Source of the DNA: Terriglobia bacterium
Lineage (GTDB): Bacteria > Acidobacteriota > Terriglobia > 20CM-2-55-15
NCBI GenBank assembly: GCA_965218585.1
Contig: CBDCLE010000001.1
Location: forward strand, 192,001 to 256,000
Length of the DNA: 64,000 nucleotides
Direction of reading: 5' to 3'
This document shows, piece by piece, positions 1 to 64,000 of this stretch. The notes beneath the pieces are model-generated. The model was not told where the DNA came from. It saw only the letters and a list, made by a program, of their open reading frames with translations, and made no database searches. How positions within the stretch are numbered: the stretch's first letter is position 1; the number at the start of each line of letters is the position of its first letter. Position numbers and translations under genes: made by a program.

Positions 1-284
1 AACTGAAGAAACTGGATACCGAGAACGGCTACAGGCTGAGATCGCTGAAACCGGGTCTGGAAGCACAGGTTGAGGCGTTGAGGCGTGATATTCGGTCTGA
101 TCGAGAAGTGACCCTCAGCAGCCATCGTGAGGGCTTTTACGAGGTCGTGACTCCGACCGCCTGGTATCTGGTGCACTCCTCCGCTGCCCTCCGGACTATT
201 TATCTCGTCGCGCATGCCGAGATTCGTGGAATCAAGGGGCCAGTATCCGTTCTGGAACCCGCCGAAATGACTGTATCTGCTTGA
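1..284 (+). CDS. Hypothetical protein, 5'-partial
   Basis: The frame of the 78..284 ORF is open back to position 3 (LKKLDTENGYRLRSLKPGLEAQVEAL...), so the gene probably starts before the window. Confidence 0.5.
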   Translation, partial: LKKLDTENGYRLRSLKPGLEAQVEALRRDIRSDREVTLSSHREGFYEVVTPTAWYLVHSSAALRTIYLVAHAEIRGIKGPVSVLEPAEMTVSA

Positions 285-298
285 ATGTAAATTAGATA

Positions 299-320
299 GG
301 GGTGTCTCCGCCGACACCCC
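299..320 (+). terminator. GC hairpin followed by a pyrimidine tract; possible terminator
   Basis: GGGGTGTC-tccgcc-GACACCCC just after the stop at 284; no clean U-run. Confidence 0.3.
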
Positions 321-408
321 TCCCTCTATTCTCTCCCTCCTTCCTCCTGCTCTTTCCTGCTGAAACTACTGAAGTTCGGTCAAATTGGAGACGATTAGAT
401 AGATTGAG

Positions 409-1988
409 ATGTGGATTGTCCTGTGTTTGCTCGTGTTGTTTCTCGGAGGCGTCATAGTCCATGACGTCGTGCAGCGGAAGCACGCCATACTTCGGAACTA
501 TCCCATCATCGGGCACCTGCGGTATCTGTTCGAAGCCATAGGACCGGAGCTCAGGCAGTCATCGTTACAAGCAACAACGAGGAGCGCCCGTTCAGCAGGG
601 ACCAGCGAAGCTGGATCTATGCGTCGTCGAAGCGGGAGAACAATTATTCCGGCTTCGGTACCGACGACGAGCTCGAGCTCTCTCCCAACTACATCGTAAT
701 CAAGCATTCGGCATTTCCCCTGCCCAGTGTCCATCCGGGAGATCCCGGCTACAACGAGCGTCACCCGATTCCGTCAGCCAAGGTTCTTGGCCGGCATCGG
801 GGCCGCCAGAAAGCATTTCGCCCCGCATCGATAGTCAATGTTTCGGGCATGAGTTACGGATCCCTGAGTGGAGCGGCGATCGAAGCCCTGAACCGGGGTT
901 CCGCCAAAGCCGAGTGCCTGCACAATACGGGAGAGGGCGGTGTGTCTTCCTTCCATCTCTCCGGGGGAGAATTGATCTGGCAGATCGGAACCGGCTACTT
1001 TGGTTGTCGCGATGAGCAGGGTAGTTTTTCAATGGAACGGTTCCGGGACACGGTGGCTGCCCATCCGATCCGGGCCATCGAAATCAAGCTAAGCCAGGGT
1101 GCGAAGCCCGGCCTGGGCGGTGTCCTTCCCGCGAAGAAGGTGACTGAAGACATCGCGAAAGCCAGAGGAATTCCCGTCGGCCAGACCTGCGCCAGTCCAA
1201 ATACGCATAGCGCGTTCAGCGACGTGGACAGCATGTTGGATTTTGTAGAGGAGCTGGCCGACGTCAGTGGCCTGCCGGTGGGGATCAAGTCGGCAGTCGG
1301 AGACGTGGGTTTCTGGACGACGCTGGCAAGGGAGATGGCGACCGGTACCCGCGGAGTCGATTTCGTTACGGTTGATGGCGGTGAAGGCGGAACTGGTGCG
1401 GCTCCCCTGGTGTTTGCCGACCATGTCGCTCTCCCGTTTAAGAATGGTTTCAGCCGGGTCTATCGAGAGTTCGCCGACCAGGGTGTTCACGAAGACGTTG
1501 TCTTCATCGGTTCGGGAAAACTCGGTTTCCCTGAAGCCGCAGTTTTCGCCTTTGCACTGGGCTGCGACCTGATCGCAGTTGCGCGCGAAGCGATGATGTC
1601 GATGGGGTGTATTCAGGCACAACGATGCCACACTGGACACTGTCCTGCTGGAATTGCCACCCAGAACAAGTGGCTGGTTCGGGGCCTCGACCCGGCCTTG
1701 AAAGCCGACCGCTTCGCGAATTACATATGCACTCTGCGGAAAGAAATCTCAGCGCTGGCGGGCGCCTGCGGCGTGGGGCACCCTGCTTTTCTGACCGACA
1801 ACCATGTCGAAATTATGGATGGACGCTTCGGAACCTCCCCTCTCTTTGAGCTATTTGGATACCGTCAGGGCTGGGGCCTCCCGTCCAGGGAAGAGCGTGA
1901 GGAGATTTGCCGCCTGATACCCGGCGTCCATAGCGACATGCTTTCCGGATCCGCTGAGGAACCCCTCCCGCTCAGATTAGTCAGTTAA
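409..1988 (+). pseudogene. FMN-binding glutamate synthase family protein (YerD-like), copy 1, frameshifted (or a sequencing error)
   Basis: ORF 409..699 and the frame of 849..1988 join into a 526-aa paralog of the next gene if one A is restored at 559/560 (CAG T[A]C ATC = QYI). Motifs EIKLSQGAKPG, DGGEGGTG, CIQAQRCHTGHC. Confidence 0.85.
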
Positions 1989-2070
1989 CCGACCAAAGCC
2001 GATTGACGCCCCGATGTCGGGCGGCATACCATCAAATCAGGATCGGGCGCTCGGTCCCCATGAACTGCAG

Positions 2071-3648
2071 ATGTGGATTCTGACCATAATCGGGGTCGTT
2101 CTCGTACTGGTAACCCTCTACGACCTTATCCAGCACAAGCACGCCATTCTCCGGAACTATCCCATCATCGGTCACTTCCGTTATCTCTTTGAAGCCGTCG
2201 GCCCGGAACTCCGCCAGTACATTGTCACAAGCAACAACGAAGAGCGTCCGTTCAGCCGCGACCAGCGCTCCTGGATCTATGCGTCCTCAAAGAACGAGAA
2301 CAACTATCGCGGGTTCGGCACCGACGACGAACTCGAGCTGTCACCTAACTACATGATCATCAAGCACTCGGCGTTTCCTTTGGCGATGCCAGGTCCGGGA
2401 AGTAACGGCTACGACCCGGACTATCCCGTGGCGTGCGCCAAGGTTCTCGGTGCTGCACGGGACCGGAAAAAAGCATTCCGTCCGGCTTCGATTGTGAATG
2501 TTTCGGGAATGAGTTTCGGTTCGCTGAGTGGTCGTGCCGTCGAAGCCCTCAATCTGGGAAGCCGCGATGCGGAGTGTTTTCAGAACACGGGAGAGGGCGG
2601 TGTTGCGCCGTATCACATGAAGGGTGGCGATCTGGTGTGGCAGATTGGCACAGGTTATTTCGGCTGCCGCGATGAGCGCGGGCGATTCTCCATGGAAAAG
2701 TTTGTGGAAACGGTTAACTCGGCTCCAATCCGGGCGATCGAGATAAAGCTGAGCCAGGGCGCGAAGCCCGGAATCGGCGGCTTATTGCCCGGAGCCAAAG
2801 TCTCTCCCGAGATCGCGGCGATACGAGGCATACCCGTTGGACAGACATGCGCGAGTCCATCGAGTCATGCCGAATTCAACGATGTCGACAGCATGCTCGA
2901 CTTTGTAGAGCTTCTGGCAGATGAGTCGGGCTTGCCCGTTGGCATCAAGTCGGCCGTTGGAGATATTGGTTTCTGGACAGCGTTGACCCACCAAATGTCG
3001 ACGACGGGCCGGGGAGTCGATTTCGTCACGATCGACGGCGGTGAAGGTGGAACGGGTGCAGGACCGCTGGTGTTTACCGATCATGTCGCGTTGCCTTTCA
3101 AGCAGGGTTTTAGCCGCGTCTATCGCGAGTTTGCTAAAGCTGGAATCGCCGACAGTGTCGTTTTCATAGGATCCGGCCGGCTGGGTTTTCCCGAGGCCGC
3201 CATCCTGGCTTTTTCTCTGGGGTGCGACATGGTCGCAGTGGGGCGGGAGGCGATGATGTCGATCGGTTGCATACAGGCACAACGATGCCACACCGGTCAC
3301 TGCCCCACTGGAGTAGCGACTCAGAACAGGTGGCTCATGCGCGGGCTGGACCCGAAAGTGAAGTCCCAACGCCTGGCCAGGTATATCTGCACTTTGCGTA
3401 AGGAACTGACCGCTGTGTCCCGGGCTTGCGGCGTATGCCACCCTGCGTTGCTCAGCGATGCCCATATCGAGATTCTGGACGGTCGGTTCGGCGCGTCTTC
3501 TCTTTTCGAAGTGTTCCACTACAGGGATGACTGGGGTCTTCCGTCCAGGTCAGATATCAGAGAGATTCGCCACATCATGGAAGACTGTTTTGGTGTAGAG
3601 CCTCCAGAGCTTGAGGTGACTGAAATGGCGCCCGCAAGCACCCACTAG
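2071..3648 (+). CDS. FMN-binding glutamate synthase family protein (YerD-like), copy 2, intact
   Basis: N-terminal TM helix, NTGEGG, EIKLSQGAKPG, DGGEGGTG, CIQAQRCHTGHC Fe-S motif. Start placed at ATG 2071 by alignment with copy 1. Confidence 0.9.
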   Translation: MWILTIIGVVLVLVTLYDLIQHKHAILRNYPIIGHFRYLFEAVGPELRQYIVTSNNEERPFSRDQRSWIYASSKNENNYRGFGTDDELELSPNYMIIKHSAFPLAMPGPGSNGYDPDYPVACAKVLGAARDRKKAFRPASIVNVSGMSFGSLSGRAVEALNLGSRDAECFQNTGEGGVAPYHMKGGDLVWQIGTGYFGCRDERGRFSMEKFVETVNSAPIRAIEIKLSQGAKPGIGGLLPGAKVSPEIAAIRGIPVGQTCASPSSHAEFNDVDSMLDFVELLADESGLPVGIKSAVGDIGFWTALTHQMSTTGRGVDFVTIDGGEGGTGAGPLVFTDHVALPFKQGFSRVYREFAKAGIADSVVFIGSGRLGFPEAAILAFSLGCDMVAVGREAMMSIGCIQAQRCHTGHCPTGVATQNRWLMRGLDPKVKSQRLARYICTLRKELTAVSRACGVCHPALLSDAHIEILDGRFGASSLFEVFHYRDDWGLPSRSDIREIRHIMEDCFGVEPPELEVTEMAPASTH

Positions 3649-3836
3649 TTTTCCAGCCAACAGTTGATCCCGGGGAGCATGAGCTCGAAATGCAAGGCCT
3701 GTCAAGGACTTCCGGGTGCTATAATGTGCAGTTTGTTCGAGCTGATGTTCATCGACGGCTACAGTAATCGTGCTCGGGCTGCTCACCAGCCGCTCGGGGA
3801 ATTGTTGACCAGATACACGACGGAAGGTATTCCCCA

Positions 3837-4703
3837 ATGAGTGGAAAAGTACTCCTTGCTGAAGACGAACGGATCTCCTGGTTCGGCTCTATCCCATTTT
3901 TCCTTGTTCATCTCAGTCCGATCCTGTTGATCTGGACTGGCATCCGGTGGGTCGATGTGGCGCTTTGCGTGGCGTTGTATTTCGGCCGAATGTTTTTTAT
4001 TTCTGCCGGCTACCACAGGTATTTTGCCCATCGTGGATACAAGACGGGTCGCCTCATGCAGTTTCTATTCGCTTTCGGTGGAGCCACTGCGGCCCAAAAA
4101 GGTGTTCTCTGGTGGGCCGGCTATCATCGTCACCACCACTGGTATTCGGATCAACCCGAAGACATCCATTCCCCGAAGAAAGGCTTCTTCTGGAGTCATG
4201 TCGGCTGGATTCTTTGCCCGAAATACAGTCGGACACCCCTCGAGGTGATTGAAGACTTCGCTGAATATCCGGAAATCCGTTGGATCGATAAACATTATCT
4301 TGTACCTCCGATAATGCTCGGAGCCGCGTGTTACCTCATCGGCGGTCCGAGCGCTCTGGTGGGAGGTTTCCTTCTTTCGACCGTGATCCTGTTTCACGGG
4401 ACGTTTCTTGTGAATTCGGTGACGCATTTGTTCGGCAGACGACGTTACGAGACAGCGGATACAAGCCGGAATTCGTTTCTGGTCGCGCTTGTGACCGGTG
4501 GAGAGGGATGGCACAACAACCACCACCACTATGAGACTACAGCGAACAACGGCTTTTTCTGGTGGGAGATCGACTCCAGCTATTACGTTCTGAAGATCCT
4601 GAGTTGGATGGGCCTTGTGTGGGACCTGCGCCTGCCACCTAAATTCGTCCTGGAAGGCCGCCGGGCCACCTTTGCCGACTACGGTATGGAACCGCCAAGT
4701 TAG
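3837..4703 (+). CDS. Acyl-CoA/acyl-lipid delta-9-type fatty acid desaturase
   Basis: Three His boxes HRYFAH, HRHHH, HNNHH; GEGWHNNHH; TM segments. Confidence 0.92.
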   Translation: MSGKVLLAEDERISWFGSIPFFLVHLSPILLIWTGIRWVDVALCVALYFGRMFFISAGYHRYFAHRGYKTGRLMQFLFAFGGATAAQKGVLWWAGYHRHHHWYSDQPEDIHSPKKGFFWSHVGWILCPKYSRTPLEVIEDFAEYPEIRWIDKHYLVPPIMLGAACYLIGGPSALVGGFLLSTVILFHGTFLVNSVTHLFGRRRYETADTSRNSFLVALVTGGEGWHNNHHHYETTANNGFFWWEIDSSYYVLKILSWMGLVWDLRLPPKFVLEGRRATFADYGMEPPS

Positions 4704-4723
4704 CGCGTCTATAATCTTCAGTA

Positions 4724-4999
4724 ATGTCCAAGCCCTTGAAAGTAGCCATACCTCTTCTCCTCGGGGCAGGTTTCCTCGCGTATCTGGTTTACTCCTCTAT
4801 GGCGCTCGCTTCGGTGACCTGCGAAGTCTGTGTTGTTTTCAACGGCCGCATGGACTGCCGAGTCGCCTCGGGGACGACGGCGGACGAAGCGACTGATACA
4901 GGCCGGAACAACGCGTGTGCTTTGCTGACCAACGGGAGGGATGAGTTGATTTCGTGCACAACGTCGCCGCCCGACAGCGCCATGTGCGAGGCCGCTTAA
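4724..4999 (+). CDS. Small membrane-anchored Cys-rich hypothetical protein
   Basis: N-terminal hydrophobic helix followed by six Cys; operonic spacing after the desaturase. Confidence 0.7.
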   Translation: MSKPLKVAIPLLLGAGFLAYLVYSSMALASVTCEVCVVFNGRMDCRVASGTTADEATDTGRNNACALLTNGRDELISCTTSPPDSAMCEAA

Positions 5000-5129
5000 G
5001 CTCCGCTACCCTCGATCAGCGATCCTTTCCATCCCGTGATTCTTATTCAACCCTTTGGGCAGTTTGGCCGTCAAAGTATGCTAGTTGCAATAGAGATGAC
5101 CGAGTGTTGTTGGCACAGGAGGCGTTTCG

Positions 5130-5846
5130 ATGAGATTTCATGGTTTGGTTCTGGCTTTGTTGACGATGACGGTCCAGCCGCTCTGGTCGCAGTCTACTGC
5201 AGACTCTGATGCCGTCCTCACCGTAGGGGGTAGCGCCCAAGTCCGTGTCGTTCCCGATCTCGCTGTAGTGCGACTGGGTGTGGTCCGGCAGGCGCCCACA
5301 GCCGAAGAGGCCCAGAACGGAGTCAACGGAATTGCTGGCGGAATCGTCGACGCCCTGGGAGCTGCAGGTATCCAGGAAAACCAGGTCCAGACATCCAGGC
5401 TCAACCTGTCTCCCGTATATTCCCGGCAGCGTCCGGATGGAAACCAGCCGCCGTCGATCGTTGCTTACCGTGCGGCGAATACGGTCACCGTCCGCGTTGA
5501 GGATCTGGACAGAGTGGGCGAAGTAATCGACGCCGCGCTCGGGGCCGGAGCCAACCAGCTTGAAGGGGTCTCGTTCGAATTACAGGACGATCTGGTTTCC
5601 CGGCAGGCGGCCCTCGGGAATGCGGTGGCCCAAGCGCGGGCAAAGGCAGAGGCGATGGCGGATGCTCTGGGCGTCCGGCTGGTTTCTATTCTTTCGGTCA
5701 ACGAGGGCCCGGTAGCGATCGAGAGACCCATGATGGAGATGGCCCGGGCTGCGTCGCTCCAACAAGGCGCGCCCACTCCTGTTTCCCCCGGTGAGGTCTC
5801 GGTCGCTGCCTCGGTGACGATCCGGTACCAGATCTCTTCGGACTGA
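5130..5846 (+). CDS. SIMPL (DUF541/YggE-like) periplasmic protein
   Basis: Signal peptide; V.G...V.VVPD.A, GANQL.GVSF, A.AKAEAMA.ALG patterns; RBS GGAGG. Confidence 0.9.
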   Translation: MRFHGLVLALLTMTVQPLWSQSTADSDAVLTVGGSAQVRVVPDLAVVRLGVVRQAPTAEEAQNGVNGIAGGIVDALGAAGIQENQVQTSRLNLSPVYSRQRPDGNQPPSIVAYRAANTVTVRVEDLDRVGEVIDAALGAGANQLEGVSFELQDDLVSRQAALGNAVAQARAKAEAMADALGVRLVSILSVNEGPVAIERPMMEMARAASLQQGAPTPVSPGEVSVAASVTIRYQISSD

Positions 5847-6181
5847 ACAGTTACCGGTTTTTTTGGGAAGCCGACTCGGGCGAAGGATAAATAGTCCCTA
5901 TACGGGTGCTACACTTCACTAGCTGGTTCGGAGAGTCAGGGCATGGAACCGTTCCTTGCAGACCCTGCAGCGATAGGCTTTCCAGAACGGCAACAATCTT
6001 TCCAACCCACGCCGCCGGGATCGGTGGGCCCTCGCTCCGCACGAGGGGCAAGTCTGTTCTCGCTGGCTTCGTCCCGTCCTGAGCCACACCGGACCACGTT
6101 GAATCCGATCACACTTCAGACATCGAAACGGCCGCTGGAGCAAGGTGAGGGCTCCGCGATCGGACAATGTCCTGAGGCTAG

Positions 6182-7918
6182 CCCGCATATTTCACCAATA
6201 GGACCAGAAAAGGCCGCCCTGTCTGGCATAAAGCGTTTTGAAATAAACGTTTAACAAGCCAAACGGAGACGGCCCTTATGAGAACAGAGTGTAACCAAAC
6301 GACGTTCGAATTTCACGGACTTCTTCAACGAAAAGTGAAGGCGCGTTTTGACGGCGGAAAGATCACCTCCGACGCTGGGGTTCTGCTGTTGAGGGAAGTG
6401 GAAAAGCGAACGGGTCTGATCGCCGGACTGGCCGAGTGTTTCAGGGATTACCGGGACGCGAGGTTGATCGAACACACGGTGAGCGAGTTATTGGGGCAGC
6501 ACGTCTACGGACTCTGTCTGGGCTACGAGGATCTGAACGATCATAACCAACTGCGGACCGATCCGATGCTGGCCGTGGCGGTGGATAAGGCCGATCCACT
6601 GGGGGAGAAGCGGCGGCAGGCCCGAGACCGGGGAAAAGCGTTGGCGGGCAAGTGTACGCTGAACCGGTTGGAACTGACCGGGGAGCAAGTCGATGGGAAG
6701 GAGCGGTACAAGAAGATTGCCATGGACCCGGACAAGATCGACCGCTGGATGGTGGATGCATTTGTGGCGGCTCACGGATCGGCGCCCGAGGAGATTGTTC
6801 TGGACCTGGATGCGACCGACGATCCGATCCATGGCCATCAGGAAGGACGGTTCTTTCACGGCTACTACGGCAACTACTGTTATCTGCCGCTCTACATCTT
6901 TTCGGGAGAGCATCTGCTATGCGCCCGGTTGCGGTGCTCCAATGTCGACGGTGCGGACGGCGCCGTCGAGGAATTGAACCGCATCATCGGCCAGATCCGG
7001 CAGAGCTGGCCGGAGGTGTCGATTATCATCCGGGCCGACTCGGGCTTTTGCCGGGATGAATTGCTGAGTTGGTGCGAGGCCCACCAGGTCGATTACGTGG
7101 TGGGTCTGGCCAAGAACGATCGGCTCAAGCGCGAGATCGCTGAATCGATGAGTCAGGCCGAAGCCGAGTTTAACGACACCGGGAAACCGGCGCGGGTGTT
7201 TAACGATTTCCGGTATCGCACTCGGAAGAGCTGGACCTGCACCCGACGCGTCATCGGCAAGGCCGAGTTCCTGGAGAAAGGCGCCAATCCTCGATTCGTT
7301 GTGACCTCACTGTCGCCGGAACGCCTGGACGCCCGCGCCCTCTATGAAGACTTTTACTGTGCGCGGGGCGACATGGAAAATCGCATCAAGGAACAGCAGT
7401 TGGATCTATTCGCCGACCGGACCAGCGCGGCAACCATGCGCGCCAATCAACTCCGGCTCTATCTGTCCTCGGCCGCCTACATGCTCCTGCACGCGTTACG
7501 CCGTCTGGGACTGAAGAATACCGATCTGGCCCGCGCTCAGTGCCAGACGATCCGCTTGAAGCTCCTCAAGATCGGAGCTCAAGTCCGTCTGACGGTTCGC
7601 AACATCTGGATCTCCATGTCGGAAGCCTATCCCTACGCCGAGGTCTTTGCCCTCGTCCATCGAAACCTGCAGGCGCTTCCTCTGCGCTGCTGAGAACCGA
7701 CCCGATCCCCTGCGCCAAAATCGACTCGCTCTTTTCGGCTCCGCCGAGGTTTGTCTCAGTGCGTTTCGTCACCCTCTTCTGAACCCGAAAACGCAGCAAC
7801 TCCCGCTTGTCGACACCGCCGAGTCACGCCACACATGCCCAATTCGAACCCAGATCCTCCCGAATCCGATTCTTACTGCCCAAATCCCCCTGATCGCCGG
7901 ACTGGTGAAACATGCGGG
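6182..7918 (+). mobile_element. IS1380-family insertion sequence, 1737 bp
   Basis: IRL CCCGCATATTTCACCA (6182-6197) and IRR TGGTGAAACATGCGGG (7903-7918) match 15/16; CTAG direct repeats at 6178-6181 and 7919-7922. Confidence 0.93.
6278..7693 (+). CDS. IS1380-family DDE transposase
   Basis: FDGGKITSDAG, GYEDLNDH, LDLDATDD.IHGHQEG, RADSGF, RGDMENRIKE. Confidence 0.95.
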   Translation: MRTECNQTTFEFHGLLQRKVKARFDGGKITSDAGVLLLREVEKRTGLIAGLAECFRDYRDARLIEHTVSELLGQHVYGLCLGYEDLNDHNQLRTDPMLAVAVDKADPLGEKRRQARDRGKALAGKCTLNRLELTGEQVDGKERYKKIAMDPDKIDRWMVDAFVAAHGSAPEEIVLDLDATDDPIHGHQEGRFFHGYYGNYCYLPLYIFSGEHLLCARLRCSNVDGADGAVEELNRIIGQIRQSWPEVSIIIRADSGFCRDELLSWCEAHQVDYVVGLAKNDRLKREIAESMSQAEAEFNDTGKPARVFNDFRYRTRKSWTCTRRVIGKAEFLEKGANPRFVVTSLSPERLDARALYEDFYCARGDMENRIKEQQLDLFADRTSAATMRANQLRLYLSSAAYMLLHALRRLGLKNTDLARAQCQTIRLKLLKIGAQVRLTVRNIWISMSEAYPYAEVFALVHRNLQALPLRC

Positions 7919-8089
7919 CTAGTTGCTTCCCAGTGGGTGTTGTTGCAGCGAGAACAATACATGGGTCTTTAACATTTAGAGCACGTTGCAGCGCTCGATG
8001 ATACTCGAATTTAAGGTCCCGCTTTAACATGACGTAGAAAGAAACCCTATCCCTGCAGAATTTGTCGCCTGGCGTCGGTTGTTCGGCTC

Positions 8090-8308
8090 TTATTCCTGAC
8101 GATCCTGCCATTCTTCGTACCAGGCCATCTGGATAGCTTCGAGTTTCTTTTCGTTAGAGGCCTTGGGATCGTCGGCGAAATCTTCCACTTCAGTCGCCCA
8201 GCGGTGGAGGTCTGTGAAGCGGACACCGAGCGGATCTGTTTCAGGGAACCGGTCGCATAGGGCGATGGCGATGTCTTCTGTGTCGGTCCAAGCAAGTGGT
8301 CTCTTCAT
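8090..8308 (-). CDS. iscX: Fe-S assembly protein IscX
   Basis: WTD..DIAIAL....P..DP..VRFTDL..W..E...[16 protein letters not shown]; overlaps the hscA stop. Confidence 0.92.
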
Positions 8309-10107
8309 TGGATTTCTGTGACCCGTTTGTTCTTGAGTGCTTTGCCTATGGCGGCCGTCATGATAAGTTCTGCCAGCCGCATCGTCTTTTCATTGAGCTG
8401 CTCGATAGCGTCTCTTATGACCTGGTGATCGTCCTTGTCCATGCTTGAGGCCAGGTGTTCCACTGCGGCGTCGATTTCACGTTTTTCGTCGTCGGGCAAC
8501 TGCACGTATTCTTCTTCCTTTCGACTCCGTTCACATGCGTCCAGGACAGTTCGTGCCTCGTTCCGGGCTTCAATAACCAGTCGTGCCTCGATGTCTTCTT
8601 CAGCATGCTCGAACGACTCCAGGATCATTGTCTCGACCTGCTCGTCGGTTAGGCCGTACGTGGGTTTCACTTCGATCGATTGATACTTTTCTGTTCGCAT
8701 CTCCAGGGCAGAGACGCTCAGGATGCCGTCTGCATCGATCAGGAACTTGACGTCGATCCGTGGCAGTCCTGCCGGCATTGGCGGGATGTTCTTCAGGTCG
8801 AATTCTGCGAGGCTCCGGCAGTCCTCGACCAGTTCCCGTTCTCCCTGCAGGACATGGATCTTGACGTTGGTCTGACCCTCGACGTATGTCGTAAAGGATT
8901 CGGTCGCGCTGGCCGGGATCGTGGAGTTGCGTGGAATGATCTTCGACATCACGCCCCCCATTGTCTCGATGCCCAGCGACAGGGGCGTCACGTCCAGAAG
9001 CAACGTGTCCCGCCGGCTCCCCGACAGGATGTCCGCCTGGACGGCTGCACCCAACGCCACAACTTCATCGGGGTTCAGTTCAGTGTGCGGTGTCCGTCCG
9101 AAAAGGTTTTCGACCCGGCTCCGGACCAGGGGAATTCGTGTCGAACCGCCGACCATGACAACTTCGTCCACGGCCACCGCATCCAGACCGGCATCCTTTA
9201 GGGCCTGTCGGCAGGGAACCAGAGTCCGCTCGACGATGGGGGCGATGCGGACCTCAAATTCCTCACGGGTCAGCTCACTGGTATAGTTGAGTTCGGTCAA
9301 CTCGATCAGGGCCTTCTCGGAGGCTGAGAGATCTTCCTTGGCTCTGCGCACAGAGGCGCGGACCATCTGCAGTCCCCGACCGTCAAGTTCTGTCTCCAGT
9401 TCTTCCTGCACCATACGGATCAACGCCTGGTCGATGTCGTTTCCTCCCAGGTGTGTGTCACCGCTGGTGGAGAGAACTTCGAAAATGCCTTCGCTCAGCT
9501 TCAGGATCGAAATATCGAAGGTCCCGCCCCCGAAATCGTAGACGGCGATGATCCCCTGTTTCTTTTCCTGGAGTCCATAGGCCAGGGAGGCCGCCGTGGG
9601 TTCGTTCACGATGCGGAGGACATCCAGGCCTGCGATCCGGCCGGCATCTTTGGTCGCCTGCCGCTCGGCATCGTTAAAGTAGGCCGGAACCGTAATAACC
9701 ACGTTCGTGATTTCCTCTCCGAGCTCCGCCTCGGCGCTCTGTTTCAACTCTCGAAGCACGAAAGCCGATAGTTCGGGCGGCGTGTAGGTCCGGTGCGGCG
9801 TCTCTATCTGGATGACGTTCTCGCTTGCGGCTGAAGCTTTGAAGGGAAGCAGAGACAGGTCGTCGATGACGTCTCGGAGCCCCTTCCCCATAAACCGCTT
9901 GATTGAATACACAGTGTGACGGGCATCGTCGAACATTCTTTCCTGGGCTGCGTGACCCACGTGAACAGCCCCGTCTTGACCGAAATGGATCACGGAAGGG
10001 ACGATGCGGTGACCGCCGGGCCCTTCGATGATCCTCGGGACTCCATCCTCGGCGACCGCGACGAGGCTGTTCGTCGTTCCGAGGTCTATTCCTACGATCC
10101 TTGCCAT
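8305..10107 (-). CDS. hscA: Fe-S protein assembly chaperone HscA (Hsp70)
   Basis: [32 protein letters not shown]; isc context; ATG coupled to the hscB stop (TAATG). Confidence 0.92.
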
Positions 10108-10670
10108 TACTGCGATACCTCGCTTTCGATGTCCCGTTCCAGGTTCCGTATGTAGGCCGAATGGGAGATGATGTCGGCCAGTCTGGAAAGTTGCGCCCTG
10201 CGTTCGTCTCTCGATTCCGGTCCTGAAATCAGCTGGTCCCATTCTGAGAACGCCTTCTGGAGGCGGTCGTCGTAGGTCTGCCTCATCCGGGAAATCTGCT
10301 TCCCATAGTCTTCGAGTGCCGTGGCGATCGCTTTGGTGTCTTCTCCTGATGCCCGGGCTGTTTTCAGTTGTTCTATTTCTTCGTTGATCTCGAACACCTG
10401 TGCGATCAGGGTTTGAGGCACCTTACTTGGGTCGACTTCAAAACCTTCCGACTGCACGAGATACCCGGCTCTTCTGCTTGGGTCTCTCAACGTTCGGTAG
10501 GCGTCGTTCAACAGCGCGGTCATCCGCAGCGCGCGATCCTGCTGCTCGGGTGGTGACGTCGTGTGATAGTCGGGATGGTACTGTCGGCTCAATTCGTGAA
10601 ACTTCTTCTCTAGTTCGCCTGGATCGATGTGGAGCACAGGGTCGAGACCAAACACTTCGAAGTAATTCAT
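10107..10670 (-). CDS. hscB: Fe-S co-chaperone HscB
   Basis: [11 protein letters not shown] motif, [15 protein letters not shown]. Confidence 0.92.
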
Positions 10671-10698
10671 AATTGGCGACAGGCCACTAGCGGACCTG

Positions 10699-10726
10699 AA
10701 AAAAGGGCCGTTGTCGAACGGCCCTT
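10699..10726 (-). terminator. Intrinsic terminator between iscA and hscB
   Basis: Minus strand reads AAGGGCCGTT-cgac-AACGGCCC-TTTTTT. Confidence 0.7.
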
Positions 10727-10748
10727 AGAGATCCAGAGTGGGGCGTTT

Positions 10749-11075
10749 TCAGATCGAGAAAGAGTCTCCACACCCGCATGTATTCGTTGCGTTGGGATTC
10801 ATGAACACAAAGCCTTTTCCCATCAGACCGTCGTCAAAATCAAGCACTGTGTTGTTCAGATAAATGTAGCTCTTGAGATCGCAGAACAGCCTTACGTCTT
10901 CCCGCTGGAAAACCTTGTCGCCTTTGCGTACCTCGGATTCGAACCCCAGGTTGTAGGAAAGTCCGGAGCACCCGCCGCCTTTTACGCCGACGCGCAATCC
11001 GCCTGCTTCGATCCCTTCCTTGTCACGCAGTTTCTTGATCTCGTCGACCGCGCGGTCTGTGATTTCAATCGCCAT
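10749..11075 (-). CDS. iscA: A-type Fe-S carrier IscA (HesB family)
   Basis: GGGCSG and CGCGDSF motifs; start at MAIEITD. Confidence 0.93.
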   Translation of the reverse strand: MAIEITDRAVDEIKKLRDKEGIEAGGLRVGVKGGGCSGLSYNLGFESEVRKGDKVFQREDVRLFCDLKSYIYLNNTVLDFDDGLMGKGFVFMNPNATNTCGCGDSFSI

Positions 11076-11098
11076 GATGTTTGCTTGAGCGGGTCTCT

Positions 11099-11506
11099 TT
11101 ATTCGTTGGTCCCGTTGCTTTCTTCCGGATGCTTGACCTTCCAGTCCGAAATGGCCGCCTTGATCGCATCTTCTGCCAGTACCGAGCAATGGATCTTGAC
11201 GGGAGGAAGGCTGAGCTCTTTAACAATTTCGGTGTTCTTGATCGCGAGAGCTTCGTCCAGAGTCTTACCTTTGACCCACTCCGTCGCCAGGCTCGAGCTC
11301 GCGATGGCGCTGCCACAACCGAACGTCTTGAACTTCGCGTCCTCGATGACACCACTTTCTTCATCGACCTTGATCTGTAACTTCATCACATCCCCGCATT
11401 CGGGGGCGCCGACGAGCCCCGTGCCAACGTCTTCTTCTTCCTTCTTAAACGAACCGACGTTGCGTGGGTTGTTGTAGTGGTCGACAACCTTGTCTGAATA
11501 AGCCAT
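11099..11506 (-). CDS. iscU: Fe-S scaffold IscU
   Basis: NPRNVG, APECGDVM, FGCGSAIASSS, LPPVKIHC. Confidence 0.96.
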   Translation of the reverse strand: MAYSDKVVDHYNNPRNVGSFKKEEEDVGTGLVGAPECGDVMKLQIKVDEESGVIEDAKFKTFGCGSAIASSSLATEWVKGKTLDEALAIKNTEIVKELSLPPVKIHCSVLAEDAIKAAISDWKVKHPEESNGTNE

Positions 11507-11523
11507 CTCTGATCTCTCCTTCC

Positions 11524-12747
11524 CTATTCTGCTGTCCAGTTAACGGTGCTGAGGTCAATGCCTTCCTTGACCATTTCATAGAGCGGCGACAGTTCGCGCA
11601 ACCGGCGTACCGTCTCGGTTACCTTGTCGGCTGTATAGTCGACTTCCTCTTCGGTATTGAACCGTCCGATTCCGAATCGAATCGATGTGTGCGCCAGTTC
11701 CTCACCGACGCCCATGGCCTTGAGCACATAAGAGGGCTCAAGGCTTGCCGAAGTGCACGCGGATCCGGAGGAAACAGCGATATCGTCGAGTCCCATCAAC
11801 AACGATTCGCCTTCCACATAGGCGAAGCTGATGTTGAGATTCCCCGGTATACGCCGCTGGGGATCACCATTGATAAAGACTTCGTCCAGGCTCTCCTCGA
11901 GCCGGTTCCGCAGTCGTTCACGCAACCCGAAGATGCGAGCTGACTCCTCTTCCAGTTCTTCGAGTGCGAGTTCCGCAGCTTTGCCAAAACCTACGATGCC
12001 CGGTACGTTCAACGTTCCCGAGCGCATGCCGCGTTCGTGGCCGCCACCATCGATGATGGGGCTCAACAGAACACGGGGATTTCTGCGGCGCACGTAAATT
12101 GCGCCAACACCTTTCGGGCCATACATCTTGTGTGCGCTCAGCGACGCAATGTCGACGTTCATTTCGTTCACGTCGAACGGTATCTTTCCGACCGCCTGCA
12201 CAGCATCGGTATGGAAGAGGACGCCGTTTTCTCTGGCGATCCGCCCGATTTCGGCAATGTCCTGAATAACGCCCACCTCGTTGTTGACGGTCATGATCGA
12301 TATCAGAATGGTCTTGTCGGTAATGGCTTCCTTGAGCTCATTCAGGTCGATCAGGCCATCGGTTCCTACGGGCAGGTAGGTCACCTGGATGCCTTTCTTT
12401 TCCAGGTGCTTCGCGCTGTCGATCACGGCCTTGTGTTCCGTTACACACGTGATGATGTGGTCGCCCTTCTGGCTGTACATTTCAGCGACGCCCTTCAGGG
12501 CGAGGTTGTCCGATTCGGTCGCGCCACTGGTGAAGACGATTTCCTTATGGCTCGCGTTGATGAGTGCCGCTACCTGCCGCCTCGCTTTGTCGACAGCCTC
12601 CTCGGCCGCCCAGCCGAACTGGTGGTTCCGGCTGGCTGCGTTTCCAAAGTTCTTCCCGAAATAGGGCAGCATTGCCTCCAGGACTCGGGGATCGACCGGC
12701 GTCGTCGCCTGGTTGTCCATGTAAATGGGTTCGGTCAGAGTCGTCAT
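11524..12747 (-). CDS. iscS: Cysteine desulfurase IscS
   Basis: [27 protein letters not shown]. Confidence 0.96.
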
Positions 12748-12758
12748 CCTCGCTTCTC

Positions 12759-13229
12759 CTAATCGCGACTTCCCAATTCCAGGGGTTTTGGAATTCTTAT
12801 CCCGCCTCTCTCAGCATTCATCTCCAGCAGTTCGGTCTCAGCCAGTTCGTGGATCGTCGTTTCCACCAAAACCTGCATCACTTTTTCCTTGATGCTGCGG
12901 AGGGGATCCCGAATAGAACACAACTGAAGTTGTTCGCAATCGTCGCCTACTTCGCAGGGAGTCATCGTGACCGGACCTTCCAGTGCCTCGATGACATCCA
13001 TGACGCTGATCAGCAGCGGTACCCGAGCCAGCGCATATCCACCGTTGGGACCGGAATGGGACTGGAGCAAACCCTTGCGAACCAGTCGCTGAAGAACCTT
13101 TGCCAGCAGTTCAGATGGGATGTTGTAGGTGCGGGCCAGTTCAGGGGCACTGTAGGCGTGTTCATCATGTAAAGCCAGGTGCTTCAGTGCGATCAGCCCG
13201 TAATCGGTTCGTTTGGATAGTCTGAACAT
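12759..13229 (-). CDS. iscR: Rrf2-family regulator, IscR-like
   Basis: Rrf2 wHTH ([10 protein letters not shown]) with three Cys (C-x5-C-x5-C); first gene of the isc operon. Confidence 0.8.
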
Positions 13230-13303
13230 CGTATCTTGTGACGGTGCCCGTAAGTGCCTCTCTCCACACCGTATTCCAGATTATTCTAACCCCGACCGAA
13301 TCT

Positions 13304-13328
13304 ATCGCCGATCATTTTGGTCGGGTAT
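13304..13328 (-). promoter_or_regulatory. Candidate IscR/Rrf2 operator
   Basis: ATACCCGACCAAAATGATCGGCGAT matches the E. coli IscR type-1 consensus, as I recall it (ATASYYGACTRWWWYAGTCRRSTAT), at 21/25; lies upstream of iscR. Confidence 0.65.
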
Positions 13329-13449
13329 ATAAAAAGAGAATAAATCTTGGTCTTGATCTTCGTCAAGTCCAAATCGTGGAGAATGGCTCTTGAGGCTGCG
13401 GGAAGGGCATTCTAAATCGGACAAGTCGTTTAATAAAAGCGATATGCAG

Positions 13450-14118
13450 CTATTGTCCGACACCCAAAATACCGAAGATCTCTTCGAGAGTCCGGATCGA
13501 TTTCCCATCCCGGGGAGTGTCGGGCATCTGACGATCTACGAGAATGCTCTCGAGTCCTGCTCGCGCCGCGCCTTGAACATCCTGTCTCATGTCGTCTCCG
13601 ACAAAAAGAGCTTCCGCAGGCGCCACTCCCAACCTGTCGGTAGCGCTCAGAAAGATTCGCGTGTCCGGTTTGGCATAGCCGGAAGAGTCGGGCGTGACGA
13701 CGGCCTCGAAATAGGGGCGAATCCTCAGATCGTCCAGAACACCGTTCAGACGGGAATCAAAATTGGAAACCACGCCCATCCGGTATTGGCTCTGTTTTAG
13801 AGTTTCCAGCACGGGGACCGTTTCACGGTAACAATGCCACCCCTGTTCGGTCCTGAAGACCTCGTAGATTTCTTCGAAGAAGTCATCGAACCTGGGAAAC
13901 GGGCCGAGATTGGCAAACACTGATCCAACCAGGGACTTCCAGCCCGCTCTATCGATAGGTATTCCCCGAGCCTTCACCAGATGCAGGAATTCCTGGTCAA
14001 TCGCGTCGGGGTCGGAATGGAAACCGTAGTCGGCTGCGACGTTCCCGTAAATTTCTCCGATCGTTCCACGGGAATGGAACAGAGTGCCGACCGCGTCAAA
14101 AAGGACTGCCCGGATCAC
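13450..14118 (-). CDS. HAD-IA family hydrolase
   Basis: FDAVGTL, SNFD, KPD, GDD...D; GTG start overlaps the upstream stop. Confidence 0.9.
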   Translation of the reverse strand: MIRAVLFDAVGTLFHSRGTIGEIYGNVAADYGFHSDPDAIDQEFLHLVKARGIPIDRAGWKSLVGSVFANLGPFPRFDDFFEEIYEVFRTEQGWHCYRETVPVLETLKQSQYRMGVVSNFDSRLNGVLDDLRIRPYFEAVVTPDSSGYAKPDTRIFLSATDRLGVAPAEALFVGDDMRQDVQGAARAGLESILVDRQMPDTPRDGKSIRTLEEIFGILGVGQ

Positions 14119-15169
14119 AGCTCGACCCAACCGCCTACTTTCGATGAAGTGCGTGCTGCATCCAGTATGCGTTGACTGATCAGGCCGTCTTCGAAGTTCG
14201 GATGCGGCGAATCCTGCCGCTTCTCGATGGCGTCAACGAGCGAGTTGACGAGGGCGCGGAACGGGGGACGGAGAGAATGGCCGGACTCCTTCTGCAATTG
14301 GTATCGAGGTGGGATCGTGAGTTCTCCTACGGTCCGGGCACTGCGTTTCCCCCCCATGATCGAGAGGCCACGATAGTCGGGAATCACCAACTGGCCCTTG
14401 CTTCCGTAAATGCCGACCTGTGACATTTCGACACCCGCCACTGCGCTCATGTGCAGAGTGGCCTGCGCGCCTGTGGCGAACTCGATCACCATTACAAATG
14501 CGTCGTCACTGGTAACCCGTTCCCCGCTGCGTTCTCCTACGAAGGTAGACAGAGAGCACATTACCCGCCGCGGTTTTCCCATCCACAGTTGGACTGAATC
14601 TACAGAGTGCGAGCCCAGCGCTCCGAGCAGGCCCCCTCCCCGACGCCTGTCAGACCACCAGTTCCATCCGACGTCTCCGGAGTCGGACCGCCACCCGAAA
14701 TGGGACGACATTTCGGCCATTCGGATCTCGCCGACATAGTTCTGCCGCAGAAGATCCATGAGAAACGTACGCGCCGGAAGGTAGCGGAATTCAAAGTCCA
14801 CCATGGCCACGACACCGGCATCGGTTACCGCTTTGAGCATTTCCTCGGCTTCGGCCGTGTCCATGGCGAACGGTTTTCGCACAGGACGTGGATTCCCCTT
14901 TTCGCCGCATAAAGAACCATGCGGTGGTGGAGATGGGGTGGTGTGGTGATGCTGACCAGGTCCGGCTTCTCTGTGTCGAGCATCTCTTCGAAATCGGTGT
15001 ATGCGCCAGCCACGCCGTGTTCGGCTGCTACAGCGGTTGCCCGCTCGGGGCGGGCGCTGGAAAGAGCGACGACCTTTGTTCCCTTGTGAGACTGAAAGAC
15101 GGGTATCTGTACCGCACCGGCGAACGACGTTCCGGCAACGGCAACACGCAGCTTTCCAGATTCGGCCAC
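14115..15169 (-). pseudogene. Gfo/Idh/MocA oxidoreductase, frameshifted (or a sequencing error)
   Basis: ORFs 14825..15169 and 14115..14882 join as HVLCEKPFAMD if one A is added to the A4 run at 14874-14877; 351 aa restored. Confidence 0.85.
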
Positions 15170-15188
15170 GCTTCTATCTTATTAAGAA

Positions 15189-15274
15189 AAAAGTAGGGAC
15201 AGGTCACTCTTTTTGCATGGTGATTGGGAATGAACTCCTAGTTTTGGCAAAAGGAGTGACCTGTCCCTACTTTT
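15189..15274. repeat. Long inverted repeat, GGGACAG family
   Basis: Arms AAAAGTAGGGACAGGTCACTC(T/C)TTTTGC match 27/28. Confidence 0.85.
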
Positions 15275-15305
15275 ATCTCCTTCATGGTAAAATCTGCGGC
15301 TTCCA

Positions 15306-16613
15306 ATGGCCGAGATCAGTCCATTCAAGTCGCTTCACTATTCAAAAGACCGAGTACCCGTGGAGCGTGTCGTCACTCAACCCTACGACAAGATTTCTCC
15401 TGAAATGCAGTCCGAATACAGGGCACGGCATCCAAATAACCTCGTCCGTATCCTCCGTTCAGCAACGGAACCGGATCTCGATCCTGACGTCTCGCCCTAC
15501 AAAAGAGCTTCAGACACGCTCGAATCATGGCGTCAGGAAGGCATCATCGAGCAGGCCGAAGAACCCTCACTGTTTGCGTACTTCCAGCGTTTTCGGACTT
15601 CAGACGATGCCGAGGTCCGGACACGAAAAGGTTTTATCGGTTTGACACGTCTGGAGGATTACGCCAGCCAGGTTGTCTTTCCGCACGAGCGAACGCTGAC
15701 CGGACCCAAGCAGGACCGGCTTGAACTGTTGCGTCACACCGAGACACACTTCGGTCAGGTTTTCCTGCTCTATTCGGATCCTGCCGGAGTCGTCGATGCC
15801 GTCCTGGATGCAATCGCCTCCGACCCGCCTGAGGTGGAGGTTCGTGATGAGTACGATGTCGAGCACTTGCTGTGGCGCGTTTCGGATACCGAAGCAATCG
15901 GTGCCATTCAGGCAGCGATGGTGGACAAGCAACTCGTGATAGCGGACGGTCACCATAGATACGAGACGGCTCTGGCGTTCCGCGACGAGAAGAGAAGGGA
16001 AATGGGAGCCGGGAACGCCGGACCCTTCGAATGGTTGATGACCACACTGGTCAACATGGAGAGTCCCGGAATGACGATTCTTCCGACGCACCGCGTGGTC
16101 TCGAACCTGACTTCATACGAACCCGCCCGATTTATTGAACGCGCCCGGGAGTACTTCAAAGTTTCGGAAGTCAATGACGTTGGAGGGCTGGAAGCCCGTC
16201 TGGCTCAAGCAGTCACAGGCCGGCCGACTATCGGAATGGCTACGGCCGGAGAGAGCGGCTTTACGGTGCTTGAATTGCGGGACGGCATCGATTTTCAGAC
16301 TGTTCTGCCCGATGTGACACCCGCTCAGGCCGAACTCGACGTTGTGATCCTCCACTGGGTGGTTTTGGGAAAGTGCCTGGATATTTCAGAGGAAGACGTG
16401 CGTGGAGAGAGTTATCTGAAATACGTCCGTGGGTTGAGTGCCGCAGTGGCCCAAGTCGGTGAGGGCCGTGCGCAGGTGTGCTTCTTACTGAACCCGACGC
16501 GTATGGAACAGGTTCGGGACATTGCGCTAGCAGGAGATGTCATGCCGCAGAAATCCACCGATTTCTTCCCGAAACTCCTGTCCGGTTTAACGATGTATTC
16601 GATGGGGTCTTAG
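15306..16613 (+). CDS. DUF1015 family protein
   Basis: PYD, PHERT, IADGHHRYETA, MPQKST.F.PK..SGL. Confidence 0.92.
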   Translation: MAEISPFKSLHYSKDRVPVERVVTQPYDKISPEMQSEYRARHPNNLVRILRSATEPDLDPDVSPYKRASDTLESWRQEGIIEQAEEPSLFAYFQRFRTSDDAEVRTRKGFIGLTRLEDYASQVVFPHERTLTGPKQDRLELLRHTETHFGQVFLLYSDPAGVVDAVLDAIASDPPEVEVRDEYDVEHLLWRVSDTEAIGAIQAAMVDKQLVIADGHHRYETALAFRDEKRREMGAGNAGPFEWLMTTLVNMESPGMTILPTHRVVSNLTSYEPARFIERAREYFKVSEVNDVGGLEARLAQAVTGRPTIGMATAGESGFTVLELRDGIDFQTVLPDVTPAQAELDVVILHWVVLGKCLDISEEDVRGESYLKYVRGLSAAVAQVGEGRAQVCFLLNPTRMEQVRDIALAGDVMPQKSTDFFPKLLSGLTMYSMGS

Positions 16614-16620
16614 CGTTGGT

Positions 16621-17748
16621 TCACGGTTTGTTGATGTGCCGCGGATCGGAATCGTCGGTCCATCGTTTCTTGAACATCTCTCTGAGTCCTTCCACCATCC
16701 GATCCCGATGATCGTATAGCCTTCGAAGAGTCCGTGCTTGGTGGCCGTGCAGCGAATAGGCCGTCAGAAGCGGAACCGCGACGGTTGAATCGAGGTAGCA
16801 GACGACAGCGTCGGGAAGCCGGTCCGGATCCACCTTGCCCCAGCTGACGGCTTCGGCCGGTGTCGCTCCCGACAGGCCGCCCGTGTCGGGCCGGGCGTCG
16901 GTAAACTGAAGATAGTAATCGTGGCCCTTTTCTTCCAGCCCCAGCACTTCCTGGATCTGAGGCTCGGTTTGCAGGACGAAATTTTTGGGCGATCCGCCGC
17001 CGATCAGGAGGGTGCCGCTCTTCAGGTTCTTCTGTTTTGCATCGTAGACGATTGCGGCGGTTTCGTTGACGTCGGCGTTCACGTCGATCTGGCATTTGGA
17101 TCCAACCAAGGCGTTGGCTGCAACGTTCATCCCGATCGAACTGTCTCCCGGAGAGGATGTATATATCGGAATGCCGCACTCGTGAGCCGTCGCTACCAGA
17201 GACTTGTCCTTGATGCCGAGGACGCGCTCGCGTTCCAGGACATAACCGCCGAGTTTGTAGTGAAACTCGGCTGAACTCATAGTGGTCTGGAATTCGGGCT
17301 CACCGACGACCTTTTTGATGAAATTGTCGGTTTCCACCAGGACGTCGTACTCGAACAGGATGTCGTAGATGCGCACGACGCCTTCGTCCCTGAGCTCACG
17401 GTCATCGAGGTTGGGAGAGCCGCGATGCATTTCCAGTCCAATTCCGAAGTGGATGTCGTGATACAGGTTGGCTCCGGTCGAGACCATCCAGTCGATAAAG
17501 CCCGCCCGCATCAGAGGAACGATGGCGGCCATTCCCAATCCCGCGGGTGTCATTGCCCCCGACAGGCTGACACCGACGACGACGTCTTCGGCGAGCATCC
17601 GTTGGGTGAACAGATGACAAGCTTCGCGGAAGCGAGCGGCGTTGTAAGCGTTGAATGTTTGATCGATAAGGTCGACCAGTGAGGTGTCGGGTCCAATGGG
17701 CGGAGGATCGATGTTCTTGCCCTTCAGGAAGTGTTTGTCATGGGCCAT
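16621..17748 (-). CDS. Deoxyhypusine synthase family protein (probably homospermidine synthase)
   Basis: [33 protein letters not shown]; start at MAHDK. Confidence 0.88.
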
Positions 17749-17764
17749 TGGCAGGGGTCTAATG

Positions 17765-18238
17765 CTAGTACTCGAAACCGTTCTTTCGGATTCGAACCAT
17801 GGGTTCGCCGTCGTCGAGCCGACCACCGTTTGTCACTTCTCCCACGAAAACGATATGGTCTCCGGCTTCGTTTTTTTGTTTGAACTTGCACTCGAGGAAG
17901 CCGATGGCATCTGCTGGCACGGGAATTCCCGTATCGAAGGTGCGGGTTCCGAGTCCTTCAAAGGGGTCTTCGCCCTCTGGAACCCCTTTCCAGAACTTGT
18001 TGAGCGAATCTTTGCTGTCGGGGCCCATGATGGCGAGCACAAACGTCCCTGAGTTTTTGATCATCGACCGAATGGGTCGCCCCCCGGCGACGGCAACGAC
18101 GATAGTCGGCGGATCGAAGCGCGCCTGCTGGACGAATGACGCTAGCATGGCCGACTTTTGATCCCCTTCCGCAGCCGCAAGGACGAAAACGCCGCTGGGA
18201 ATTAGACCGAGGCCTTGACTGACACCCTCACGATTCAT
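17765..18238 (-). CDS. Flavin reductase family protein
   Basis: ASFVQQA.FDPP, AGDH.VFVGEV. Confidence 0.9.
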
Positions 18239-18336
18239 CGATAATCTCCTCAGGTGATGGGGAAAAAGGGGTATTCTGACGGACTTCGGAGATGTTTTCA
18301 ATAAAGCGGTGGGAGCCGGACCCTGCAGGTACGAGA

Positions 18337-19545
18337 ATGAATGAAAAGTTAGTCGAAAGTCTGCAGCAAGCTCTTCGGGCCGAAGGGCTGGATGGTTGGC
18401 TTTTCTATTGTTTTCGGGGAAGCGACCCGATCGCAGAGAACATCCTCAAGCTGGATCGTTCCCAGATTACCACCCGGCGCTGGGCGTACTTCGTGCCCAC
18501 GGCGGGAGAACCGCAGAAGATTCTTCACATCATCGAGCCCCATGTTCTGGACACTCTGCCGGGAGCAGAACGCAACTATTTGGCATGGCAACAGCTCCAC
18601 GAGCACCTCAGAGAGGCCCTATTGTCGAGTGCACCGGTATCGGGTGCGCCGCGTGTGGCGATGCAGTACTCCCCTCTGAATGCCATTCCATACGTGTCCC
18701 GGGTAGACGCCGGCACGGTGGAACTGGTCCGCAGTTTCGGAGTTGAGGTTGTCTCTTCGGCAGATCTGGTTCAGGTCTTCGAGGCCGTCTGGACTGACGT
18801 CCAGTTGGAGACTCACTTGTTTGCCGTCAACCATCTCCGCGAAATCGTCGATGTTGCGTTCAACGAAACGGCGCGGCGAATGAGAGACGGCATTACGACC
18901 AATGAGTTCGATATTCAGGAGTTCATCTGGGATCAATATGCCCAGCGGGGATTGGTATCTTCAGATCGGCCCATCGTCGCGATCAACGCCCACAGCGCCG
19001 ATCCTCACTACCTGCCTGATGCCGAACACTCTGCACCTGTTCGGAAAGGCGATTTCATGCTCCTCGACATCTGGGCGAAGCAGGGGGACACCGGTGCCGT
19101 CTACGGGGACATTACCTGGACCGGCTATGTCGGTGAATCCGTTCCGGACAGACACGAAAAGATATTTCAAGTGGTGCGCCAGGGCCGGGATGCGGCTATA
19201 GAGCTGGTTCGAAATCGTCACGGGAAAGGTACCCTGCATGGCTGGGAAGTCGACGACGCGGCTCGAAGCTCGATTGCCAGCGCCGGCTACGGCGATTACT
19301 TCATTCATCGTACCGGCCATTCCATCCACGAAGAAGACCACGGCAACGGCGCCAACATCGATAATCTGGAAACCGAGGACAGCCGGAAACTCATGGCAGG
19401 CACCTGCTTTTCGATCGAACCCGGCGTGTATCTGAAAGGCGATTTCGGTGTCCGTAGCGAGGTGGATGTCTATTTGTCCCACGACGCTCCGGTGGTGACC
19501 GGCACGCCGATTCAGGAGAACGTCATACCCATCCTTGGCCGTTGA
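18337..19545 (+). CDS. Xaa-Pro peptidase, M24 family
   Basis: LLD, GDIT, HRTGH, FSIEPGVY, GVRSE. Confidence 0.92.
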   Translation: MNEKLVESLQQALRAEGLDGWLFYCFRGSDPIAENILKLDRSQITTRRWAYFVPTAGEPQKILHIIEPHVLDTLPGAERNYLAWQQLHEHLREALLSSAPVSGAPRVAMQYSPLNAIPYVSRVDAGTVELVRSFGVEVVSSADLVQVFEAVWTDVQLETHLFAVNHLREIVDVAFNETARRMRDGITTNEFDIQEFIWDQYAQRGLVSSDRPIVAINAHSADPHYLPDAEHSAPVRKGDFMLLDIWAKQGDTGAVYGDITWTGYVGESVPDRHEKIFQVVRQGRDAAIELVRNRHGKGTLHGWEVDDAARSSIASAGYGDYFIHRTGHSIHEEDHGNGANIDNLETEDSRKLMAGTCFSIEPGVYLKGDFGVRSEVDVYLSHDAPVVTGTPIQENVIPILGR

Positions 19546-19680
19546 ATCCTGACCACTTAAGGCCCTTTTTGTGAATACCTTATCGTCTTTCGTAGGACCT
19601 GATCCGTCCTATGTGTAGGATAATCATATGAGTCAAGAATTGGGTGTAGCGTCACGTACAATCGTTTTCGAGGAGGCCTA

Positions 19681-20385
19681 ATGCGATATCTTGCGACCGC
19701 CGCCTGTATAACACTGGTGATGGTCCTGCCTGCCAGCGCGCAGTTGGACGAGAAGGTTGCTGATCGTTTCTGGGAGTCGACGAAGATTCTGGAGGCGATT
19801 GTCAGTGCTCCGGATGGGGGTATTCCTCAAGACCTGTTGCGGCGATCTGAGTGTGTCGGAGTGATTCCGGCTGTGAAGCGTGCGGCTTTCGGATTTGGAG
19901 GCCGTTACGGCCGAGGGCTCGTTGTGTGTCGAACCGAGGGCGGTACCGGGCCGTGGGGGTCCCCGTCGATGCTGTCGGTGAGCGGAGGCAGCTTCGGATT
20001 CCAGATCGGGGGCCAGTCGACCGACGTTCTGATGTTGTTTGTGACGCCTGACAGCATTGATCATCTTCTCAGGGATCAGATAACGTTGGGAGCCGACGTG
20101 TCCGTCGCTGCCGGACCCAAGGGCCGTGCGGTTTCCGCCGAAACCAGCGCGACGTTTAGAGCGGAGATACTGACGTATGCCCGGAGTCGCGGTCTGTTCG
20201 CCGGTATTTCGCTCGAAGGCGCGGTCTTGAGGCCGGACAACGATGCGAACGAAAGCCTTTATGGCAGTAAAGTAGATCCCCGCGAACTCCTCATAGACGG
20301 CAACCTGTCGATTCCTGATCCTGCCCAGACGTTCATAGATACGTTGGCCGCGCTGGCGGCGCGTGAAGAACCCGCCAGCGAGTAA
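19681..20385 (+). CDS. Lipid-binding SYLF (Ysc84) domain protein
   Basis: Signal peptide; GG.YGRG, GFQIGGQSTD, AAGPKGR, SRGLFAGISLEG. Confidence 0.92.
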   Translation: MRYLATAACITLVMVLPASAQLDEKVADRFWESTKILEAIVSAPDGGIPQDLLRRSECVGVIPAVKRAAFGFGGRYGRGLVVCRTEGGTGPWGSPSMLSVSGGSFGFQIGGQSTDVLMLFVTPDSIDHLLRDQITLGADVSVAAGPKGRAVSAETSATFRAEILTYARSRGLFAGISLEGAVLRPDNDANESLYGSKVDPRELLIDGNLSIPDPAQTFIDTLAALAAREEPASE

Positions 20386-20403
20386 CATCTCTCGCGACCT
20401 CCG

Positions 20404-20435
20404 GGGACGGCAGGCACGACCTGCCGTCCCTTTTT
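20404..20435 (+). terminator. Intrinsic terminator
   Basis: GGGACGGCAGG-cacga-CCTGCCGTCCC-TTTTT. Confidence 0.75.
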
Positions 20436-20481
20436 CTGCCATAATCGAAGAACGATGTTGCCGGTTGGAAAGCCGGTTTCC

Positions 20482-21459
20482 ATGGAGCACCTGAGGGTGG
20501 AGATGAACAACACACTCTACGACGAACTGGAGAGGGGCGCCCTTCTCTTCCAGCGAAACACGGGTCTGGTGGAAGTGAGGGGACCCGACCGCGTCAGTTG
20601 GCTCCAAGGGATGGTCTCCAACGATGTCGCGCGTCCGGGGAGCGGACAGGGTTGTTACGCCGCACACCTGAGTCCACAGGGAAAGGTCTTGTCGCAGATG
20701 GTGGTCCTGGCGAGAGAAGAAACGCTGTGGCTCGAGTTGGAGACCGACGATGTCGGCAGGGGTGTCGAGGAGTTGAACAAGCTGTTGATCATGGAAGATG
20801 CAGAAATCCTCGATCGATCGTCTCAATTCACGATTCTTTCCATGGTTGGAAACGGTGCACGCTCCCTCCTGGAAGACTTTGCCGATCAGAGTCTCGAACT
20901 TGGATCCCCGTACGCGCACCTCACGATGGGTTCGGTGGTCGTGGTTCGCGCCGAGTTGGGTTATGACCTGATCGTTCCCGCCCCCGAGGTGGGCGGACTC
21001 CGCAACACGTTCGTAGAGTCCGGGGCCGGGATCGCAGACAAGGATTTGTGGGACTGTATCCGGATCGAAGCCGGACTCGCTGCCTATGGCGCCGACGTTG
21101 ATGCCAGGACGACTTTACCCGAGTTGGGGGAGAAGGGGATCGATTACGAAAAGGGCTGCTACATCGGTCAGGAAGTTGTCGCCAAGATCAAATACATTGG
21201 GCACGTAAACCGCCGTCTCATCGGTTTGAAGTTTGAAGGAGAGAAGATCCCCGCCCCCGACGCGAAGGTTAGTAGCCAAGGCCGCGATTCGGGACGGATT
21301 ACCAGCAGTGTGTATTCGCCCCGGCTGCGGTCGGCGATCGCGCTGGGATATATCAGGCTCGGCGTGGACAAGCCGGGAACCGTTGTCGAAGTCGGTATTG
21401 AAGGAGACTCTCAGAAAGCAATCGTCACCGAACTCCCTTTCCTTTCTCACCAGTATTGA
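20482..21459 (+). CDS. ygfZ: Folate-binding YgfZ/GcvT family protein (start uncertain)
   Basis: KGCYIGQE signature; GPDRVSWLQGMVSND. Confidence 0.85.
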   Translation: MEHLRVEMNNTLYDELERGALLFQRNTGLVEVRGPDRVSWLQGMVSNDVARPGSGQGCYAAHLSPQGKVLSQMVVLAREETLWLELETDDVGRGVEELNKLLIMEDAEILDRSSQFTILSMVGNGARSLLEDFADQSLELGSPYAHLTMGSVVVVRAELGYDLIVPAPEVGGLRNTFVESGAGIADKDLWDCIRIEAGLAAYGADVDARTTLPELGEKGIDYEKGCYIGQEVVAKIKYIGHVNRRLIGLKFEGEKIPAPDAKVSSQGRDSGRITSSVYSPRLRSAIALGYIRLGVDKPGTVVEVGIEGDSQKAIVTELPFLSHQY

Positions 21460-21480
21460 TTAGTGCCGCAAACTCTTTCT

Positions 21481-21550
21481 GTAGGTGCGCTCTATGAGCG
21501 CACGAAACATAAGGAATCGTTTGCGCTGTGCGGTCATAGACCGCACCTAC
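21481..21550. repeat. GTAG-type REP doublet (REPIN-like), copy 1
   Basis: GTAGGTGCGCTCTATGAGCGCAC ... GTGCGGTCATAGACCGCACCTAC between convergent genes. Confidence 0.88.
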
Positions 21551-21552
21551 AG

Positions 21553-22506
21553 TTATGTCCGTGGATTGAACGTTGAGGACTTGGCGAGGTTTTCGAAGTG
21601 CTCCCGGTCGGATTCGCTGAGCTCTTTTGGGACGACGATCTTCAACCGAACGTAGTGGTCTCCCCGGCCGCCACCCCGCCGGTTAAGGCCCTGGCCCTTG
21701 AGGCGGATGCGTTGCCCGGAACTGACTCCGGCAGGTACTTTGATATCTGCGTTTCCGTCGAGAGTGGAGACTTCCATCGTCGTTCCAAGCGCGGCTTCCC
21801 AGGGCGCGATTGGGACTTCGATCTCTGTGTCATCTCCATCCACCAAAAACCGTGATCCGGGCTCCATCTTCAGACGAATGTAAAGATCGCCCCCATCGAC
21901 GCTACCTCCCGGCACGCGGATACGGCTGCCGTCCCGTGCGCCGGCAGGTATCCGGACGTCCACACTTTTCTGCTGGTTATTGACCCGCAGGTTCAGTTTT
22001 CGCGTCGTGCCTCGATGCATCTGATCGAGAGGCAGGCCCAGCTCAGTTTCTACCTGTTGGCGGTTTTGCCGGCGGCCTCGGGCGCGAGTGCCACCTCCAC
22101 TGCCACTCGCAGCCGGTCCTCCGCCCATCCTCCCAAAAATAGCTTCGAAGAAATCACTGAAACCGCCTCGGCTCGAACCGAACCCACCGCCTCTTCCGCC
22201 CAGAATGTCGCCGATATCGAAATCGGTCTGGAAACCGCCGCCCTGCCATCCGGGTGGAGGGGTAAAATCAGCCCCGGCCTTCCAATTGGGTCCAAGCTGG
22301 TCATAGCGTTGGCGCTTGCCCGAGTCGGCGAGGACTTCGTAGGCTTCCTGGATTTCTTTGAACTTTTCCTCGGCGGCCTTGTCGTTGGGGTTGACATCGG
22401 GGTGATACTTGCGCGCAAGCTTCCTGTACGCCTTCTTGATCTCTTCCGCGCTAGAGGTTCGTCCGACTCCGAGCGTTTCGTAATAATCCTTAAACTTAAG
22501 GGCCAT
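21553..22506 (-). CDS. DnaJ class II / CbpA-like co-chaperone
   Basis: J-domain with HPD, G/F-rich region, DnaJ C-terminal domain, no zinc finger. Confidence 0.92.
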
Positions 22507-22568
22507 CGCATACTGTTATATAGCTCGGGTAGGGTGAATTCCAGTATCAGAGGAGGAAACGGGAATTT

Positions 22569-23390
22569 TCAGATCGAGACTTCGAGGCCTTCACGGGCCG
22601 CGATCACATCGGGATGGAGCCTGGAAGCTTCCTCGCGGATGGAGGCGATGACGCTGTCATCGTGGTAAGGGTCGTGGTGGAACAAGACGATTTTCTTGGC
22701 GTTGGCGGCGACGCCGCTTTCGACTGATTGCTTCCATGTGCTGTGTCCCCAACCCTCATGATCGGGGTACTCTTCCGGAGTGTACTGGGCGTCTACGATG
22801 AGGCAATCCGCATCCTGAGCCAGATCCCTGAAGTTGTTTTCGCTCCACTCCGGACCGCGTTCCACATCCGTGCAATAGGAAATAACCTTATCGCCCTGCG
22901 TAATTCGGTATCCGACACAGCCCTGCGGATGGTTCAATTTCTTCACGAGGATCGTCGTGTCTGCGACACGGAAAGTTCCTTCCACCAGATCGATATAGTC
23001 ACGGATGCATGGCAGCTTGGACATGTCGACAGGGAAGTAGGGATTCGCCATGATCCCGGCTAACGCGTCCATCACAAGGTTTGCGTCGCGTCGCCCGGCA
23101 AAGTAGAAGGTGAAATGATTTTCCTCCTCATAGAGTGGTGTGAAGAAGGGAAGACCCTGAATGTGATCGATATGGAAGTGACTGAAGAACACGTGAGCCC
23201 GAATGCGCGAACCGTCGAATTCCTTTTCGAGTTCTTTACCCAACAATCGGATGCCGGTGCCTCCGTCAAAGATCAGAATTTCGTTGCCGTCGGTCCGTAC
23301 TTCGACACAGGAGGTATTCCCGCCATATTCCAGGTTGTCTCGCTGTGGAGTCGGCGTGGAGCCGCGAACTCCCCAGAATCGAACGCGCAT
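22569..23390 (-). CDS. MBL-fold metallo-hydrolase
   Basis: WGVRGS, GGNTSC, SHFHIDHIQG, GHS, FHHDP. Confidence 0.92.
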   Translation of the reverse strand: MRVRFWGVRGSTPTPQRDNLEYGGNTSCVEVRTDGNEILIFDGGTGIRLLGKELEKEFDGSRIRAHVFFSHFHIDHIQGLPFFTPLYEEENHFTFYFAGRRDANLVMDALAGIMANPYFPVDMSKLPCIRDYIDLVEGTFRVADTTILVKKLNHPQGCVGYRITQGDKVISYCTDVERGPEWSENNFRDLAQDADCLIVDAQYTPEEYPDHEGWGHSTWKQSVESGVAANAKKIVLFHHDPYHDDSVIASIREEASRLHPDVIAAREGLEVSI

Positions 23391-23514
23391 GAAGCGCTCC
23401 CCTCCTCAAGAAGCGGCAGTATATAGCAGGCCGCGGTAAAACACACCCGAACAGATTACTTTTCCGATGGGTCGGAGCTTAGGCCGACGTTTCATTTTCA
23501 ATGATGCCTAAAGG

Positions 23515-24669
23515 TCATATTTCGAGCAACTTCGGAAAGCGAACCAGGTTCTTGCATTGTGCCTCGCCGACGACAACGACGTCTTCCAGACGCACACCGC
23601 CCATTCCCGAGTAGTAGAGCCCCGGTTCGACGGTGACCACCTGATTTTTTCGAAACCTGTTGCGTGCCCTCAGACCAAAGAAAGGCGCCTCGTGGATGTC
23701 GAGACCAAGGCCGTGTCCCGTACCGTGAAAGAAGCCCTGCATCCGACCATCCTGGAGCCCGGTCTGAAATCCACGGCTCCGGAAATAGCTGAGGATGTCC
23801 TGGTGGATCTTGTAGGCGCTGCTGCGGGAACGGATGTTTCTGAATCCGATCTTCTGAGCTTCGGCGACTGCGTGGTAGGCCTGCTTCAGCCGTTCTGAGG
23901 CCCGCCCGCGAACAACGGTGCGCGTCATATCTCCGAAGTAGCCTGTTTTTTGCGATCTTGGGAAGATGTCGATGATGACGGACGTGTGTGCGCGAATCGG
24001 TCCGCTGCCTTCGTTGTGAGGGTCCACGGCATGATCCCCGGAAGACACGATCGTATGGCTTGGAACCCATCCCCGCTCCATGATTGTCGTGTTGATGATG
24101 GCTTTCAATATTTCCGACGTCAGTCGTGTGCCGTCCAGGTTCAGATAGCCGTTTCTCAAAATGTTTGCTCTCCGGAGTGCGGCGATTCCCGCTTCCATGC
24201 CGGCTTCGGCAACACGCAGCGAGTTGCGGATGTGACCGATCTCCTCCTGCGTTTTTATCTCCCGCTGGCTCCAGAACGTTCCGTCTTCCACTCTAAGAGA
24301 AATGCCCAACCCTCGCAGCTCGTCCGCCAGCGAAATGGGGAAGTTCCAGGGGACGCGCACTTTCTTGATCCTGAAGTCTCGGAAGACTTCATCGAGAAGC
24401 TGTCCTGTTGAGGGGAATGTAATGCCCCGTGAACTCAATCTTTCGACGTACTCACTCTGGGCGAGTACGTGATCCACGGTGGCCTGTTCCCGTGCCCGGT
24501 CTAACTCTAGATCGCTCATTACGACGTATCGCCGTCCGTTCTTTGTGAAGAATATGAACGGGTCGGGGGTGAACATTCGAGTGGCCCAGAGGAGGTTGGC
24601 GTCCGTGTCGCTGGCGGCGACGATCAGTCGCGCGTCAGTGGGCCGTGATGCCGTGGTATATTGAGCCAT
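23515..24669 (-). CDS. Xaa-Pro peptidase, M24 family
   Basis: IIDIFP, GDMTRT, HGTGHGLGLDIHE, TVEPGLY, GVRLED. Confidence 0.92.
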   Translation of the reverse strand: MAQYTTASRPTDARLIVAASDTDANLLWATRMFTPDPFIFFTKNGRRYVVMSDLELDRAREQATVDHVLAQSEYVERLSSRGITFPSTGQLLDEVFRDFRIKKVRVPWNFPISLADELRGLGISLRVEDGTFWSQREIKTQEEIGHIRNSLRVAEAGMEAGIAALRRANILRNGYLNLDGTRLTSEILKAIINTTIMERGWVPSHTIVSSGDHAVDPHNEGSGPIRAHTSVIIDIFPRSQKTGYFGDMTRTVVRGRASERLKQAYHAVAEAQKIGFRNIRSRSSAYKIHQDILSYFRSRGFQTGLQDGRMQGFFHGTGHGLGLDIHEAPFFGLRARNRFRKNQVVTVEPGLYYSGMGGVRLEDVVVVGEAQCKNLVRFPKLLEI

Positions 24670-24672
24670 ATC

Positions 24673-25398
24673 ATGTCGAAAACAGCGGGAATCGTTGTCA
24701 TCGGGAACGAGATCCTGTCTGGCCGAACCCGGGACGAAAACGCTGCTTATTTTCTAAAAGAGCTCCGCAGTCTGGGCGTCGACGTGCGCAGGGTGTCGGT
24801 GATCCCAGACGAACTCCCGGCTATCCGGGACGAAATCCGAAGCGCCTCCATACAGTTCGATTATGTTTTCAGTTCGGGCGGCGTCGGCCCGACGCACGAC
24901 GACGTTACCATCGCGGGTATTGCCGCAGCGTTCGAACGGGGTATCTGCCGAAGTCCCGAACTGGAAACGACACTCCGGGGATACTATCAGGAGAACTTGA
25001 CCGACGCTATGCTGCGGATGGCCAACGTTCCTGAAGGCTTTTCGCTCGTACAGGACAACAGGATGTGGTTTCCGGTGATCCTCGTAGAGAACGTCTATAT
25101 CTTTCCCGGCGTGCCCGAGATCCTGGCTTCCAAGTTCGAACACATCAAGGAAATCTTTCGTGAGGATCCCTACTTTACCGAGGATATGTTTCTGACTGTG
25201 GAGGAAGGCCATATCGCCGACGTTTTGCACGAAGTCCTGGAGAGGTTTCCCGACCTGCTCCTGGGTTCCTATCCCACGTTCACCAATCCGAACTACAGTG
25301 TCAAACTCACGCTGGAGTCCAAGAGTCAGGACTACCTCGACGGTGCCCGCCAATTTCTCGTCGAGCGCCTGGGGGCACGTTCCATTGTTCCGCTCTGA
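24673..25398 (+). CDS. Molybdopterin-binding domain / CinA-like protein
   Basis: IGNEILSG, SGGVGPTHDDVT, FPGVP. Confidence 0.9.
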   Translation: MSKTAGIVVIGNEILSGRTRDENAAYFLKELRSLGVDVRRVSVIPDELPAIRDEIRSASIQFDYVFSSGGVGPTHDDVTIAGIAAAFERGICRSPELETTLRGYYQENLTDAMLRMANVPEGFSLVQDNRMWFPVILVENVYIFPGVPEILASKFEHIKEIFREDPYFTEDMFLTVEEGHIADVLHEVLERFPDLLLGSYPTFTNPNYSVKLTLESKSQDYLDGARQFLVERLGARSIVPL

Positions 25399-25456
25399 TT
25401 CGAACTCTCAGTTTTCGACTATTTTCGGATCGGGATGACGGTCCCGTCATGGAAGA

Positions 25457-26368
25457 CTAATCAAAAAGCCCCGGTTGGTCGTAACGCAAGGGTATATCGT
25501 CGACGAGGGAGTCGAAGCCCAACTCCTGGCACAGGGAGATGACCGCGTCGGGGCTACCTTTCCGATAACGGAGGCTATCGGGTGTGATGTCGACGTCGAC
25601 GTCGCACCGTATGCGGGCCAACTCACGGCTTGTTCGAACCGTATCCATGTTTTCGCGAATGCGTTTGAGTATGACGTCCCTTCCGCGAATGGACAGATGA
25701 TCCAAGTCTGCTTCCGGGATGTCTTCGACCGTGCGGCAGACGGACAGGAGTTTCCCGGCAGTCTTGCCTCCGACGCCCTGGATTCCGGGAATGTTATCCA
25801 CCGAGTCTCCGAGCAGTGCTAAGAGATCCGGAACCTGTGACGGCTCGACACCAAGTTTTGTCTTTACGGCGGCTGCATCCAGCCAGGAGTTCTTGGCGAG
25901 ATCGTAAATCCGGATACGGTCGTCGACCAGTTGGGCCAGGTCCTTGTCACCGGAAACAATAACCACAGGGTGACCCGCCTCTGCCATGCGGACTGCGATG
26001 GAACCGATCACGTCATCTGCTTCGTAAGTTTCGACCTCGAAAGCCGGTATACCCACGGCCTCTGTGACACGTCGGCAATACCCGAACTGAACCTTTAGAT
26101 CGTCGGGTGGGGCGGTACGGTTCGCCTTGTAATCTGCGAACATCTGACGTCGGAAGGAATGAGCGCCTTCGAAGGCTGCGGCCATATACGGCGGCCCTTG
26201 TTCCCGAATGATTCGGAGAAGTGTTCGCAGATATCCCAGCACCGCGTTGGTCTTCATCCCGGAAGGGGCGATGATACTGTCCGGCATGCCATAGTACGCC
26301 CTGAAGATATAGTTCATCGCGTCGATCAGGAATACGGGCCGCGAGTTCAGGGGTTGGGCTTCGGACAT
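25457..26368 (-). CDS. Stand-alone 5'-3' exonuclease (flap endonuclease, PolA N-terminal-like)
   Basis: LIDAMNYIFRAY, YKANR, EADDVIGS, SGDKD, GDSVDNIPG. Confidence 0.92.
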   Translation of the reverse strand: MSEAQPLNSRPVFLIDAMNYIFRAYYGMPDSIIAPSGMKTNAVLGYLRTLLRIIREQGPPYMAAAFEGAHSFRRQMFADYKANRTAPPDDLKVQFGYCRRVTEAVGIPAFEVETYEADDVIGSIAVRMAEAGHPVVIVSGDKDLAQLVDDRIRIYDLAKNSWLDAAAVKTKLGVEPSQVPDLLALLGDSVDNIPGIQGVGGKTAGKLLSVCRTVEDIPEADLDHLSIRGRDVILKRIRENMDTVRTSRELARIRCDVDVDITPDSLRYRKGSPDAVISLCQELGFDSLVDDIPLRYDQPGLFD

Positions 26369-26388
26369 TGATCCAAATGGGTTGGCGG

Positions 26389-26763
26389 TTATTTGATCGG
26401 CGTGGGCTTGCCTTCGTCATCCACCGCGACATACACAACCCGCGCCGACGTAACCTTGACAGTTTCATGGTGCCCCGCGGGGCCGGTGCGCTCTGCTTCG
26501 ACTTCCACTTCGATTGTGACGGACGTCTTTCCCGTTTTTACGGTCCGTGTATAAAACGTGACGGTGTCGCCGAGGAAGACAGGAGAGACGAACTCGACGT
26601 TTTCCATCAGCTTCGTCACGAATCTCTGTGCACTATGCCTGCGTGCTTCATTGCTCCCGGCAAGATCGAGATGGCTCAGGATGACGCCACCAAAGATCGT
26701 CCCCATCTGGTTTGTATCCTTGGGGAGCATGACCACGCGGATTGCTACGTTATATCCGTCCAA
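26389..26763 (-). CDS. Hotdog-fold acyl-CoA thioesterase
   Basis: [26 protein letters not shown]. Confidence 0.9.
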
Positions 26764-26799
26764 TTCAGCACCTGTTTCGGGAAGATTCCAGTAGATTTC

Positions 26800-27215
26800 T
26801 CATTCCACTATCCGTGCATCCACGACGCGTAGTGTGCCCGTTACGGCTCCGTCACGCGGCAGGGCATCACGGCTGCCCACATCATGTTCTTCTCCGGGTC
26901 CCAATCTCTGGTCGATCACGATCTGGTCTACCTCGGTTGTTTCTCCGAGCTCATCTATATACGTCGCTTCGACAAGGATCCGGTCATAAGTCGTCGCCCG
27001 GCTCTGGTTTCGAAAACTCACAAACCACAGAGGCCGTTCTCCATCGGGTGCGGGCTGAAACTGCTTTTTGTGATGGCGATCTCATTGGAAGCGTCGGGGT
27101 CGCTGAACCAGTTTTGAACAGAGTCTCCGTAGGAGCGATAGCCGAGGACGAGGGCAATAAGGATGAAGGCGACACGGCGTCCGACAACCCAGTATCGCGA
27201 TTTGAGAAAATCCAC
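26800..27215 (-). pseudogene. Membrane-anchored hypothetical protein with an FxLYD-like beta-sandwich, frameshifted (or an error)
   Basis: ORFs 27018..27215 and 26800..27021 join as SSFQPAPDGERPLWFVSFRNQS if one base is added near 27058-27060; 138 aa. Confidence 0.6.
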
Positions 27216-27219
27216 CCGG

Positions 27220-28440
27220 TTATCCCGGTTCTTCCTGAAGCGTCAGCCCCAGCGTGGTTCGTTGACCGTTTCTGAGGACGACGACCTCGACCCGTTCTCC
27301 CGGTTGGCGCGGTTCCAGAATCGTGTTGACGTCGTTCATCGAGGTGACGTTGCGTCCCTCGATTGAGACGACGACATCGCCTCCGGTAGGTACGAGATAG
27401 TTTCCTACACGGACTCTCTCTCTGGCGCCACGTAGATCGCTCGCTGCCGCGGGGCTGCCTGCCAATACGGTGGTTACCAGTACACCCGAAACGGTTTCCA
27501 ACCCCAGGGCTTCGGAGAGTCCCCTGAAGTCGGACAGGTTGATTCCCTGGAAGCCGATGTAAACCCGCCGCACGCGCCCGTAAGTGATCAGATCGTTGGT
27601 GACGCGGTTCACCGTTTCCACAGGAACCGCAAACCCGATGCCCACGCTTCCGGTGTTTGACGGAGAAACGATGGCCGTATTGATTCCGATGACATTGCCT
27701 TCTGCGTTGAGGAGAGGCCCACCAGAGTTGCCCGGGTTGATCGCAGCATCAGTCTGTATGATCCCCTCGATGACGCGGCCATTGGTGGCCTGTATCGACC
27801 GGCCCAGCGAACTGATGATTCCCGTCGTCAATGTTCCCTCCAGTCCGAACGGGTTGCCGATCGCCAGTACCTTCTGGCCTACGCGCAAGGCTTCGGAGGA
27901 GCCGAAGGGGATTGGTATCCATTGAACGTCTTCTGAATCGACCTTTATGACTGCCAGGTCGTTGTTAGGATCGACGCCGACGATTCGGGCGGGATGTCGG
28001 CCGAGGTCCGATAAGGTGACCTCCAGCTGCTGGGCGTTTTCGATGACGTGATAATTGGTGACGATGTGTCCCTGGTTGTCGATAACGACACCGGAGCCTG
28101 ATCCGGACTCGGGAATAGGTCGCAGGAAGAAGTCGTAACTGACCGTCGTCGAAGTGATGTTGACGACGCCGCGGCTTCGGTTCCGGTAAATATCGATGTT
28201 GTTGAGTTCGTCCGTCGTCAGGTCGCTGGCCGTTGGCTGTGGTAGTGGGGCGGGAGCCGGCGCTGGTTCCGTGTCACGCACGGAAATCGGTGCAGGTTCG
28301 ATGATCGTCAAATCGGCGGGTTGAGTGTCGTTAGCTGCGGTGTTGACCGGGGCGGGCTGGCGGCGCGATTCAAGGGCGACATAGACCACCGCTGCGGTGA
28401 TGATAGCCGTCAGAAAAGCGACTCTGATCGTGGATTGCAT
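27220..28440 (-). CDS. HtrA/DegS-type serine protease with one PDZ domain
   Basis: TNYHV, DLAV, INPGNSGG triad; N-terminal TM; C-terminal PDZ. Confidence 0.93.
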   Translation of the reverse strand: MQSTIRVAFLTAIITAAVVYVALESRRQPAPVNTAANDTQPADLTIIEPAPISVRDTEPAPAPAPLPQPTASDLTTDELNNIDIYRNRSRGVVNITSTTVSYDFFLRPIPESGSGSGVVIDNQGHIVTNYHVIENAQQLEVTLSDLGRHPARIVGVDPNNDLAVIKVDSEDVQWIPIPFGSSEALRVGQKVLAIGNPFGLEGTLTTGIISSLGRSIQATNGRVIEGIIQTDAAINPGNSGGPLLNAEGNVIGINTAIVSPSNTGSVGIGFAVPVETVNRVTNDLITYGRVRRVYIGFQGINLSDFRGLSEALGLETVSGVLVTTVLAGSPAAASDLRGARERVRVGNYLVPTGGDVVVSIEGRNVTSMNDVNTILEPRQPGERVEVVVLRNGQRTTLGLTLQEEPG

Positions 28441-28471
28441 TCTGCTTCCGATCGTTTAACGTTCAGAGTAA

Positions 28472-29428
28472 TTATGCCGCATGCAACTCGACAATGTCAC
28501 CGTCATCGAGTATGAAGTCGCGGGCGACCACAAGGCCATCGGTTTTATCTTTGCTCCATACCTTGGCGAACTTGAGAGTTTCGGCCAGTTCCCGGTGGAC
28601 GACCCCGGCCAGGTCGAGGACTGTGCTGCCCCGTGCGATGACAAACGGGTCCCTCCGTTCGGCCTTTTTGCCGGGTGCCTTGGTGTAGACACGCACGAGG
28701 TCGAGAAACTCGTAAACTCTTCGGCTGATGTCCTCGACATGATTCTCCTGATCCTGAACGCTGGAGAATCTTATGAACTCGAACCGATCTCCGTACACCT
28801 CTTTCAAGATCTCTTCACGATCATCTGCGCCCCCCGCTTCGGCCTTGTTGCCTACGATCAGTGTCTTTCTTGCCCCGAGTTCGATTTTCGCGGTGCGGAG
28901 TATTTCCAGTGTCGTTTCCATGTGATCGAGAACGGCATCGTCGGAGAGGTCCACGACCCAGAGAACGGCGTCCGCGTTGCGAATGATCTGGGGTACCCAT
29001 GATTCCAGGTGGTCAGCGGACACTGGTGGCAGATCCACGAGCTGGAGTTGAACTTCCTCGAACGTGAGCATTCCGGGGATCGGTGCGCGGGTCGTGAAAG
29101 GATAGTCGGCGATCTCAGGTGTCGCATGTGTGAGGGCAGCGAGCAGGCTGCTCTTTCCAGCGTTGGGTGCCCCGACCAGCGCCAGTTGCCGTGCACCCTG
29201 TCGGTCCAGGTGGAACGGGTCCTTCCGTACGGCCGATTTCTTCTGCGTCGATTCCTTCCGGAGTGCGGAGAGTTTTTTCTTGAGGTCCGCCCGGAGTTTT
29301 TCCGTCCCTTTATGTTTCGGAATGATCGCCATCATTTCCTGAAGCGCGGTCACCTTTTCCTTGGGTGTTTCGGCAGCCTTGAACCGCTTCTCTGCTTCCA
29401 GGTATTGCGGAGTCAAATTGGCGGGCAT
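28472..29428 (-). CDS. DRG/OBG-family GTPase with TGS domain
   Basis: [30 protein letters not shown]-terminal TGS domain (L.DGDIVELH). Confidence 0.88.
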
Positions 29429-29489
29429 GTCGCTAAGAATAGCAAAGCCGGGCTGAGACATGAAGGGAGGGAAGTCTGTAGTAATTCGG

Positions 29490-29576
29490 ATTAATTCGGG
29501 GACAGTGAGCAAATTCAATCCAGCCGGACATCGATAAATTGCGAACTGTTTAATCGCTCACTGTCCCCGAATTAAT
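29490..29576. repeat. Long inverted repeat, GGGACAG family
   Basis: Perfect 21-bp arms ATTAATTCGGGGACAGTGAGC / GCTCACTGTCCCCGAATTAAT. Confidence 0.85.
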
Positions 29577-29598
29577 TTCGAACTACACTCTGATTAGA

Positions 29599-29826
29599 GT
29601 GATGAATTCCAAGAGAGTTGCAGTTCTTTTCAAATGGCTCTCGAGGATTGTGTTTACGCTTTCACTTCTGTGGGTCCTCCTATTCGCATACCTTTCCGAT
29701 GCTCTCGGCGACTTCTTCGGCCCTCCCGACTGGCCCGTAATTCTCCTCGTGGCCTTCGTCGGGTTCGTGATCGGATTCTTGCTTCGTTGGATGAGCAGGC
29801 GATCAATTGGGGACAGAGGTGTCTGA
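29599..29826 (+). CDS. Small two-TM hypothetical membrane protein
   Basis: Two hydrophobic helices; fills the gap between the GTPase and MFS genes. Confidence 0.55.
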   Translation: MMNSKRVAVLFKWLSRIVFTLSLLWVLLFAYLSDALGDFFGPPDWPVILLVAFVGFVIGFLLRWMSRRSIGDRGV

Positions 29827-31005
29827 CGCTATGTTTTTGGCGGGCTCTTTTAGCCACCTGCAGGTCGGGACAATCAGGATCGTGATGAACGCTGTAATCC
29901 AGGCGACGGTGCCAAAACCGGATTGGTCGAACGCCGCTGCGGAGACTGCTGCAGTCACTGCGATACCAAGCTGAGAGGCTGCGTTGCGTACGGCCATGTA
30001 CGAACCGCGAACCTCAGAACTGACGAGTTCGGTGGTCAGAGCATGCAGCGGCGCCTGGCGGGCGGCAGCCGTGATGCTCAGGACGCCGACGAAAAGAAAG
30101 AGCGCCAGTCCCCACCCGAGGTTGGAGACGATTACGAAAAGCGGCGCCAGAAACAGGTTTGCACCGAGGATCAGGACTCGCTTCCCAAGACGGTCGGCCA
30201 GCCACCCCGAGAGAGGTGCGGCTAGGGTGGCTGCCAGTCCTGCGACCATGAACAGAATTCCCAACTGCTCCACACCGACTCCGTCCCCGGCAAGCCAGAC
30301 ACCCACGTAGGTCAGAAAGCCCACCAAGCCGCCGGAGGTCAGGAATGCGGCGACCATTCCGGCGACGCGATCCGGGAATCGGAAGTGAGCCAGCACATTG
30401 GTGGGAGAGGCTTGCCCTGTCTGGCGCTTGTCCGCGGGCAGCATTAAAATCGTCACAAGGAACATAGCCGCGCCGGCTAGGGCCAGGCCCAGGAAAATCC
30501 AGCGCCAGTCGTACCTTGCCGCGATCAGAGTCCCGGCCGGCACACTGATGACGAACACCAGGAAATAGGCCATCGATATGATTCCCATTGCCCTGCCGCG
30601 CTGCTGGTATGGGTAGTGGTCACCTGCATAGGAGAAGGCCAGAGTCGAGAGCGTGCCTGTAGAGAGACCCGTCAAGAGCCTTGCCGTCAACAAGATGCTA
30701 AAATAGGAGCTTCGGTACGTGATGAGGGACGCCAGGCCGAACACCAGCAGCGCCAGACACATCAGCCGCTTGCGGCCGATCCGGTCCGAAGCCGTTCCCA
30801 GCACCAATGCGAAGGCTGCTGCCGCGAGCGCGTAGGCCGTTACAACCGTTCCCGCACGGCCCGGCGATATAACGAGATCTTCGGCTATTGACGGGATCAG
30901 AGGCGGGATGAGCGCTGTATCGGAGACACCCAGGAAGAGAATCCCGAACAGGATTACTGCTGCCTTCCACTGAAAGTTGCTGCTTGAATCGGTGCCCGGC
31001 GACAC
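29803..31005 (-). CDS. MFS transporter
   Basis: About 12 TM; motif A (GTASDRIGRKR, GWLADRLGKR). Confidence 0.92.
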   Translation of the reverse strand: MSPGTDSSSNFQWKAAVILFGILFLGVSDTALIPPLIPSIAEDLVISPGRAGTVVTAYALAAAAFALVLGTASDRIGRKRLMCLALLVFGLASLITYRSSYFSILLTARLLTGLSTGTLSTLAFSYAGDHYPYQQRGRAMGIISMAYFLVFVISVPAGTLIAARYDWRWIFLGLALAGAAMFLVTILMLPADKRQTGQASPTNVLAHFRFPDRVAGMVAAFLTSGGLVGFLTYVGVWLAGDGVGVEQLGILFMVAGLAATLAAPLSGWLADRLGKRVLILGANLFLAPLFVIVSNLGWGLALFLFVGVLSITAAARQAPLHALTTELVSSEVRGSYMAVRNAASQLGIAVTAAVSAAAFDQSGFGTVAWITAFITILIVPTCRWLKEPAKNIASDTSVPN

Positions 31006-31059
31006 GGGCGGATTCTATCACAGCGTATTTATGAGCCGCGTGCAGGGCATGCGGCCTAA

Positions 31060-33507
31060 TTGGGAAAGGAACCAACATTGAAGAGTGAGTTCGGGGATCC
31101 CGAAGCGATACGGGAAAAAATTCAATCGATACCGGACGAGTTGCCCATCCTGCCTCTCCGTGACGCCGTCATATTCCCAACTGCGGTGATGCCGCTGACC
31201 GTCGGTCGGGAAAGTTCAGTGCAGCTGGTCAACGAGGTTCAGGACAGTAACGGTCTGCTGGCTGTCTTGACGCAACGCGACAAGACGATCGAAGTCCCCG
31301 GACTCGAAGATCTTTACGAAACCGGCACGGTGTCGGTGATTCATCGAGTCATGAGGACTCCCGAGGGAAACCTCTTCGTGATCGTCATGGCGATTGCCCG
31401 GATGAGGATCGTGGAGTTTACACAGTTCGAGCCGTATCTGCGGGCCCGCATCGAAGTTCTCTCCGATGATTCCGAGCAAGAAGATGAAGTCGACTTTCAG
31501 GCGCTTCGCCGGAGCGTCCTGGGACAGTTTGAACAGGTGATCCGGCTCTCGCCACAACTTCCCGACGACCTTCAGACCTTCGTCATCAACATCGACGAAT
31601 CCGGGAGGCTCGCCGATTATATCGCCACCAATCTTCCCAACCTTGAAGTTGAATCGAAGCAGCTCGTGTTGGGAATGACCAGCGCGCGTAAGCGACTGGA
31701 TTTCTTAAACACCGAACTTGCCAAGGAACTCGAGGTTCTCGAACTTCGAACAAAGATCCAAAGCCAGGTTGAAGAAGAGGTCGGCAAGTCGCAGCGTGAG
31801 TACTTCCTTCGGGAGCAGATGCGGGCGATCCAGAAGGAATTGGGTGAGACCGACGATTCGCAACGCGAGATCGACGAGTTGCGGGAGCAGATCGAGAAGG
31901 CCAGTCTTCCGGAGGAAGCGGCCAAGGAAGCCGAACGCGAACTGACGCGCCTGGGGCGGATGTCTCCGGCGGCAGCCGACTATACGGTGACTCGGACGTA
32001 TCTGGATTGGCTCGTAACCCTTCCATGGAACGTGTTGACGACTGAAAAGGTCGACATTGCCCACGCCAGGGAAATTCTCGATCGGGACCATCATGACCTG
32101 GAAAAGATCAAAGAGAGAATTCTCGAATACCTTGCGGTGTTGGAACTGCGTCCCGAGGGCAAGGCCCCGATCCTCTGTTTCGTGGGCCCGCCGGGAGTGG
32201 GAAAGACTTCTCTCGGGCGTTCGATCGCCGAAGCCACCGGTCGCCGTTTTATTCGCATGTCCCTGGGCGGCATGCGAGACGAGGCAGAGATCCGCGGGCA
32301 CCGGCGAACCTACATCGGTGCGCTTCCAGGCCAGATCATCCAGCACATCCGGCGCGCGGAAGCGCGCGACCCTGTTCTGATGCTCGACGAAATCGACAAG
32401 CTGGGCGCCGACTTCAGAGGAGATCCCGCCTCGGCCCTGCTCGAAGTGCTCGATCCGGAACAGAACTCCACGTTCCGCGACCACTATCTGGATGTGGTGT
32501 TCGATCTTTCGCGCGTCTTTTTCATCACGACGGCCAACGTTCTCGACACCATTCCCTCCGCACTCCTTGACCGCATGGAAACCATCGAGTTACCCGGGTA
32601 CACCGAAGAGGAAAAGGTTCATATCGCCCGGGATTACCTTGTGCCGCGCCGGATTGAGGAGAATGGCCTGAAGGTGGAGCAGATCGAATTCTCCGACGAC
32701 GCGCTCCAGGATGTTGCCCGGCACTATACGCGGGAGGCCGGGGTCCGAAACCTCGAGCGGGAGATTGGGAATATCTGTAGAAAATACGCGCGCCAGCTGT
32801 TGGAAGGAAAAGAGCCCGAAGTCCGGGTCACACCAAAGGTTGTCACCGGTCTGCTGGGTGCACCGAAGTTCAAGGTGGCCGAGGAACTCGAAGAAAGAGT
32901 CAAGCGTGCCGGTGTCGCGGTGGGTCTGGCCTGGACGCCTGTCGGGGGAGAAGTGTTGTTCGTCGAAGCCAACCTGGCCGGTGGCGGCCGGCATCTGACG
33001 GTAACCGGCCAACTGGGTGACGTGATGCAGGAGTCCACCAAGGCCGCCCTGACATGGGTCCGTTCGATGGCCACGCGCCTGGGCCTGGAGTCGGATTTTT
33101 ACAAGGATCGCGATGTTCATATTCACGTGCCTTCCGGAGCCATACCCAAGGATGGGCCTTCGGCCGGCGTCACGATGGTGACAGCGCTCGTGTCCTCGCT
33201 CCTGGGTGAGCCGGTTCGGCCCAAGCTGGCCATGACAGGGGAGATCACGCTGAGTGGTCACGTCCTGCCAGTCGGCGGCATCAAGGAGAAGGTTCTTGCG
33301 GCCCGTCGTGCCGGTGTCAACGAGCTTCTCCTGCCGGCGGAGAACGAGAAGAATGTCCTTGAAGACATCCAGGGAGACTTGCTGGCCTCGATCCGGATTC
33401 GCTACGTCAAGACGATCGAAGAGGTATTGACCTTCGCTTTCGAGAACGAAGTCCTGGCAGATGAGGTCGGGGCAGAACCGACCAAAGAATCGGTGCCGGG
33501 GAGATAA
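31060..33507 (+). CDS. lon: ATP-dependent Lon protease (endopeptidase La)
   Basis: [36 protein letters not shown]. Confidence 0.97.
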
Positions 33508-33509
33508 CG

Positions 33510-34838
33510 ATGACGACTTCCTCTGCTTCCGAAACGAAGTTCGCTGCATGGTTCGAGTGTTTCGCCGGTTGCGGCACACGAATTCCCCTCGAAGAAATTG
33601 TGTACCGGTGCCCCTCCTGTAATTCATTGCTTGAGGTGCGTCATGAGGTCGACGCCCTTCAGTCGGTGCCCGCCGAGCATTGGAAGGAACTGTTCTCCTC
33701 CCGCCTGGCCTCTCGTGGCGGCGTCTGGTCACAGAAGGAGTTGGTTCTTCCACTCGCCGCCGACGAAGACATCGTGTCGCTGGGTGAAGGGAACACCCCG
33801 ATGCTTGGAAGTCGTCGAATGGCCGAGACTCTGGGCGTCAAAGAAATATTAGTCAAACAGTGTGGGACTTCGCATACAGGGTCTTTCAAGGATCTTGGGA
33901 TGACAGTCCTCGTGTCGATGGTCAACCGGATCCGTTCAAAAATCCGCGCCGTTGCCTGTGCTTCGACCGGGGACACCTCGGCCGCTCTGGCTGCCTACTG
34001 CGCGGCAGCGGGAATTCCGTCGATCGTCTTTCTGCCGAAGGACAAGGTTTCCCTGCCTCAGCTGATCCAGCCCATTTCAAACGGCGCGCTTACGTTGTCA
34101 CTGGATACCGACTTCGATGGGTGTATGAAGATCGTCCAGCAGATCACCGAGGACAGTTCCATATATCTGGCGAATTCGATGAATTCCCTGAGGGTCGAAG
34201 GGCAGAAAACCATCAGTCTCGAAATCGTCCAGCAGTTGGGATGGGAGGTGCCCGATTACGTCGTCGTTCCCGGTGGCAACCTCGGCAACGTATCGGCGAT
34301 CGGTATGGGTTTCATCCTGGCGAGGGAACTGGGTATCATCGACCGAATGCCTCGGCTTGTCTGCGCTCAGACCGAACGGGCAAATCCCCTGTATCGAGCC
34401 TACCAATCCGGTTTCGAAAACTTCGAGCCCATTACCGCGCAAACCACCATGGCGACCGCCATCCAGATCGGCAACCCGGTCAGTTTTCCCAAGGCCGTAA
34501 GGGCTCTCCGGGAAAGCGATGGGATCGTCGGTCAGGTGAGTGAGGCAGAACTGGCCGACGCCGCCGCCTTCGGTGATGGATTCGGGCTCTTCAATGATCC
34601 GCAAACTGGTGTTGCCCTTGGAGTTACACGTAAATTGATTGCCTCGGGAGAGATAGAGAAGGATGCTCGAATCGTTGTCATCAGCACCGCCCACGGGCTC
34701 AAGTTTACCGACTTCAAGCTGAGGGTGCACCGGGGCAAGGTGGCTGGGACCGATCCGGGCCTCCGCAACCTGCCGATTGACGTTTCCGCCGACATCGATG
34801 AGGTCAGGAGGATCTTAGATGGCAACCTGCCGGCTTGA
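33510..34838 (+). CDS. thrC: Threonine synthase
   Basis: SLGEGNTP, TGSFKDLG, CASTGDTS, PGGNLGN, STAHGLKF. Confidence 0.93.
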   Translation: MTTSSASETKFAAWFECFAGCGTRIPLEEIVYRCPSCNSLLEVRHEVDALQSVPAEHWKELFSSRLASRGGVWSQKELVLPLAADEDIVSLGEGNTPMLGSRRMAETLGVKEILVKQCGTSHTGSFKDLGMTVLVSMVNRIRSKIRAVACASTGDTSAALAAYCAAAGIPSIVFLPKDKVSLPQLIQPISNGALTLSLDTDFDGCMKIVQQITEDSSIYLANSMNSLRVEGQKTISLEIVQQLGWEVPDYVVVPGGNLGNVSAIGMGFILARELGIIDRMPRLVCAQTERANPLYRAYQSGFENFEPITAQTTMATAIQIGNPVSFPKAVRALRESDGIVGQVSEAELADAAAFGDGFGLFNDPQTGVALGVTRKLIASGEIEKDARIVVISTAHGLKFTDFKLRVHRGKVAGTDPGLRNLPIDVSADIDEVRRILDGNLPA

Positions 34839-34921
34839 TGATGGCAACCAACCTGCTTGACAATACCTGACGACCGGAAGCTATAATTTTTCAATAAGTT
34901 AGCGTTGTCCTAAGGTAACGT

Positions 34922-37900
34922 GTGGTCAAAATAAACACATTGCTGCGGCTTCTGTGCGCATTACTGGTGGTGACCTGTGTGGTCCTGCCGGCGTCAGCCC
35001 AGTCTGTGTTTCATTTTCCACGTGTCGTGGCTGGTGGCCCCGAGGCGTCCCATTTCACGATTTCTAACCCTTCGGCGTCTGCGGCCGAGGTCGAATTCGA
35101 ACTGTTTGGTTTGGATGGATCGCTCGTGGCCGCCCCAGCCAATCCGGTGCGCTACCGTGTTGAGCCCGACAGCATCCTCTCCATGGGAGCCGACACGGTT
35201 TTCGCCACTTCGGCTGTCACTGGATGGATTCGTGTAAGCAGTGATCGTTCGGGTCTGGCGGCCCGGCTTCAGACAGGAGATTTCGCCTCCAGTCTTGAAG
35301 AGGTGTTGGCCGCTTCCCCGATGGCAGACCAGGTTGTGGTCATTCCATCCACGGATCCGCTTGCGGTGCGTTCGCTGCGCATCGTGAATCCTTCTGACAG
35401 CCTCACATCGGTGAATGCGACCGTCTTTGATGGCGCGGGGAACCTGACCCGGGCGATTCCTGCGACGCTGGAAGCCAACCAAGCTACCGACATCATTCTT
35501 GGTGTCGTTGTTTCGGGTTCGGCCGTAAGGATCAGTTCGAGTCAACCCGTGGTTGCGCAGGTTGAGGTCAGGACGAACGATTCCCTGATGCTCGTGAACG
35601 GGCAGGCGGCTCGAATTGAGACCGCAGCTTTCCGCGTTGCTCCCCACGTCGTGATCGGTAACGGGTTTGCCTCGACGCTCCTGTTGTCCAATCCCACCGG
35701 ACAGTCGATTACCGTGCACGCGACCCTGCTCAGTCAGACAGGCGGTCCGATCCACATTTCCCAGAGCGTTCCGCGCAGACATCCCTTGACGATCCCGGCC
35801 AACGGTTCCGTGTCGGTCGGTGTGGGACAGATCAGCGGACTTCTGTTTGTCCCGTCTGTCAACGGCTGGATTGAGATCGAATCTCCGAACGTAGCGCTGG
35901 CGGGCGGACTGGTTGTTTCCCGGGGGACGAACCAGACGCTATATCCGCTTCAGGTGGCTTCGGAAAGCAACGTGTTCTATCCACAATCCGGAGAACTGGA
36001 TTCCTCGCTCGCCGGACTGGCTGTGACCAATCTTTCCGGGGTTGCTGCAGACGTGGAAATCGCAGCGATCGACGACGATGGCCATACGTTGGCCCGGTCC
36101 TCGGTTGTTGTAGCGGCGCGCAGCAAGGTGACGCGGCTCGCCGGAGAATTGCTTCCCGGAATCGACATGCCTGCCGGGGGAACCCTGACGTTGAGATCTT
36201 CAACTCCTGTTTACGGTGTCCAGATGGGTGGCGGGGCCGGGGGTTTCCTCGCCGCAGCGGAACCGGAAACACTGTCTCTCGGTTTCGCGGACTCTATCGA
36301 ACGCCGGCCCGAGATCACAGCGATCGAACCCGAACAGGTTCGGCCGGGCGATACCGTCCGTCTCCGTGGGGTGAATCTGAACGTCAACAGTCTGCTTCTG
36401 GGTGGTCGACCGATCAGTGCGCGTTCGCTGGCTCCGGGGATCTCGGTCCTTGTCGTGGACATACCGGAAATCGATGTGGGATTTGTCGATTTTCAGATTC
36501 GCACCTCGGATGGTGCGGAATCGGATCCCTACACCATTCTGGTTCTACCGTCGGATCAGACGCCTTTGAGGGAAGTACGCGGGCGGGCATTTTACGAGAA
36601 GATCGATCTCGGCCCGGATGGGCTCGATCTGGCCGGGCCCGTGATGGTTCCAATCCGCGAAGCCCGGATCGACGTCTTCAGCCAGGTAACCGGACAGGTG
36701 TTTTCCGTTGCGAGCACCGACTAGGAAGGGAACTTCCGCGCTCTGGCCCCTCTCGGGTCAGAGTACGCGTTGCGGGCACTCAGCCAATCTTCTGTGTCCG
36801 GGGTGGTCGTGGCCGACAACACCAGCGGTGGGGCGATTTATTTTGTCACTGCAGGTATCGACTCGGAGACGAGTCCCGTTCTCCTCGCTTCGGATACGGA
36901 CCGGAGATCGGGTGCATTCAATATTCTGGAAGCTATTCGACAGGGCAATGCGGTTCTGGGCGCCATCGATTCAGCTCTTGGATTGGGGAACCTGAGTATC
37001 TTCTGGAGTCCGGACAATACAGCGGTAGCAGGCGATGTGGATTCGGGTCAGATCGGCGGCACGTTCTTCAACGCTGAAACCAGCACCGCGTTTATCCTCG
37101 GCGACCGTGAGACGGATTCAGATGAATTTGACGATTCTGTCATTCTCCATGAATACGCGCACCTGCTGGCCACGCGGTTTTCCAGAGACGACTCTCGCGG
37201 TGGCCCCCATGTTCTGGGCGACGTTCTCGATCCCAGGGTGGCCTGGTCTGAAGGCTGGGCGAATTTCTTTTCTGGTTGGGTGCGGGGCAACCCCGTTTAC
37301 AGAGACTCCCTTGGATTTGGTGGCGAGTCGGTTCTCGAACACAACCTGGAAGACAACATACCCATCGGAGATCAGCCCGGTTACTGGAGCGAGTTCTCCA
37401 TTCACTCGATTCTGTGGGACCTGACAGACTCGGCCACCGATAACGGGGACATCTCCGAGATCCCGTTCGGAGTTATCTGGGAAGCTTTTACCGGGCTCGG
37501 TGAGGACAGTTTCGTCTACGTACCGTCATTCCTGGACCGATTGGCCACGCTGAGACCCGAAGAGGCGTTCGGAATCGGACAGATCACGCGAATGAGGTCC
37601 ATCGACTATGTCGCCTCTTCCCAACCGAGCGTATCGAATCCGTTCCCACGCCTGGCGTCGGGGACAGAATCGGTTGCGGGCGACGTCGATTCGCTCTCAA
37701 GAGGGCGCGCGAACCTGGCCGAGTCAGCACACCAGTACGTCTTCGATGTAAGCGGCGGGGCTGTCTCCATCCGCCTGGACATCACGGGACCGGGTCCTGC
37801 TCGGAATCCGAACGCGAACGATCTGGACCTGTTCCTGATGGACTCCGAGGGCCGGGTTCTGGCGCGCTCGGATCGTGGCCTGAACGGACAGTCCGAACTG

Positions 37901-38023
37901 ATTTCGACTTTCCTGCCTGCCGGCAGTTACGTTGTGGAGATCCGGAGTTTCTATACTCAGGGTGAAACAGGAACGCTCGTCTTCAATTCCGGTTCGTACA
38001 ATCTGGAATTCCGGCTTCCGTAA
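34922..38023 (+). pseudogene. Secreted multidomain zinc metallopeptidase (beta-sandwich repeats, IPT/TIG-like, HEXXH, PPC-like), split by an in-frame TAG
   Basis: ORFs 34922..36724 and 36770..38023 are in the same frame, separated only by TAG at 36722-36724 (ASTD*EGNF); ILHEYAH...WSEGWA; NDLDLFL. Confidence 0.75.
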
Positions 38024-38027
38024 GGAA

Positions 38028-38056
38028 GGAAATTCGGGGTCTGTCCTGGAGTTTCC
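38028..38056. repeat. Short imperfect palindrome, GGGACAG/GGGGTC family
   Basis: GGAAATTCGGGGTCTGTCCTGGAGTTTCC between convergent genes. Confidence 0.55.
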
Positions 38057-38060
38057 GGAA

Positions 38061-39233
38061 TCAGGATACTTTCTGGTAGGAATCCATTGCAGCACGCGCG
38101 CCGGCGCCTGGAGTTAACCCGAAACCCATCTCCGACAGGATTTCTTCCAGCCCGTTGATCAGGAGCAGAACGTTGTTCCGTTGGGATGAATGTCCCATCA
38201 AGCCGATTCGCCAGATCTTTCCCTTGAGATCGCCCAGCCCGCCTACAATTTCTATTCCGTAGCGTTCGAGGAGTTTAGACCTCACCGCGGCTTCGTCGAT
38301 GCCCTCGGGCACCTTCGGAGTGTTGACGGTCCATGCGCGAAGATCGCGTTCGACAAACATTTCCAGGCCCATCGCTTCAAGGCCCGCGACCAACGCAAGA
38401 TGGTTCTTCCGGTGCCGCTCGAAGCGATTGGCGAGCCCTTCTTCTGCGATAATCCTTAGGGATTCACGCAACGCGTAGTGCATCGAAATCGGGCCTGTGT
38501 GGTGATATTGCCGATCGTTGCTCCAGTATTTCTCGATCATGGACAGATCCAGGTACCAGCTCTGAACCGGGACTTTGCGGGACCGAAGCTGCCGACCTGC
38601 TTTCCGAGACAGCGTGACCGGCGCCAGTCCCGGTGGACAACCGAGACACTTCTGGGTGCCGCTGTAAACAAAGTCGAGTTCATTATCTGCCACCTTGACC
38701 GGTTGGCCTCCGAGCGAGGCCACCGCATCCACGATTGTGAAGATGTCGTCTTCACGGAGCAGCTGGGCGAGCCCTTCGAGAGGCTGGGCGAGCCCTGTCG
38801 AGGTTTCTACGTGGGCGAGGGCGACAACTTTGGGACGCCTTTTCTCGATGGCCTGGCGCAATTGATCGGGTGTGACAGCCTTCCCCAACGGCGCCTCGAC
38901 CATCTGGACGTGACCTCCCGCCCGGTCTGCGATCTGGCGCAGCCGCTCGCCGAAGAATCCGGCCGAGCAGACCAGGACAGGGTCTCCGGGCTCGATCATG
39001 TTGACCATGGCCGCTTCCATTCCGGCGGTTCCGCTTCCCGAGATCGGCAGCGTGAGAGCGTTCTCGGTTTCAAACACGTAGCGGAGACCTTCCTGGATGT
39101 CGTCCATCACTTCCATAAAGATGGGATCCATATGGCTGACCATCGTTTTCGTCATGGCTCTGAGGATCCGTGGATGGACATCGCTCGGTCCGGGACCCAG
39201 CAAGACGCGAAAAGGGGGATTGAACTCTTTCAT
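38061..39233 (-). CDS. Alanine-glyoxylate/serine-pyruvate aminotransferase (class V PLP)
   Basis: LLGPGPS, HVETSTG, VDAVAS, SGTQKCL, RIGLMG. Confidence 0.92.
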   Translation of the reverse strand: MKEFNPPFRVLLGPGPSDVHPRILRAMTKTMVSHMDPIFMEVMDDIQEGLRYVFETENALTLPISGSGTAGMEAAMVNMIEPGDPVLVCSAGFFGERLRQIADRAGGHVQMVEAPLGKAVTPDQLRQAIEKRRPKVVALAHVETSTGLAQPLEGLAQLLREDDIFTIVDAVASLGGQPVKVADNELDFVYSGTQKCLGCPPGLAPVTLSRKAGRQLRSRKVPVQSWYLDLSMIEKYWSNDRQYHHTGPISMHYALRESLRIIAEEGLANRFERHRKNHLALVAGLEAMGLEMFVERDLRAWTVNTPKVPEGIDEAAVRSKLLERYGIEIVGGLGDLKGKIWRIGLMGHSSQRNNVLLLINGLEEILSEMGFGLTPGAGARAAMDSYQKVS

Positions 39234-39251
39234 GGTTGCGAGAAAATTCCA

Positions 39252-39321
39252 GGGACAGAGCCCTATTTCCACTAACAGCAAGTTTCAGCGTGAATATCGT
39301 CAGGAAATAGGGATCAGTCCC
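39252..39321. repeat. Inverted repeat, GGGACAG family
   Basis: GGGACAGAGCCCTATTTCC / GGAAATAGGGATCAGTCCC match 17/19. Confidence 0.75.
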
Positions 39322-39373
39322 GAATTTCCCCAGGAATTATAACCGCTGGGGAGATTCTTTACGAACGGGCGCT

Positions 39374-39430
39374 GTAGGTGCGGTCTATGACCGCACGATT
39401 TGATCTTGTGCGCTCATAGAGCGCACCCAC
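39374..39430. repeat. GTAG-type REP doublet, copy 2
   Basis: GTAGGTGCGGTCTATGACCGCAC ... GTGCGCTCATAGAGCGCACCCAC. Confidence 0.88.
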
Positions 39431-39439
39431 AGAAGAATC

Positions 39440-39931
39440 CTACCTGCGATCTTCTGCAAGCGAGACAGCCAATCGGACGGCTTCTTCCGGCGTCGTCACG
39501 GTGTAAAACAAGGGTTCGCCGTAAGATTTGCCGTCGATTGCGGCGTCCCAGGTGCGAAGTCCGACGACCGGCGTGCCCACTTTGATGGCGAGCGCAATCT
39601 CGGAGAGTGTGCCAGCTCCACCGGCGATTGCGATCACAGCGTGCGAGGTCAGGACGTTGATGGCGTTCCTGGCATTCCCCATCCCCGTGACGATCGGGAT
39701 GTCGACCCAGGGGTTCGCAGTTCCTTCTTCGGCGGAGGGGAGAATGCCGACGACCAGCCCTCCCGCTTCAGCAGCTCCACGGGCCGCCGCTTCCATCACA
39801 CCGCCACCACCGCCACAAATCAATACCGCTTCCTGGGCCCCGATCCCCCGCCCGACGCTTTCGGCGAGTCCTGTGATTTCGGCATTGCACTCACCGGCGC
39901 CCATCACACCAATCTTGATTTTTCGTCGCAT
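39440..39931 (-). CDS. TIGR00725 / LOG-like Rossmann-fold protein
   Basis: CGGGGGVMEAA, TGMGNARN, GGAGTLSEI. Confidence 0.9.
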   Translation of the reverse strand: MRRKIKIGVMGAGECNAEITGLAESVGRGIGAQEAVLICGGGGGVMEAAARGAAEAGGLVVGILPSAEEGTANPWVDIPIVTGMGNARNAINVLTSHAVIAIAGGAGTLSEIALAIKVGTPVVGLRTWDAAIDGKSYGEPLFYTVTTPEEAVRLAVSLAEDRR

Positions 39932-39941
39932 TCCTCGCTTC

Positions 39942-40787
39942 TCAATTCATCATCACCCGTATACGGTTCACATCTTTCAAATACGATTCAACCTTGGAAT
40001 TGTCCGCGGAGTCGGGGGCGTGCTTCAGATACCATTTGAGGTCACGGGCGGCCCCGTCAAAGAGACGTAGCTGGAGACGGAGAAGGCCGCGCTCTTTGTA
40101 GAGTTCCAGGGCGCCGGGCTCGGTCAGGATCATCAGGTCGAGCATGACCAGTGCCTTGTCGAAGGTCTGTGCCTGAAGGTATATCGCCTTCAGGTTGGCA
40201 AGCATACGCGTGAGGATGTGTCGGTTGGTGACCCGCCGCAGCCATTGTTCGACGCTTTGATCGTTTTCAAGTTGGCCGGGAACGAGAAGTCTTCGGCAGT
40301 CTTCGGGCGTGAGAAGCGATCCCTTGTTGAAAGGATCGATAAAGACCTCCTCGTCGCGTGACGCGTACTTGACCAGAAAGTGGCCGGGCATTCCGACACC
40401 GGCAATTTCAAAACCGATGCGCCGGGCAACTTCGATGTAGATCGCCGATAAGGTGATGGGTATTCCCCTTCGCCGGTCGATGACGTCATTTAGAAAGCTG
40501 TTGCGGGGATCGTAGTAGTTGTCCGCGTTGCCTTCGAAACCGTAATCGATGAAGAGAACGTGATTGATCGCTTCAATGGTCTCCCTCGGGGCATCGGCCC
40601 CAGAAACGCCAGGTGCGGTTCTCCGACGTACCTGCTCGGCGATGTGGTCGAGTTCGTCCAGGTAAGGGCCGATCGACAGATGCGGGTATTCTTCGCAAGC
40701 CATCAACAGGGCTGCCTCTGCCAATGGGACGCCTAAGTCGGGAAGCGTGACGAGTTCCTTGAACGTTGTCCTGGAGCGCGCGGTCAT
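39942..40787 (-). CDS. SirB1-family transglutaminase-like protein with TPR
   Basis: YYDPRNSFLN.V..RRRGIPITL, PGHFL, IDPF. Confidence 0.9.
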   Translation of the reverse strand: MTARSRTTFKELVTLPDLGVPLAEAALLMACEEYPHLSIGPYLDELDHIAEQVRRRTAPGVSGADAPRETIEAINHVLFIDYGFEGNADNYYDPRNSFLNDVIDRRRGIPITLSAIYIEVARRIGFEIAGVGMPGHFLVKYASRDEEVFIDPFNKGSLLTPEDCRRLLVPGQLENDQSVEQWLRRVTNRHILTRMLANLKAIYLQAQTFDKALVMLDLMILTEPGALELYKERGLLRLQLRLFDGAARDLKWYLKHAPDSADNSKVESYLKDVNRIRVMMN

Positions 40788-41455
40788 GCGACCCGTCCCT
40801 CGATCCACTGGCCGAATTCCCTGATCGAAGCAAGTATCCAGTCTGCTTCGACCAGATGAGACCGGTCGTAGGAATGTTCCAGCGCCAGGCATTCCAGGCC
40901 CGCGGCCTTGGCCGAACGGATGCCTCCTCTGGAATCTTCCACGGCCAGGCACCTCGCGGGATCGAGTGGTCCGTGAAGTGTGGCCAACTCTCCTGTCGCT
41001 TTCAGAAACGGTTCAGGATCGGGTTTTCCGGCGTCGACGTCTTCAGCAGCCACGATGACGGAAAAGTATTTCTGAAGGGCACCTGCCTTGAGGATCTGTT
41101 CGATCTCGTCGCGTCGGGCGCCCGATGCGATAGCCAGGGGGCAGTTTTCTCCCGCCGCGCGTACTGCCCCCTCGGCGCCTTCGAAAATGACCTGCCTCCC
41201 TTCCAGGAGTCTGTAATAGCTAGCTGACTTTCTTTCTACAAGAGTTTCGAGTTCTTCGTCTGTCAAATTCCGGTCGTGAGCTTTATACAGCTCGCGAAAA
41301 AGATCCCAATCGTCGAAGGCCAGGTATCGTTCGTAGTAGGCCTCGTCGGTGAGTCCAAGCCCTTCCTCGAGCGCTGTCGATCGGAAGGCTTCCAGATGTA
41401 TCGGCTCGTCATCGGCCAGAACGCCGTTGAAGTCGAAGATAACGGCTTGGAACAT
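40784..41455 (-). CDS. HAD-family phosphatase
   Basis: FDFNGVLAD, ASGA, GKPDPE, VEDS..GI. Confidence 0.9.
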   Translation of the reverse strand: MFQAVIFDFNGVLADDEPIHLEAFRSTALEEGLGLTDEAYYERYLAFDDWDLFRELYKAHDRNLTDEELETLVERKSASYYRLLEGRQVIFEGAEGAVRAAGENCPLAIASGARRDEIEQILKAGALQKYFSVIVAAEDVDAGKPDPEPFLKATGELATLHGPLDPARCLAVEDSRGGIRSAKAAGLECLALEHSYDRSHLVEADWILASIREFGQWIEGRVA

Positions 41456-41651
41456 AGTGTTTGAGGTTGTCCCCGAATTTTCCTAGCTAAGTTACCATGC
41501 TTCGCTCCCGCGGCAGGCGCCGCCGACCTTGATACGATACGAAAGTGTCCATGGGCGATGACGCGACGGGGCCGGCGCCGGTTCCACCTTCTCGTTTTTC
41601 CTGAAAGTGTCCCGATCCTTCTCACCGATTCAGCTGGTATAATCGCACCTC

Positions 41652-42743
41652 ATGATCGATCCCGCCATTAGCGAAAAGGTCGAGAGAGGAGAACGACTTA
41701 GCTTCGAGGACGGCGTCGCACTGTACGCATCGGACGACGTTTTCGGAGTCGGTCGGCTCGCTCATCAGATCCGTCTGAGGATGAACGGGAATGCCGCCTA
41801 CTACAACGTCAATCGGCACATCAACTACACGAACGTCTGTGTGATCGACTGTCAGCTTTGCCAGGGAGCCTACGCTCGCAAGCCCGGTGAAGAGGGTGGC
41901 TATACGATGACGCTGGAAACGGTTTTCGATTTTGCCTCACAGAAGTACAACGACTCGGTCACAGAGTTTCACATCGTGGGCGGCCTCAATCCCGAGTTGC
42001 CTTTCGAGTACTATCTCGATCTTTTGAAGGGGCTCAGGGAACGATTTCCTTCAGTGCATCTGAAAGCGTTCACAATGGTAGAGTTGGACTTCTTTTCCAA
42101 GATCACCCGGAAGTCGCTCGAATGGGTCATTGAGCAGCTCGTTGATGCGGGTATGGGGAGTTGTCCGGGCGGAGGCGCCGAGATCTTTGCCGCCAGGGCC
42201 CGTCCGCTGATCGCGGGCCACAAGATATCTGGAGACCGGTGGCTCGAGTGTGCGCGAACCCTCCACAGGATGGGGATCAACTCCAACGCAACGATGTTGT
42301 ACGGGCATGTTGAGACGATTCCCGAACGTGTGGATCATTTCGTCCGCCTGCGCGAGTTGCAGGACGAAACCGGTGGGTTCAATTGTTTTATTCCGCTGGC
42401 CTTCCATCCGGAAAACACCACCTACGATCATTTTCCGCCCACGACAGGAACCGACGACCTGAAGACGATCGCGCTGGCCCGGCTGATGCTCGACAATTTT
42501 CCCCACATCAAAGCCTACTGGGTGACGATCACGCCGGAGCTGGCCCAGATCGCCCTTCGTTTCGGAGCCGATGATCTGGACGGCACGATCATCGAAGAAC
42601 GGATTATTCACGGTGCTGGAAGCAATACGAGTCCGGGCTTGACCCGGGAACGGCTTGAGAAGTTGATCCGGGATGCTGGCTGCACACCCATCGAACGCGA
42701 CACCCTCTACAATCCGGTCACCGCCAGCGTCACCTCCTCCTAG
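41652..42743 (+). CDS. mqnE: Aminofutalosine synthase MqnE (radical SAM)
   Basis: NRHINYTNVC...C..C, HLKAFT, PGGGAEIF, TMLYGHVE, FIPLAFHPEN, LDNFPHIKAYW. Confidence 0.88.
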   Translation: MIDPAISEKVERGERLSFEDGVALYASDDVFGVGRLAHQIRLRMNGNAAYYNVNRHINYTNVCVIDCQLCQGAYARKPGEEGGYTMTLETVFDFASQKYNDSVTEFHIVGGLNPELPFEYYLDLLKGLRERFPSVHLKAFTMVELDFFSKITRKSLEWVIEQLVDAGMGSCPGGGAEIFAARARPLIAGHKISGDRWLECARTLHRMGINSNATMLYGHVETIPERVDHFVRLRELQDETGGFNCFIPLAFHPENTTYDHFPPTTGTDDLKTIALARLMLDNFPHIKAYWVTITPELAQIALRFGADDLDGTIIEERIIHGAGSNTSPGLTRERLEKLIRDAGCTPIERDTLYNPVTASVTSS

Positions 42744-42762
42744 AGACCCAGGAATTCGGATT

Positions 42763-42835
42763 CGCCGCGGAGGAGAAGGCGCAGAGATCTTTCTATTCGC
42801 TTCCTGCGACCTCAGCGCCTTTGCGTCTCTGCGTT
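42763..42835. repeat. CGCAGAG/CTCTGCG palindromic repeat
   Basis: ...GGCGCAGAG... facing CTCAGCGCCTTTGCGTCTCTGCGTT; between convergent genes. Confidence 0.6.
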
Positions 42836-42847
42836 ATATCTTCGTGT

Positions 42848-43282
42848 TCAAGAACGGAAGGTTACTTCGGCGAGCATGAATGCCATGCCTTCGGGCACGA
42901 TGTTGAGCGATACGAAATCGGTTCCCAACAGTTTCCGTACTTCATCGAAGACGTTCTGATCGATTTGATCGATCCGGAACGTAGCACGGTGCGTGTCTCC
43001 CTCGGAAAGCAGTTCGCAGTCCAGAGCCTTCAGGCGTTTGATGATCCAGTGCAGACGTCCGGCAAACGTCGAGGTGTCGACTTTGCCGTCAATCCGGACA
43101 ATGGTTTCTTCAGGCAACCAGCAGAATTTGTCGGTGTGGTAGAGGAGGCGGTAGTTGCTGCGTTTGTTTTCAAGAACCAGCCCGGCATCCTTCGGGATGC
43201 CGAGCTGGGATCGATGATAAGGGGATCCGCAGTAGACGAAATCCCCGACGTCTATGTTTTTGGTCTTAGTACGCTGTCCCAT
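42848..43282 (-). CDS. Hypothetical protein
   Basis: 144-aa ORF co-oriented with moeB, 18 bp downstream of it. Confidence 0.7.
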   Translation of the reverse strand: MGQRTKTKNIDVGDFVYCGSPYHRSQLGIPKDAGLVLENKRSNYRLLYHTDKFCWLPEETIVRIDGKVDTSTFAGRLHWIIKRLKALDCELLSEGDTHRATFRIDQIDQNVFDEVRKLLGTDFVSLNIVPEGMAFMLAEVTFRS

Positions 43283-43300
43283 TGGAGCAGGGTACTCGAG

Positions 43301-44464
43301 TTACCCCGTTGCACAGACAAAGTCAGCAATGGACTCCAGGTCGATATGGGGGTTCTCGCCGCAGGTGGTGCACTTCGGGTCCTTGCGGACCTTCACCTGG
43401 CGGAACGAGGATTCCAGTGCGTCATAGACCAGAAGGCGGCCTGAGAGCGATTCGCCGATTCCGAGCAGAAGCTTGATGGTTTCCGTTGCCTGAAGCACCC
43501 CGATCGTTCCGGGAAGGACGCCCAGGACACCGGCTTCAGCACAGCTCGGGGCCAGTTCAGCCGGCGCAGCTGCGGGGTAGAGGCATCTGAAGCAAGGTCC
43601 TTCGTGAGGGACGAATGTCGAAACCTGTCCGTCGAATCGGAAGATGCTGCCATAGGCCACTGGCTTGTTGAGCATCACAGCCGCATCGTTTACCAGATAT
43701 GCCGTGGAGAAGTTGTCCGACCCGCTGACGATGACATCGTATTCCTTGAAGATGTCGAGCACGTTAGAGGCATCGAGCCGGAGGTTGTACGTGTTGACCT
43801 TTACGTCCGGGTTCACCTCGAACAGGGTCCGGCGTGCAGAGTCGGTCTTAGGGACGCCGATAGAAGACGTCCAATGCAGGATCTGGCGCTGGAGATTCGA
43901 TTCATCGACGACGTCGTCATCCACCAGACCAATCGTTCCCACGCCCGAAGCTGCGAGGTAAATTCCGGCCGGGGATCCCAGTCCGCCCGCGCCCACCAGC
44001 AGTACCTTGCTCTTGAGAAGCTTGAGCTGGCCTTCTTCTCCGACTTCAGGAATCAGCACGTGGCGGCTGTAGCGAGCCATCTGGTCCTTACCCACGGTTT
44101 CAGGGATGACGAGTGTGAAGCCATTGTCTTTCCAGTCGCGAACGCCCCCGGCCATGGAACGAACGTTGGAATAGCCAAGTTGATTCAGGCTCCTTGCAGC
44201 AAACGCGGACCGCACGCCCCCGGCACAGTAAACGACGATCGCCTCGTCCTTGTCGGTAATCATCTTCTCGACCTTGACTTCCAGAAAGCCGCGCGGGAGG
44301 AACTGGGCGCCTTCGATGTGGCCCTGGTCCCACTCGTCTTTTTCACGGACGTCGAGCAGAGTGAAGTCCCTGTTGCCGTTCAATTTGGCGTTTATTTCCT
44401 GAGGGGTTACCTCTTCAATCTCCTGCTTTACGCTGGTGAGTAATTCATTGAAATTCGGGCTCAT
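43301..44464 (-). CDS. moeB: Rhodanese-ThiF/MoeB fusion (sulfur-carrier adenylyltransferase)
   Basis: N-terminal rhodanese (DVRE..E...GHI, YCAGGVRS), then RYSRH, GAGGLG, SNLQRQ, CFRC, SCAEAGV, CTTC. Confidence 0.88.
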   Translation of the reverse strand: MSPNFNELLTSVKQEIEEVTPQEINAKLNGNRDFTLLDVREKDEWDQGHIEGAQFLPRGFLEVKVEKMITDKDEAIVVYCAGGVRSAFAARSLNQLGYSNVRSMAGGVRDWKDNGFTLVIPETVGKDQMARYSRHVLIPEVGEEGQLKLLKSKVLLVGAGGLGSPAGIYLAASGVGTIGLVDDDVVDESNLQRQILHWTSSIGVPKTDSARRTLFEVNPDVKVNTYNLRLDASNVLDIFKEYDVIVSGSDNFSTAYLVNDAAVMLNKPVAYGSIFRFDGQVSTFVPHEGPCFRCLYPAAAPAELAPSCAEAGVLGVLPGTIGVLQATETIKLLLGIGESLSGRLLVYDALESSFRQVKVRKDPKCTTCGENPHIDLESIADFVCATG

Positions 44465-44502
44465 AGCGCTCCTCAGTGGGGCAGATTCCTCTTAATCAGA
44501 TC

Positions 44503-44527
44503 TAAATTGATCAACTTTGTCATGTAT
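44503..44527 (-). promoter_or_regulatory. Candidate Rrf2 operator upstream of moeB
   Basis: ATACATGACAAAGTTGATCAATTTA; 14 of the first 19 nt are identical to the isc site. Confidence 0.45.
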
Positions 44528-44576
44528 CCTGCTATTAAGGTACAACAACCTTTCAAGATTTCGCAACGGTAACACC

Positions 44577-44647
44577 GCAGGTGCGGTCTATGACCGCAAC
44601 ATTTTCCAGGTCCTCCCGAGGCTAGTGCGCCGATAGAGCGCACCTAT
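44577..44647. repeat. GTAG-type REP doublet, copy 3 (degenerate)
   Basis: GCAGGTGCGGTCTATGACCGCAA ... GTGCGCCGATAGAGCGCACCTAT. Confidence 0.8.
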
Positions 44648-44666
44648 CAGAAGAAGCTGGTCGCTC

Positions 44667-45359
44667 TCACTCCATCCCGCCTTCTCGTTCCCATTCCTCG
44701 CCCTGTCTTCTGAGTGCGTCGAGGACGTTCTGCATCCGTTCATGGGTATCGCGAACCGAAGCCTCGTCTGCATCCGCGGCTATCCAGATGGCGGGAGCTA
44801 CAAAGACCATCGCCCGCGTGAACGGGAACGGGATCTGGAAGTGATCCCAGCTGTTGAGCTGAATCTTACGCTTTAACGCGATGTGAAAGCACAAAATACC
44901 TGCCCCCGTCTTTCGGGCCAATATTGCGGGCCCCTGTTTGGCGACGTAACGCGGCCCGCGTGGTCCGTCTATGGTGAACGCGACGTCATGATGGTTGCGT
45001 ATTTCGCGGACCATCTCGGCCAGAGCCCGGAATCCGTCGTGTGAGCTCGAGCCCCGTGCTGCTCCGTACCCGTGACGCTCGATGCAGGCGGCGATCATTT
45101 CGCCGTCGAAGTTCAGGCTCGTCATGACGACGATGCCCCTGTTTCTCCAGTACCAGGTTGCGGGGAATATGCGACCGTGCCAGAAGGTGAATATGGCTTG
45201 TTGACCCGTGCTGTGGATCTCTTCGAGGTGGGGAAAGCCCCTCACTTCCCATCGCAGACTACGTCCGATCAACGCGATCGTCCAGTAGCCGATTCGGGCA
45301 ACCAGGCTGATCTTGATGCGTTCGGCTGAAGAGAACCGGCGTGGTTGACCGACCTCCAT
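44667..45359 (-). CDS. DUF374 / lysophospholipid acyltransferase family protein
   Basis: FWHG, S...DGE, RGSS, DGPRGP, SWD.F.IP.PF. Confidence 0.9.
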   Translation of the reverse strand: MEVGQPRRFSSAERIKISLVARIGYWTIALIGRSLRWEVRGFPHLEEIHSTGQQAIFTFWHGRIFPATWYWRNRGIVVMTSLNFDGEMIAACIERHGYGAARGSSSHDGFRALAEMVREIRNHHDVAFTIDGPRGPRYVAKQGPAILARKTGAGILCFHIALKRKIQLNSWDHFQIPFPFTRAMVFVAPAIWIAADADEASVRDTHERMQNVLDALRRQGEEWEREGGME

Positions 45360-45500
45360 TCAAACGTAGTCTTTGGGGTCCCGCTTGAACTTGTCGTAGC
45401 AGCCGGAAGAACAGAAATAATACTCTTTCCCTCTATATTCGGATTTGAACTCCGCCATATCGGGATCGATCGACATCTGGCAAACAGGATCAGTTTCCAT
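45360..45500 (-). CDS. YHS-domain protein, 46 aa (absent from the ORF track)
   Basis: METDPVCQMSIDPDMAEFKSEYRGKEYYFCSSGCYDKFKRDPKDYV; RBS AGGAG; abuts the DUF374 start. Confidence 0.9.
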   Translation of the reverse strand: METDPVCQMSIDPDMAEFKSEYRGKEYYFCSSGCYDKFKRDPKDYV

Positions 45501-45611
45501 CGCAACTCCTTTTATCAGGAAATTCGGGTCCGTCTCTGGAAATTCCTTTGCAAGGATAAATCAAAAACGCTGTTTCGTGGATTTCGTTTTTCGCTGGCCC
45601 TGACGGCGCCA

Positions 45612-45627
45612 TGGCACCTGATGTGCT
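45612..45627 (+). promoter_or_regulatory. Candidate sigma-54 promoter
   Basis: TGGCACCTGATGTGCT has GG-N10-GC spacing, 25 nt before the ATG at 45653. Confidence 0.55.
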
Positions 45628-45652
45628 CTTGAAGAGCGTAAGGGAGGGTTTG

Positions 45653-45847
45653 ATGGTCTGTCCAAGATGCTTGACCGAAGGCGAGATTATGTATTCGGAC
45701 CTGTCGCGTGGACTGATGTGTTTTGCGCTCGAGTGTGGATGGGAGCAGAACTTGGAATCCAGCGAGACTTACGAACTCGTGGAAGACTTTGAAGGGACAG
45801 TGATTCCGATGCCCCAGGAGGGGGCTTCCGGGCAGCAGCTGCGTTAA
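45653..45847 (+). CDS. Small zinc-ribbon-like protein
   Basis: MVCPRC...C-x4-C; RBS GGGAGG at 45642-45647. Confidence 0.6.
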   Translation: MVCPRCLTEGEIMYSDLSRGLMCFALECGWEQNLESSETYELVEDFEGTVIPMPQEGASGQQLR

Positions 45848-46150
45848 TCAGCTAACGGTGGCCACCGGGACCACAACCAGTCCCATGGGATCTCTGACAA
45901 CGCCTTCGACGCCCAGAGATTGAAAGATCAGCGCTGTCTTCCTGACCTGCTCGGCGGGCACGGTCAGTATCTTGACAGGGCGAGGGGACTCCTTCATCTG
46001 CATCACCGCCGCCGCCAGTTCCCATACGTCGTTGCTGGCAACCGCCAGTTCCTCCACTACGCTTTCAGATCCGTCCCCTTCGGGAGTCCAATAGGGATCT
46101 GGCCGGGTTGTCGTGTGCCGGCGTTCCCAGGCTTCGAAGGTTTCGCTCAT
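45848..46150 (-). CDS. Hypothetical protein (start uncertain)
   Basis: About 100-aa ORF with ordinary composition, MSETFEAWERR... Confidence 0.55.
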   Translation of the reverse strand: MSETFEAWERRHTTTRPDPYWTPEGDGSESVVEELAVASNDVWELAAAVMQMKESPRPVKILTVPAEQVRKTALIFQSLGVEGVVRDPMGLVVVPVATVS

Positions 46151-46245
46151 ACTGCTATCCGTATCGGCCCGTTCGATCGATTTGGTTACCCAAATATTGC
46201 CTGCCAGTTGAGAGTTTCCCTCCACTCACGTCACAATAGACAGAT

Positions 46246-46941
46246 ATGAAGATGTTTCTCTTCGACGTGGATCTCACCCTCGTGAATACGGGAGGTGCCG
46301 GGATCCGGGCCCTGAACAGGGCCACCCAGGAGGTTCTTGGCATCACCGAAGTCATGGCCAGTGTCACGCCGCATGGGAAGACCGATCCTGCGATCGTTCG
46401 TGAGATCTTTGGCCAAGGTGAATGGGATAAGAGCCTAACACTGCAACATGTTACAGACGCTATTTTAGATAAGTACTTGATGTATCTGGGAGGGGAAGTT
46501 CGGGATTCACAGCGCTACCGCGTCCTTCCCGGCATCCTCGAACTGCTCGAAGAAACAGGTTCTCGAAACGATGTGCATCTGGGGCTGGCGACGGGGAACC
46601 TGGAGCGGGGTGCCCGAATCAAGCTGGAGCGAGGCGGCCTCAATCCATTCTTCGGGTTCGGGGGTTTTGGCTCCGATTCCGAAGACCGGGCCGAGGTTGT
46701 CCGGCGAGCTGCCCGGCAGGTGAACAGCGGAAACGGAGTCGAAATCGGGCCGGGAGACACGTTTGTCATTGGAGACACGCCAAAAGACATTGAAGCTGGT
46801 AAGCGGGCTGGTTTTCAGACGGTTGGCGTGGCGACGGGGAGTTATTCAGTGGAGGCGCTCCGGGAGACCGGAGCAGACGTAGTGATCGAAGACTTTGGCG
46901 TTGGTCGCGATCAGTTCCTGGTTTCCACTCTCATCGCATAG
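46246..46941 (+). CDS. HAD-family hydrolase
   Basis: FDVDLTL, GKTD, ATGN, FGSD, IGDTPKD. Confidence 0.9.
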   Translation: MKMFLFDVDLTLVNTGGAGIRALNRATQEVLGITEVMASVTPHGKTDPAIVREIFGQGEWDKSLTLQHVTDAILDKYLMYLGGEVRDSQRYRVLPGILELLEETGSRNDVHLGLATGNLERGARIKLERGGLNPFFGFGGFGSDSEDRAEVVRRAARQVNSGNGVEIGPGDTFVIGDTPKDIEAGKRAGFQTVGVATGSYSVEALRETGADVVIEDFGVGRDQFLVSTLIA

Positions 46942-48008
46942 ACATCGACTCGTTCGAGCGGGCTCTCGTTTTCGGTTTCAACTTCCGCGATCCGTTCAAC
47001 TACATCCATACCTGCCGCGACCTGTCCGAAAACGGTGTAGTAGTTGTCCAGCGCGGGCTGATCGCCCAGGACGATGAAGAACGAGGTCAGGGCACTGTCG
47101 ATTTCCTCTCCGCGCGCCATCGAGACGATTCCCGCCGTGTGTTTGATCTCGCTTATTTCTGCAGTAATCGGTACGACGAACTCTTCCGCTGCCTGAGGGT
47201 ACGCCTCCGCGCGCGTGTTCAGATCTCCTGTCTGGATCACGAACCCGGGGGCAATGCGGTGAAATGCCGTCATGTCGTACACACCCAGAAATGCCAGTCG
47301 CAGAAAGTGCCGGACATGGTTCGGTGCGATATCGGGAAAGAACTCGAGCGTGATGTCTCCGAAGGAGGTTTCCAGCACGACCTGAAATTCCTCGAGTTCT
47401 TCGATCGTCTCCTCGGTAAACGGAGGTACAGGGGGCGGTGGTATGGCCCGGATGCTGACATCGAGAATCTCGACGCGTTCTGTAGCGATCTGATTCTCGT
47501 CGGTCGCTGTCATCGAAATTTCGTTGAGAATTTCTATCCCCTCGACGACGTGACCAAATGCTGTGAACTGTCCGGTGAACTGTAGCTGGTCGGTGATGCA
47601 GACAAAGAACTGCGATCCGGCGCTCGAAGCCTCTCCCGGAAGGACCGTAGCCACTACTGTCCCGGAGACGAACTCGATGTCGCTGATTTCCGGTTCCAGA
47701 CCCATGTTGAAGCCGCCGGCGCCGTATTCCGCTGTGCGGTCCAGCTCTTTGGTGTACGGGTCTCCGGCCTGGACGATACCGGAAGGAAACATGCTGTGGA
47801 AGGTCGTCCCCCGATAGAAGCCTTCTTCCACGAGCTGGGTGAACTGATCCACGTGGGCTGGGGCCTGGTCGGGATAGAACTCGATGACAACATCCCCGAG
47901 TTCGGTTTCGATCACCGCCTGGAGCTCGCGGGGGTCTTCGGGGATCGGCTCGATTCCCCCTGACGGGTCCTGCCCGAGGAGCAAGAAGAAAAGAAGATGG
48001 CGAATCAT
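46911..48008 (-). CDS. Peptidyl-prolyl isomerase with two cyclophilin domains
   Basis: Two copies of ET..G....EF.PD.AP.HV..F..L; FHRIAPGFVIQTGD; FG.V..G. Confidence 0.9.
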   Translation of the reverse strand: MIRHLLFFLLLGQDPSGGIEPIPEDPRELQAVIETELGDVVIEFYPDQAPAHVDQFTQLVEEGFYRGTTFHSMFPSGIVQAGDPYTKELDRTAEYGAGGFNMGLEPEISDIEFVSGTVVATVLPGEASSAGSQFFVCITDQLQFTGQFTAFGHVVEGIEILNEISMTATDENQIATERVEILDVSIRAIPPPPVPPFTEETIEELEEFQVVLETSFGDITLEFFPDIAPNHVRHFLRLAFLGVYDMTAFHRIAPGFVIQTGDLNTRAEAYPQAAEEFVVPITAEISEIKHTAGIVSMARGEEIDSALTSFFIVLGDQPALDNYYTVFGQVAAGMDVVERIAEVETENESPLERVDVYAMRVETRN

Positions 48009-48041
48009 GGTTCTTCGTTCCTTAGATCGAGGGGAATCTTA

Positions 48042-49202
48042 TCACGACAGATCCGACCCTCTCCGAAGCGAACTGTCTCCGTAGCGATCATGAATTTCGT
48101 CCAACGCTTCGGCCAGTCGTTCGCGCGATTCTCCAGAGTCGAAAAGTGAAAGTTGTCCCTGTTTCCCGTCCGAAACCAGGTTGCTGGTTCCCACGCCGAT
48201 CAACCGGATGCTTTCCTCGAGGGGGAATTTTTCAAACAGGTTGCGGATCAGGGCAAAGATCTCATTCCCGGTGTCGAGGGGTTCGCCGACCGAAATCTGT
48301 CGTGTGTAGGTCTGGAAACTTTGGTATCGGAGTTTAAGAGTGATCGTTCGGGCCTTGAACTCCTGGCGCCGCAGTCGGGCTGCGACCTTGTCGGAGAGCC
48401 GCTGCAAGGTCCCGAGCAGCAGTTCGGTGTCTGAGGTGTCTTCCTCGAACGTCGTCTCATTGCTGATGGATTTTGGCTCCCAGTCAGAAACGACAGGGCG
48501 TTCATCACGGCCACGCGCGAGGAGCCAGAGGTGGTCTCCCACTGCCCCTAGCTTATCGACGAGTCTCGGGCGGGGAATCGCAGCCAGCCCTCCAATCGTG
48601 TGAACACCAAAGGGCTTGAGCCGCGCGGCCGTCTTGGGGCCGACGCCCCACAGCCTTGAAATGGGTAGCTCGGCGAGAAATGACTCGACCTTGTTTCGAT
48701 CGACGACGACGAATCCATCGGGCTTGTCCAGATCCGATGCGATCTTGGCCAGGAACTTGTTGGGGGCTACTCCAATAGACGCGGTCAGGCCGGTCTCTTT
48801 CTTTATGGCTGTTTTGATGTCGCGCGCGATCTGCCCGGCGGGCCCCATCAAGGTTGTAGACCCGGTCACGTCCAGGAAGGCTTCGTCAATGCTGATGGGT
48901 TCGACCATGTCTGTATATCTACGGAATATCTCCATGATCGTCCGGGAGACTTCTTGGTAGCGGTCCATCCGCGGGCGCAGATAGACGCCCCCGGGGCAAA
49001 GCCTCCAGGCCTGGCTGATGGGGAGAGCCGAGTGAATGCCGTACTTGCGGGCTTCGTAGGAACAGGCGGCGACGACTCCGCGCCCGGTGCCGCCCTTGGG
49101 GGCCGCGCCTACAATTACTGGAAGGCCTTCGAGTTCAGGCCGATCCAGTTGTTCGACGGACGCATAGAAAGCGTCCATATCGACATGTAGGATCTGACGC
49201 AT
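48042..49202 (-). CDS. dinB: DNA polymerase IV
   Basis: HVDMDAFYASVE, SYEAR, SIDEAFLD, KIASD..KPDG. Confidence 0.96.
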   Translation of the reverse strand: MRQILHVDMDAFYASVEQLDRPELEGLPVIVGAAPKGGTGRGVVAACSYEARKYGIHSALPISQAWRLCPGGVYLRPRMDRYQEVSRTIMEIFRRYTDMVEPISIDEAFLDVTGSTTLMGPAGQIARDIKTAIKKETGLTASIGVAPNKFLAKIASDLDKPDGFVVVDRNKVESFLAELPISRLWGVGPKTAARLKPFGVHTIGGLAAIPRPRLVDKLGAVGDHLWLLARGRDERPVVSDWEPKSISNETTFEEDTSDTELLLGTLQRLSDKVAARLRRQEFKARTITLKLRYQSFQTYTRQISVGEPLDTGNEIFALIRNLFEKFPLEESIRLIGVGTSNLVSDGKQGQLSLFDSGESRERLAEALDEIHDRYGDSSLRRGSDLS

Positions 49203-49203
49203 A

Positions 49204-49228
49204 AAAATTGGGGTCTGACCCCAATTTT
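49204..49228. repeat. Perfect palindrome filling the rrf2-dinB intergenic space
   Basis: AAAATTGGGGTC-T-GACCCCAATTTT. Confidence 0.85.
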
Positions 49229-49229
49229 C

Positions 49230-49667
49230 CTATATGTGGTACATCACCTGACGTTCCCGGCTGCGATGTTGCCGGACGAGCTCGGCAAAGGTGACTCCGT
49301 TCAGCACCGAACCGATCGCCCGGTCGACATCGGCCCAGATGGGTTTGAACTGACCGCTGCCTTCGCGGGTATAGTCGTCATCGAAGTTGCCCGAGAGCTG
49401 GACGAACGGGCCGCTAATGCTCTGAATAACATCACCGAGCGTGATCTCCTCAGGGGGACGAGCCAGGACGTAACCGCCGTCGGTGCCTCTCTTGCTGCGA
49501 ACGATATCGACCCGCTTGAGTACCTGCATGATCTGAAAGAGAAACTTGACGGGTATGTTCTGGCGTTCGGCTATGTCCTGAACGCGGATGGGGGAATCCG
49601 GGTCATAGTTGAGAGACAACTCCAGTACGGCCGAACACGCATATTCGTCCTTTGCGGAGATCTTCAT
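49230..49667 (-). CDS. Rrf2-family regulator, CymR-like
   Basis: IAERQNIP.KFL.QI, SKRG..GGY.LAR; no cluster Cys triad; C-terminal MYHI. Confidence 0.85.
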   Translation of the reverse strand: MKISAKDEYACSAVLELSLNYDPDSPIRVQDIAERQNIPVKFLFQIMQVLKRVDIVRSKRGTDGGYVLARPPEEITLGDVIQSISGPFVQLSGNFDDDYTREGSGQFKPIWADVDRAIGSVLNGVTFAELVRQHRSRERQVMYHI

Positions 49668-49738
49668 GCCGTTTCACTATAGCACGCCGGAGCGGGGCGT
49701 TAAGTTCGTGGCAGACGGGCGATTCCGCAAGCAATTTC

Positions 49739-49822
49739 AACGCAGAGACGCCGAGTTCGCAGAGGCCGCAGAGTCAGAAGGAATAGGACCTCTGCGTCTC
49801 TGCGCCTCTGCGCCTCTGCGTT
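49739..49822. repeat. CGCAGAG/CTCTGCG palindromic repeat
   Basis: Four CGC(A/C)GAG units facing four CTCTGCG units. Confidence 0.8.
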
Positions 49823-49853
49823 AATCTTTTTCAATCTGAGTTAAGAGGAAGTC

Positions 49854-50777
49854 CTATTGCTGAGGTTCATCGGTAGGGGCGCCGGGAGTTTTTCGGAGGA
49901 CACGGTTCCACCACATGGCGCCACCGGTGACGAACATCACGGTAGGAACAAGGCCAAGCAGCGCCCACAGGCCTTTGAGAATTGGATGAGTCCGGAACCT
50001 TCCGAAATGGAGCTGGGTCAGCCATCCGAGAACGATGTCGCCGGGCCGTTCTCCCAGGATCGCATCCGGGTCGGAGATAGCGTCGACAGCCGCAGAAAAC
50101 GGCTCAGGGAAAGCGAGATAGATTCCCGAGACGGCCCAGATCAACATCAGGGAAAACACCCAGAACCCCAAGGCACTGTGAAGATCCCAGTTGAACCGCG
50201 GCCAGCGGGATTTCCATCGGACCCAAAGGCTTTGACCGACCCTCTTTCTCCCGGGCCACCAGATCACAGCACCTGTCAGGATCAGAAGCGTTACCAGGAT
50301 GCTGCCGACACCGTTGACCCTGCGGCCGGAGAATCCCATCAGGAGATCGTCGTGGAGGCTCGCCAATTCGAACACGGCCTGGACCCCGATCGGAAATGCG
50401 TCTCCGAGGTCTTCTCCCGTATAGGGATTGAAAACGCGGTCCCGCACATCGTCTCCCAACTCCACGGTTACCGACATGACGGGCCGACGTCGGGTGACGC
50501 GTGATCCGACGCGCGTGACCTCGTATCCGGGGTAAGCCTGCTGGGCAGCCAGTGTCATCTGCTCGGGTGACATCGGCTCGCGGTCGGGCTGGAACTCGGG
50601 CATGGGGGCCTCGAACACCCTGACAAGTTCGTTGCTGTAAACAAGGATGCTGCCGCTGATGCTGAGCATCACGACGTAGAGACCCATGGCCAGGCCGGTC
50701 CAGAGGTGAACCTGGAAGAGCGCCCTGCGGAGCCAGACGCTCCGGGGTTGTTCAAACCATTGCTTCAGGAAAGCCAT
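49854..50777 (-). CDS. PepSY-associated TM domain protein
   Basis: HLWTGL, SISGS, NPYTGE, LHDDL, WDLHSALG, LHFG. Confidence 0.9.
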   Translation of the reverse strand: MAFLKQWFEQPRSVWLRRALFQVHLWTGLAMGLYVVMLSISGSILVYSNELVRVFEAPMPEFQPDREPMSPEQMTLAAQQAYPGYEVTRVGSRVTRRRPVMSVTVELGDDVRDRVFNPYTGEDLGDAFPIGVQAVFELASLHDDLLMGFSGRRVNGVGSILVTLLILTGAVIWWPGRKRVGQSLWVRWKSRWPRFNWDLHSALGFWVFSLMLIWAVSGIYLAFPEPFSAAVDAISDPDAILGERPGDIVLGWLTQLHFGRFRTHPILKGLWALLGLVPTVMFVTGGAMWWNRVLRKTPGAPTDEPQQ

Positions 50778-50891
50778 CGGATCGTCCGGTATTATAGCGA
50801 TGCCGTGGGCTGGCGGCTAATCGGCTTTTAAACAGTCGGCTCACTTGGCCGAATGGCGACGGGCCATCAAACCGTGAATTTCGAACTTAAG

Positions 50892-50970
50892 CACGAAGGC
50901 ACGAAGGACACGAAGATAGAAGAAGTCTCGGTTTATAAGATCCAACCTTCGTTAACTTCGTGGCTCCGTG
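50892..50970. repeat. CACGAAG/CTTCGTG palindromic repeat
   Basis: CACGAAGGCACGAAGGACACGAAG facing CTTCGTTAACTTCGTGGCTCCGTG. Confidence 0.65.
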
Positions 50971-51188
50971 TCGAAGATCTCCCATTTGCGGATTTGCGGA
51001 ATCGGGGGTCAGGCCGATATCTGAGGCTGAAAGCGGACTTTTTTTGAGATTGCCGAATCAAGCGTCTAGACTGAGAAAAGGACCGGATCTGTCTACCCAA
51101 GTGAGATCCTGAGGGGGCACATACATCTGGGTTTTCGAACTTCCTTTGGAGGCCTTGCACCTCCGAAGGGCGTATTTCATTTGTACTT

Positions 51189-54100
51189 ATGCTGAAGTTG
51201 CGACGCATAGAACTTCTTGGTTTCAAGTCTTTCTACGAGCGCTCCGAAATCAAAGTCAACGATATCGGCATCACTGCCGTCGTGGGTCCCAACGGTTGCG
51301 GGAAGAGCAATATTTCTGATGCAGTCGCCTGGGTTCTGGGCGAGCAGCGCCCACGCTCTTTGCGTGGCGACAGGATGGAGGACGTCATCTTCAGCGGAAC
51401 CGGGCGCCGTTCTGCACTGGGGATGGCTGAGGTCACGATCAGCCTCGTAGACGACGAACCGCCACACAGCAACGGCGGGCCGCCGCCCGGCCCTATCGAG
51501 ATGACCGTTCAGCGGCGGTTGTTCCGCTCCGGTGAGAGCCAGTACCTGCTCAATGGCCGTCCCTGTCTCTTGAGGGACATTCAGGGCCTGTTCCTCGGCA
51601 CGGGACTGGGCCCCAACAGTTACGCAATCATCGAACAGGGCCGTATTGGTCAACTCCTCAGTGCCCGTCCCTCGGATCGCCGGGCGCTTATTGACGAAGC
51701 TGCGGGCGTCACGAAGTTCAAGGCGAAGCGAAAACTTGCCGAGTCCAGATTACAGGCTGCGGAAAAAAATCTGTCGCGGGTCAACGACATCCTCGTTGAG
51801 GTCGAACGTCAACGCAATTCCCTGAGACGGCAGGCAGGGAAGGCCCGGAGATATAGGGAAGTCAGGAAGCGGCTGCGGGAGGTTCTTGGGGCCGTGTTTT
51901 CCACGCGTGCCGAAATACTGATCCAAGGCCAGGAACGGGTTGGTGCGGCTTTGGCCGGTATTTCTTCCGAGGGTGAACGTCTGGAGACCAGGGTTCGAGA
52001 ACTCGATGGCGAGGTGCATCGTTCGCGCCAGGGCGTGGAAACCGGAGAGAAGCGGCTCGAGGCGACTCGCGAAACGCAGGTCGTTACCAAGCTCGAACTC
52101 GAGAAGGCCCACCAGCGGATAGAACGCTTCCAGGATCAGGTGAAATCCTTGGAGGAGCGCAGTCGTGAGTTGATTGCGGAGAAAGACAGGGTCGCCTCGG
52201 ATCTTGGAGTCAGACAGGCTGAAATCGAGGCCAGCGCCAGAAAACTTGCCGAGGCCGACCAGAGTCTTGCCGAGGCTCGTGCCAAGCTCGGGGCCGCCGA
52301 GGAGAATCTGGAGGCGACCCGGAAACTACGTACCAGAGCTGAAGCCACGATCGAGCGGCTGCGTAATCGGCGTTTCGACATCGTGGGGCGCGAAGCTGAA
52401 ATCGGTAACGAGCTTTCGGGCAAGGAGGACCTGCTCCGGAGGCTGGAACGGCAGGTCGAACGGGTCAAGGGCGAAGAGGAAGAGGCCCTTCTTGAAGCGG
52501 AAGAATGTCGGGCCAGACTTGAAGCGGCCCAACTGGAGCATTCGTCGAGACAATCCGAGATTAGTCGCCTTCGGTTGGAGCGAGAACGTGTTGGGACCGA
52601 ACTGGATACAGTTTCTTCTGAGCACGTCGAGGCTTTCGACCTGGCAGCCGAAGCGCGATCGCAGGAGGAGGGGATCCGCCACAGGCTCGAAACGATTCGT
52701 GAACTCTCGCTGGACCGTGCCTACGGAACCGAATCGGTTCAGCAGTTCTTCAACCATGTAAGGGATGAATCCTGGGCCCCGATGGGGATCGTGGCCGACT
52801 TTGTGGAGGTCGAGGCCGACTATGAGGCTGTCGTGGAGGACCTGCTGCACAACGAACTCCAATACGTCGTGGTCGAAGACCTGTTGCACGCAGAGAAGGC
52901 CCTGGCCATCGCCCGTGGAGCGACTCATGGGAGGCTGGAGTTCCTTGTAGCTACTGCAGCATCCGGTTCCGGAACCGATCCCGAACCTATCGAAAACGCT
53001 AAGCCGGTGGCCGAACTAGTCCAACTCGATCCACGCCTGCAGTTCTTCCGAAGCCATATTGGGAACGCATACATCGTGGAGGATCTTGCCCATGCGTGGC
53101 GACTCTCAGGTGAACATCCTGGTAAGACGTTCGTTGCAGCGGGCGGCGAAGTCGTTTCCGATCGGGTGATCAGCTGGGGCGAGCGTTCCAGCCACGGACC
53201 GCTTTCCCTGAAACGTGAGATGCGGGATCTCGATCGCAGGGTTGAAGAGGCTCGGCGTGAGTCGCATCGAGCGACCCAACGCGTCGAAGAACTTGGCACC
53301 CGCATGGAGGAATTGTCCACGACCAGGCAGGAGCTTTCTCTCAAGCTGCAGGAAGTGGAGAAGGAGGCACTGGGACTGGATCACGGTTTGCGCAGCCTCG
53401 CTTCGGAACTGGAGAGAACCGAGCAACGTCTGCGCGTCTCACGGGCCGAAATTGGACGTTTTGCCGATGAGCGTCGGGACCTTGAGGCTGCACTGGCCAG
53501 CACCCGGGCTGACCTGGAGGCCGTTCGTTCCGAGAAGGCCACGACCGACGAAGAACTGGAAGCCCAGAGCGCGGAGAGCGAACGACTGCGGCGTAATCTG
53601 GAGACACAGTCTTTCGCTGTTGCCGACCTCGGGTCACAACTCGCTGTTCTCGAGGAGCGAACCGAAGCCCTTTCTCGCGACATCGCGGCCAGACGCTCCG
53701 AGGCAGAAGCGCTTGAAGCGCGCTGCCGACAGGTGGAAGAACAAATAGAAGGAACTGCCACCCAGAAGGCCAGTACGCTGGAGTCCATCAAGGCGGACGA
53801 ATCGCGGCGCGACCAGCTGCATGTCAAGGTAACAGACCTCGAAGAAGAGATTTCCAAACTGCTGGGTAACCTCGAAGCTCTGCGAAAGGCGCTAGGCGAG
53901 GCTGAGGCGGGTTGGGACGAGGCACGCCGTGCTCTCGACGGATGGAAAGACCGGCACAACCAGCTCGATATCGAAAAGACGCAGATCGATGCCGATCTGA
54001 AACACCTGGTGAGCCTCTGTTTCAGCGAACTGGGAGAGACGATCGAATCGATTTGTCTGGACAGCTTCGAGACTCTGACGTCCGAAGAGTTAGAAGAACG

Positions 54101-54734
54101 CGACAATGAGTATCAGGAGTTGCGCCGGAAGGTCGATTCGATGGGCGCCGTCAACATGATGGCCGTGGAAGAGTATGAGGAAGCGGCCGCGCGCTTCGAG
54201 TTCCTGACCAGTCAACGGCAGGATCTGCTCGATTCCATCCGCGACACGACACTGGCCATCCAAGAGATCGATGCGGTATGCCAGCAGCAATTCGGTGAGG
54301 CGTTCAACGAGATCAACCGCCGGTTCACGGATTGTTTCGTGGAACTCTTTGGCGGCGGCCACGGCGAGTTGCGGTTGATCGAGGAGGCTGAGAAGACGGA
54401 CGCAGGCATTGAAATCGTAGCGCAGCCCCCGGGCAAGAAACTGCAGAACGTTCTCCTTCTGTCGGGTGGAGAAAAGGCGCTCACCGCGCTCTCGCTCGTT
54501 GTTGCCCTGTTCCGATTCAAACCCAGCCCGTTTTGCGTCCTTGATGAGGTGGACGCGCCACTCGACGACGTCAATATCGACCGGTTCGCCAACATGATTC
54601 GCCTTATGAGTGACGACACGCAGTTCATTGTCATCACACACAGCAAGCGCACCATGGAGACGGCGAGCCAGCTCTATGGTGTGACGATGGAAGAACCAGG
54701 GATTTCCAGAGTCGTTTCCGTAAGATTGAATTGA
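51189..54734 (+). CDS. smc: Chromosome segregation protein SMC
   Basis: GFKSF, GPNGCGKSN, coiled coils and hinge, LSGGEK, LDEVDAPLD. Confidence 0.97.
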   Translation: MLKLRRIELLGFKSFYERSEIKVNDIGITAVVGPNGCGKSNISDAVAWVLGEQRPRSLRGDRMEDVIFSGTGRRSALGMAEVTISLVDDEPPHSNGGPPPGPIEMTVQRRLFRSGESQYLLNGRPCLLRDIQGLFLGTGLGPNSYAIIEQGRIGQLLSARPSDRRALIDEAAGVTKFKAKRKLAESRLQAAEKNLSRVNDILVEVERQRNSLRRQAGKARRYREVRKRLREVLGAVFSTRAEILIQGQERVGAALAGISSEGERLETRVRELDGEVHRSRQGVETGEKRLEATRETQVVTKLELEKAHQRIERFQDQVKSLEERSRELIAEKDRVASDLGVRQAEIEASARKLAEADQSLAEARAKLGAAEENLEATRKLRTRAEATIERLRNRRFDIVGREAEIGNELSGKEDLLRRLERQVERVKGEEEEALLEAEECRARLEAAQLEHSSRQSEISRLRLERERVGTELDTVSSEHVEAFDLAAEARSQEEGIRHRLETIRELSLDRAYGTESVQQFFNHVRDESWAPMGIVADFVEVEADYEAVVEDLLHNELQYVVVEDLLHAEKALAIARGATHGRLEFLVATAASGSGTDPEPIENAKPVAELVQLDPRLQFFRSHIGNAYIVEDLAHAWRLSGEHPGKTFVAAGGEVVSDRVISWGERSSHGPLSLKREMRDLDRRVEEARRESHRATQRVEELGTRMEELSTTRQELSLKLQEVEKEALGLDHGLRSLASELERTEQRLRVSRAEIGRFADERRDLEAALASTRADLEAVRSEKATTDEELEAQSAESERLRRNLETQSFAVADLGSQLAVLEERTEALSRDIAARRSEAEALEARCRQVEEQIEGTATQKASTLESIKADESRRDQLHVKVTDLEEEISKLLGNLEALRKALGEAEAGWDEARRALDGWKDRHNQLDIEKTQIDADLKHLVSLCFSELGETIESICLDSFETLTSEELEERDNEYQELRRKVDSMGAVNMMAVEEYEEAAARFEFLTSQRQDLLDSIRDTTLAIQEIDAVCQQQFGEAFNEINRRFTDCFVELFGGGHGELRLIEEAEKTDAGIEIVAQPPGKKLQNVLLLSGGEKALTALSLVVALFRFKPSPFCVLDEVDAPLDDVNIDRFANMIRLMSDDTQFIVITHSKRTMETASQLYGVTMEEPGISRVVSVRLN

Positions 54735-54893
54735 CAACAGAGACGCGTGCGTCCACCATTTGTTTCCGAAGCGGGCGGTCAGCCATCGCCTTCAGCTGCC
54801 TTTGCATTCCGAAGATGGTTTCGTCCGACTAGTGGATAGCCGAACGCTGACCCCCGACTGCCATTCGTTCCTAAATAGGGAGGCGTGATTCCG

Positions 54894-55778
54894 ATGGTTC
54901 TGATGCAGACGGATCTTTCCGGCCTCAAGTTTCATTCCCGAGGCAAAGTCCGGGACATCTACGATCTGGGGAGTGCTCTCCTGTTTATCGCGACAGACAG
55001 GCTTTCCGCGTTCGACGTCGTTCTTCCCACAGCGATACCGAACAAGGGCCGTGTGCTGACCCAGATGTCTCTTTTCTGGTTCGATCACTTCAAAGACGTC
55101 GTTCCGAATCACGTCATTACAGACTCTGTCGATGAGTACCCGGAGGAAGTGCGGGGTTTCAAGGAGCAGCTGGACGGGCGTTCGTTGATGGTCCAGAGAG
55201 CGGAAGTGTTTCCGATCGAGTGTGTCGTGCGCGGCTACATTGCGGGTTCAGGGTGGAAGGATTACAAGAGATCGGGCCGAGTGTGCGGTATCGAGCTTGG
55301 CTCCGATCTTTCCGAGTCGGACAAGCTTTCCGAGCCGATTTTTACGCCGGCAACCAAGGCCGCTACGGGGCACGACGAGAACATATCGGAAGATACTGCA
55401 GCCGACATCATCGGACGCGAAATGATCACGAAACTCCGGGACATATCCATTAACGTTTACAGCCTGGCAGCAGCCTATGCGGCAGAGCGGGGCATCATAG
55501 TCTGCGACACCAAGTTTGAATTCGGCATTGTGGACGGCAATATCACGATCGTAGACGAAATGCTCACTCCGGATTCGTCCAGGTTCTGGCCGGCTGCTGA
55601 ATACGCACCGGGGAAGGCCCAACCTTCCTTTGACAAACAGTACGTGCGCGACTATCTGGAAGGGATCGGTTGGGATAAGCAGCCGCCCGCTCCCGAGCTT
55701 CCGGTAGAAGTTGTCGAGGGTACCAGCAGCAAATACACTGAAGCTTTCCGCTGGCTGACCGGCCTCGGCCTCGAATAG
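54894..55778 (+). CDS. purC: SAICAR synthetase (start may be GTG 54885)
   Basis: RGKVRDIY, TDRLSAFD, ECVVRGY, DTKFEFG, TPDSSRFW, DKQYVRDY. Confidence 0.96.
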   Translation: MVLMQTDLSGLKFHSRGKVRDIYDLGSALLFIATDRLSAFDVVLPTAIPNKGRVLTQMSLFWFDHFKDVVPNHVITDSVDEYPEEVRGFKEQLDGRSLMVQRAEVFPIECVVRGYIAGSGWKDYKRSGRVCGIELGSDLSESDKLSEPIFTPATKAATGHDENISEDTAADIIGREMITKLRDISINVYSLAAAYAAERGIIVCDTKFEFGIVDGNITIVDEMLTPDSSRFWPAAEYAPGKAQPSFDKQYVRDYLEGIGWDKQPPAPELPVEVVEGTSSKYTEAFRWLTGLGLE

Positions 55779-55801
55779 AAAGAGGAAACTGAGGATCAGA
55801 G

Positions 55802-56347
55802 GTGGGCATCGCGATCACGAACTTCACTCTTCTCGACTGGCTTGTCATAGCAATCCTTCTGTATTCGGTCGTCATGAGCGCCGTGCGCGGTTTTGTCCGC
55901 GAGGTACTCGGTCTCGTGACCGTCGTTTTGGGGGTTATTCTGGCCGCCTGGTTCCACCGCGATCTCGGAAGGATTTTCTCGGGTGTTGTCAGGACCGAAG
56001 ACCTTGCTCTATTCTTTGGATTCTTTCTGCTGTTCGGGGGGACACTGATCGTCGGTTTTACCCTGATCTGGCTTATTTACAGGTTTTTTGAATTCGCGCA
56101 CATCGAATGGTTTGACCGTCTGCTGGGAGGCGCATTCGGTTTCGTACGCGGATGGTTGATTGGCGTCGTGATTTTCTTGGGGCTAACGTCGTTCGAGGTT
56201 CAATCCCAGGTTGTCAGAGACTCGGAATTGTCGCCTTACTTTCTTCCGGGATCGCGAATCGTGGCCGTTGTAACGCCTTTCGAGTTGAAGGCAAAATTCA
56301 TGGTCGGTTACGAAGAAGTTCAGCGGTGGTGGAGTGAGAACTTATGA
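55802..56347 (+). CDS. cvpA: CvpA family membrane protein
   Basis: RGFVREV, DRLLGGAFG.VRG; follows a pur gene. Confidence 0.88.
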   Translation: MGIAITNFTLLDWLVIAILLYSVVMSAVRGFVREVLGLVTVVLGVILAAWFHRDLGRIFSGVVRTEDLALFFGFFLLFGGTLIVGFTLIWLIYRFFEFAHIEWFDRLLGGAFGFVRGWLIGVVIFLGLTSFEVQSQVVRDSELSPYFLPGSRIVAVVTPFELKAKFMVGYEEVQRWWSENL

Positions 56348-56375
56348 TCCCGTACTTAACAAGTGGAATGTTGTT

Positions 56376-56585
56376 GTGAAAAAGCAGTTGGAATCGCTCA
56401 TTACGGAAATGATCGACCGGGGCATTCTTTTCGGTGAGGCCCGGGACGAATTTGAAAAGAAATTCATACAGACCGCACTCGGTAAGACAAAAGGAAATCA
56501 GACCCGAGCTGCCGAGATGCTTGGTATTCATCGCAACACGCTGAATCGAAAGATCAATCTTCATAGGATCAACGGCCGAAGATAG
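56376..56585 (+). CDS. Small Fis-type helix-turn-helix protein
   Basis: FEKKFI..AL....GNQTRAAEMLGIHRNTL.RK. Confidence 0.85.
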   Translation: MKKQLESLITEMIDRGILFGEARDEFEKKFIQTALGKTKGNQTRAAEMLGIHRNTLNRKINLHRINGRR

Positions 56586-56667
56586 CAAGCTCCCGGCAGG
56601 TCCCCCCTGCTTCACCAATCGAGTGAAAGCCAGGAGTTGGGCGCCGATTGAGTAGAGGCAACTCCCG

Positions 56668-58041
56668 ATGGATTTCGCCTTTCCTGTTATCGCTGTGTTT
56701 CTGATCGGTATGACCGGTGTCGGGTTGTGGCACGCCCGGCGTGTGCATTCGGGGGAGGACTTCGCTCTCGCCGGCCGGCGCATTGGCGCGCCTGTTCTTG
56801 CCGGTACGCTCACGGCCACCTGGATCGGCACCGGTTCGCTTTTCGGCAATGCCGAATTTACGTACCAGAACGGAGTCGCCGGATTTTTCCTTCCCGTGTC
56901 GGGCGTTGTCGGGATGCTGGTGCTTGCCTACCTCGCGCCACGTGTGCGCGAGCTACCGGCATCTACCGTTCCCCAGATCCTCGGTCTCCGCTTTGGTCGC
57001 GCGGCACAGATCCTGGGAGCAGTGGCTCTGATCCTCGCCTATCTTGTGATCGTTTCCTATCAGTATCGTGCCGGAGCGGCGGTTGCCGAGCAGATCTTCC
57101 CGGGAGTCGATCCCACAGCGCTGCGACTCTCGTTTGCGGCCTTTGTCATCCTCTACACGGCCCTGGCGGGACTGATCAGTGTGGCCTTGACCGACGTCGT
57201 TAACGGCGTCGTGCTTGGCACGGGTCTGCTGTTCGGGCTTGCGCTGGCGTGGAATGGATGGAACCCCGAGCTCCAGCCGTTTGATGCCGCGCTGCTTGCC
57301 CCCTCCGCAGGTATCGGCGCCGTGGGTTGGATCAGCTTGATGCTGCCACCCTTCCTGCTGATATTGGGAGACGCCAACATGTATCAGCGATTCCTGGCGG
57401 CAGCATCTCCCAGGGCGGCCCGCCGAGCTGCTCTGGGAGCCTTCGCTGCGCTGCTCGTCCTGGAAAGCGCGATCATCGGTATCGCTTTCCTGAGTCGCGT
57501 CATGCTACCGGGTCAGCTTTCGAACCCGGCAGACGCAATTATCGAAATGGCTTTCACGGTGTTTCCGCCCGTTATCGGTCTTCTTCTTGCGGCCACAGCG
57601 GTTGCTGTGATCGTCTCGACAGCCGACTCCTATCTTCTGGCGTGTTCCACCAGCGCCGCGATGGATCTGGGCGGAGAAACGGCCTCACCATTCAGGCAGC
57701 GAGTGCTTGTGATTGCCCTTGGAATATTTGCGTTGCTTCCAGCGTTCTTGTGGGAGGAATTTCTGAGTGTTGCACTCTATGCCTACACCCTTTACGGGGC
57801 AAGCCTCACGCCGGCCGTGCTTGCCGCTCTCCTGCGTCCAGCGACTTCCTCGCGCGCAGTAGTTGGCGGAATGATGGCCGGACTTGGCACTGCTCTTGTC
57901 TGGAAACTGTTGCTCGATACCGGCGGGCTCACCGGCATGTTCGCTGGTGTCGATCCGGTGCTCCCCGCCCTCGGCGCAAACGCCCTGGTGTTGTTAGCGC
58001 TGGAAATGATGTCTGGAAAAACGGTCGAACCTGTTCGATAA
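56668..58041 (+). CDS. Sodium:solute symporter family protein
   Basis: DF.LAGR, ATWIG.G, YT...GL.SVA.TD, YQRFLAA, STADS. Confidence 0.92.
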   Translation: MDFAFPVIAVFLIGMTGVGLWHARRVHSGEDFALAGRRIGAPVLAGTLTATWIGTGSLFGNAEFTYQNGVAGFFLPVSGVVGMLVLAYLAPRVRELPASTVPQILGLRFGRAAQILGAVALILAYLVIVSYQYRAGAAVAEQIFPGVDPTALRLSFAAFVILYTALAGLISVALTDVVNGVVLGTGLLFGLALAWNGWNPELQPFDAALLAPSAGIGAVGWISLMLPPFLLILGDANMYQRFLAAASPRAARRAALGAFAALLVLESAIIGIAFLSRVMLPGQLSNPADAIIEMAFTVFPPVIGLLLAATAVAVIVSTADSYLLACSTSAAMDLGGETASPFRQRVLVIALGIFALLPAFLWEEFLSVALYAYTLYGASLTPAVLAALLRPATSSRAVVGGMMAGLGTALVWKLLLDTGGLTGMFAGVDPVLPALGANALVLLALEMMSGKTVEPVR

Positions 58042-58052
58042 GTGTTCGATGT

Positions 58053-59198
58053 TCAGATAGCTTCTTGCTCTGCGTTCTCTGCACCTCTGCGTTTGGCTCT
58101 CTCTTTCTTTTCCTCAATGTGCCGGACAACCTCGGCTGAGGTTTCCCCCGGATCGCCCAATGGAAACAGTTGGACGCTTCCCACCTTGCGATTCAGGAAA
58201 CTCGAGACCAGGCAGAATTCTTCGTAGTGATGTTCGGGAGCGTCGGTTGTGGTTCCGGCGGATCGGTGGGCACGGATCATGACCGCTACCGTTTCCTCGA
58301 TGTCGTCTACCTGGTGTTCTTCAAAGGCGACAATGCGGCCTTCGAGAATAAGGGCAATCTTCCTTCTCTTCACGGACGCGGAGTCCAGCACGGCGATGAA
58401 ATCAAAATTCCAGAGATCGAGGTAGGGTTCGCGGTGATCCTTTCGCGCACGTTCGATGCGGTCCAGGCGACGCCGTAGACGCTCAGCCTCTTCAAAGCGC
58501 GTCTCATCGGCCAGCTTCTGGATGCTTGCCATTGTCCTGGAGACGATTTCCTGTTCCCGGCCCTGAACGAATCGAATGGCGTCGTCGATATCTTCGAGGT
58601 AGGCCTCGCGTCCGATGTCCGTATTGCAGGGTTTCGAGCAGGTACGCATCTGGAAGTAAAGACAGTCCGGGTACGGATCGTTTCCTCGGATGTTGTACTG
58701 GCACGGCCGGATCCTGAACGTGCGTTCGAGAGTTGCCTTGAAACGATCAAGTTCGGACCGGCGAGCAAACGGGCCGAAATAGGCGACTCCGCGTTTGATC
58801 TGACGTGCCGCATATAGCCTCGGAAAACGCTGATGGCGATTGATCTTGAGAAGGTAATAGCGTGGAAGCGTACGCATCTTCCGATAGGTTTGGGGGAACC
58901 AGTGTCGCCGTTCGGAGTAGAGCAGGTAGAGAGTCTCCATAGGAGAATCGGTCCGACAGTACTCCACCCGGTCGGTGATGTTGCGAAGATCCAGCGCGCG
59001 CGTCTCGCGAGCTTCGGAATAGAACCGGCCGATCCGCTCGGCCAGATTGTGTGTTTTTTCGAGAAGTATGAGCTTGCCGCCCACGTCGAAGATCCGAAAC
59101 ACTCCGGAGCAGCGGGGAACCGATGGAAGCTTCTCACCCTGGCTCTGTACTTCTTTGTCGGGGATCGTCTGGAATTCAAATGTGACGGGGCCGGCCAT
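58053..59198 (-). CDS. UvrC N-terminal-half / Cho-like protein with a degenerate GIY-YIG domain
   Basis: YFGPF, four-Cys region (RPC...DCLYFQMRTCSKPC), UVR motif (RFEEAERLR); catalytic positions altered. Confidence 0.8.
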   Translation of the reverse strand: MAGPVTFEFQTIPDKEVQSQGEKLPSVPRCSGVFRIFDVGGKLILLEKTHNLAERIGRFYSEARETRALDLRNITDRVEYCRTDSPMETLYLLYSERRHWFPQTYRKMRTLPRYYLLKINRHQRFPRLYAARQIKRGVAYFGPFARRSELDRFKATLERTFRIRPCQYNIRGNDPYPDCLYFQMRTCSKPCNTDIGREAYLEDIDDAIRFVQGREQEIVSRTMASIQKLADETRFEEAERLRRRLDRIERARKDHREPYLDLWNFDFIAVLDSASVKRRKIALILEGRIVAFEEHQVDDIEETVAVMIRAHRSAGTTTDAPEHHYEEFCLVSSFLNRKVGSVQLFPLGDPGETSAEVVRHIEEKKERAKRRGAENAEQEAI

Positions 59199-59223
59199 GA
59201 GGGCGATTATAACGGGCCGAAAG

Positions 59224-59272
59224 GGGACAGACGCCTCCGTCCACGGCTGATCGGGACAGAGGCGTCAGTCCC
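59224..59272. repeat. Inverted repeat, GGGACAG family
   Basis: GGGACAGACGCCT / AGGCGTCAGTCCC match 12/13. Confidence 0.65.
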
Positions 59273-59281
59273 GAAGGGGCT

Positions 59282-60193
59282 TCAGTCAGCGCTGAACGCT
59301 GTCCAGTGGGACCTGAGCGACGCCGCTGTGTGCTCCCGGGCGTAGTCCCATCCATGCTGACCCGGGTAAAGATGGAACTCGTGGTCGATGCCCCGGGCAT
59401 CGAGGATGTCGTGGAGCTGTTCGGCCCCGGTATAGAACCCGTATTCGTCTTCAGTCCCACAGTCGAAATAAATCTTCATGCCGTCAAGTGCGGCTTCGGG
59501 CGCCATCCCCAACGGATTGTTTTCGTTCCAGAATTCGAGGTCTTGGGATATGCCGAATATCTGGTCAAAGATGGAAAGGTATATCTGCCTCAGCCTCGGG
59601 CCGATCGTCGTGCTCTCAAAATCATCGAGCAGCATTGCGCTGTGCGCGCTGACCGAACCGAATAATTCAGGGTTCTTCAGGGCGAGCTTCAAGGCCCCGT
59701 AGCCGCCCATGGACACGCCACTGATCCCGCGACCTTCGCGGGTCCCAAGCGCCCGGTTTTCGGATTCGATCATCGGAATGAATTCCTGGGTGACCATGTC
59801 TTCCCACCGTTCCCCGGATACCGAGTTGGTGTAGAAGCTGTTTTCGCCATACGGTATGGCAACGATGAATTCACCAATTTCGCCCGCCGCGATCATCTCG
59901 TCGAGCATGAGGTCGGTGCCCCCGCGGGTGCTCCAGCGTTTCTCGTTCTCGTTGGCGCCGTGCAGGAAGAAGACCACGGGGTAGTCCGTCTCGGTCTGGT
60001 CGTACGAAGGAGGTAGATAGAGGCCGTAAGGGATTTCTCGGGAGAGGATGCCGCTCGAAAAAGTCTTGTACTGGACGCGGGATCCTTCGGGGATGACATC
60101 GCGTCGGCCCTGGCGGAAACCAGGCCGTTGGCCGAGGAGGGAAGGAAGACACAGGAGAACAACAACGAACGAAACGAGAATGTTCCGGCGCAT
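59282..60193 (-). CDS. Secreted alpha/beta-hydrolase-fold esterase
   Basis: Signal peptide; YLPPSY, YPVVFFLHG, GVSMGG, DCGTED, GQHGW. Confidence 0.9.
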   Translation of the reverse strand: MRRNILVSFVVVLLCLPSLLGQRPGFRQGRRDVIPEGSRVQYKTFSSGILSREIPYGLYLPPSYDQTETDYPVVFFLHGANENEKRWSTRGGTDLMLDEMIAAGEIGEFIVAIPYGENSFYTNSVSGERWEDMVTQEFIPMIESENRALGTREGRGISGVSMGGYGALKLALKNPELFGSVSAHSAMLLDDFESTTIGPRLRQIYLSIFDQIFGISQDLEFWNENNPLGMAPEAALDGMKIYFDCGTEDEYGFYTGAEQLHDILDARGIDHEFHLYPGQHGWDYAREHTAASLRSHWTAFSAD

Positions 60194-60196
60194 CGG

Positions 60197-60580
60197 TTAG
60201 TCCTCTTTGGGTACTGTGACTTCTTCCTTTCCGCTTTCGGACTCGGAGACGCTTTCGTCGAAATGGCGGATGAGCAGCGTCTCGGACGCCTTGTCGGTGA
60301 GATCCACTATTGCGGCTGCGTTGACACCCATCGTAATGGCAATTGCCTCACTGAGTTCTTCCTGCGTAGCTCCGTACTTCAGCGCTTTCTTGATGTGCCC
60401 TTCAAGACAACCTTCGCAGCGAACTGCCAGAGATGCAGCGATCGCGATCAATTCCTTGGTCTTTCGGTCCAAAACCGAGCTCTTGTAGGTCTCCTGGTAG
60501 AAACGGAAATAGATCTTCCGCATTCGGGGTTCGACCATGGTATAAGACGGCCATTTTTCTTTGTTGGTTTCATCACCCAT
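60197..60580 (-). CDS. Carboxymuconolactone decarboxylase / AhpD-like protein
   Basis: LDRKTKELIAIA, CEGC..GH, GAT.EE. Confidence 0.88.
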   Translation of the reverse strand: MGDETNKEKWPSYTMVEPRMRKIYFRFYQETYKSSVLDRKTKELIAIAASLAVRCEGCLEGHIKKALKYGATQEELSEAIAITMGVNAAAIVDLTDKASETLLIRHFDESVSESESGKEEVTVPKED

Positions 60581-62515
60581 AAAAGCGTTGCTCCATCAGT
60601 CCTTCAGTGCTTCGTCCCTTAAAACAATACGAAACAAAGAGAATACGGGTTACGCGGCGATGGCGTCAAGGATCTCGCGTACAGTGCCAGTGAGTTCGTT
60701 CAAGGGGAAGGGTTTTCGGAGAAGTCCATCAATACCAATAGTTTTGATCGCAGCGAGCCGTTCCGGGGCCGCATAACCGGTTGCAACGAGTACCTTGGTG
60801 TGGGGATGAAGCTGTCGAATGGATTTCAATGCCGTCAGGCCGTCCATGACCGGCATGATCATGTCGAGTATGACGAGATCGACATCAGGGGTTATCTTCT
60901 GCAGTGCCTCTGCTCCGTTGGAAGCCGTTAGAACCGGATACCCCGAATGAGACAGTGAGGTTTCCATCAACTCCAGCAGGTGCGGCTCGTCGTCTACCAC
61001 GAGGATCGTTTCGCCGCCTTCCGCCATCGCTGATTCGACAATGTCCGTTGTTCTGATCTTGTTCTTGGCAGGGGGAAACCAGAGACGGAACTCCGTCCCT
61101 TTACCCGGCGAGGTCTCCACATCGATACTGCCGCCATGGCGTTCGATGGTGGCGTAGGCCATGCTGAGTCCAAGGCCCGTACCCTGGCCGCGTTCCTTCG
61201 TTGTAAAAAATGGATCGAAGATCTTATCGAGAACTTCGGGTTCAATCCCCGGACCCGTGTCCCGAACGCTGAGTCTCGTGCCTTCGTTTTCTGCCCGTGT
61301 CTGGAACGTGATCGAGCCTTCTCCCTCCATGGCATCGCGGGCGTTGACGGCGAAATTGATCAACATCTGGGTCAGTTCGCCTTCATCGGCCTCGACCATC
61401 GGTACGTTCTCGTCAAGATCGAGCCGGACCTGGACCGTGCGTTCCAGCGTTTCCCCGAGCAGTTGCTCGGTAGAGCGCACGACCTCGTTCAGGATCAACG
61501 GTTCAACAGAGGGCGGCTCGTCCCGCGCCATTGACAGGAGCTGTCCGGTCAGCTGTGCGCCACGCCTGGATGCGTCCACGATTGCGTCCAGTCTTGGACC
61601 ACGTTTTTCCGGCGTGTCCCGCAACTGAATCAATTCTGCAGTGGGTAGAATGATGCCCAATATGTTGTTGAAGTCATGGGCGATCCCGCTGGCCAGGGTC
61701 CCGATGGACTCCATTTTCTGACTGCGGACCAGCTGGTGCGATAGCTTTTTCTGTTCGGTGATGTTTCGAACGATGACGGAGACTCGAAGCGAATCTGCGA
61801 CGGCGCTGACCAGTCCGACGAGCGTCTGACCGCTCGAAGAACGAAACTCCGCTTCGAAATCCTGAACCGAACCTTCTTTCCGGACACGCGATTCGAAACG
61901 TTTCCCAGCTTCCGGATCCATGAACAATTCCTTAAGGTCGATCCATGTTTCCGAAGGGGACGAGATGAGGCCGGCCGCTTGATTCGAGTCGATTATCCGG
62001 AGATCGGGCGTGCAGATATAGACCGCATCCTGCATCCGTTCGACAAACGTTCTGTACTTCGCTTCAGATGCCTTCAATTCTTCATAGAGCTCGATGTTGG
62101 AGAGTGCGCTCGAGAGTTGGGGAGCCACCATCATTAAGGTGCGCTGCTTCGTCGGCGAAATTGACGACGGCGCTTCATCGCTCAACATCAAGAGAGCCTG
62201 GCAGGTATCGCGGGCAACCAGTGGGACGAGGAGCCAGGACCGAAGCCCGCGAGGGAAGGGCCATTCGGTTTCGAGGGTTTCTTGATCGAGATCCTCGATT
62301 ACGATCGGCCGGGCATTGTCGTTGAAGCGGGCGGGAAGCACGGACAGATCAAACGACGCGGGGAAGTTCGTCTCACCGAACACCTTCGAGACAGCCTGCA
62401 GGTCATACGCTATAAGGAAGGACGCCCCTTTGTCGGCTGTTGCCAGGAGGAAAATCTCCCGACAACAACCCATTCAACGTAGCTGCGTTGAATTCAAAGA
62501 CAAAGGAGCACGTAA

Positions 62516-63577
62516 ATGAAACAGGCCAAGTATATCGGCATGGATGTGCACCAGGCAACGACGGTGGTGATGGTCTTAAACGCAGACGGCAAACTGGTCT
62601 GGGAAAAGATCGTAGAGACCCAGGCCGGGCCAATCATTGATTTGCTGGAGAGTCTGAGTGGTGAGCTGCACGTGACGTTTGAAGAAACCACGCAGGCCGA
62701 ATGGCTCTACAACGTGGTCCGGGGATATGTGAGCGAAGTGATCGTGTGTGATCCCAGACGGAACAAACTGCTCAGTGACGGGTCCAAGACCGACCGGGTG
62801 GATGCCCTGAAACTGGCCGAGCTGCTCCGGGCCGGATGGCTGCGGTCGGTCTACCACGGGCACGATGCGACGCGGACGTTGAAAGAACTGGTCCGCGGAT
62901 ATGAGACCTTGACCCTGGATACGCAGCGGACGATGGTTCGGATCAAGGCAATGTATCGAGGACGTGGGATCCGGACGCCGGGCCACGGCGTCTACCTCCC
63001 ATCGCAGCGGGAACACTGGATCGAACAGCTCGCCAATACCGGTGCACGGCGGCGTACCGGATGGTTGTATGAGGAGCTGGATCATCTGAGAGGGTTAAGA
63101 AAAAAAGCGAAGCTGGCGATGTTAACCGAGAGCCGCAAGCATCGTGCGGTGGGGATATTGCAGACGATTCCCCAGTTGGGACCGATACGTTGCGCCTTGA
63201 TTGTAGCGACGGGGGACACCCCGCATCGATTTCGAACCAAACGCCAGCTCTGGAACTACAGCGGTCTGGCCGTGGCAATGCACATGAGTGCGGAGTATGA
63301 GCAGGAAGGGAGTCGTGTGGTACGTCGTCGAAAGCCGATCGCCACGCGGGGACTGAACCGCAACGGCAACCGACGTTTGAAAGGTGTGTTCATCGGGGCG
63401 GCGACCGGAGGCATGGGGGCCGAACCTTGGAAAAGCTACCTGGAGGGGCTCCAGAAAGACGGCAAGCGTAAGGAGATGGCTCGGCTGACACTGGCGAGGA
63501 AGATTGCAGCGACCGCACTGAAGATGTGGAAGAAAGGAGACACGTTTAACGCAAAGAAACTGAACTTGGCGACATAG
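62516..63577 (+). CDS. IS110-family DEDD recombinase/transposase
   Basis: YIGMDVH (D), FEET (E), KTDRVDA (D,D); Tnp domain TIPQLGP...YSGL...HMSA with the putative catalytic Ser; RBS AGGAG. Confidence 0.95.
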   Translation: MKQAKYIGMDVHQATTVVMVLNADGKLVWEKIVETQAGPIIDLLESLSGELHVTFEETTQAEWLYNVVRGYVSEVIVCDPRRNKLLSDGSKTDRVDALKLAELLRAGWLRSVYHGHDATRTLKELVRGYETLTLDTQRTMVRIKAMYRGRGIRTPGHGVYLPSQREHWIEQLANTGARRRTGWLYEELDHLRGLRKKAKLAMLTESRKHRAVGILQTIPQLGPIRCALIVATGDTPHRFRTKRQLWNYSGLAVAMHMSAEYEQEGSRVVRRRKPIATRGLNRNGNRRLKGVFIGAATGGMGAEPWKSYLEGLQKDGKRKEMARLTLARKIAATALKMWKKGDTFNAKKLNLAT

Positions 63578-63940
63578 CCGTTTCCAGACTTCTGCCGACA
63601 GCGCGAGGCATTCGACCGCTCGTCGTCGGTGAGGCGTCGGAACGGTAGGGTCGAGGGTGAGGATCCGATACGCGGTTGGCACACAGCGCTTGCTGAAGGC
63701 CCATGTAATACTCTATCCCCCCTCGCACGACCTGGAAAAGCGATAGCCCTCGAGGCTCAGATAGAACCGTGGTCGGCAATCACGACCCCTTTGCGCTTTT
63801 CAGTTTCTCGAAACCACACCACGTTGTGATGAGTGATCGACTTCTCTGCGATGCCGGATCAACAGTTCGTCTCAACGGAGACAGGGGCTGGCTGCCACGA
63901 CAGTGTTGGGTCCGGTGGTCCGCTCGGCGGGGACGTGTTT
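63578..63940 (+). ncRNA. Putative bridge/seek RNA in the IS110 right end (boundaries approximate)
   Basis: Target-complementary GATACGCGGTTG (63667-63678), donor-identical ATAGAACC (63761-63768), and several hairpins. Confidence 0.6.
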
Positions 63941-64000
63941 CTCTTGACAGCCCCTTCCATAGAACCGCGTCTCATGGCTTCGACGGTACAGGGTCGCGTG

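What the first reader, a model, noticed from the sequence alone, without database searches (positions are those of the whole stretch)
63578..63966. IS110 right end encodes a candidate bridge RNA whose guides match this very insertion site
Seen in sequence: removing 62471-63966 gives the empty site ...GACAAC-AACC-GCGTCTC. Inside the element's roughly 390-nt right end, GATACGCGGTTG (63667-63678) matches the reverse complement of that site (GAGACGCGGTTG) at 11/12. The last matched base exists only in the rejoined site. Further 3', ATAGAACC (63761-63768) is identical to the element's last 8 nt including the core (63959-63966). It lies next to a hairpin (GGTCG/CGACC, 63771-63787) inside a larger stem (63732-63742 with 63794-63803). 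Weaker candidates for the other two guides are CCGACAGC (63595-63602) or CGACCGC (63613-63619) for the left target, and ACGTTG (63821-63826) for the right donor. Established: IS110-family recombinases use a non-coding bridge/seek RNA with target- and donor-binding loops; in IS621 the left guides are identical to the top strand and the right guides are reverse complements. Inference: the order (target then donor) and the polarity here fit that model. The layout is unusual, with the RNA downstream of the transposase as in IS1111-type elements but no visible sub-terminal IRs. This could be an uncharacterised programmable recombinase ortholog. Caveat: 63593-63603 can also pair with 63671-63681, so part of the match may be stem.
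Basis: partly seen in the sequence, partly recalled or inferred. Interest (0 to 1): 0.85.

Follow-up and report, generated by a model that had tools for sequence, protein, structure and literature searches.

The report
Bridge RNA of IS1111-like element

Summary
The core of the finding is real, but the anatomy needed correcting. The element is a 1,557-bp IS110-family insertion sequence of the IS1111 type. It spans 62409-63965, with the core dinucleotide AC at 62407-08 and 63964-65. There are 16 near-identical copies in this genome. The "AACC repeat", the "empty site" and three of the "weaker guides" are therefore artefacts. The supposedly missing subterminal inverted repeats do exist (62411-21 and 63953-63).

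GATACGCGGT (63667-76) is the reverse complement of core plus right target flank. ATAGAAC (63761-67) equals the right end plus core. I add the left target guide, GTAATAC (63705-11).

Across 18 related IS types the guides change together with the flanks (permutation 0 of 100,000). The same holds for 11 hold-out types found with a covariance model. Core and donor guide covary (AC, TC, CG, AG), and helices show compensatory changes. The guide order, right guide 5' of left, is the published IS1111 seekRNA order.

The right donor guide was not identified, and transcription is not shown. Verdict: a new member of a known kind, of moderate interest.

The parts
62407..62408 (+). left copy of the core dinucleotide AC (target-side junction LT-AC)
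   Evidence: AC-GC precedes the left inverted repeat in 16 of 16 copies. Only the model 'left flank + one AC + right flank' restores the host reading frame.
62409..63965 (+). the insertion sequence as inserted DNA (1,557 bp: GC + IRL ... IRR + AC). Equivalently 62407-63963, because one AC copy belongs to it.
   Evidence: 16 copies in the genome, boundaries from the flanks, orthologous empty sites. Assembly contigs of DNA runs break at 62405-62407 and 63963-63970.
62411..62421 (+). left subterminal inverted repeat TATAAGGAAGG; its TATAAG is the candidate -10 of a circle-junction promoter
   Evidence: 9 of 11 complementary to 63953-63963 (read). A homologous IRL is present in related types. The promoter role is inference.
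62472..62493 (+). perfect 8-bp hairpin in the left end, upstream of the transposase start; role unknown
Evidence: listed as a stem on the minus strand.
62516..63577 (+). DEDD transposase/recombinase, 353 aa. D10, E56, D93, D96 and S258 (motif GLAVAMHMSA) are the candidate catalytic residues.
   Evidence: PF01548 E 3.5e-17 and PF02371 E 8.3e-9. The residues are invariant in 6 relatives. PDB sequence matches: ISCro4 9t56 E 1.3e-9 and IS621 8wt6 E 3.5e-7.
63652..63725 (+). target-binding loop: P1 63652-57/63720-25, P2 63661-64/63715-18, inner hairpin about 63678-63701
   Evidence: On 18 IS types P1 is 100% paired and P2 98.6% paired, with 3 of 4 P2 pairs changed on both sides. 0 of 500 shuffles reach the covariation score.
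63667..63676 (+). right target guide GATACGCGGT = reverse complement of AC + CGCGTATC (core + right flank consensus)
   Evidence: Right flanks of 15 parsed copies match 5.9 of 8 on average, and 2 copies match 8 of 8. Covaries with the right flank in 18 types: own longest common run 7.39 against 3.37 for cross pairs, 0 of 100,000 permutations. Hold-out set of 11 types: 5.27 against 3.35, 0 of 100,000.
63705..63711 (+). left target guide GTAAT + core AC (same sense as the top strand of the left flank)
   Evidence: Equals the left flank consensus. 15 types: 4.27 of 7 own against 1.81 cross, 0 of 100,000. The core part is AC, TC, CG or AG in step with the element's core.
63728..63775 (+). donor-binding loop: closing stem CGACC 63728-32 / GGTCG 63771-75, inner hairpin AGCC 63745-48 / GGCT 63754-57, 5' strand 63733-44, 3' strand 63758-70
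   Evidence: Closing stem 97.2% paired with GC:9/AU:8 at one pair. Inner hairpin 98.6% paired with 2 pairs changed on both sides. The 5' partner pairs at 4 or more of 5 positions in 18 of 18 types.
63761..63767 (+). left donor guide ATAGA + core AC, identical to the element's last bases 63959-63965
Evidence: It changes with the right end: ATAGA-TC, ATAGA-CG, ATAGA-AG, ATAGG-AC, ATAGG-AG and ATGGA-AG types each have the same letters in the guide and at the end. Exceptions: L122 and the relic L020.
   Evidence: It is the minimum-free-energy fold of the window RNA. Base stem 83% paired with 4 sequences changed on both sides at one pair. Hairpin 54% paired on a poorly aligned stretch. It excludes the closing stem above.
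63944..63949 (+). TTGACA, candidate -35 box facing outward; 18 nt from TATAAG of the left end once the ends are joined in a circle
   Evidence: TTGAC is conserved at this place in all related types seen. The promoter role is inferred from what PMC11187229 (section 4) states for the family.
63953..63963 (+). right subterminal inverted repeat CCTTCCATAGA
63964..63965 (+). right copy of the core (AC here)
   Evidence: AC in 10, AA in 5 and GC in 1 of the 16 copies
63966..63973 (+). right target flank CGCGTCTC (7 of 8 to the guide's complement); host DNA, not element

Best explanation
Window 62409-63965 is one of 16 copies of an IS110-family insertion sequence of the IS1111 type: subterminal inverted repeats, with the long non-coding region downstream of the DEDD recombinase gene. 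That region encodes, on the + strand, a two-loop bridge RNA, called seekRNA in the IS1111 literature.

The first loop (63652-63725) reads the target. Its 5' strand, GAUACGCGGU, pairs with the top strand of core plus right flank (AC-CGCGTATC). Its 3' strand, GUAAUAC, has the sense of left flank plus core and so pairs with the bottom strand. The second loop (63728-63775) reads the element's own joined ends. AUAGAAC has the sense of the right end plus core.

The recombinase then exchanges strands at the shared core AC. The excised circle (...CCATAGA-AC-GC-TATAAGG...) is inserted into sites resembling GTAAT-AC-CGCGTATC, in one orientation, leaving one AC at each junction.

Shown here: boundaries, target consensus, guide-flank covariation, core covariation and compensatory changes in helices.

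Inferred: that the RNA is made and bound by the recombinase, the circle intermediate and its junction promoter, the chemistry, and the recognition of the left end (right donor half).
For: - Family: PF01548 and PF02371. D10, E56, D93, D96 and S258 are invariant among 6 relatives. ISCro4 and IS621 are the only PDB sequence matches.
- Copies and flanks: 16 copies. Left flanks end in (A)AT-AC and right flanks start CGCGTAT. 15 parsed sites match the guides at 3.2 of 5 (left) and 5.9 of 8 (right) on average. Weak left halves tend to go with strong right halves and the reverse.
- Empty site: of 4 joining models, only left flank + one AC + right flank gives a single tblastn segment of 207-216 aa across the joint with all 4 same-genus orthologs. 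The other 3 models split into two frames. In the distant group, 19 uninterrupted sites have one AC and 0 have ACAC.
- Covariation: searches list 91 distinct insertions of about 25 guide types. Permutation tests give 0 of 100,000 for RTG (18 types) and for LTG (15 types).
- Single-base examples: CGCGTAT/GATACGCG against CGCTTAT/GATAAGCG; CACC/GGTGG against CAGC/GCTGG; TAATCAG/CTGATTA against TAATCGG/CCGATTA.
- Hold-out: model R1 finds only the 16 IS copies in the own genome. It finds matches in 9 of 150 other genomes sampled from the phylum. 11 new types from these give 0 of 100,000. They add cores CG and AG, with matching LTG and LDG.
- Structure: 97.4% of cells paired, 9 pairs with changes on both sides, and 0 of 500 shuffles reach the covariation score. 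Slid controls pair at 35-51%.
- Literature fit: the right guide lying 5' of the left guide is the order reported for IS1111 seekRNAs (PMC11187229, sections 4 and 9). Donor nucleotides in a more complex loop are noted for IS1111 orthologues (PMC11208160, passage).
Against: - No direct evidence of an RNA. Only assembled contigs could be laid. Two metatranscriptome runs of one study hold 95-99% relatives of parts of the transposase gene and the non-coding region, which may be DNA carry-over.
- No Rfam family matches.
- The window RNA folds no better than shuffles (z = 0.06).
- No promoter-like site on the + strand inside the element.
- The right donor guide was not found. The best candidate (GGAAAAGC, 63734-41, against GCTATAAG) pairs at 4.44 of 8 own against 4.21 cross, with 3,484 of 50,000 permutations at least as high.
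- Two mutually exclusive folds of the donor region both have some support.
- In core-TC types the right target guide still ends in GU, which fits AC and not TC.
- 2 of 11 hold-out types fit poorly: L148, inserted in another copy, and L153.
- The related types are kin, so the permutation figures overstate independence.
Confidence: 0.88

Rival explanations
1. Only the first loop is a functional RNA: a short seekRNA of about 80 nt that reads the target, as purified for ISEc11, ISKpn4 and ISPa11. The element's ends would be recognised by the protein through the subterminal inverted repeats. The ATAGAAC match would then be a by-product, or part of a precursor or terminator.
For: - PMC11187229 (sections 9, 10) reports 82-96-nt seekRNAs with two target matches that suffice for transposition, and describes no donor guides.
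- The first loop here is 74 nt (63652-63725).
- No right donor guide could be shown.
- The base stem 63736-42/63794-800 is followed by a U-rich stretch.
Against: - The donor-side match changes with the element's end and core in at least seven states: ATAGA-AC, -TC, -CG, -AG, ATAGG-AC, ATAGG-AG and ATGGA-AG. A by-product would not track these.
- The helices around it show compensatory changes.
- PMC11208160 predicts donor loops in IS1111 orthologues.
Confidence: 0.08
2. The conserved right end acts as DNA, not RNA. It would hold recombinase-binding sites plus an internal copy of the target that pairs DNA to DNA, or be a leftover of earlier insertions.
For: No transcript is shown. No internal promoter is seen. 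The fold is not unusually stable.
Against: - Compensatory changes keep five helices paired in 18 types, including G-U pairs (UG:8 at one P2 pair), which are neutral only in RNA.
- One guide is antisense and the other sense to the target, as in the solved IS621 complex. Both read on the transposase strand.
- Experimental proof of RNA exists for relatives (PMC11187229, PMC11208160).
Confidence: 0.03
3. One reading: element 62471-63966 with a 4-bp AACC core, left target guide near 63595-63619 and right donor guide ACGTTG 63821-26.
For: AACC occurs at 62467-70 and 63963-66.
Against: - All 16 copies share 62411-62470.
- The regions 63578-63650 and 63806-63900 are poorly conserved among types.
Confidence: 0.01

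Closest known systems
IS1111-family insertion sequences with seekRNA (ISEc11, ISKpn4, ISPst6, ISPa11; Siddiquee et al. 2024, PMC11187229; abstract and sections 4, 6, 9, 10, 13 read)
   Same: - DEDD transposase of 330-350 aa (here 353).
- Subterminal inverted repeats of about 11 bp.
- Long non-coding region downstream of the gene.
- Site- and orientation-specific insertion without a real duplication.
- The RNA segment complementary to the top strand lies 5' of the segment matching the top strand.
- Natural retargeting among relatives by changes in just these segments.
- REP-like targets in some members (the distant group here).
   Different: - The bases between the two inverted repeats in the joined ends are 4 (AC + GC), not 10 (7 left + 3 right).
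- The serine motif is GL-V----SA instead of GL-P----S(T)G.
- At most 28% protein identity to any plasmid-borne relative.
- A donor-side guide is evident here, whereas that paper describes none.
IS621 / IS110-group bridge RNA (Durrant et al. 2024, PMC11208160, passages read; Hiraizumi et al. 2024, PMC11208158, search listing only)
   Same: - Two loops, one for the target and one for the donor.
- Left guides in the sense of the top strand and including the core; right guides antisense.
- A 2-nt core shared by donor and target.
- ATA...TAT flanking the donor core, as the short inverted repeat reported for IS110 donors.
   Different: - The RNA is in the right end, not the left.
- The right guide precedes the left guide in the loop.
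- The right target guide is 8 nt plus core, longer than recalled for IS621 (recall, not checked here).
- The core is AC here (CT in IS621, recalled) and varies among relatives (AC, TC, CG, AG).
- Protein identity is about 26%.
ISCro4 transposase (PDB 9t56) and ISAzs32 (named in PLSDB annotation, and in the legend of Extended Data Fig. 10 of PMC11208160)
   Same: ISCro4 is the best solved-structure match by sequence (E 1.3e-9). ISAzs32 is the best named plasmid hit (26.5% identity, E 6e-14).
   Different: Both are remote. Neither their RNAs nor their ends were compared here.

Membership tests
IS110 family (DEDD recombinases) | N-terminal RuvC-like DEDD domain | tested here: met
   PF01548 E 3.5e-17, residues 7-146. 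D10, E56, D93 and D96 are invariant in 6 relatives and align with ISCro4.
IS110 family (DEDD recombinases) | C-terminal Tnp domain with the conserved serine in G--P----SG | tested here: inconclusive
   PF02371 E 8.3e-9. The motif is G250-L-A-V-A-M-H-M-S258-A: the spacing is kept and S258 is invariant, but P is V and G is A. HMMER aligned ISCro4's SG elsewhere because of a 5-residue insertion.
IS1111 group | long non-coding region downstream of the transposase gene | tested here: met
   388 nt from the stop (63577) to the element end (63965), against 107 nt upstream.
IS1111 group | subterminal inverted repeats (7-17 bp per PMC11208160; 11-13 bp per PMC11187229) | tested here: met
   62411-21 against 63953-63, 9 of 11. 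Homologous repeats occur in all related types.
IS1111 group | terminal extensions beyond the repeats of 7 (or 6) bp left and 3 bp right | tested here: not met
   Only GC plus one core copy lies outside the repeats: 4 bp in all. One relative (G157 types) has T instead of GC.
IS1111 group | transposase clusters with IS1111 relatives in a phylogeny | not tested
   No ISfinder reference set was at hand. Only E-values are available: ISAzs32 6e-14 against IS621 4e-6.
bridge RNA / seekRNA systems | two RNA segments matching the two strands of the target, covarying with the target among relatives | tested here: met
bridge RNA / seekRNA systems | donor-binding loop with left and right donor guides | tested here: inconclusive
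   The left donor guide is met. The right donor guide is not shown.
bridge RNA / seekRNA systems | core shared by donor and target, one copy at each junction | tested here: met
   At the right junction 6 of 16 copies carry AA or GC instead of AC.
bridge RNA / seekRNA systems | the RNA is transcribed and binds the recombinase; circular intermediate | not testable with these tools
   Only contigs of public runs could be laid.
Rfam families | match to a curated covariance model | tested here: not met
   3 chance-level hits at E 0.89-9, none in 63578-63966.

The most novel reading that the evidence does not exclude
These elements form a separate, Acidobacteriota-wide branch of RNA-guided recombinases in which:
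- both loops are built alike (right guide 5', left guide plus core 3');
- the two inverted repeats sit only 4 bp apart in the circle;
- the catalytic motif is GL-V----SA;
- the core is naturally reprogrammed (AC, TC, CG, AG).

The duplicated CACGACC (63726-32 and 63781-87), both copies complementary to GGTCG 63771-75, would be a switch between two folds of the donor loop. The one-sided core variants (right junction 6 of 16, left 0 of 16) would record which strand pair is exchanged or kept.
Probability: 0.25. Interest if true: 0.55.

Novelty: new member of a known kind. Interest (0 to 1): 0.4.

Why it matters
RNA-guided IS110/IS1111 recombinases are being developed as programmable genome-rearrangement tools, so natural variety is useful. 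This genome and its relatives supply a ready comparative set:
- 16 insertions of one element with graded mismatches;
- about 25 naturally retargeted guide types;
- four different cores.

The set shows which guide positions tolerate mismatch and that the core can change.

For genome annotation, the corrected anatomy gives a recipe for finding the ends and targets of this acidobacterial IS clade. The recipe is core, then GC, then IRL ... IRR, then core. It also explains a disrupted sensor kinase gene in the window.

It does not reveal a new principle.

Tried and rejected
- Core GC with a palindromic target ATAC-GC-GTAT: rejected by the frame test (model M3).
- No duplication, with all flank letters kept: rejected (model M4).
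- Second empty-site test at copy L011: the right flank has no match in the 4 relatives, so it is uninformative.
- The search for related loci with the single protein found nothing. The 6-protein alignment worked.
- Rfam: nothing.
- Promoter scan: no + strand site inside the element.
- Sequencing runs: all runs offered were assembled contigs. No RNA ends, strand, circle junction or empty-site joint was seen. RNA-run contigs ending at 63737 overlap another contig and look like assembly branch points. One 165-nt skip in one DNA contig of depth 2 was ignored.
- Perfect unoccupied targets: 0 sites with up to 1 mismatch to the 14-mer predicted from the guides. There are 7 with up to 2 mismatches, one of them the junction of copy L011, against a mean of 20 for shuffled 14-mers. 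No conclusion was drawn.
- AA-core copies as one lineage: not supported. They lie on at least three SNP backgrounds.
- Right donor guide: registers 1-3 of the 5' strand of the donor loop were tested, and none was significant. The segment after hairpin 2 and the CTAT after the left target guide do not covary with the left end (read).
- Literature: searches (terms 'seekRNA'+'IS1111'; 'IS1111'+'bridge RNA'+'donor-binding loop'; 'Acidobacteria'+'IS110'+'insertion sequence') found no paper describing this acidobacterial clade or its RNA. A 2012 survey of mobile elements in Acidobacteria (PMC3469429) was seen in the listing only. Supplementary tables of PMC11208160 and PMC11187229, which list ISfinder elements with predicted RNAs and targets, could not be seen and may include relatives.

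Rows dropped:
- In some searches my pattern missed L016, L036, L132 and L134.
- L135's right end was mis-detected and set aside.
- Types without a flank were left out of the respective test.
- 101 parsed sites collapsed to 91 distinct.
- Of the non-own matches, I looked at 17 loci. I dropped L140 and L149 (no scaffold in the orientation used, short contigs) and the duplicates L147, L152, L150 and L155.
- I did not look at L154, L158, L160, L162 and L164.
Full report
WHAT IS THERE

The ORF 62516-63577 (+) encodes a 353-aa protein with the two domains of IS110-family recombinases: PF01548, E 3.5e-17, and PF02371, E 8.3e-9. Its only relatives among solved structures are the ISCro4 and IS621 transposases (E 1.3e-9 and 3.5e-7). 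The best plasmid-borne relatives are at most 28% identical.

The window's genome (4.55 Mb, 26 contigs) holds 16 copies that are practically identical. Related loci bear titles of Terriglobia/Acidobacteriota metagenome-assembled genomes.

BOUNDARIES

- All copies share another 60 bases to the left.
- The constant part begins with TATAAGGAAGG at 62411 and is preceded by ACGC in 16 of 16.
- On the right the constant part ends with CCTTCCATAGA at 63963.
- The next two bases are AC in 10 copies, AA in 5 and GC in 1. Then comes a flank with consensus CGCGTAT.
- TATAAGGAAGG and CCTTCCATAGA are inverted repeats, 9 of 11.

The empty site was tested on the window's own insertion, which sits in a sensor kinase gene on the minus strand. 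Orthologous genes of four same-genus genomes were fetched. Four ways of rejoining the flanks were compared. Only 'left flank through one AC, then right flank from 63966' gives one uninterrupted protein match of 207-216 residues across the joint, with all four orthologs. The other three models break into two frames.

The inserted DNA is therefore 1,557 bp (62409-63965, or equally 62407-63963), and the core AC stands at both junctions. Contigs of public DNA runs break at 62405-07 and 63963-70, as expected for a repeat with these ends.

THE GUIDES IN THIS ELEMENT

With the right boundaries, the target is left flank-AC-right flank, with consensus (GT)AAT-AC-CGCGTAT(C).
This is the exact reverse complement of AC-CGCGTATC. 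Two copies (L007, L011) have all 8 flank bases, and the window's own flank has 7 of 8.
- A second segment, GTAATAC (63705-11), equals the consensus left flank plus core.
- Sites with a perfect left half tend to have a weak right half and the reverse (L003, L013 against L007). This is what two cooperating guides would allow.

COVARIATION

The non-coding end has relatives in 11 of 40 related genomes. A search with an alignment of six transposases gave 80 further loci. All share one junction rule: left flank-core-GC-IRL ... IRR(..ATAGA)-core-right flank.

In an alignment of the non-coding ends, a conserved scaffold brackets two variable segments exactly at 63667-76 and 63705-11. These segments change with the flanks:
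- CGCGTATC / GATACGCG here.
- CGCTTATC / GATAAGCG in the 82%-identical element.
- AACTTG / CAAGTT, ATCTTG / CAAGAT and CGCC.ATACC / GGTATAGGCG in the 64% group.
- CACCTATCT / AGATAGGTG against CAGCTATCT / AGATAGCTG, TTCACAGG / CCTGTGAA, TAATCAG / CTGATTA against TAATCGG / CCGATTA, and GGCCGATT / AATCGGCC in the 50% group.

Permutation tests:

| Test | Types | Own score | Cross score | Permutations at least as high |
|---|---|---|---|---|
| Right target guide, longest exact run with right flank, core excluded | 18 | 7.39 | 3.37 | 0 of 100,000 |
| Left target guide, matches of 7 in fixed register | 15 | 4.27 | 1.81 | 0 of 100,000 |
| Hold-out right target guide | 11 | 5.27 | 3.35 | 0 of 100,000 |

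The types are kin, so these figures overstate independence. The single-base compensations between close pairs are the more telling evidence.

In the distant group the target is a REP-like palindrome. 19 uninterrupted copies in the flanks carry a single AC, and none carries ACAC. This confirms the core rule independently.

HOLD-OUT TEST

A covariance model of both loops (130 positions, 21 pairs) finds exactly the 16 IS copies in the own genome, and nothing else. It finds matches in 9 of 150 other genomes drawn evenly from the phylum. Of 11 new IS types from these, none of which was used to build the model, 9 show the expected complement of their right flank. L148, which sits inside another copy, and L153 fit poorly.

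These types add cores CG and AG. In each, the left target guide and the donor guide end in the same two letters as the element's right end. Ends ATAGG or ATGGA are mirrored in the donor guide. Exceptions are L122 (guide ..GGAT, end ..GG-AA) and the truncated relic L020.

STRUCTURE

On 18 types:
- The outer helix of the first loop (63652-57/63720-25) is paired in 100% of cells.
- The second helix (63661-64/63715-18) is paired in 98.6%, with three of its four pairs changed on both sides, including G-C to U-G.
- The hairpin of the second loop (63745-48/63754-57) is paired in 98.6%, with two pairs changed on both sides.
- 0 of 500 shuffles reach the covariation score, and slid controls pair at 35-51%.

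For the donor region two folds compete.
It has base stem 63736-42/63794-800, 83% paired, and hairpin GGTCG/CGACC 63771-87, 54% paired on a poorly aligned stretch.
- The alternative is a closing stem CGACC 63728-32 with the same GGTCG 63771-75. It is 97% paired, with GC:9/AU:8 at one pair, and pairs at 4 or more of 5 positions in 18 of 18 types. It makes the donor loop a copy of the target loop, with two 12-13-nt strands around a hairpin.

I favour the second fold but cannot exclude a switch. The window RNA is not more stable than shuffles (z = 0.06). That is unremarkable for an RNA with large open loops, but it means stability gives no support.

WHAT IS NOT SHOWN

- The guide for the left end of the element (right donor half) was not found. 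The candidate GGAAAAGC (63734-41) pairs at 4.44 of 8 with its own left ends against 4.21 with others (3,484 of 50,000 permutations).
- Transcription is not shown. Only assembled contigs were available. Two metatranscriptome runs of one study contain 95-99% relatives of parts of the gene and the non-coding end. This is compatible with expression but not proof.
- No + strand promoter is predicted inside the element.
- By analogy with the family (PMC11187229, section 4), TTGACA 63944-49 would meet TATAAG 62411-16 across an 18-nt spacer in the circle. The -35 box is conserved in all types seen. This is inference.

COMPARISON WITH WHAT IS KNOWN

Siddiquee et al. (PMC11187229) showed for four IS1111-family members the following:
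- The region downstream of the transposase gene gives a 70-100-nt seekRNA that binds the transposase.
- It carries a top-strand complement 5' of a bottom-strand complement.
- It can be reprogrammed.

Durrant et al. (PMC11208160, passages) predicted bridge RNAs in the right end of 93% of IS1111-group elements. They noted donor-binding nucleotides in more complex loops.

The present element works like these and meets most family features. It departs in three ways:
- Only 4 bp lie between the inverted repeats in the joined ends, instead of 7 + 3.
- The serine motif is GL-V----SA.
- It is remote in sequence.

Placement in the IS1111 branch by phylogeny was not tested. The element is a new member of a known kind, and the clade appears widespread in Acidobacteriota.

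VERDICT

Confidence that this is a functional bridge/seek RNA gene is 0.88. Interest is 0.4.

Noticed in passing
window 60650-62406 and 63966 onward, minus strand: The insertion splits a hybrid sensor histidine kinase/response-regulator gene about 75-100 codons from its start. The listed 607-aa ORF borrows a false ATG at 62473 from inside the element. Orthologs in four same-genus genomes are intact (668-686 aa open frames).
   Followed up: partly
right junctions of the 16 copies (window 63964-65; L002, L007, L013, L014, L016, L015): The core at the right junction is AA in 5 copies and GC in 1, while the left junction is AC in all 16. The AA copies lie on at least three SNP backgrounds (63134, 63384, 63912), so they are not one lineage. 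The one-sidedness is unexplained. It may reflect targets with mismatched cores and which strand is kept.
   Followed up: partly
window 63726-63732 and 63781-63787: The 7-mer CACGACC occurs twice, and both copies are complementary to GGTCG 63771-75. Several distant relatives also repeat their own version (for example GACAACC twice in L104 and L127). This suggests two exclusive folds of the donor loop.
   Followed up: partly
L074-L135 (other Acidobacteriota): A roughly 50%-identical sister group of the element inserts into a REP-like palindromic repeat (..GGATAGATGTTGAGAAATCC.CTTCGC-AC-CACCTATCTC..), with up to a dozen or more copies per genome. Sub-variants whose guide differs by one or two bases sit in repeat variants with the matching change.
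   Followed up: partly
L148 (G078:C64): One relative is inserted inside the target-loop region of another copy of the same element, at a site that does not fit its own guide. This may be a tandem or a rearranged pair.
   Followed up: no
window 62472-62493: A perfect 8-bp inverted repeat (ATTCAACG..CGTTGAAT) lies in the left end, 23 nt upstream of the transposase start codon and conserved in all 16 copies. Function unknown. It could affect read-through transcription or translation.
   Followed up: no
L141, L147, L152, L157 (G157): In the types with core CG, a single T stands between core and left inverted repeat, where all other types have GC.
   Followed up: no
own genome, all contigs: No unoccupied site within one mismatch of the 14-mer predicted from the guides remains. 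Only 7 sites lie within two mismatches, against a mean of 20 for shuffled 14-mers.
   Followed up: partly
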